A stretch of DNA of 30,370 bases from Chloroflexota bacterium (GTDB lineage: Bacteria; Chloroflexota; Anaerolineae; UBA1429), in the NCBI GenBank assembly GCA_014360745.1, contig JACIWY010000001.1:1-30370 (forward strand), given 5' to 3'. Below are positions 1 to 30,370 of this stretch, in pieces. Every line of letters begins with the position of its first letter. The stretch's first letter is position 1. Both the position numbers and the translations under genes were made by a program. The notes beneath the pieces were generated by a model, which saw only the letters and a list, made by a program, of their open reading frames with translations, searched no databases and was not told where the DNA came from.

Positions 1-742
1 CCCATCCCGGCTCGATGACCAGATCGGGGGTGCGCACGGTATGCTCGGCCAACACCGGCTCGATCTGTTCTTCGGTCTCGGATAGCTCCCAGCCAAAGGC
101 GGCGGCGATCATGTGCATCGACTCGGTCAGGCCCACATGGCGCAGCGACCCTTCGCGGATCTTGGCATCGAACTCGGCTGGCGAAAGGCCGGCGCCGATC
201 TTTTTCTGAAAGGGGAGCCGACGATATTGGGCATCTTGCACCCGCTCGACGAGGACGGTCTCCACGCGCTGGCATACGCCGCTCAACGCCACCGGCAACA
301 AATCCATGAGAAAGCCGGGGTTGACGCCAGTGCCCAGCACGGCGACGCCGGCTTCGCGGGCGGCTATGTCGATGCGACGGGCCAGAGCAGGCTGACGCTT
401 CCAGGGGTAGGCCAGCTCCTCACACGTGGAGACGACACGCAATCCATGAGCGATCAGCGGCGCCAACTGTGGCTCCAGGCGCGCCAGGCTGGAGGTCGTG
501 GTGACCACCGCCACATCCGCAGAGCCACCCGCCAGCGCCTCTTCCACGCTTCCCACAACGACCACGCCGGACACAAGGCCCTCGGCGGCGAGGTCGGCCA
601 ACTCGTCCAGCCGCTTGCCCCTAAGGGCAGGGTCGCTATCCACGGCACCAACGATCTCCAAACCGCCCCGCTCCAACAGGTAACGTGTCACCCGCCGGCC
701 GATTGGCCCCAAACCCATTTGCAACACTCGGATGGTGTCCAA
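1..742 (-). CDS. NAD(P)-dependent dehydrogenase, 2,4-diaminopentanoate dehydrogenase (Ord) / DapB-like / native amine dehydrogenase family; 3' end outside window
   Basis: Manual translation from TTG at 742, preceded by a GGGAGG RBS: MDTIRVLQMGLGPIG (Rossmann GxGxxG), VVSTCEELAYPW, LGTGVNPGFLMD, RRLPFQKKIGAG, HVGLTESMHMIA. Open for 247 codons to the window edge, so absent from the ORF track. Confidence 0.8.
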   Translation of the reverse strand, partial: MDTIRVLQMGLGPIGRRVTRYLLERGGLEIVGAVDSDPALRGKRLDELADLAAEGLVSGVVVVGSVEEALAGGSADVAVVTTTSSLARLEPQLAPLIAHGLRVVSTCEELAYPWKRQPALARRIDIAAREAGVAVLGTGVNPGFLMDLLPVALSGVCQRVETVLVERVQDAQYRRLPFQKKIGAGLSPAEFDAKIREGSLRHVGLTESMHMIAAAFGWELSETEEQIEPVLAEHTVRTPDLVIEPGW

Positions 743-816
743 TTCCCTATCCCTCCCAACTTCTGCGTTGCGCTTTTCATCAATTGTAGCAGCGATATCG
801 CGCCGGGGAAAGCCTT

Positions 817-1650
817 ATGCAACTGATCATTAACGCGGACGACTTTGGCCGCTCTCATCACATCAACGAAGCCGTGATCCTGGCCCATCGCGAGGGCCTA
901 GTCACAAGTGCCAGCCTCATGGTGACCGGCGAGGCCGTCGAGGAAGCCGTGGCTCTGGCCGGCGAGCATCCGCGCCTGGCCGTCGGCCTGCACCTGGTCG
1001 TCGTGGCCGGGCAGGCCGCGCTGCCGCCGCCAGAGATCCCCCACCTAGTGGATGAGCGCGGGCGCTTTACGGACGCCCCCTTAACTGCAGGGCTACGCTA
1101 TGCCTTCAGCCGACCGGCGCGGGTGGAGCTGGGGCGCGAGATAGCAGCCCAATTCGAACGTTTTGCGAGCACCGGTCTGCCCCTTTCCCATGTCGATGGG
1201 CATCTGCACATGCATCTGCACCCGGCACTGTGGGAGCCCGTGTTCACATTGGCTGCCCGATACGGCGCCAAAGGCATCCGCATTCCTCACGACGAACTCT
1301 GCCTCAGCCTGCGTCACGACCGACGACACCTGGGGCTCAAGGTGGGCTGGACGTTGGCCTTTGCCCTACTGAACGGCCCGGCCCGCCGCCAGGCCCATCG
1401 GATGGGCCTGCGTACGGTGGAACGCGTCTACGGCTTGTTGCAGTCGGGGCACATGGACGAGAGCTATCTGTTGGATGTCGTGCAGCGGTTGCAAACGACC
1501 ACGGCAGAGGTATACTTGCATCCGAACATGGTGCGGGAACATGATTTAGGCCCCAATCCCGACGATTTACGAGCGGCTTTGAGCACGCGTGTTCGCGCAG
1601 CATTGTCGGCTCGCGGTATCCAGCTTACCACCTATGCCAATCTGGCCTAA
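817..1650 (+). CDS. hpnK: ChbG/HpnK (YdjC) family carbohydrate deacetylase
   Basis: LIINADDFG, ASLMV, AVGLHL, HVDGHLHMH, EVYLHP motifs; 277 aa. Confidence 0.85.
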   Translation: MQLIINADDFGRSHHINEAVILAHREGLVTSASLMVTGEAVEEAVALAGEHPRLAVGLHLVVVAGQAALPPPEIPHLVDERGRFTDAPLTAGLRYAFSRPARVELGREIAAQFERFASTGLPLSHVDGHLHMHLHPALWEPVFTLAARYGAKGIRIPHDELCLSLRHDRRHLGLKVGWTLAFALLNGPARRQAHRMGLRTVERVYGLLQSGHMDESYLLDVVQRLQTTTAEVYLHPNMVREHDLGPNPDDLRAALSTRVRAALSARGIQLTTYANLA

Positions 1651-1672
1651 AACGCGGAGACTCTGAAAACCC

Positions 1673-2839
1673 ATGCTGGCCAAATTGATCCTGCTAATGG
1701 TCGTTCTGAGCTGGCTCTACTGGGCCATCGCCTGCCTGGCCACGCGGAGCCAATTGACGCAGAAACCCGTTTTCACCCTCTTTACGCCGCCCGTTTCCAT
1801 CCTCAAACCGCTTCGGGGGACCGATTTTGAGCTTTTAGAAAACCTGCGCAGCTTTTGTCGCCAAGATTACCCCGAATTCGAGATCGTTTTCGGCGTCGCC
1901 GACCCGACAGATCCGGCGCTCGAGGCGGTCGAACAGGCGCGCCAGGAGTTCCCCCACCTGAGCTTGCGGGTGATCGTCGGGAGCGACATCGGTGCCAACC
2001 CCAAGGCCAGTTTGCTGCACCACATCAGCTATGCCGCCAACCACGACGTGCTTGTCATCAGCGACAGCGACATGCGCGTCGGGCCGGACTATTTAAAGCA
2101 CATAGTCGCTCCCCTGGCCGATAAACAGGTCGGCTTGGTGACCTGCCCCTACATCGGCTTGAAACCTCTGACCCTAACCGCACGCTTGGAGGCATTGTAT
2201 ATCGGCGTTCATTTTATCCCCTCCGCCATCGTCGCCCGGCGATGCCTGGGCATGCCTTTTGCCATGGGATCGACGGTAGCTATGCGCCGGGACGACCTGT
2301 TTCGCTTGGGCGGCTTTGCCGCCCTGGCCGATTACCTGGCCGATGACTATGAAATAGGGGCCCGCACCGCCGCGCTGGGCTTACAGGTCCATCTGTCCGA
2401 TTACGTGGTGCCCAGCGTGCTGGGAACCACCACCTTCCGACAACAATGGGAGCGCGAGGTGCGCTGGGCGCGCTGCTCAAAAGCGAGCCGCCCCCTGGGC
2501 TACTTGGGCTACCTGCTCACCTTTAGCACCCCCTTGGCGACGCTCCTGGCGATCGGGGGGGATGGGAACACCTGGCCCTTGCTATGGCCGCTGGTCATCT
2601 CTCTGCTGGTGCGCTGGTTCGTCGGTTGGCTGGTCACCGGCTATGAGGGTCAGCCTTCCTTGCGCCGCTGGCTCGTGCTCCTTCCACTGCGCGATATGTT
2701 GACCGCTCTGGTGTGGTGTGCGGGGGCCGTTGGCTCTCATGTGTCTTGGCGTGGCCGAAAGTATCGCGTGCATCGCGACGGGCGGATGGAGTTCGTGCGT
2801 CTGACCGACAGTGCGGCGGCTCATAAGGAAGCGCTGTGA
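1673..2839 (+). CDS. hpnI: HpnI / ceramide glucosyltransferase-like GT2 (GT21-like) membrane glycosyltransferase
   Basis: N-terminal TM, PPVSILKPLRG, LENLRSFCRQDYP, GANPK, ISDSD, LADDY, REVRW, C-terminal TMs and WRGRKY. Confidence 0.8.
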   Translation: MLAKLILLMVVLSWLYWAIACLATRSQLTQKPVFTLFTPPVSILKPLRGTDFELLENLRSFCRQDYPEFEIVFGVADPTDPALEAVEQARQEFPHLSLRVIVGSDIGANPKASLLHHISYAANHDVLVISDSDMRVGPDYLKHIVAPLADKQVGLVTCPYIGLKPLTLTARLEALYIGVHFIPSAIVARRCLGMPFAMGSTVAMRRDDLFRLGGFAALADYLADDYEIGARTAALGLQVHLSDYVVPSVLGTTTFRQQWEREVRWARCSKASRPLGYLGYLLTFSTPLATLLAIGGDGNTWPLLWPLVISLLVRWFVGWLVTGYEGQPSLRRWLVLLPLRDMLTALVWCAGAVGSHVSWRGRKYRVHRDGRMEFVRLTDSAAAHKEAL

Positions 2840-3477
2840 ACCTCCTGCGCTGGCTTGTCCGCAAGCTGGACGCGGCCTTGCGCCGGGGGCTGGGCATCCG
2901 CGAGTTCAGCGACGCGAGCGATTGCCTACTTCGCCTGGGGCTTGGCTCAAGCCCACGAGAGGTGACTCTATCCGACGGAACCCACATCCGACCCGGCGAG
3001 CCCATCGGGGAGATCCACTTTTGGAACGAGCACATGCCGCCCATCCCTGAAGGGGGTGCAGACCTGGCTTGGGCACGGCGTTTCAGCCGATACCTGACCG
3101 CCTCTTTCCGTGAGCTGGCGCGCTACATCGAAAAGGCGCCCCGTTACCGCCAGGTGCGGGCTTTTCGCGGGGTAGATTCCTTCGGCAGTTGGTATGGGCT
3201 GGAGCAGATGGCCCGCATCTATGCACGCTGGGGATTCGATATGTTTCCCCAGCCAAGGCCGACCGGCCTTTGGGGCCGGCTGGCCCGCTTCTGGGAACAT
3301 GCCTACGCGACGGCGCTCATCTGGGCGTACGATCCCCACGCCCTGAAAGATGGGCGGCTTAAGGACTGGCGCCGGGACGAGATCTGGATCTCACGGCGAA
3401 CGCTGCTCGATAAATATGCGCCGGAGGGTGAACGGCTGCCGCCTCAGCTTGAGGAGCGTTCCAGGGCGCTCAGGTAG
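2836..3477 (+). CDS. YkoP-like (GNAT-fold) protein
   Basis: GTGA overlap with the upstream stop. LSDGTHIRPGEPIGEIHFWNEH and YLTASFRELARYIE...VRAFRG resemble the YkoP family (from recollection, not searched). Confidence 0.6.
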   Translation: MNLLRWLVRKLDAALRRGLGIREFSDASDCLLRLGLGSSPREVTLSDGTHIRPGEPIGEIHFWNEHMPPIPEGGADLAWARRFSRYLTASFRELARYIEKAPRYRQVRAFRGVDSFGSWYGLEQMARIYARWGFDMFPQPRPTGLWGRLARFWEHAYATALIWAYDPHALKDGRLKDWRRDEIWISRRTLLDKYAPEGERLPPQLEERSRALR

Positions 3478-4580
3478 ACCTCGTTCAACGGCAATTCCGC
3501 CTTCTCCAGCACCGAAGTCACGGCTATCAAATTCTCGTTAGAGACCAGGTTCTCGGTAGACATGGCGACAGCCACACGGTCGCCCGGCGCCATATCGCGG
3601 AGCAATTCCAAGGTATAGCGGCGCGTCTCTTCAGGACCCAAAGCATAGACGGCGCCCGGAAAGCCGATCCACACCGCCTTGTCAGGCCAGGCGCGCAGCG
3701 CCTCCGACACGGCCAAATCGCCCATGGGCGGGGGATGAAAGGCCTCCACGACGTCGATCTCGGTGCGGGCGATGAGCTCCTTGAGCACCCTCAGCCGGCC
3801 GTCCATGTGCACGGCCATGAGCTTGCCTTGGGCATGGATACACTCGGCCTGCTCGGCGTAAACCGGCATAAAATAGCGCTCAAAGAGACGCGGATTCACC
3901 AAAAACCCATCCAGGTTATCGCCGCAGAGCACAATCTCCACCGGCGCTTGGGCGGCGATCTCGAGGGCGCGGCGACGACTCTCGCATAGCGCCCGATAGA
4001 GCCCCTCGACCAGGTTGGGGTAATCGGCCAGATGGTAGAAAAAGCGGCCGCCCTCGCTGCCGACCCAGTCGATCATCAGCGTCTGCATCGGGGAGTGGGG
4101 CAATTGGGTGAGCACCAGGCCATCTTCGCCGAGCCAATCGGTGGCCTGCTCGATGGGAAAATAGTCGGCCATGTATTCGGTGTGTTCCACCATATACTGG
4201 ACGATGGGATAATCTTCAGGCCCTTTGATGAGCCGTTGCGTCGTCCAAGGGGAGACGTCGCGCCAGCTGCGCTGGGCGTGCCATTGGCCGGTGCCGGGCT
4301 CGCGGCGCTCCTCGGTGAACACGCTGCCCAGCGGCGTGTGATAGGTCCGGCGCACGACGCTACCCTGGGCCGAGCGCAGCGGCTGTTCGACGATCTCTAC
4401 CCCTTCCATGCGCTCGGTGTAGCTGGGGCGCACCCAGCACATGCTCATGCCCCGGTTGCGACATTCGCGCTCGGCCCAGCCGACCTGGCTATGCCGCCAA
4501 TAATGAAAGAAGGGCAGGCGGTCGGCACGCTGTCGCCGAGCGGCGGCTAAAATGCGCTGGCGACGGGTCATCTCCGGCAT
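3444..4580 (-). CDS. Uroporphyrinogen decarboxylase / MtaA-CmuA fold protein of unknown function
   Basis: ATG 4580 with GGGAGGGG RBS. MTRRQRILAA..ADRLP, GDNLDG, FERYFMPVY, AVHMDGRL, EAFHPPPMGD. Converges on and overlaps the ykoP-like gene by 34 bp. Confidence 0.75.
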   Translation of the reverse strand: MPEMTRRQRILAAARRQRADRLPFFHYWRHSQVGWAERECRNRGMSMCWVRPSYTERMEGVEIVEQPLRSAQGSVVRRTYHTPLGSVFTEERREPGTGQWHAQRSWRDVSPWTTQRLIKGPEDYPIVQYMVEHTEYMADYFPIEQATDWLGEDGLVLTQLPHSPMQTLMIDWVGSEGGRFFYHLADYPNLVEGLYRALCESRRRALEIAAQAPVEIVLCGDNLDGFLVNPRLFERYFMPVYAEQAECIHAQGKLMAVHMDGRLRVLKELIARTEIDVVEAFHPPPMGDLAVSEALRAWPDKAVWIGFPGAVYALGPEETRRYTLELLRDMAPGDRVAVAMSTENLVSNENLIAVTSVLEKAELPLNEVYLSALERSSS

Positions 4581-4614
4581 GGTCCCCTCCCAATAATATG
4601 AATATATGCCCATC

Positions 4615-4689
4615 GGAGCGCGGGCGTCCTCGCCCGCCTCGGGTCGCTTCTACCCCGGCAAGGGTAGCGAACCAGGAGGCTCGCGCTCC
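4615..4689. repeat. GGAG-tagged REP-like palindrome with inverted degenerate partner (REP doublet)
   Basis: GGAGCGCGGGCGTCCTCGCCCGC (4615-4637) ... GGAGGCTCGCGCTCC (4675-4689). Outer stem GGAGCGCG/CGCGCTCC, inner CTACCC/GGGTAG. Related copies at 16548-16597. Confidence 0.65.
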
Positions 4690-4694
4690 AGACC

Positions 4695-5516
4695 TTATCC
4701 TTGCGCGACCCGGCGCAAAAAGCGCTTCACGGGCTCCATCGCGGCATCGAACTGCTCGCGATGGATGCAGTGCCCCGCGCCCTCGACGTATACGATCTCG
4801 CTTGTCGGCATCAACCGCTTGATCTCTTGGGCCACCGCTGGCGTCACGATGGCGCCGAGGGCCGGGTCGGCCGTGAGCCACAACGTCGGGCAGCGGATGG
4901 CCTTTACCGCTTGGCGCCAATCGGGCCTGGGCGCGCCATATAGCGCGGTGACGTGAGGGCTGACCTGTTTCTTGGCCTGCACCCAAGGTCCCAACTCGGC
5001 CTCCGGCCAGGTGGGGGAGCGCTGACGCACATAGGCCAGCAATTCCTCTTCGCTCATCGCCTTGCGGGCGGTGATCTCTTGGCGCTGCGTCTCGGCCCTC
5101 GCACGGAGCGCTTCGGGGGGTATAGCTTGGTCGGAACAGGGCGGATCCTCCAGGACGATCCCCCGCGTCTTGGCGGGATAGCGGGCCGCAAGAAGCATCG
5201 CCGTCGCCGCCCCCAGCGAATGGCCCATGACCAAGGGCCGATCGAGCCCTAGTGCGTCGATCAAGCCGGCGAGATCCTCGGCCAACACCTCCCAGGTATA
5301 GCCGGTCTCCGGCTTTTCCGAGAGGCCATGGCCGCGCGCGTCGTACATGATGACGTCATACTCGCCCTCCAGCACCTTGGCGACCGGCGTCCAGCAGAGG
5401 CCGTTGTCGGTGATACCGTGAGCCAACACTAGAGGCAGCTTGTCCCCATGGCCGGTGCGGTAATAATGGAGGCGAATCCCGTTCGCGATCACATCGCCGG
5501 AAGCCCATTCTGTCAT
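4695..5516 (-). CDS. Alpha/beta hydrolase (esterase/lipase/peptidase-like)
   Basis: AHGITD, YDARGHGLS, GHSLG nucleophile elbow, LEDP, GAGHCIH; AGGAG RBS. Confidence 0.9.
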   Translation of the reverse strand: MTEWASGDVIANGIRLHYYRTGHGDKLPLVLAHGITDNGLCWTPVAKVLEGEYDVIMYDARGHGLSEKPETGYTWEVLAEDLAGLIDALGLDRPLVMGHSLGAATAMLLAARYPAKTRGIVLEDPPCSDQAIPPEALRARAETQRQEITARKAMSEEELLAYVRQRSPTWPEAELGPWVQAKKQVSPHVTALYGAPRPDWRQAVKAIRCPTLWLTADPALGAIVTPAVAQEIKRLMPTSEIVYVEGAGHCIHREQFDAAMEPVKRFLRRVAQG

Positions 5517-7536
5517 GATACTCTTTCTCCTTGTTGTATTTTCTTAAAGTGCTGGGCACTTGGCCCTTCTGCAAGCCGTGCCCGGCACCAGGCCCCTCCC
5601 CCGGCCCGAAGGTAGCCAGGATAAACTCGTCGCCTGCAACGCGCGACCCATCGCGAAGGACGACGGCATAGCGCAGGCCATCGTCCCGATTATAGAGGCC
5701 CACGGTCAAAAGATACGAACCAGCCGGCAGGCCGGCCAGGTCCAGCGCCCTGATATCCAAAAGGGACACGCCCGACGGCCAGAATACCAAGGGCAAGGCG
5801 CCCCCCAAAGGATCCCCATCATACGTGCGCAGCAATTGCCCTTGTGCAGAGAGGAGATGGACAAAGACGGTATCTCCATGACGCATCGGCCCGATGGGCC
5901 GCCACACGAGGGATAGGGTCGCGGACGCGGGCGCATCCCTCGCCAGGCACCACGATTCTAGCTCAAGTACCTCGCCAAAGACAACCGGCGCCGCCGAGAG
6001 GCCTCCCACCTCCTTGAGGGCTCCCCCGACATGGGCGAGACGGAGCACTCCATCGGGGAGGTAGCGGCTCAGGTAGACGGCATCGTTGAGTCGCGCCGCA
6101 TCGGCGAACTCCTCCGGGCCGACGGGCACGCCGCGCATATCCACCCGATAGGGCCAGGCCTCGCGCTCGGCTGCGCCGATATGCGGCAGGCTAAGGCACA
6201 TGGTCTCGGCGGCCTGCCCTGTGCTGGCCTGCGCGTAATCCGACAGGCGTTGTACCACCGGAGCCAAGGGCAGACCCCAAAAGCCCAAGGGATACAAACG
6301 AGTTTGTAGCCGGAGCCGATCCGGGAAATTGATGAACAAGAGGCGCTCGCCGGGGCGGGCGCTCATTTCGCGGACGGCCTCGGCCAGATGAGCGGTGCTC
6401 CTGTGGTAAAGGGCCTCCATAGCCCTCCATTGTTGAGCGGATAGCACCAGCAGAGCGGCCAGGGTGATCACAGACAAAGCCCGCCCGGCGGGATGGCCTG
6501 TCCGAGTGGCCACAGCCTCTAGCGCGCCGGCCCACAGCGCTGCCATACCCACGAGGGCGGGATAGGCCAATCGCGGAGCGGTGCCGATATAGCCCCAACG
6601 AAGCGTCGCCCAGGGGGGCAACAAGCCGGCCACGATCCATAACGAAGCCCAAACCGCCGCACGGCCCTGCCCCGCGCGCCGCAACACCCAGGCCAAAAGA
6701 AGCCAAACGCCGGCATAGATACCCGCTTGGGCCACGGGACCAGGGGCCACCTGCGCCACGGCCAGCGCACAGGCCACGGGATAGGCCAGGCTCTGAAGCA
6801 GATAGGCCAGGGTGACGATCCGCAGGCCGGTGCCGGTAATCTCCTCGAGGCGCGGCGTCAACGAGCGGAGCACCAGATACACCCCCGCGAAAAGAGCATG
6901 AAACAGGGGAAAGGCCGCCGTACGAAGGGAGCGCGCCTTTTCCCCTTCCGTAACGCCGACCCAGAGGATCGGGAGGATAAAGCCTAACGCGCCCTCTTGA
7001 AAAAGAAGCGCCGCCCCATATGCAGCAACAGAGGCCATCAGCCATACACGACGCCGCCGCGCGGCAAACCGCGCCGCGGCCAGCACGGATAGCATCGCCA
7101 ATGCGGTAATGGCCGGCTGCTGAGGCACTTCCCAGGCGACCGCCTGATAGGCAAAGGGATGCACGGCAAAAAGCAACGCACCGATAAACGCCGGCCGCTC
7201 CCCCAGCCCGAACCGTTTTAACACCGGCACGGCCAACAACACCGCCAGGGTGTGGGTTAGAACCTGGATGCAGTGGGCCGCCTCGGCATAGATCGCCCCG
7301 TTGGCGTCGCGCAGCGCACGCCCTAGCAAAAGCGCGAGCGGACGGTAGAAGGGAAAGGCTTCGAGAGGCAGGAACAAGCGCCAAAGGGGTTGGTCGGCCC
7401 CACGCTGATACCACGACGGATCATCCCAGATCAAGCCAAAGCGTAAAGAAGAAGCGTACCAAAGCCATACCACGGCGACAAGCAGGATGGGCATCGCCCA
7501 ACGCAGGATGGTCGCTGAATTTCGCCCTGTTCGCAT
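5356..7536 (-). CDS. GT-C fold (PMT/ArnT-like) polytopic membrane glycosyltransferase with C-terminal beta-domain
   Basis: WDD in first loop, FYRPL, LLFAVHP, many TM helices, then VFVHLLSAQG..DGDP..W..G..D..L..LPAGSYLLTVGLY domain. Start at 7536 or 7590. The C-terminal tail overlaps the hydrolase by 161 nt. Confidence 0.7.
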   Translation of the reverse strand: MRTGRNSATILRWAMPILLVAVVWLWYASSLRFGLIWDDPSWYQRGADQPLWRLFLPLEAFPFYRPLALLLGRALRDANGAIYAEAAHCIQVLTHTLAVLLAVPVLKRFGLGERPAFIGALLFAVHPFAYQAVAWEVPQQPAITALAMLSVLAAARFAARRRRVWLMASVAAYGAALLFQEGALGFILPILWVGVTEGEKARSLRTAAFPLFHALFAGVYLVLRSLTPRLEEITGTGLRIVTLAYLLQSLAYPVACALAVAQVAPGPVAQAGIYAGVWLLLAWVLRRAGQGRAAVWASLWIVAGLLPPWATLRWGYIGTAPRLAYPALVGMAALWAGALEAVATRTGHPAGRALSVITLAALLVLSAQQWRAMEALYHRSTAHLAEAVREMSARPGERLLFINFPDRLRLQTRLYPLGFWGLPLAPVVQRLSDYAQASTGQAAETMCLSLPHIGAAEREAWPYRVDMRGVPVGPEEFADAARLNDAVYLSRYLPDGVLRLAHVGGALKEVGGLSAAPVVFGEVLELESWCLARDAPASATLSLVWRPIGPMRHGDTVFVHLLSAQGQLLRTYDGDPLGGALPLVFWPSGVSLLDIRALDLAGLPAGSYLLTVGLYNRDDGLRYAVVLRDGSRVAGDEFILATFGPGEGPGAGHGLQKGQVPSTLRKYNKEKEYHDRMGFRRCDRERDSPPLLPHRPWGQAASSVGSRYHRQRPLLDAGRQGAGGRV
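5547..5561. promoter_or_regulatory. Palindrome AAGTGC-N3-GCACTT, possible operator upstream of the hydrolase
   Basis: Perfect 6-bp arms about 30 nt upstream of the ATG at 5516; near-identical copy at 16773-16787. Confidence 0.3.
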
Positions 7537-7562
7537 GGCTTTTATCCGTACGAGATCGCAAG

Positions 7563-7591
7563 TTGCCCATCTAAGGAGAGATACGTACAAT
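7563..7591 (+). promoter_or_regulatory. Sigma70-type promoter for hisI-hisG
   Basis: TTGCCC-N17-TACAAT. Confidence 0.6.
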
Positions 7592-7658
7592 GATACAGCT
7601 TACTCAATATGGTCGATAGAGGCAATAGCGGGGAAAACGTTCGGGGAGGGTCTGTCGA

Positions 7659-8081
7659 ATGGGAGAGAACCGCGCCAAAGAGCTGGAAGAAGGCCTCGAA
7701 TTGTGTTTGGATTTCCACAAACTAACCAAGGTGGCCCAGACGGGGCAGCCGGTCTTGCCAGTGGTCGTCCAAGACGCGGACAGTGGCGAAGTGTTGATCC
7801 TGGCCTATGCCAACGAGCAGGCCCTCCGACACGCTTTGCGCGAAGGGGTGGCCACTTTTTGGAGCACCTCCCGCAACGAGCTATGGGTCAAGGGCGCCAC
7901 TTCGGGCGACACGCTGACGTTGGTCGAAGTGCGCGTCAACTGCGAACAAAACTCGCTTCTCTACCTGGTTCGCCCAACCGGCGAGGGCGCCTGCCACACC
8001 AAGGGCCCCGACGGGCGCTCGCGACGCAGTTGTTATTACCGGCGCATCGTCGGCGAGCAGTTGGAATTTGTCCAAGAATGA
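7659..8081 (+). CDS. hisI: Phosphoribosyl-AMP cyclohydrolase (monofunctional, no HisE domain)
   Basis: LPVVVQDADSGEVL, FWSTSRNELWVKGATSG, GACH...SCYY. The canonical DCDxD is replaced by NCEQN. Confidence 0.88.
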   Translation: MGENRAKELEEGLELCLDFHKLTKVAQTGQPVLPVVVQDADSGEVLILAYANEQALRHALREGVATFWSTSRNELWVKGATSGDTLTLVEVRVNCEQNSLLYLVRPTGEGACHTKGPDGRSRRSCYYRRIVGEQLEFVQE

Positions 8082-8113
8082 TGCCATTCTCACTCTGAGC
8101 GAAAGGATAACGT

Positions 8114-8989
8114 ATGAGCAACAAATTGATCCTCGGCGTGCCCAAGGGAAGTCTGCAAGATTCGACCATCCGCCTTTTTGAGAAGGCCGGTTTCAAAATC
8201 CTGATCGGCACGCGTTCTTATCAACCGACGATCAACGATCCCGAAATCGAGTGTCTGATGTTCCGCGCCCAGGAGATGGCGCGCTATGTCGAGCGAGGCA
8301 TTATGGACTGTGGCCTCACCGGCGCCGACTGGATCGCTGAAAACGACGCCGATGTGGTCGAGGTGGAAGACCTAGTCTATAGCAAGCAGACGGCCAACGC
8401 CTATCGCTGGGTCGTGGCCGTGCCCGAAGATTCGGACATCCACACCGTACAAGACTTGCAGGGCAAGCGCATCGCCACCGAGCTGGTTCAGGCGACGCGA
8501 CGCTACCTGGAGAAGCACGGCGTGCAGGCCGAGGTCGAGTATTCCTGGGGCGCCACAGAGATCAAGGCGCCGCTCTTGGTGGACGCCATCGTCGAGGGCA
8601 CCGAGACCGGCTCCACCCTGCGAGCCAACCGGTTGCGCATTATCGACACCGTCATCGTCTCCACCACCAAGCTCATCGCCAACCACCAGGCCTGGGCCGA
8701 CCCTTGGAAACGGGAAAAGATCGAGCAACTGGCCATGTTGCTCAAGGGCGCGCTGGAGGCCGAGGGCAAAGTGGGCCTCAAGATGAACGTGCCCAAGAGC
8801 AAGCTGGAAGCCGTGGCCAGCCAGCTCCCTTCTTTGCACACGCCGACGATCTCGAATCAGACCGACCCCGATTGGGTCGCCCTGGAGGTTATCGCCGACG
8901 AGGCCATCGTCCGTGACATTATCCCCAAGCTCAAAAAAGCGGGCGCTTCGGGGATTATCGAGTATCCGCTGAACAAGGTTATCTACTGA
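8114..8989 (+). CDS. hisG: ATP phosphoribosyltransferase, long form
   Basis: [46 protein letters not shown]-terminal regulatory domain; 291 aa. Confidence 0.95.
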
Positions 8990-9009
8990 CCGCGAGCAAC
9001 GAATGCGGC

Positions 9010-9055
9010 AAAAGGCCGGCCGAATCCCCCCAGGATAAACGATGCCGGCCTTTTT
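9010..9055. terminator. Probable bidirectional intrinsic terminator
   Basis: AAAAGGCCGGC (9010-9020) / GCCGGCCTTTT (9044-9054) between convergent genes, with T-run on + and A-run on the left. Confidence 0.6.
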
Positions 9056-9063
9056 ATATCTCT

Positions 9064-9507
9064 CTATCGTGCCTCCCAGGCGATATCGTAGGAGCCGCTG
9101 GCGCGATTAAAGCGGATCTCCAACTTCCACACGCCGGGCACCGGCGGAAAACGCTTTCTATCTCTCACCGTGCCCGGCCCCTCGGCCGTGCCCTGCCAAC
9201 GCACCATCCCAAGGGGGTCGGTGAGCGTCCAGCGTAGCGCGCCGGAGCGCAGGCGAAAGACGGCCTCGAGGGTGGCACCGCTCATCCCCCGCTTGAGCTC
9301 GTAATCAAAGACCTGCGTATCGCTGCGCAGATCGAACTCGGCGTTGCTCCTGCTGACGATTCTCTCCTGGGCGCCAAGGCCGCGAAACCGGTCGAGGATC
9401 GGATTGCGGCGCACCGGCGTGGCCCAGGTGCAGCAGCAACAGCCGACCTGACCCAATAACAAAACGCTTAGAAGCGACAAAACCAACAAGCGGATCCCTT
9501 TGCCCAT
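9064..9507 (-). CDS. Hypothetical exported protein, probable lipoprotein with CCCC after the signal peptide
   Basis: ATG 9507 with GAGGAGG RBS. MGKGIRLLVLSLLSVLLLGQVGCCCC followed by a beta-rich domain. Confidence 0.7.
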   Translation of the reverse strand: MGKGIRLLVLSLLSVLLLGQVGCCCCTWATPVRRNPILDRFRGLGAQERIVSRSNAEFDLRSDTQVFDYELKRGMSGATLEAVFRLRSGALRWTLTDPLGMVRWQGTAEGPGTVRDRKRFPPVPGVWKLEIRFNRASGSYDIAWEAR

Positions 9508-9534
9508 CCAAACCTCCTCTTTCCCCAAACGGCC

Positions 9535-10581
9535 TCAGCCAGCGGCGTGGATCGCCCTGGCGATGGCGCCCAGGCTACGCGCGACGTGTTGCAACGGCAC
9601 ATCCTCGGTGACGCCGATAGCAAAGCCGCGCTTGCTACCGGCCTCGGCGATGAGCTGCCGGGTATGCGCCTCGATCTCTTGATCGGGGGCGATGTGCAGG
9701 GAGCTGGGGAAATTGAGCCAGAGCGCCTTCCGCGGCCACCACGCTCGCGCCTCGGCCACGGTCACATCGCCCACCGGGCGCGGGGTCAGGGCCTCTACGA
9801 TGTCGAACGCCGCCTCGGCGATGGGCTCGCGCAAGGAGCGCAGGCGGCCGTCCATGTGCACCGCCAGGCGTTTGCCCGTCCCCGCCAGGCGAGCCATGTG
9901 TCTTTCATAGCAAGGCATGCAGTAACGGCGAAAGCGCTCCTCGCCCACGACGTCGCTGGTGATATTGTCCGCCGATTGCAAGATCTCGACCGGCGCGCCC
10001 GCTGCCAGGTCGTATAACTCATCATAGCGGGCCAGCATCGTCTCGTACAACGAGTCGATCAACTCTCGTCGCTCATAGAGGTCGATGGCGAAGCGCTCCA
10101 TGCCTGTCATCTGGTAGAGGATCTCTTGGATCGGCCCCTTGGCCACGCGCACCATGACCAACCCATCGCCGCCCAGCATCTCCTGCGCCTGGCGGATGGC
10201 CTCATAATTGTCGCGATACACGGCATCGCGATAGACATACTCCATCACGCGATAATCCTCAGGGGCTTTGATGTAATGCTCGCGGATCCACGTCGAGCCA
10301 TAGGCCGCGTCCAGCCTGGCCACCTGCGAGACCTCGCCCACCGGCGTGTGGATCGTGCGCCGCAGCATGTGTTTGTCGCCCTCCCAATACTCGACGCTAG
10401 AAAATCTCACCTCGCGGTGCTGCAAGCGGTGGGCCGGCAAGCGGGTGATGATACATAGCCCGAGCCGCCGCAATTCGCGCTCCTCGGTGCCGCGCGGGAT
10501 CATCCAGTCATAGATAGTGAGGGGCACGTGGTCGGGCTCCTCCCAGGCCATAGCCGCCAAGATACGTTCGCGAGCGTCCAT
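9535..10581 (-). CDS. Second URO-D / MtaA-CmuA fold protein of unknown function
   Basis: MDARERILAAM..PDHVP, ADNITSD, FRRYCMPCY, AVHMDGRL, EALTPRPVGD. Confidence 0.75.
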   Translation of the reverse strand: MDARERILAAMAWEEPDHVPLTIYDWMIPRGTEERELRRLGLCIITRLPAHRLQHREVRFSSVEYWEGDKHMLRRTIHTPVGEVSQVARLDAAYGSTWIREHYIKAPEDYRVMEYVYRDAVYRDNYEAIRQAQEMLGGDGLVMVRVAKGPIQEILYQMTGMERFAIDLYERRELIDSLYETMLARYDELYDLAAGAPVEILQSADNITSDVVGEERFRRYCMPCYERHMARLAGTGKRLAVHMDGRLRSLREPIAEAAFDIVEALTPRPVGDVTVAEARAWWPRKALWLNFPSSLHIAPDQEIEAHTRQLIAEAGSKRGFAIGVTEDVPLQHVARSLGAIARAIHAAG

Positions 10582-10645
10582 TGCTTTCCCTTTCCATCCC
10601 GGCCGTGACGTCGGCCTTAAACCGGCCTATCTATTCGAGTCGAGA

Positions 10646-10674
10646 TTGGCGCCCCAGACAGCCCATGTTACACT
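10646..10674 (+). promoter_or_regulatory. Sigma70-type promoter for the methyltransferase
   Basis: TTGGCG-N17-TACACT with TGn extended -10. Confidence 0.5.
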
Positions 10675-10715
10675 CGTATTCATGATAACAGATTAGCTGC
10701 TGGAGGTCGAGCGCC

Positions 10716-11906
10716 ATGTCAGAGCGCGTTGATTATCGCCACCAGGTCCTCGCTGCTGTCCAACGGGAGGAGTCCTTTCTGCAAATGGTGCTCAGCCAGA
10801 ACGCCGATCGCGCCGTCGTCCCCTGGACGAAGGTGAACGTCCGCCCGGTCGAGATTCGCGGCCGTCGCCATATGCAGTTTTCCTATTTCGATGGCCGGCA
10901 GGTGACTCACAAGAACTATGCCGGGGAGGAGCTGCGCCGGGAGTTGGAGCGCGCGTTGAGTTGGCCCTTTCGCCAAATCCACGTACAAACCACCGAGGGT
11001 GACCTGCATGTGCGCATCAGCAAAAAGGGCAAGGTGTTCGTTTCGCGCGGCAGGCCCGCGCAGGAACGGCCAGCTCCCGCCCTGGGCCACGATCGGGTTA
11101 AGGAACGTCCGTTGTCGCTCCAAGGAGCACGCCCATTCCTAGAAGCGCTGGGCATCGTCGACGGCCACGGCCGCGTGCGCCCCGGCATGGGCGCCAAGTT
11201 CCATCAAGTGAACGAATTTTTGCGCTTTATCGAGCGCGCCGTCGAGGGCCTGGAGACTGGCCGGCCGGTGCGTGTCGTGGATTGCGGCTGCGGCCGCGCC
11301 TATCTGACCTTTGCCGCCTATCACTATTTGAACGAGGTGCGCGGGCTAGAGGCGCACCTCCAAGGCGTCGATGTCAACGCCGAGATCCTCCAAGAGATGA
11401 GCGCCCTCCGCGATGAACTGGGCTGGGACAAACTGACCTTTCATGCGACGACCATCGCCGCCTTTCAACCTGCAACCACACCCGATCTGGTGCTCAGCCT
11501 GCACGCCTGCGACACGGCCACCGACGAAGCCCTGGCCCAGGCCGTTCGTTGGGGCAGCTCGTGGATACTGGCCGCGCCCTGCTGCCAGCACGAGCTGTAC
11601 GATCGGCTTCACGATGATCTCTTTCGCCCGGTGCTGCGCCACGGCATCCTGCGCCAGCGCCTGGCCGATCTGCTCACCGACGCTTTTCGCGCTCTGATCC
11701 TGCGCATCCTGGGCTATAGCACGCAGGTGGTCGAATTCGTCTCCCCAGAACACACCTCCAAGAACCTGATGATCGTCGCCGAACGTGGCCTGCCCAAAGG
11801 GGACGCGCAAATGGCCGGCGAGTACAGGGCGCTAAAGGGATATTGGCACGCGACGCCGGCGTTGGAGACCATGTTGAAGGAAGAGCTCGATCCTTACATA
11901 GGATAA
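10716..11906 (+). CDS. Class I SAM-dependent methyltransferase (Methyltransf_32-like family)
   Basis: KFHQVNEFL, VVDCGCGRAYLTF, LHACDTATD, APCCQHEL, EFVSPEHTSKNLMI. Confidence 0.8.
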   Translation: MSERVDYRHQVLAAVQREESFLQMVLSQNADRAVVPWTKVNVRPVEIRGRRHMQFSYFDGRQVTHKNYAGEELRRELERALSWPFRQIHVQTTEGDLHVRISKKGKVFVSRGRPAQERPAPALGHDRVKERPLSLQGARPFLEALGIVDGHGRVRPGMGAKFHQVNEFLRFIERAVEGLETGRPVRVVDCGCGRAYLTFAAYHYLNEVRGLEAHLQGVDVNAEILQEMSALRDELGWDKLTFHATTIAAFQPATTPDLVLSLHACDTATDEALAQAVRWGSSWILAAPCCQHELYDRLHDDLFRPVLRHGILRQRLADLLTDAFRALILRILGYSTQVVEFVSPEHTSKNLMIVAERGLPKGDAQMAGEYRALKGYWHATPALETMLKEELDPYIG

Positions 11907-12005
11907 TTTCAAGATGCCGGGCACCGGCCCGCGGATAGGTCAAGGGCCTGACGCTTGGAATCCCTCTTCAAGGCGCCCTTTCCACAATGAACCCAACACC
12001 AGGGC

Positions 12006-13103
12006 TCAGCCCAGGCACAGCCCGGCCGTGAGTTCGTAATTGCGCTTGTAATCCCCGCCGGCCTCCGGCCCATAGGCCAGAATGGGTATGGCGCCCTCGT
12101 GTCGCGAGCCGTGCGAACGCAAACGGACGGGCACGCGCACGGCCTCGAACGTGCCGAACACGGTGTAGGCGTCGGCCAACACCAACAGGTCGCCAATGCG
12201 CTCGGCCATGAGCTGAAAGCGGTCGGCGGCTTGCTGGCGGGGATGCACCTCTTCCACGCCGGGTATTTCGCTCAACAGGGCACAGGCTTGATCAAGCGCG
12301 CCAAGGTCGGCCAAGTGCACATAGGCCGCGCCCCCTAGATTGCCGTGATGCACCACGTAACGATCCTTAATGATCGGGATGGCCCGCGCCACGATCCCAC
12401 CGCTCGCCAGAGCCTTCTCCAGATCGACCCCCCATTCCTTGCCCGACATGCCATGGTCGGCCGTCAGCAGAATCCGATGCCTCGGCGCGTCCTCCGCGAT
12501 GTGGCCCAGAGCGACATCCAGCCCTCGGATGTGCGCCTGTGATTCGAGCGACTCGGGCGCATAGCGATGCATCATGCCGTCGGTAGTGGCGCAATAGACC
12601 AGGTCGGGGTCTTGCTCTCGCAACAAGAGCGCCAGCGCCTTTAGGAGCCAGAGGTTCAGATCGGGGGCATAGATATCGGGGGGTGGCCCCAGCTTTTGCA
12701 CCATCTCGGCGTCGGGCGCCTCGGCGCATAGGGCATAATCGGCACCCTGGCCCACCAAGTCGAGGAGCTTTTGCTTGGCCGTAAGCGCCGCCGTCGAGAG
12801 CCCTCGCCGCCGCGCCCGATCGAGGATCGTGGGCCGGCAGAGAAACTCGGCCGATTCCATATAGGTCTCCCGGCCGGTACGCGGATCTAACACATAGTTG
12901 GCCGTGATGCCGTGCTCGTTAGGGGGCGTGCCGGTGACGATTGAGACATTGTTCACATTGGTCACCGTGGGCACCACCGCCTGCCCAACGGCGTAATAGC
13001 CCGCCGCGGCCAGGTCGTCGATCGCCGGGGTGGGCGTGGCCTCGATATAGCTCGGATCGAGGCCGTCGATACAAAGGACGACGGTTTTCGGCCAAGGAGC
13101 CAC
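12006..13103 (-). CDS. Alkaline phosphatase superfamily protein, phosphonoacetate hydrolase (PhnA)-like
   Basis: GTG 13103. CIDG, PTVTNVNNVSIVTG.PP..HGITANY (Thr nucleophile), TDGMMH, TADHGM, LRSHG: metal ligands intact. Confidence 0.75.
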   Translation of the reverse strand: MAPWPKTVVLCIDGLDPSYIEATPTPAIDDLAAAGYYAVGQAVVPTVTNVNNVSIVTGTPPNEHGITANYVLDPRTGRETYMESAEFLCRPTILDRARRRGLSTAALTAKQKLLDLVGQGADYALCAEAPDAEMVQKLGPPPDIYAPDLNLWLLKALALLLREQDPDLVYCATTDGMMHRYAPESLESQAHIRGLDVALGHIAEDAPRHRILLTADHGMSGKEWGVDLEKALASGGIVARAIPIIKDRYVVHHGNLGGAAYVHLADLGALDQACALLSEIPGVEEVHPRQQAADRFQLMAERIGDLLVLADAYTVFGTFEAVRVPVRLRSHGSRHEGAIPILAYGPEAGGDYKRNYELTAGLCLG

Positions 13104-13107
13104 CCGC

Positions 13108-14127
13108 TCACCCCTTTTTGCGCGCAAGAACTCGCTTGACCGCGCTCACGATATGGCGCGCCGACAGCCCGTAGCGGTCGATGATCGTTAGATAGGGGCC
13201 CGATTCGGCAAACGTGTCGCGCACGCCCACGCGCTGCATCGGCACCGGCTCGTTTTCGACCAACAGCTCGGCCACGGCGCTGCCCAGGCCGCCGTAATAG
13301 ATATTGTTCTCGGCGGTTACCAGGGCGCCGGTCTCACGCGCGGCCTGCAAGATGATGGCGGCATCCAGCGGCTTGAGCGTGTGACAATCGATGACGCGCA
13401 CCTCGATCCCCTCAGCGGCCAACATCTCGGCGGCCAACAGCGCCTGGGCGGTCATGTCACGGTTGGCGACGATGGTCGCATCCTCGCCCTCGCGCACCAA
13501 CACCGCCTTGCCGATCTCGAACGGATAGCTTGCATCAAAGAGCAAAGGCACCGGATCGCGGGTAAAGCTCAAATAGACCGGCCCGCGCCAACGTGCCGCC
13601 GCATGGACGGCCTGCTTGGTCGTCGGCGAATCGGCCGGGGCAATGACCGTCATGTTGGGCAACGCACGCATGATGGTCAGATCTTCCTGCCCCTGATGGG
13701 TCACTCCATCGGGAGCCGGGGTGATCCCGCCATGGCTGGCCGCGATCTTGACGTTGAGGTTCGGGTAGCAAATGCTGTTGCGCACCATATCCAGCGCGCG
13801 CAGGGTGATGAATACGGCGTAGGTGGAGATAAAGGGGATCAAGCCGGTGGTGGCCATGCCGGCCGCCGCCGCGGTCATGTTCTGTTCGGCGATGCCAAAG
13901 TTGATCTCGCGCCCCGGAAATTGACGGGCGAATTCGTCGGTCCTGATCGCTTTGGAGACATCGGCGTCGAGCACGACCACCTCGGAGATCTCGCGCCCCA
14001 CCTCCAGGATCGCCTCGGCATAGGCAAAACGTGTGGCCTGGCGCGACGCCTTTTGGAACAACGTCCCCTCGCGCAGCAAGGGCAAGATCTCTGCGCGCAG
14101 ATGATGGTAACGGCTATCGGCGGACAT
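13108..14127 (-). CDS. Split transketolase, C-terminal (pyrimidine-binding) subunit
   Basis: ATG 14127 with GGGAGGGG RBS. ATRFAY, GIAEQNM, DGVTHQ, DLTIMRALPNMTV, DCHTLKPLD, GGLGSAVAE. Confidence 0.88.
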   Translation of the reverse strand: MSADSRYHHLRAEILPLLREGTLFQKASRQATRFAYAEAILEVGREISEVVVLDADVSKAIRTDEFARQFPGREINFGIAEQNMTAAAAGMATTGLIPFISTYAVFITLRALDMVRNSICYPNLNVKIAASHGGITPAPDGVTHQGQEDLTIMRALPNMTVIAPADSPTTKQAVHAAARWRGPVYLSFTRDPVPLLFDASYPFEIGKAVLVREGEDATIVANRDMTAQALLAAEMLAAEGIEVRVIDCHTLKPLDAAIILQAARETGALVTAENNIYYGGLGSAVAELLVENEPVPMQRVGVRDTFAESGPYLTIIDRYGLSARHIVSAVKRVLARKKG

Positions 14128-14986
14128 GATTCCCCTCCCAACCCGCAGCGGCGGCGATTTCGGCCAGGGCCTGCTCTGCTTCAACGTCGTTGGGCGCGCG
14201 ACCGTGCCACAACGGGTTGTTCTCCATGAAACTCACCCCCTTGCCCTTCACCGTCTCGGCGATGATCATCGTCGGTTGCCCCTCGACCCGACGGGAGGCC
14301 TCTAGGGCGTCGACCACCTGAGCCATGTCATGGCCGTCGATCTCGAGCACGTGCCAGCCAAAGGCCCGCCACTTGGCGGCCAGTTCGCCCATGGGCAGGA
14401 TGTTGTCGATGAAATCGTCGTTCTGGATGCGGTTGCGGTCGGTGATGGCGGTTAGGTTATCCACCCTGAACGCGGCAGCGGCCATGGCCGCCTCCCAGAT
14501 CGACCCCTCCTGCGACTCGCCATCGCCGATGAGCACCCACACGCGGTAATTCTGCCCTTGAATGCGCGCGGCCAGCGCCATGCCCAACCCGGCGGAGAGT
14601 CCGTGGCCCAACGAGCCGGCACTCATGTCCACGCCCGGCGTCTTGCACATGTCGGGGTGACCTTGCAACAGGCTGCCGCAGCAACGCAACGTCGTGAGAT
14701 GCTCGAGGCCAAAATAGCCGCGCTCGGCCAAGGCCGAATACCAGGCCGGGCAGGCATGCCCCTTGGAGAGGATGAAACGATCGCGATCGGGCCAATCGGG
14801 GCGCGTTGGATCGACGCGCATCACTCGAAAATAGAGCGCGGTGATGATGTCGGTCGCCGAGAGCGACCCGCCCGGATGGCCCTCGCCGGCGGCATGGGTC
14901 ATGCGGATAATATCGGCGCGGATGCGGGCGGCCATCCGTTTAAGCTCGTCAATAGAGAGCGGCGGCGCGAAATTCAGGCGATCCAC
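14114..14986 (-). CDS. Split transketolase, N-terminal (ThDP-binding) subunit
   Basis: GTG 14986 with GGGAGG RBS. GHPGGSLS, DRFILSKGHA, LQGHP, GSLGHG, GDGESQEG..N, WHG. Confidence 0.9.
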   Translation of the reverse strand: MDRLNFAPPLSIDELKRMAARIRADIIRMTHAAGEGHPGGSLSATDIITALYFRVMRVDPTRPDWPDRDRFILSKGHACPAWYSALAERGYFGLEHLTTLRCCGSLLQGHPDMCKTPGVDMSAGSLGHGLSAGLGMALAARIQGQNYRVWVLIGDGESQEGSIWEAAMAAAAFRVDNLTAITDRNRIQNDDFIDNILPMGELAAKWRAFGWHVLEIDGHDMAQVVDALEASRRVEGQPTMIIAETVKGKGVSFMENNPLWHGRAPNDVEAEQALAEIAAAAGWEGNHVRR

Positions 14987-15047
14987 GAAGCAACCCTCCC
15001 GATTTAAAGAATTGGCAGGAAAGAGCGCGCTCAAGCCCTTCCCCGCT

Positions 15048-16448
15048 TTAGCGTCGTCTGTGTCGCCGCGCCCAGGCCGCCAATCCGCCCAAACCGCCCA
15101 ACAACAGCAACAGGCTCGCCGGCTCCGGCACCTCGGAGGGCGGCATGGGCGTCGGGGTGAGCGCGACAGTCGGTGTGGGCGATTGGATCGGGATATAGGG
15201 CAACGTCGGTGTCGGGGTGGCCGTCGGCGGGCGGCAATCGGGGCGTTGCACCGTGGCCGTCGCCGTCAGCGGAGCGGGCAAGTTGTCAAAGGAAACGGTA
15301 GCCACAAAGACGACATTGCCCGGATCCAGCGCGGTGATCTGCGCCTGCCAACTCACTGTGGTCATCTGGCCGGGCGCCAGGTCCCCCAGGCCAACCGTCG
15401 CATGGTATCCCGGCGCCAGGTTCGTCCCCGCCGGCAAGCCCAGCATCGCCGAGCCGTTGCGCAGCACCTCCAGCGAGGTATTCCTCACCGTGAGCAGCAG
15501 CTCAAACGGCTCGACGGAGCAGCCCACGCTGGCCGGCACGCTCAGGGCAGCCGTCCCCCCCGCCGGCCCGGCGAGGCCGTACACCGTACTCACCGTGTAT
15601 TCGGCGTTTGCAGCCAGCGCACGGGGGTTCCACCAATAGACCACCGTGCTATCGCCGATCTCTGCAGTGGGGTCGACGGTATAATCCCACGCCGTGCCAA
15701 AGATGCCGACGCCACCGCCGCGCGAAGCCTGCCAAGTGGCGATGGCCAGGCGATCGGGCACCGTCAGCCCAAAGCCGCGCGCGAAACCCATGCCGCGCAG
15801 CGCGTCCTCGTCAAAATCGGGCGATTCGTAGGCTTTGTAATAGTCGGGGATGCTCCCGCCCTCGAAGCTCATCTCGCGGTTTGTCGTGCCAAAGCCCGGC
15901 AGGAAAAAGGGGGCATAATCGTTATCGCCGACTTGAATATCCAGCACGCAGCGCACCCCGGCCTGCAACGCCTCGCTGCTCTGGTTGCGCACCGTATAGC
16001 GGATATGGGCCATATCGGGCCGGCCAGAGTAGGGATTGGTGAAAAAACCGATCTCTTGGGTGACGAGTATCCCCTCCGCCTGCCAACGGGTGACGATGGC
16101 CTGGCCCTGGATGTGCGGCCCCTCTGCGGGCGTCAGCTCATCCAGACGAATGTCGATGGTCTTGTCGCCCTTGATCAGGCGCAGTGAGGGGAACCCCGTG
16201 CGGCTCGCCTCGGGAAAGCCAAACAACAGGCGCTTGTTCTCGTCGCCGCTGACATCGGGTGAGCCCCCTGTGGTGCCCATGGTCATCGTTCCTTCGGCCG
16301 CTACCACGATCTTGATGTACGGGTTCTCGATACTAACCCCTGCCTGCGCCCTAGGCGCGGGGCCCTTGGCCGCCACGCCGGGCGTCAGGAAAGCCAAAAC
16401 CAGCCCCAATACCAGAATCCACATGCCCGCTCGTCGAGAAATAGTCAT
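15048..16448 (-). CDS. Exported surface protein with Pro/Thr linker and C-terminal PEP-CTERM-type sorting signal
   Basis: ATG 16448. Signal peptide, beta-rich domains, PTATPTPT..SPTPT..TPTPMPP, then EVPEPASLLLLLGGLGGLAAWARRHRRR; 466 aa. Confidence 0.85.
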   Translation of the reverse strand: MTISRRAGMWILVLGLVLAFLTPGVAAKGPAPRAQAGVSIENPYIKIVVAAEGTMTMGTTGGSPDVSGDENKRLLFGFPEASRTGFPSLRLIKGDKTIDIRLDELTPAEGPHIQGQAIVTRWQAEGILVTQEIGFFTNPYSGRPDMAHIRYTVRNQSSEALQAGVRCVLDIQVGDNDYAPFFLPGFGTTNREMSFEGGSIPDYYKAYESPDFDEDALRGMGFARGFGLTVPDRLAIATWQASRGGGVGIFGTAWDYTVDPTAEIGDSTVVYWWNPRALAANAEYTVSTVYGLAGPAGGTAALSVPASVGCSVEPFELLLTVRNTSLEVLRNGSAMLGLPAGTNLAPGYHATVGLGDLAPGQMTTVSWQAQITALDPGNVVFVATVSFDNLPAPLTATATVQRPDCRPPTATPTPTLPYIPIQSPTPTVALTPTPMPPSEVPEPASLLLLLGGLGGLAAWARRHRRR

Positions 16449-16487
16449 CGCCCTGCCTCGCTTGCCTGCCCCTAGAATGTTGGCTTG

Positions 16488-16516
16488 AGGATAGTAGCAG
16501 CCCCGCTCGTCGTCAA
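16488..16516 (-). promoter_or_regulatory. Sigma70-type promoter for the PEP-CTERM gene
   Basis: TTGACG-N17-TATCCT on the minus strand. Confidence 0.55.
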
Positions 16517-16547
16517 GTGTCCGTTGGCTTGTTAAGACATGGCGATC

Positions 16548-16597
16548 GGAGCGAGGGCCCCTGCCCGACACCTTGGCGGCGAGGACGCTCGCGCTCC
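16548..16597. repeat. Second GGAG-tagged REP-like inverted doublet
   Basis: + strand GGAGCGAGGGCCCCTGCCCG (16548-16567) and - strand GGAGCGCGAGCGTCCTCGCCGC (16597-16576), both similar to 4615-4637. Confidence 0.6.
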
Positions 16598-16856
16598 CCC
16601 GATGTCGTTCGGCGGAGGGCTTGGCAGGGTACGGGGCTCCGCGCCGCACCTGGCCCTATCACATTCGGCTCCCCCTGCCCAATCGATTACAATAAAAGAA
16701 GCGGTTGATTCCAAGCCCAGGTTCGCCGCGGCAAATAAAAAGGTTCGCCTCTTGCCGCACCAAGTGCCACACAGGTGCTGGGCACTTTCCCGGTGCCTGG
16801 CGTCTTGAACCTTAAAGGCGAACTGGGGAGCGTTACTCATTCGGGGAGGCTACCAC

Positions 16857-17840
16857 TTGAGAGCGACTGGAGAACGGCAAACCCGGCGTTTATTGTCCGA
16901 TGGCGGCGTCAGTGTGATCATCACTTGCTATAACGACGCGGAATATGTGGCCGGGGCGATCGAGAACGCTTTGGCCCAAGAGTATACGCCGCTGGAGGTA
17001 ATCATCGTCGACGACGGATCCACGGACGAATCCGTTCAAGTCATCGCGCCTTACACCACCGACCCAAGGGTCAGGGTCATTCGTCATCACGAAAACCGTG
17101 GCTTGCCCGCCGCACGCAACACGGCCATCCGTCAGGCACATGGCGAGTACATCGCCTTCCTGGATGCCGATGACCGCTGGCTGCCGGGCAAGGTGGCGGC
17201 CCAGGTTGCCTTTTTGCGCGCACACCCCACGGTGGGCATGTGCTACACCCGTGCCCGGCTTGTCACCCCGGAGGGCCGCGATCTGGGCATTACCCATCCC
17301 TTCTCGCCAACAGACGACCGCCGAGCGACATTGCGCCGTCTCTTTATCCAAGGGGGTGGAGGGATCCCTCCCTCCACGGTGATGGTGCGCCGTGAGGTGT
17401 TCGACGTCGTGGGGCTCTTTAACGAGAGGCTGCGCATGCGCCAGGACCGCGAACTATGGACGCGCATCGCTGCTCAATTCGCCATTGCCCGACTGGATGA
17501 GGCGCTGGCGCTCAAAACGCAACGCCCGAATAGTTTGGGCGCCAACGCCGTCCGTGGGGCGGAATACACCATCGCTTCCACCGAGGAACTGGTGAGGCAA
17601 TTCCCCGAACTAGCACCCTTGAGGGGCAAACGATTGGCGCGGCTTTACTTGCAGATAGGGGTGGCCCAGCTAAAAAGGGGAAACCGTCGTGAAGCGCGCC
17701 GCGCCCTATGGGCAGCCCTGCGCCATGATCCCTTCTTGGCACAAACCTATCCGGCCCTCATCCTGAGTTTCTTGCCCAGGAGCTTGATGGAGCGCATCTC
17801 AGCCACAAAACGCAAACGCCGCACAGCTCGTTTGCCCTAG
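16857..17840 (+). CDS. Family 2 glycosyltransferase with helical C-terminal region
   Basis: TTG start with GGGGAGG RBS. VSVIITCYN, IIVDDGSTD, NRGLPAARN, IAFLDADD, PSTVMVRR, QDRELW. Confidence 0.9.
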   Translation: MRATGERQTRRLLSDGGVSVIITCYNDAEYVAGAIENALAQEYTPLEVIIVDDGSTDESVQVIAPYTTDPRVRVIRHHENRGLPAARNTAIRQAHGEYIAFLDADDRWLPGKVAAQVAFLRAHPTVGMCYTRARLVTPEGRDLGITHPFSPTDDRRATLRRLFIQGGGGIPPSTVMVRREVFDVVGLFNERLRMRQDRELWTRIAAQFAIARLDEALALKTQRPNSLGANAVRGAEYTIASTEELVRQFPELAPLRGKRLARLYLQIGVAQLKRGNRREARRALWAALRHDPFLAQTYPALILSFLPRSLMERISATKRKRRTARLP

Positions 17841-17860
17841 AACATTTGTGCGGATATACT
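17832..17860 (+). promoter_or_regulatory. Sigma70-type promoter for lhr containing a LexA-like box in the spacer
   Basis: TTGCCC-N17-TATACT; GAAC-ATTT-GTGC at 17840-17851, one mismatch to GAAC-N4-GTTC. Confidence 0.5.
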
Positions 17861-17921
17861 GTTTTTCTAAAATATCGAGCTTTCAGGATTTTGCCGGTTG
17901 TGCCGTCGCCCAGGAGGCAGC

Positions 17922-20900
17922 ATGCCCAATCCCTTGGCCCCCTTTCTCCCGCCCGTCCAGCGTTGGTTCCGCGCCACCTATGGCCGGCCCACCCCGCCCC
18001 AGGCCCTGGGTTGGCCGGCCATCCAACGAGGGGAACATACCTTGATCTTATCGCCCACCGGCTCGGGCAAAACACTGGCCGCCTTTTTGTGGGGCATCGA
18101 CCGTATCTACCGGCGGCTCATCGAGGAACCGGAGACACAGGGCGTCCAGATCTTGTACATCTCGCCGCTCAAGGCGTTGAACAACGACATCGAGCGCAAC
18201 CTGCGCGCGCCGCAGAGCGGCATCCGCCGCACTGCTCAAGAGATGGGCCAGCCCCTACCTCCGCTGCGCGTCTCGGTGCGCACGGGCGATACGCCGTCGA
18301 CGGCGCGCCAGGCCATGGTGCGCAAACCACCCCACATCTTGATTACCACCCCCGAATCGCTTTATCTGATCCTCACCAGCCCCAAGGCGCGCGAGATGCT
18401 GCACAGTGTGCGCACCGTCATCGTCGATGAAATCCACACCCTATGCGGTAACAAGCGCGGCGTGCATTTGGCCCTGAGCCTGGAACGATTGGAGGAGATG
18501 GCCGACGCTTCGCCCCAGCGCATCGGCCTCTCGGCTACCCAGCGCCCTCTGGACGAAGTGGGGCGTTTTTTGGTTGGCCAGGAGTGGGAGACCGCCGGCG
18601 AAGAGGAGCGCCTGGTCGCGCGCGCGCTGACCATCGTCGACGCCGGCGCCGAGAAGGATCTGGATTTAAAGGTTGTGACGGTCGTGCCCGATCTGCGCCA
18701 GATCCCAGGCGGCTCTATCTGGCCTCACATCATCCCCCATGTGCTTCAAGAAGTGCGCCGTCATCGCACGACGCTCATCTTCACCAACGGCCGGCGCGCC
18801 GCCGAGCGCACCGCCGACCGCCTCAACGAGCAGTTCGCCCTGGAAGAAGAGGAGGTAATAGCCCCCGGCTCGCCGTTGGGGCTATTGAAAAGCGGCGTGC
18901 CCAAAGGACAGGGGATGTTCGGCACCGGCCGCGTCGACGGACCGTTCCGTGCCCATCACGGGTCGGTGGCCAAAGAGATACGCCTGGAGCTGGAGCAAAA
19001 ACTCAAAGCCGGCGAGTTGCCCGCGCTCATCGGCACCTCTTCGCTTGAGCTGGGCATCGATATCGGCTCCGTCGACGCCGTGATCCAACTCCAATCGCCG
19101 CGCGGCGTCGCCCGAGGCCTGCAACGGGTGGGGCGTTCGGGCCATCTGGTGGGGCAAACCAGCGTGGGCCGTATCTATGCCACCCATCGCGAGGACCTGC
19201 TCGACGCCGCCGCCGTGGCTCACGGCATGCTCAACGGCGACATCGAGCCCACCTACACGCCGCAGAACTGCCTCGATGTACTGGCTCAGCAGATCGTGGC
19301 TATGGTTTCTGTGCATGATTGGGATGCCCAGGCCCTTTATCGGTTGGTGCGCCGGGCCTACGGTTACCAGAACCTCCCTTGGGAGGCCTATACCAGCGTG
19401 TTGGGCATGTTGACGCTGTCCGATAGAGAAAAGCTCGATGGCGTCCTGGAGCTGCGCCCGCGCATCGCCTGGGATCGGGTGCACAACCGGCTCTCGGCGC
19501 TGCCGGGCAGCTGGATGCTGGCCATTCGCAACGGTGGCACCATCACCGACCGGGGCGAGTTCCGCGTCGTCCTGCCCGACGGCAAGACGACGTTGGGCAC
19601 GCTGGACGAGGAATTTGTCTTTGAGACGCGTCGCGGAGATGTCTTTACCCTGGGCAGCAACACCTGGCGCGTGATCGAAATCGACGAGGACAAGGTGATC
19701 GTTGCCGAGGCCGAGGGCAGCATGCCGCGCATGCCCTTCTGGCACGGTGAGTTGCCCAAACGCGACTATTACTTGGGCTTACGCTTGGGAGCCTTTCGCC
19801 GCGAGTTGGCCGATCGCGTGGCCGACCTGCCACAGATATCGGCCAGCCTGGAGGGTGACTGGGGTGAGGAAGGCCAAGCCGTCGTCGAGTGGCTGGAGAA
19901 GGAATACGCCATGGACGAGCGCTCGGCGCGCAATGCGATGCATTATGTGCGCAGCCAGCTCGACGTCTTGGGCACCATCTCGGCCGACGATACCGTTATT
20001 ATCGAGTGCTTTAACGACGCCCTGGGCGACCCGCGCGCGGTCATCCATTCCTGCTTCGGCGGGCGGGTCAACAGCGCCTGGGCGCTCGTCCTCGCCCACG
20101 CCCTGCGGGAGGAGCTGGGCATGAGCGTCGAGATACAGGTCAACGATGACGGCATCCTCTTGCGCCTCATGCAGATCGATCGCGATCTCCCGACGGCAAA
20201 CATGCTCTACGAGCTGATGCGCCGCTTGGGCCCGGAGGAGGCGCGCCAACGTCTGCTTTGGGAATTGCCCGAGTCGGCGCTATTCGGCGCGCAATTCCGT
20301 ATGAACGCTTCGCGGGCGCTGTTGTTGCCCGGCACAAGGGGCTCGCGACGCACCCCCTTCTGGCTGCAACGGCTGCGGGCCAAAGACCTATTGGCCATAG
20401 CCAAAGGGCAGGAGGATTTCCCGCTCATCCTCGAAACCTATCGCGACTGTCTGCGCGATGTGCTCGATCTGAAGCACCTCATGGAAGTGCTGGGGCGCAT
20501 CGCCGAAGGCGAGATCCGCCTCGTGGTGGCCGAGACCCTGATGCCCTCGCCGGTGGCGGCCGGGCTGCTCTTGGAGTTCATGAACGTTGAGATCTATGAG
20601 GACGACGTGCCCAAGCTCACTCGCCAGATGCAGGCCCTCGCGCTGAACCGCGAGTTGCTGGCCGAGCTGTTGGACGAGGAATTGCTGCCCGATTTGCTGC
20701 GCCCCGAAGCCATCACCGCCGTAGAGGCAGAGCTGCAACACATCGCCGAGGGATTCCAGGCGCGCAGCCCTGAGGAATTGGCCCTGATCCTTCGCGACCT
20801 GGGCGACCTGAGCACTGAGGAGGTGACCGCGCGTTGCCTGGGCGAAGGGCGAGCTTGGCTTTTACGCTTGGCCGCCGAGGGGAGGGTGTTCAAGATCTCC

Positions 20901-22688
20901 GTGCCGGCCGTGGCGGGGGGCGAAGTACGCTGGATCAACGCCGAGGACTACCGGCGCTATCGGGATGCCTGGGGCCTGCCCGAGGTCCCGCCGTTGCCCC
21001 TGCCCGAGGAGCTGCTTCGGCCCACACGCTCGCCGGAGGCCGCGCGAGAGGCGCTTTTGCGCAGAATGTTGCGCACCCACGCTCCCTTGACGATCGGGCG
21101 CATCCTGGAGCGTTACGCCTTCCCCGCGCCCTGGCTGGAGGAAAAGTTGGAGGAGTTGGCCGCCACGGGCCATTTGGTGGCCGGGCGGCTCAGCCCGAGG
21201 GCACAAGATCGCGAATGGTGCGATCGCCAGGTGTTGGAACGCATCCATCGTCGCACCCTCAGCCTGCTGCGCAGAGAAGTCCAACCGGTGGAGCTGCCCA
21301 TCTATGCCGATTTTTTGTGTCGTTGGCAGGGTGCGCACCCCTCTCGGCAGCGACGAGGGCGCGAGGGGTTGATACAGGTCATGCAGCAGATGCGCGGCCT
21401 GTCGGCACCAGCGGCCCTTTGGGAACGCGACCTGCTCCCGGCCAGGATCGAGGGTTACCGCCCTGCCTTATTGGACGAGCTCTGCCGCGAGGGAGACCCG
21501 GCCATCGGAGGGCTGGTCTGGACGATTGAGGGAGACGACCCCCAACGGGCCAAGCTGCGCTTTTTCTTTCGCGGCGAGGGCCGCCTCTTTTTGGGCGCTG
21601 GCGAGGATGTCGAAGAAGCAGAGGCGAACTTGAGCGAGCGCGCCAGGGCCGCCCTACAAACGCTTCGCCAGGAAGGCGCCCTTTATGCTGGCGAACTGCG
21701 CCAACTGCTCGGCTTGCAGAGCGCCGAGTTGGACGCGGCGCTGGTCGAGCTGGCCCTGGCCGGCTTGATCACCAACGATAGCCCGGAGGCGCTGCGCATC
21801 CTCCTGGCCGGCGCGTACGCCCAGCTGCGCCCCGCCGCCGGCATCCGCTCCTCATTAGATGAGGTGCTGGGCGAGTGGCGCGCCCGGCGCGAGCCCTCCT
21901 TGATCCGCAGGCCCTCCAAACAGCGGCTGCGCGAGGCTCAACGGCGGGCCGCGGAGCAGGCGGTGCCTTCTACATCGTGGGGCGGGCGATGGAGCCTGGT
22001 ACACCGCGCCGGCACGCTTGGCCCGCCGCTCGCGGATGAGGAGCGAGTGGCGCTCTTGGCCCGTCAGTTCCTGCTGCGTTACGGCGTGGTAACCCGCGAG
22101 TGCGTCGTCAACGAAGAAGGCCCCTGGGATTGGGCCACCCTGTACCGACATTTGCAACGCATGGAGCTGCGCGGCGAGGTACGCCGTGGCTACTTTGTCC
22201 GCGGGCTATCCGGCGTGCAGTTCGCCTTGCCGGAGGCGGTGCGGGCACTGCGCGAGGCGGCCCAGCCTGACGAAGAAACGCCGCTCGTGGTGCTCAACGC
22301 CTGCGACCCGGCGATGATCTACGGCCCGGCCTTGAGCGATGGCACCCGCGAACTCGGTGCAGGGCTGCCCGAGGTGGCCAACCCCTATCGCTTTGCGCGG
22401 CTGCCCTCCAACCTGGTGGTGTTGCAGCGGGGTGTGCCGATCCTGCTCTACGAACATGGCGGGGCGAGGTGGCGGGCCCTGCCCACACTGAACGAGAGCA
22501 CCCTGCGCGAGGCCGTTTCCCTGCTACTCCGAGACCTCACCCGCGGGGGTGGGCTGTGCGCCCACCCCCGACGCGTCTTGGTGCAAGAATGGAACGGGGC
22601 GCCGCCCATCGGGACGGCGATGCAACCGCTGCTCGAATCGCTGGGCTTTCGACGCGAGTCGCCGGCGATGGTGTGGGACGGGCTATGA
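17922..22688 (+). CDS. lhr: Full-length Lhr SF2 DNA repair helicase (core plus C-terminal winged-helix/glycosylase-like domain)
   Basis: ATG 17922 with AGGAGG RBS. SPTGSGKT, YISPLKAL, TTPES, DEIH, SAT, AHHGS, SSLELGID, QRVGRSGH, LDVLAQQ, LRYGVVTRE, RRGYFVRGLSGVQFALPEAV; 1588 aa. Confidence 0.93.
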   Translation: MPNPLAPFLPPVQRWFRATYGRPTPPQALGWPAIQRGEHTLILSPTGSGKTLAAFLWGIDRIYRRLIEEPETQGVQILYISPLKALNNDIERNLRAPQSGIRRTAQEMGQPLPPLRVSVRTGDTPSTARQAMVRKPPHILITTPESLYLILTSPKAREMLHSVRTVIVDEIHTLCGNKRGVHLALSLERLEEMADASPQRIGLSATQRPLDEVGRFLVGQEWETAGEEERLVARALTIVDAGAEKDLDLKVVTVVPDLRQIPGGSIWPHIIPHVLQEVRRHRTTLIFTNGRRAAERTADRLNEQFALEEEEVIAPGSPLGLLKSGVPKGQGMFGTGRVDGPFRAHHGSVAKEIRLELEQKLKAGELPALIGTSSLELGIDIGSVDAVIQLQSPRGVARGLQRVGRSGHLVGQTSVGRIYATHREDLLDAAAVAHGMLNGDIEPTYTPQNCLDVLAQQIVAMVSVHDWDAQALYRLVRRAYGYQNLPWEAYTSVLGMLTLSDREKLDGVLELRPRIAWDRVHNRLSALPGSWMLAIRNGGTITDRGEFRVVLPDGKTTLGTLDEEFVFETRRGDVFTLGSNTWRVIEIDEDKVIVAEAEGSMPRMPFWHGELPKRDYYLGLRLGAFRRELADRVADLPQISASLEGDWGEEGQAVVEWLEKEYAMDERSARNAMHYVRSQLDVLGTISADDTVIIECFNDALGDPRAVIHSCFGGRVNSAWALVLAHALREELGMSVEIQVNDDGILLRLMQIDRDLPTANMLYELMRRLGPEEARQRLLWELPESALFGAQFRMNASRALLLPGTRGSRRTPFWLQRLRAKDLLAIAKGQEDFPLILETYRDCLRDVLDLKHLMEVLGRIAEGEIRLVVAETLMPSPVAAGLLLEFMNVEIYEDDVPKLTRQMQALALNRELLAELLDEELLPDLLRPEAITAVEAELQHIAEGFQARSPEELALILRDLGDLSTEEVTARCLGEGRAWLLRLAAEGRVFKISVPAVAGGEVRWINAEDYRRYRDAWGLPEVPPLPLPEELLRPTRSPEAAREALLRRMLRTHAPLTIGRILERYAFPAPWLEEKLEELAATGHLVAGRLSPRAQDREWCDRQVLERIHRRTLSLLRREVQPVELPIYADFLCRWQGAHPSRQRRGREGLIQVMQQMRGLSAPAALWERDLLPARIEGYRPALLDELCREGDPAIGGLVWTIEGDDPQRAKLRFFFRGEGRLFLGAGEDVEEAEANLSERARAALQTLRQEGALYAGELRQLLGLQSAELDAALVELALAGLITNDSPEALRILLAGAYAQLRPAAGIRSSLDEVLGEWRARREPSLIRRPSKQRLREAQRRAAEQAVPSTSWGGRWSLVHRAGTLGPPLADEERVALLARQFLLRYGVVTRECVVNEEGPWDWATLYRHLQRMELRGEVRRGYFVRGLSGVQFALPEAVRALREAAQPDEETPLVVLNACDPAMIYGPALSDGTRELGAGLPEVANPYRFARLPSNLVVLQRGVPILLYEHGGARWRALPTLNESTLREAVSLLLRDLTRGGGLCAHPRRVLVQEWNGAPPIGTAMQPLLESLGFRRESPAMVWDGL

Positions 22689-22895
22689 TCGAGACATCTA
22701 CACAAGTCGCCAAGCACTTTAAGTGCCTGGCCAACTGACAAGGCGAGTGGGAGTATCGGGGAAGGGCAATCTTGGACAGGTCCTCGTTGCCTAACCTCAA
22801 GGGCGCCTTGCTCTGCTGCAAGGCCGATATTTGTGGCCGCATGATGACCTGGCACATCAAGAACATCCCTTGGCGCGCTATTGGAGGCCCCCTAA

Positions 22896-22923
22896 TTGGT
22901 CATCAGCCCTTCTTGCGTACAAT
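22896..22923 (+). promoter_or_regulatory. Possible promoter for the hisD operon
   Basis: TTGGTC-N16-TACAAT; the same CGTACAAT occurs at the hisI promoter. Confidence 0.35.
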
Positions 22924-22999
22924 AAGGCTTACATGATCCGATGCCCGGCGCGTCGTTTTGGCGCCATCGCGGCCGAGCAACAAAAGGGGAAACGACCGT

Positions 23000-24343
23000 A
23001 TGAGTGAGCAGCCGTTCTTGCGTATGGTATATGGGGCCGAGGCAGGCCGCGATACGGTGCTGCGCCGCCAGGCCCTGGAGGAGTATGAGCTATCTCCAGA
23101 AGCTCAGACGCGCATCGCTGCCCTGTTTGGGCAGCCGCTTTCCGCGGATGAGGTGGTGGAGCGCATTCTCGCGGATGTGCGGGCGCGGGGCGACGAGGCG
23201 CTGTTTCATTATTCGCGGCTGATCGACGGCGTCGAGTTGGAAACGTTGCGCGTCTCCGAGGAGCGCATTCGCCAGGGATGGGAGCGCACCGAGCCACCTC
23301 TGCGCGAGGCGTTGGAGCTGGCTGCCGAACGCATCCGCGCGTTTCATGCACACCAACCGCGCAACTCTTGGCTAGAGTGGGATGAGGAAGGCGGAGCGTT
23401 GGGCCAGATCGTGCGGCCACTGGAGCGGGTGGGCATCTATGCCCCTAACGGACGAGCGCCCTATCCCTCTTCCTTGCTGATGGCCGCCATCCCCGCGCGC
23501 GTGGCCGGCGTGCCGGAGGTCGTCGTAGCCACGCCGCCGCGCGACGGTGCACTGAACGACACCATCCTAGCCGCGGCGCATATCGCCGGCGTCCATGAGG
23601 TTTACGCCCTCGGCGGCGCCCAGGCCATCGCCGCGCTGGCCTACGGTAGCGAGTCGGTGCGTCGTGTGGACAAGATCATGGGCCCGGGCAATATCTTTGT
23701 CGTGCTGGCCAAACGGCGCGTGTTCGGCCTGGTGGACATCGACCAACTCCCCGGCCCCACGGAAACGCTGCTCATCGCCGATGAGACGGCCAAGCCGGCC
23801 TACGTCGCCGCCGACATGTTGGCCCAGGCCGAACACGACCCTTTGGCCTCGGCTATTTTGATCACCCCCTCGGCCACCTTGGCCACACAGGTCGAGGCGG
23901 CGTTGCGCGAACAACTTTCGACCATGGAGCGCCAGGAACTGGCCCTGGCCGCCCTGCAGAGGCGCGGCGGCATCGTCATCGTCCGAGACCTGGAGGAAGC
24001 CGTCGCGCTGGCCAACGAGTATGCGCCGGAGCACCTCTGCTTGCTGACGGCCGATCCCTGGGCGCTGGTGGGCAAGGTCAAAAATGCCGGCGGCATCTTT
24101 GTCGGTGAGCTGTCCTCCGAGGCACTGGGGGATTATGTAGTGGGGCCCAGCCATATCATGCCCACCGGCCAGACGGCCCGTTTCTCTTCGCCGGTGAACG
24201 TCTGGGACTTTCTCAAGATCACCAGTGTCTTTGCCATAGGCCCCGAGCTCGCCCGGCGACTGAGCCCTGCCGCCTTGGTGTTGGCCGAGAAGGAAGGACT
24301 CACCGGCCATGCCCGGGCGGTGCGCATACGTCAGCAACCCTGA
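23000..24343 (+). CDS. hisD: Histidinol dehydrogenase
   Basis: PLERVGIYAP, GGAQAIAALAYG, GPGNIFV, QAEHD, PEHL, GDYVVGPSH.LPT-like motif. Confidence 0.96.
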   Translation: MSEQPFLRMVYGAEAGRDTVLRRQALEEYELSPEAQTRIAALFGQPLSADEVVERILADVRARGDEALFHYSRLIDGVELETLRVSEERIRQGWERTEPPLREALELAAERIRAFHAHQPRNSWLEWDEEGGALGQIVRPLERVGIYAPNGRAPYPSSLLMAAIPARVAGVPEVVVATPPRDGALNDTILAAAHIAGVHEVYALGGAQAIAALAYGSESVRRVDKIMGPGNIFVVLAKRRVFGLVDIDQLPGPTETLLIADETAKPAYVAADMLAQAEHDPLASAILITPSATLATQVEAALREQLSTMERQELALAALQRRGGIVIVRDLEEAVALANEYAPEHLCLLTADPWALVGKVKNAGGIFVGELSSEALGDYVVGPSHIMPTGQTARFSSPVNVWDFLKITSVFAIGPELARRLSPAALVLAEKEGLTGHARAVRIRQQP

Positions 24344-24378
24344 CCCTTGAACCCGTTTGCTCCGAAAGAGAGGCGATT

Positions 24379-25527
24379 ATGAGCATACGAGATACCGAAT
24401 GGAACCTGACCCGGCTGATCGGCGAGCGGGTGCGCGGCCTACAAGAGTATGCCCCCGAGCCCCTGGAGGAGGTGGCGCATCGCTTGGGCCTGCCCGTGGG
24501 CGGGCTGATCAAGCTGGATGCCAACGAGAACCCTTACGGGCCCACCAAGCACACGTTGGACATCCTCACCGGTTATGCCTACGCCCACCGCTATCCCGAT
24601 CCTATCTGCCGTCGGCTGCGCCAGGCCATCGGCGAGTATCTAAACGTCGATCCGGGATGCATTTTGGTAGGCAACGGCTCCGACGAGTTGATCGACTTGA
24701 CCTTGCGCCTTTTCCGCCCCTCGCCAGCCGGCGGCGGCATCGGGCAGGTCATCGATTGCCCACCTACCTTCGGCATGTACTCTTTTTACGGCGTGACCAA
24801 CGACCTGGAGGTGATCGAGATCCCCCGCGATCAAGATTTTCGAGTCGATGTGGAGGGTATCGTCGCTCTGTGCCAGCGTGACCCGCAGCCCAAGGTGCTC
24901 TTTTTGGCCTCGCCCAACAACCCCGATGGGCAGTTGTTGTCCGACGCGGAACTGGCGCGCCTGCTAGAGCTGCCGTTGCTCGTCGTCCTCGACGAAGCCT
25001 ATATCGAATTCGGCGATGCCGCTCAAAACTCTCGCGTGGGATGGGTGGCCGAACGTGACAACCTGATCGTATTACGCACCTTTAGCAAATGGGGAGGCTT
25101 GGCCGGCCTGCGGGTAGGTTACGGCGTCTTTCCGCAGACGTTGATGACGGCCCTGTATCGGCTCAAATCGCCCTATAACGTCAACGGGCTGGCCCAGGCG
25201 GCGGCCCAGGCCACCTTGGAAGATCTGCCCACGGCTCAGGCCAATATCCACAAGATCGTGGCCGAACGCGAGCGTTTGCGAACCAAGCTCCAGGAAATCT
25301 CTTTTTTGCGTATTTATCCCAGCCAGGCGAACTTTTTGCTCTGTCGCGTGCAAGGGATGGCCGTCGAGACCATCCGGCAGGCGATGGAGAAGCGAGGGAT
25401 CATCCTGCGTTATTTCCGCCCGCCCCTTGAAGACTGTATCCGCATCACGGTCGGCACGCCGATGCAAGACGAAGCCGTGCTCATGGTCTTCAGAGCGCTG
25501 GACAAGGAGCGTCAAGATGGTCAATAA
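24379..25527 (+). CDS. hisC: Histidinol-phosphate aminotransferase
   Basis: LDANENPYGP, GNGSDELI, SPNNPDG, VVLDEAY, RTFSK..LAGLRVGY, SQANF, RITVGT. Confidence 0.95.
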   Translation: MSIRDTEWNLTRLIGERVRGLQEYAPEPLEEVAHRLGLPVGGLIKLDANENPYGPTKHTLDILTGYAYAHRYPDPICRRLRQAIGEYLNVDPGCILVGNGSDELIDLTLRLFRPSPAGGGIGQVIDCPPTFGMYSFYGVTNDLEVIEIPRDQDFRVDVEGIVALCQRDPQPKVLFLASPNNPDGQLLSDAELARLLELPLLVVLDEAYIEFGDAAQNSRVGWVAERDNLIVLRTFSKWGGLAGLRVGYGVFPQTLMTALYRLKSPYNVNGLAQAAAQATLEDLPTAQANIHKIVAERERLRTKLQEISFLRIYPSQANFLLCRVQGMAVETIRQAMEKRGIILRYFRPPLEDCIRITVGTPMQDEAVLMVFRALDKERQDGQ

Positions 25528-26119
25528 CTCAACTTGCCGCCAAGCCAAGGTTCACCGTCAGACCAAGGAAACCGACATCTCGTTGCGCCTGGATCTCGAC
25601 GGTTCCGGCCGCTGGCAACTCGACACCGGCGTGCCCTTTTTGGATCATATGCTCAGCCATGTGGCCGCACACGCCCTTTTTGATTTAGAGGTGACCTGTC
25701 GTGGCGACACGCAGATCGACGATCATCACTCGGTGGAGGATATAGGCATTTGCCTGGGCCAGGCTTTGGCCCAGGCACTGGGGGACAAACGTGGCATTGT
25801 GCGTTACGGCAGCCAATGGGTGCCCATGGATGAAGCCCTGGTGCTTGTGGCGCTGGACATCTCGGGGCGACCGTGGTTGAGCTGCGATCTGGACATCTCG
25901 GCGGATAAAGTGGGCACCTTTGATGTGGAGCTGGTGCCCGAATTCCTGCGCGCCTTGGCTCAGCATGGCGGCCTAACCTTGCACATACAACAAGCTCGCG
26001 GCACCAACGCGCACCACATCATCGAGGCGGTTTTCAAAGGACTGGGGCGGGCGCTGGGCCAGGCGGTGGCCCTCGATCCGCGGCGGAGCGATGTGCCTTC
26101 GACCAAGGGGACGTTGTAG
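25517..26119 (+). CDS. hisB: Imidazoleglycerol-phosphate dehydratase (monofunctional)
   Basis: RQTKETDI, TGVPFLDHML, DDHHSVED, PMDEAL, NAHHIIEAVFK; no N-terminal phosphatase domain. Confidence 0.95.
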   Translation: MVNNSTCRQAKVHRQTKETDISLRLDLDGSGRWQLDTGVPFLDHMLSHVAAHALFDLEVTCRGDTQIDDHHSVEDIGICLGQALAQALGDKRGIVRYGSQWVPMDEALVLVALDISGRPWLSCDLDISADKVGTFDVELVPEFLRALAQHGGLTLHIQQARGTNAHHIIEAVFKGLGRALGQAVALDPRRSDVPSTKGTL

Positions 26120-26120
26120 G

Positions 26121-26741
26121 ATGTTGATGCTTATCGATTATGGCGTGGGCAACCTGCGCAGTGTGTATATGGCCTTTAAGCGGTTGGGCGTCGAGGCCCG
26201 CGTCACCAGCGAGGCGGCCGAGATTCGCCGGGCCAAGGCCCTGGTGCTGCCTGGCGTGGGCGCTTTTGGCGACGCCATCGGCAACGTGCGCGCTTTGGGG
26301 CTAGAGGAACCGATCCTCTCCGCCGTGCGCGACGGAGTGCCTTTTTTCGGCATTTGCGTGGGGATGCAATTGCTCTTTGAGGTGAGCGAAGAGATGGGCG
26401 AGCATCGCGGCCTGGGCATCTTGGCCGGGCGGGTGCGACGCTTTTCCCATGGCCTGACGGTGCCGCATATGGGCTGGAACCAGATCCATCAGGCGCAGGC
26501 CGTGCCCCTATGGCATGGCCTGCCTGATCACAGCTATGCCTATTTCGTCCATTCCTACTATTGCGCTCCGGAGGATCCGACGCTCATCGCCGCTACGACC
26601 GATTACGGCATCGATTTTTGCTCGGCGGTGGCGCAGGGCAATCTGTATGCCATCCAGTTCCATCCGGAAAAGAGCCAGGATGTGGGGGAACGCATCCTGC
26701 GCAACTTTTTAAAGGTTGCCGGCTACGCTCTGCCGGGCTAA
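26121..26741 (+). CDS. hisH: Imidazole glycerol phosphate synthase, glutaminase subunit
   Basis: IDYGVGNL, LPGVGAF, GICVGMQLL, PHMGWN, YFVHSY, QFHPEKS. Confidence 0.96.
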   Translation: MLMLIDYGVGNLRSVYMAFKRLGVEARVTSEAAEIRRAKALVLPGVGAFGDAIGNVRALGLEEPILSAVRDGVPFFGICVGMQLLFEVSEEMGEHRGLGILAGRVRRFSHGLTVPHMGWNQIHQAQAVPLWHGLPDHSYAYFVHSYYCAPEDPTLIAATTDYGIDFCSAVAQGNLYAIQFHPEKSQDVGERILRNFLKVAGYALPG

Positions 26742-26797
26742 GGTTGCTCGACGCCGAGCCGCAAGCCTTTTGTCGAATATAGTTTTGGAGCGAGGTC

Positions 26798-27535
26798 ATG
26801 ATCATTTACCCGGCCATCGATCTGCGCAAGGGACGCTGCGTCCGCTTGCGCCAGGGGCTCGCCGAGGAGGAGACGGTGTTCGCCGACGACCCGCTTGAGG
26901 CCGCCGAACGCTGGGCCGCAGAGGGCGCCGAGTGGCTGCACGTCGTCAACCTGGACGGCGCCCTGGGCGAGGCCGGCGCGGCCAATCTGGCCGCGTTGGA
27001 ACGCATTCTCAGCTCGATCGCTTTGCCGGTGCAATTCGGCGGCGGTGTGCGCACGGTGGACGATGTAAGGCGCCTGATCGATTTGGGCGTGCGCCGCGTT
27101 ATCCTGGGCACGGTCGCTGTGCGCCAGCCGGAGGTCGTAGCGGAGGCTCTGGCTCGCCACGGGGAGGAAGCCATCGCCGTGGGCATCGACGCTCGCGATG
27201 GCCGGGTGGCTATCCACGGCTGGACCGACACCACCGAGATTGCGGCCGTCGACCTGGGCAGACGGATGGCCGGCCTGGGGGTATGCCACGCCATCTACAC
27301 CGATGTGGCCCGCGACGGGATGCTCAGCGGGGTGAATGTAAGCGCCACGGCGGCCCTGGCCCGCAAGACGGGGCTGAAGGTCATCGCTTCTGGCGGTGTG
27401 GCCTCGTTGGAAGACATCTGCGCGCTCAAAGCTCAAGAATCGGCGGGCATCGAGGGGGTGATCATCGGCATGGCGCTGTATCGCGGACACATTGCCCTGC
27501 CCGATGCGCTGCGGGTGGCCAAGGGTGAGGAGTAA
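26798..27535 (+). CDS. hisA: ProFAR isomerase
   Basis: [47 protein letters not shown]. Confidence 0.95.
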
Positions 27536-27536
27536 C

Positions 27537-28295
27537 ATGCTGGCCAAACGTATCATTCCCTGCCTGGATGTCAAAGATGGGCGTGTGGTCAAGGGGGTCA
27601 ACTTCCTCGACCTGCGCGACGCTGGCGACCCCGTGGAACAGGCTCAAATCTATAGCCAAGAGCGGGCTGACGAGTTGGTCTTTTTGGACATCACCGCCTC
27701 GCACGAGCGCCGCGATATTGTAACCGACATGGTGCGCCGCGTGGCCGACGCCATCAATATCCCCTTTACCGTGGGGGGCGGCCTGCGCACCGTGGCCGAT
27801 TTGCGCAACATCCTACTGGCCGGCGCCGACAAGACCTCGATCAACAGCGCGGCGGTGCGCAACCCGGACTTGATCACCGAGGGGGCGATGCGCTTTGGTT
27901 CACAATGCATCGTCGTGGCCATTGACGCCAAGCGAGAGGCCAACGGCCGCTGGGGGGTGTATATCAACGGCGGGCGCATCCCCGTGGGGCGCGACGCCGT
28001 CGAGTGGGCTCGAGAGGCCGAGGCGCGAGGCGCGGGTGAGATCCTGCTCACCAGCATGGATCGCGACGGCACGCAGGACGGCTATGACATCCCCCTCACC
28101 CGCGCCGTGGCCGAGGCGGTGTCAATCCCCGTCATCGCCTCGGGCGGAGCGGGGGCGTTGGCCCATTTCTACGAGGCGCTCACCGAGGGCGGAGCCAGCG
28201 CGGCTCTGGCCGCCTCGCTCTTCCATTATCAACAATTGCGCGTGCCCGAGGTCAAGGAATATTTGCATGTCCGGGGCTTGCCGGTGCGGATGTAA
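27537..28295 (+). CDS. hisF: Imidazole glycerol phosphate synthase, cyclase subunit
   Basis: [64 protein letters not shown]. Confidence 0.97.
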
Positions 28296-28324
28296 TCGGC
28301 GATCCGGGGCTGGGGAGCATTGGG

Positions 28325-29029
28325 ATGCATCGTATCAAGGCTGTCCTGTTCGATCTGGATGGCACCCTGATCGAGACAGACAATCGCTGGGCCGAGATCT
28401 TGGCCCACCGCCTGGCGCCGTTGCGTTGTCTGCTGCCCGGGCTGGATACCAACACCCTGGCGCGCAAGATGGTAATGAGCATCGAGATGCCGGGCAATTA
28501 CCTCATCGCACTGATCGAGCGGCTGGGACTCAGTCCTCTCATTGCCGGCCTTGCCGATCGCGTACGCCGCTCCAAGGGTCTGGCGACCCGCGAGCGGATC
28601 CCCCTCGTGGAAGGCACCCAACGGCTGATCGAAGCCCTGGCGCCCCACTACAAGCTGGCCGTGGTCACCACCCGCGCCCGCCCCGAGGCCCAGGCTTTTG
28701 TGGCCGCTACCGGACTAGGGGCCCATTTTTCGGCGGTCATAAGCCGCCAGGATGTATGGTGGATGAAGCCTCACCCCGCGCCGGTGATCGAGGCCGCACG
28801 TCGGCTCGGCGTGGCGCCGGAACACTGCCTCTTGGTGGGCGATACGGTCATGGACATAAGGGCCGCCAAAGCCTCCGGCGCCATGGCGGTGGGGGTGCTC
28901 TCCGGATTCGGTGACCGCCGCGAATTGGAATGCGCCGGCGCCGATCTCATTTTGGAACGGGCGGATAAATTGCTGCCCTATTTGTTGCCGAACGAATCGG
29001 GCGACCAACAAGAAGACCGGCGCTCATAG
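28325..29029 (+). CDS. HAD-superfamily hydrolase (phosphoglycolate-phosphatase-like)
   Basis: FDLDGTL (motif I), VVTT (II), KPHP (III), GDTVMD (IV); 29 bp after hisF. Confidence 0.88.
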   Translation: MHRIKAVLFDLDGTLIETDNRWAEILAHRLAPLRCLLPGLDTNTLARKMVMSIEMPGNYLIALIERLGLSPLIAGLADRVRRSKGLATRERIPLVEGTQRLIEALAPHYKLAVVTTRARPEAQAFVAATGLGAHFSAVISRQDVWWMKPHPAPVIEAARRLGVAPEHCLLVGDTVMDIRAAKASGAMAVGVLSGFGDRRELECAGADLILERADKLLPYLLPNESGDQQEDRRS

Positions 29030-29065
29030 CGAGACGCCGGTCCTCGATGATTTCTTGGCCTTGGC

Positions 29066-29593
29066 CTACGTGGTGACGCGAATCTGCTCTGTTGCCTCGA
29101 TGGACCATAGTTTGTCCGCACCTTCGAGCCGGTCGAGGTACAGGATGCCGTCCAAATGGTCGTTTTCATGCTGGAAGGCCTGGGCCAGTAGTCCCTCAGC
29201 CCGATAACGCACCGGCTTGCCCCTGAGATCCTGCCCTTTGATGACCACATAAGTAGCCCGCTTTACCAGGCCGCGATACCCCGGCACCGACAAGCACCCC
29301 TCTTCCATCTCTTCCTCGCCCCGCGTTTTGACGATCTCGGGGTTCACCAGGATATATCGCTCGGCGGGGGCCACCTCATGGCCCTCTTCATCGACCTCCG
29401 GGGGCATTTCGACGATGAACACACGCTGAGGCACGCCGATCTGCGGCGCAGCGAGCCCCAATCCCTGAGCCGCATGCAACGTGTCGAACATGTCCCGCAC
29501 CAGGCGCTGCAAGCTATCGCCAAACTGGGTGACCTTGATCGCCTTTTTGTGCAACAGCGGGTGCTCCGCCGTCAGAATCGGTCGCACGGCCAT
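29066..29593 (-). CDS. def: Peptide deformylase
   Basis: GLGLAAPQIG, EGCLSVP, QHENDHLDG. Confidence 0.96.
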   Translation of the reverse strand: MAVRPILTAEHPLLHKKAIKVTQFGDSLQRLVRDMFDTLHAAQGLGLAAPQIGVPQRVFIVEMPPEVDEEGHEVAPAERYILVNPEIVKTRGEEEMEEGCLSVPGYRGLVKRATYVVIKGQDLRGKPVRYRAEGLLAQAFQHENDHLDGILYLDRLEGADKLWSIEATEQIRVTT

Positions 29594-29634
29594 GATCCTA
29601 TCTCACCATCCAATATTTGAGTAATTTGGTCATA

Positions 29635-30330
29635 TTATATATCGTGGGCGGAGGACGTCAAAATCGTCTCGTACAACCCGCCTGCGAATTCCTTACCAAA
29701 CCGGCTCGGACAACCCGGCTCAGTGGCAACGATGCGTTCTTGTGCTTCCACGACATACTCGGGCATTACCTCGATGCCCACGTAATCACGGCAGAGGCCC
29801 TTGGCCGCCACACCTGTCGTGCCGGACCCCATGAAGGGATCTAACACCAGGTCCCCCTCGACGGTGAACAATTTGATGAACCATTCTGGAAGCCCAACAG
29901 GAAAGACGGCGCTATGGGCCCGATTCGAGCACTCTGTGGCCATGTGCAAGACATTTGTAGGATAGACCTTATCCCTACCCAGCCAATTAGACACATTTTT
30001 GCCAAAGCCGCTGTTCACCCTGGATTCATCCCGGCGCCTGTCCGTCTCGCTCAAATTCTTTAAGCGAGCCTCGGCCCAATCCCCCATGGGTACCATAACG
30101 GCTTCCTGATACATGTTGAACCTGCGCCGCTTGGTGAAATGAAGGCACCTTTCCCAGGCATCTCGAAACCTATTTGGCCACTTGCCAGGGTAGCAGTTCT
30201 TCTTGTGCCAGCAATACTCTTCCGTCCATAACCACCCATGCTTTCTCATTTCAAGGATGAGTTCGATGACGTAGGTGTGCCGTTCCCCGTTCACCACTCT
30301 TTCCTTAATATTGAGGACGAACGAGCCCCA
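29635..30330 (-). pseudogene. 5'-truncated N4/N6 (beta-class) DNA methyltransferase
   Basis: GSFVLNIKE...WHKKNCYPGKW...HSAVFP...VLDPFMGSGTT (motif I). No SPPY/DPPY motif IV in frame. In-frame TGA at 30336-30334 with non-homologous sequence upstream. Confidence 0.7.
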
Positions 30331-30331
30331 C

Positions 30332-30357
30332 CGTCATCTTCCGGCCCGACCGGGGAT
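30332..30357 (+). repeat. CGTC-tagged REP-like hairpin at the methyltransferase breakpoint
   Basis: CGTC-ATCTTCCGG-CCCGA-CCGGGGAT (bulged stem); only one copy in the window. Confidence 0.4.
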
Positions 30358-30370
30358 CTCCTGCCGCCGA

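Follow-up and report, generated by a model that had tools for sequence, protein, structure and literature searches.

A split transketolase and a PhnA-like hydrolase share a predicted operon confined to one Chloroflexota lineage

What might a transketolase encoded in two pieces have to do with an enzyme that resembles phosphonoacetate hydrolase? The question is raised by a 30,370-nucleotide stretch of Chloroflexota DNA (GenBank assembly GCA_014360745.1, contig JACIWY010000001.1, positions 1 to 30,370; hereafter the window). An earlier reading made from the letters alone (the sequence-only reading) had proposed that the transketolase takes C2 units off a phosphono-sugar or polyol to give phosphonoacetaldehyde or phosphonoacetate, and that the PhnA-like enzyme then hydrolyses the C-P bond. 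The features on which the argument turns are these:

14114..14986, minus strand: TK-N, ThDP-binding N-terminal subunit of the split transketolase, about 290 amino acids (PF00456, NF004559)
13108..14127, minus strand: TK-C, pyrimidine-binding and C-terminal subunit, 339 amino acids (PF02779, PF02780)
12006..13103, minus strand: PhnA-like alkaline-phosphatase-superfamily metallohydrolase, 365 amino acids (TIGR02335, PF01663)
15015..15046, minus strand: terminator-like hairpin (12-bp stem, then a T-rich tail) immediately past the stop codon of the PEP-CTERM gene that lies upstream

The three genes are as tightly coupled as the sequence-only reading had stated. TK-N starts with GTG at 14986, with a strong ribosome-binding site (GGGAGGG) 7 nt before it and an alternative TTG start at 15034, and ends at 14114. 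TK-C starts with ATG at 14127, giving a 14-nt overlap, and the PhnA-like gene starts with GTG at 13103, leaving a 4-nt gap from the TK-C stop at 13108. These starts and spacings were derived from the translations and agree with database gene calls of 339 and 365 amino acids. We read the trio as one predicted operon, and the 4-nt gap suggests that the hydrolase gene is probably translationally coupled with the transketolase genes. Together with the ribosome-binding site, the hairpin separates the trio from the upstream gene and marks its putative 5' border, as a consensus match only, the count of such sites in the scanned region not exceeding the shuffled expectation.

TK-N matches Transketolase_N (PF00456, 180 bits) and TK-C matches Transket_pyr (PF02779, 133 bits) and Transketolase_C (PF02780, 105 bits), all above their cut-offs, and NF004559 is matched by both the TK-N half (327 bits) and the TK-C half (286 bits). 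The domains of a two-subunit ThDP transketolase are accordingly divided between adjacent, overlapping genes. ThDP/metal-binding and catalytic-histidine motifs are intact, as first read: TK-N carries GHPGG, SKGH, GHPD, GDGESQEG and NRIQND, and TK-C carries an H..G...DG..HQ segment. Because the same genome encodes a full-length transketolase on another contig (C151; a 676-amino-acid open frame with 472 bits to PF00456), the split enzyme is accessory, being neither the only nor the principal transketolase of its genome. The possibility that it is merely the housekeeping enzyme, raised alongside the original proposal, is thus set aside by genome content. The same two-gene, alpha2-beta2 architecture is seen in ChyTK of Carboxydothermus hydrogenoformans (6YAJ/6YAK; PMC7661550), and the H..G...DG..HQ segment falls within the alignment of TK-C to 6YAJ (336 bits, E 1.7e-99, residues 30-337).

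The deviating acceptor-side motifs singled out by the sequence-only reading are present, with DADVSKAIRT, PAPDG and RALDMVR aligning to DADLSKSTKT, VGEDG and RAFEIIR of ChyTK, but they are not peculiar to this locus. The pattern DADV / [G/A]PDG / RALD[M/Q]VR is a signature of the whole transketolase clade to which the window's TK-C belongs, the clade having DADV-SK[S/A]I, P[G/A]PDG and RALD[M/Q]VR where ChyTK has DADLSKST, VGEDG and RAFEIIR. We considered the change from serine to alanine as a marker of a phosphonate substrate and rejected it: among 120 clade members the position is held by serine in 92, alanine in 13, proline in 8 and glycine in 5, and ordinary split transketolases, too, often have alanine there (as in DADLAGATKT). 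The other three anion-binding residues are kept; we take them to be the equivalents of E. coli R358, H461 and R520, and ChyTK shares them along with the ThDP and catalytic-histidine residues. Since this catalytic machinery has been retained, as have three of four residues for binding a terminal anion, the most likely role for the enzyme is C2-ketol transfer on a sugar-like compound that is anionic at its end.

The hydrolase aligns with the solved PhnA proteins of P. fluorescens 23F (1EI6, E 3.3e-54) and S. meliloti (3SZY, E 3.9e-50), with which it shares, by sequence, the alkaline-phosphatase-superfamily fold and the same catalytic motifs. Aligned residue by residue to both, it retains the threonine nucleophile motif, the K-x-K pair, the Asp/His metal ligands and also the YVVHHG segment of PhnA, and D21, T56, K118, K120, D183, H187, D224, H225 and H339 are invariant in 30 members of the hydrolase family. 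The roles that we give to individual PhnA residues are presumptive and rest in part on the alignment. The protein is about 40 residues shorter than PhnA, with several deletions, and scores 234.9 bits on the PhnA model TIGR02335, well under the equivalog cut-off of 407.55; its family scores 200-250 bits (ten other members, 196-247). It also matches Phosphodiest (PF01663; 114.2 bits, residues 15-324, profile positions 1-323 of 342), and no signal peptide is visible in it. These alignments show true homology to PhnA and a complete catalytic set, and place the hydrolase in a shorter sister family of PhnA. The predicted folds of the encoded proteins are fixed by identity to solved structures, and the names originally given to the three genes are right.

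Which bond such an enzyme would cut is a matter of roughly even odds between C-P and P-O, and the genomic company kept by its family speaks to both. Phosphonate genes lie beside family members in about 9 of 82 loci, spread over three separate clades of the family tree: a Ppm-Ppd-AEP transaminase set adjoins them in three loci (L064, L068, L093), and in a fourth (L089) the gene immediately before the hydrolase encodes a PhnW-like transaminase, no dehydrogenase gene intervening. In the L021 group the partners are a transaminase, a HAD enzyme and an acylating aldehyde dehydrogenase of SauS-like type. Because the family is linked to phosphonate genes in these places, a C-P substrate is credible, and because of the L089 arrangement it is conceivable that the enzyme acts directly on an aldehyde. 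The boldest reading would be a compact new route in which the transketolase makes or consumes phosphonoacetaldehyde from a phosphono-ketose and the sister-family enzyme cleaves the C-P bond directly, bypassing a PhnY-type dehydrogenase; in that case the family would amount to a class of C-P hydrolases so far overlooked. We regard this route as very doubtful. Phosphonate-type genes also lie on other contigs of the source genome: one on C439, a contig that has no transketolase gene, is PalA/Ppm-like and scores 345.8 bits where the cut-off is 374.4, and another encodes a binding protein resembling PhnD.

In Gemmatimonadota, Gammaproteobacteria and Bryobacteraceae, the neighbours of family members include phosphoesterase genes of the PhoD-like and PF04185 types. 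This suits an alternative in which the hydrolase is a phosphate mono- or diesterase that cuts a P-O bond in a phosphorylated product or substrate of the transketolase. The match to PF01663, a family of NPP-type phosphodiesterases, is consistent with such a role, and enzymes of the alkaline phosphatase superfamily are promiscuous. The nearest characterised relatives, however, are C-P hydrolases whose K-x-K and YVVHHG segments are kept here, and the phosphonate genes found near family members argue against an esterase.

Further evidence bearing on the role of the hydrolase comes from the transketolase clade. With 70-77% identity between metagenomes, Desulfobacterales included, this clade is strongly conserved, and its recurrent neighbours are AP_endonuc_2, MR_MLE, Zn-ADH, 2-hydroxyacid dehydrogenase, GntR and sugar ABC genes. 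Elsewhere it serves catabolic islands for sugars, polyols or sugar acids. No Ppm, Ppd or PhnW gene was found in any TK-clade locus. Three separate lineages each have their own kind of anion-ester hydrolase gene after TK-C on the same strand: the PhnA-like gene in the window's clade, Exo_endo_phos and HAD genes in L098/L124, and a sulfatase gene in L126, a pattern that, with three lineages among about 12 distinct contexts, could be due to chance. The PhnA-like gene might be the equivalent of these ester hydrolases, occupying as it does the same position. Taking both sides together, we consider the P-O esterase unlikely.

How widely the two enzymes travel together is central to any shared role, and the sequence-only reading had called for a check of this linkage in other genomes. 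The trio does recur, in five other contigs (L012, L013, L156, L154 and L155, the last two cut inside TK-C) with flanks unlike those of the window, but solely among relatives with a hydrolase identity of 73% or more. TK-N is 87-89% identical to its counterparts in L012, L013 and L156; between the window and the copies of the L012 group the transketolase subunits share 83-89% identity and the more diverged hydrolase 74-76%. On the hydrolase tree the linkage has a single origin. None of 85 more distant PhnA-like genes (at most 64% identity; 80 loci from species-representative genomes together with L014-L016 and L157) lies beside a transketolase gene and, in a cross-check from the other side, none of 15 TK-clade loci in relatives has a PhnA-like gene beside it. 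Nor was one found within 7 kb in any of 80 metagenomic split-transketolase loci, a set retrieved with the TK-clade alignment that serves as a control for ordinary split transketolases, since the search patterns were generic and only 4 of the 80 reach the mark for clade membership (at least 65% identity). Among 50 genomes holding the hydrolase family, none has the TK clade; because that clade is rare in any case (1 in 400 in a phylum-wide sample), this indicates the lack of a positive association, not avoidance. The trio is therefore specific to one family-level Chloroflexota lineage and is not a widely conserved pathway.

A larger conserved block was also considered and rejected: the URO-D-like gene, the 396-amino-acid methyltransferase gene, the PEP-CTERM gene and the other window neighbours do not recur near the trio or near either family, the sole match in this comparison being an unrelated alpha/beta hydrolase. 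A URO-D gene near a Planctomycetota PhnA-like gene (L016) shows no homology to that of the window at E 1e-6.

This distribution lends itself to an explanation without any shared pathway. A hydrolase gene for scavenging phosphorus would, in a single ancestor, have been inserted downstream of an accessory transketolase operon, with which it would share a transcript and nothing more. Recently formed operons may combine genes whose functions are unrelated. Each of the two families has moved among widely differing contexts, and the single origin of the linkage, the empty count among the 50 genomes and the missing accessory genes described below all fit such an event. Against it stand the likely translational coupling in the window and the persistence of the trio, at about 75-88% protein identity, while its flanks changed. 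We rate this explanation slightly below the esterase, as unlikely.

Comparison with characterised systems defines what the locus lacks. Of 89 phnA operons, 71 have a phnW-phnY and LysR/GntR context (PMC3266647). Neither the window nor any relative's copy of the trio includes phnW, phnY, a LysR/GntR or other regulator, or a transporter; the sequence-only reading had already noted that a PhnY-like dehydrogenase, an isomerase and a transporter are missing from the window, and the same three are missing from the relatives' copies. In the sulfo-transketolase pathway, whose SqwGH acts on sulfofructose, a split transketolase is dedicated to catabolism of a terminally anionic sugar and the C2 by-product carries the anionic group, which makes it a documented precedent, as had been claimed, for a specialised split enzyme (PMC9594981). 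There SqwGH is accompanied by the sulfoquinovosidase YihQ, SqvB, SqvD, RpiB-like SqwI and SqwF, and a cluster of this kind is defined by YihQ, SqvB/SqvD, SqwI, and SqwF or a sulfoacetaldehyde dehydrogenase (PMC9594981). YihQ, SqvB, SqvD, SqwI (PF02502), SqwF and the sulfoacetaldehyde dehydrogenase are all absent from the window and from the annotated TK-clade loci. The phosphonothrixin system, too, has a split transketolase homologue, and that one acts on a phosphonate substrate; it differs in being biosynthetic and clustered with PEP mutase, which the window lacks. Its split-transketolase-like ketotransferase reportedly works with an acetolactate-synthase homologue. A cluster of that type is not seen here, Ppm being absent from every TK-clade locus.

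Where does this leave the pathway from a phosphono-sugar or phosphono-ketose? Parts of the proposal have held up: the PhnA relative keeps its full catalytic set, its family is linked to phosphonate genes (including the PhnW-like gene of L089), the three transketolase anion-binding residues are kept, sulfo-transketolases offer a precedent, and the source genome has other phosphonate-type genes. Other parts have not. The transketolase's usual partners are enzymes of sugar and sugar-acid metabolism with no Ppm, Ppd or PhnW among them, the serine-to-alanine change is not diagnostic, the hydrolase falls far under the PhnA cut-off, every copy of the trio lacks the expected dehydrogenase, isomerase and transporter, and the two families do not co-occur outside the lineage in the genomes and loci examined. 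We know of no natural phosphono-sugar substrate. Because the proposal rests on the linkage, and the pairing is confined to one narrow Chloroflexota lineage, it is not supported as put forward and becomes a minority possibility, which we consider quite improbable.

The explanation we prefer, at about an even chance of being right, is that this operon, peculiar to one lineage, encodes a hydrolase that takes off a phosphorus group associated with the substrate of the transketolase. The accessory alpha2-beta2 transketolase would use, as donor or acceptor of a C2 ketol unit, a sugar-like compound that ends in a phosphorus group or some other anionic one. The co-transcribed sister-family hydrolase, predicted to be cytoplasmic and to have a full two-metal and threonine-nucleophile site, would most likely release the phosphorus group either from the small fragment left over by the transketolase or, ahead of that reaction, from the substrate itself. 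That both enzymes belong to one route is what we infer; the narrowness of the linkage, the want of a partner dehydrogenase, isomerase, transporter or regulator in any copy, and the greater divergence of the hydrolase than of the transketolase subunits argue against it.

As now known, the linkage between the transketolase and the PhnA-like gene is a lineage-specific curiosity and not a general pathway. Should both enzymes prove to act in one pathway, the operon would offer access to two groups of uncharacterised enzymes together. The first is a conserved accessory split-transketolase clade, 70-77% identical across phyla, found in sugar and sugar-acid islands. The second is a large PhnA sister family that metagenome annotations often call "phosphonoacetate hydrolase" although it scores far under the curated cut-off, and that label may inflate or distort environmental counts of phosphonate-degrading potential.

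Three consecutive minus-strand open reading frames lie between 12006 and 15034. Their translations contain all three transketolase (TK) motifs quoted in a sequence-only reading of this DNA, and its coordinates for the three genes proved exact. The features of the region, all on the minus strand, are as follows.

15048-16649, minus strand: PEP-CTERM protein gene, upstream of the trio and ending at 15048
15046-15015, minus strand: terminator-like hairpin with a T-rich tail, downstream of the PEP-CTERM gene end
14114-14986, minus strand: TK-N, start GTG 14986; Transketolase_N domain
13108-14127, minus strand: TK-C, 339 aa, start at internal ATG 14127, matching public gene calls; Transket_pyr and Transketolase_C domains
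12006-13103, minus strand: PhnA-like hydrolase, 365 aa, start GTG 13103; PF01663 domain

TK-N and TK-C overlap by 14 nt, and 4 nt separate the TK-C stop from the hydrolase GTG. Given the clean hairpin and T-rich tail at its end, the PEP-CTERM gene is unlikely to share a transcript with the transketolase genes. This hairpin, together with a GGGAGGG located 7 nt ahead of GTG 14986, makes the trio look like a transcription unit of its own.

Because a full-length transketolase is encoded on another contig of the genome, the split enzyme is accessory. Aligned with the solved split transketolase of C. hydrogenoformans (336 bits), TK-C displays the three motif deviations noted in the sequence-only reading, and equivalents of the other three anion-binding residues, besides the Ser, are retained. 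A protein search revealed a strikingly conserved TK-C clade, with 70-77% identity across many metagenomes, Desulfobacterales among them. Among 120 clade members, RALD[M/Q][V/I]R is present in all and P[G/A]PDG in nearly all, and the "phosphate-binding Ser" position is occupied by Ser in 92, Ala in 13, Pro in 8 and Gly in 5; Ala is also common at this position in ordinary split transketolases. The signature is real, but it is a property of the clade and does not mark a phosphonate substrate. A second Transketolase_N fragment (142.7 bits), on a 682-bp contig of the same genome (C1013; L008:39-680), could represent another split transketolase or contamination, which is estimated at 8.8% for this assembly.

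Only one NCBIfam model, TIGR02335 (phosphonoacetate hydrolase), matches the hydrolase strongly, and its score of 234.9 bits falls short of the cut-off, 407.55. Over almost its full length, the protein aligns with PhnA of P. fluorescens (1EI6, E 3.3e-54) and S. meliloti (3SZY, E 3.9e-50), and it retains the segment with the Thr nucleophile, the Asp and His residues that bind metal, the K-x-K pair and the YVVHHG segment. When 5.8 billion proteins were searched, a large family of 360-370-aa relatives came up; depending on the source, many of them are called "phosphonoacetate hydrolase" or "alkaline phosphatase family protein". Catalytic residues are all invariant across 30 aligned members. Since ten of ten representatives score only 196-247 bits on the PhnA model, the family is, judged by sequence, a sister family of PhnA and not PhnA itself.

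Linkage of the transketolase and PhnA-like genes in other genomes, to which the sequence-only reading had pointed as a check, was confined to close relatives. Five contigs other than the window's carry the nearest relatives of the hydrolase, which share 74-77% identity with it. Gene order is the same in L012, L013 and L156, and the L154 and L155 contigs are cut inside TK-C. The flanks of these copies are unlike the window's, so the three genes have travelled or been retained together. In one genome, from another genus of the same taxonomic family, the hydrolase lies at a contig end. The TK-linked hydrolases form one terminal clade of the hydrolase-family tree, and at ≤64% identity no transketolase stood beside PhnA-like genes at 80 loci from species-representative genomes or at L014-L016 and L157. 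The hydrolase was absent from all 15 relatives with the TK clade, and no PhnA-like gene lay within 7 kb at 80 metagenomic split-transketolase loci. The TK clade was found in 0 of 50 genomes carrying the hydrolase family, a count to be read with the clade's rarity (1/400 in a phylum-wide sample).

Elsewhere, TK clade genes immediately follow a xylose-isomerase-like TIM-barrel gene, and frequent companions are enolase-superfamily dehydratases, Zn or 2-hydroxyacid dehydrogenases, GntR regulators and sugar-type ABC importers; none of these loci contains phosphonate genes. Within the window's family (genera g20 and g24), five loci (L132-L135 and L127) share a conserved block of MR_MLE enolase-superfamily dehydratase, AP_endonuc_2 TIM-barrel enzyme, TK-N and TK-C. 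L134 has an annotated Zn-ADH upstream, and one is inferred for L135. The block has the look of a sugar-acid route, as yet uncharacterised, with transketolase as its last step. At two loci (L098:602-3325 and L124:795-3845), genes for an Exo_endo_phos protein and a HAD hydrolase come after TK-C on the same strand, and at a third (L126:8417-11797) a sulfatase-family gene does, so that three lineages, the window's included, each have a different anion-ester hydrolase after TK-C. Upstream of its transketolase, L126 carries an acetolactate-synthase-like ThDP enzyme, a 2-hydroxyacid dehydrogenase and a Zn-ADH.

Neighbours of the hydrolase family are highly varied. In two Dehalococcoidia genomes (L064:3750-10349 and L068), two methyltransferases, the PhnA-like gene, PEP mutase (TIGR02320, 330 bits, exceeding the cut-off), split phosphonopyruvate decarboxylase and AEP transaminase follow in order; this looks like a phosphonate biosynthetic cluster, in which a PhnA-family hydrolase is unexpected. 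A Planctomycetota genome has PEP mutase, phosphonopyruvate decarboxylase and AEP transaminase near its PhnA-like gene. In a Rokubacteria genome (L089:4884-9693), a PhnW-like class-V transaminase directly precedes the PhnA-like gene and an 838-aa DAO and GCV_T protein, demethylase-like and dimethylglycine-dehydrogenase-like, lies downstream, hinting at N-methylated aminophosphonate catabolism; this operon contains no aldehyde dehydrogenase, and its hydrolase possibly acts directly on phosphonoacetaldehyde. Related clusters occur in Desulfobacteraceae, Syntrophaceae and unclassified Proteobacteria (L021, L028, L031, L036 and L040). The fullest (L021:676-7077) encodes two citryl-CoA-lyase-like proteins, a class-V (PhnW-like) transaminase, a SauS-like acylating aldehyde dehydrogenase (493 bits), a HAD hydrolase and the PhnA-like protein, and may be an AEP route via phosphonoacetyl-CoA replacing PhnY; L028 and L040 have only part of it. 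These phosphonate contexts occupy three separate clades of the tree, and other members adjoin PhoD-like or PF04185 phosphoesterases. With such neighbours, the family is tied by gene context to organophosphorus, often phosphonate, metabolism, a context compatible with cleavage of either a C-P or a P-O bond. At Dehalococcoidia loci L032-L065 (13 genomes), a TreT-like glycosyltransferase lies upstream of the PhnA-like gene and a GHMP kinase, an aspartokinase-like ACT protein and a GT2 glycosyltransferase downstream; this conserved context contains no phosphonate genes.

Away from the trio, contig C439 of the window's genome carries a PalA/PEP-mutase-like gene (L151:8405-10364, minus strand) that scores 345.8 bits on phosphonopyruvate hydrolase TIGR02321, just below the cut-off of 374.4, and 281 bits on TIGR02320 (cut-off 319.55). 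It adjoins a HIBADH-like dehydrogenase, and genes for an FGGY kinase, a class II aldolase and a sulfatase are close by. The genome also encodes a PhnD-like binding protein; neither gene type occurs near the trio. PhnJ was not found in the genome, and models for phosphonopyruvate decarboxylase, PhnX and PhnW found no match at curated cut-offs. The sulfo-TK pathway (PMC9594981) offers a mechanistic precedent only, as none of its defining genes is present. The proposed phosphono-sugar pathway, in which the split transketolase releases a C2 phosphonate for C-P cleavage by the hydrolase, is possible but improbable, its comparative support being limited to the narrow linkage.

Close packing of the genes, retention of all three together and the repeated presence of other hydrolases after TK-C tip the balance towards functional coupling of the two enzymes, in which the hydrolase would remove a phosphorus group associated with the substrate of the transketolase. 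Most safely stated, this is a lineage-specific operon in which a hydrolase from a PhnA sister family is paired with a split transketolase that is accessory and catabolic.
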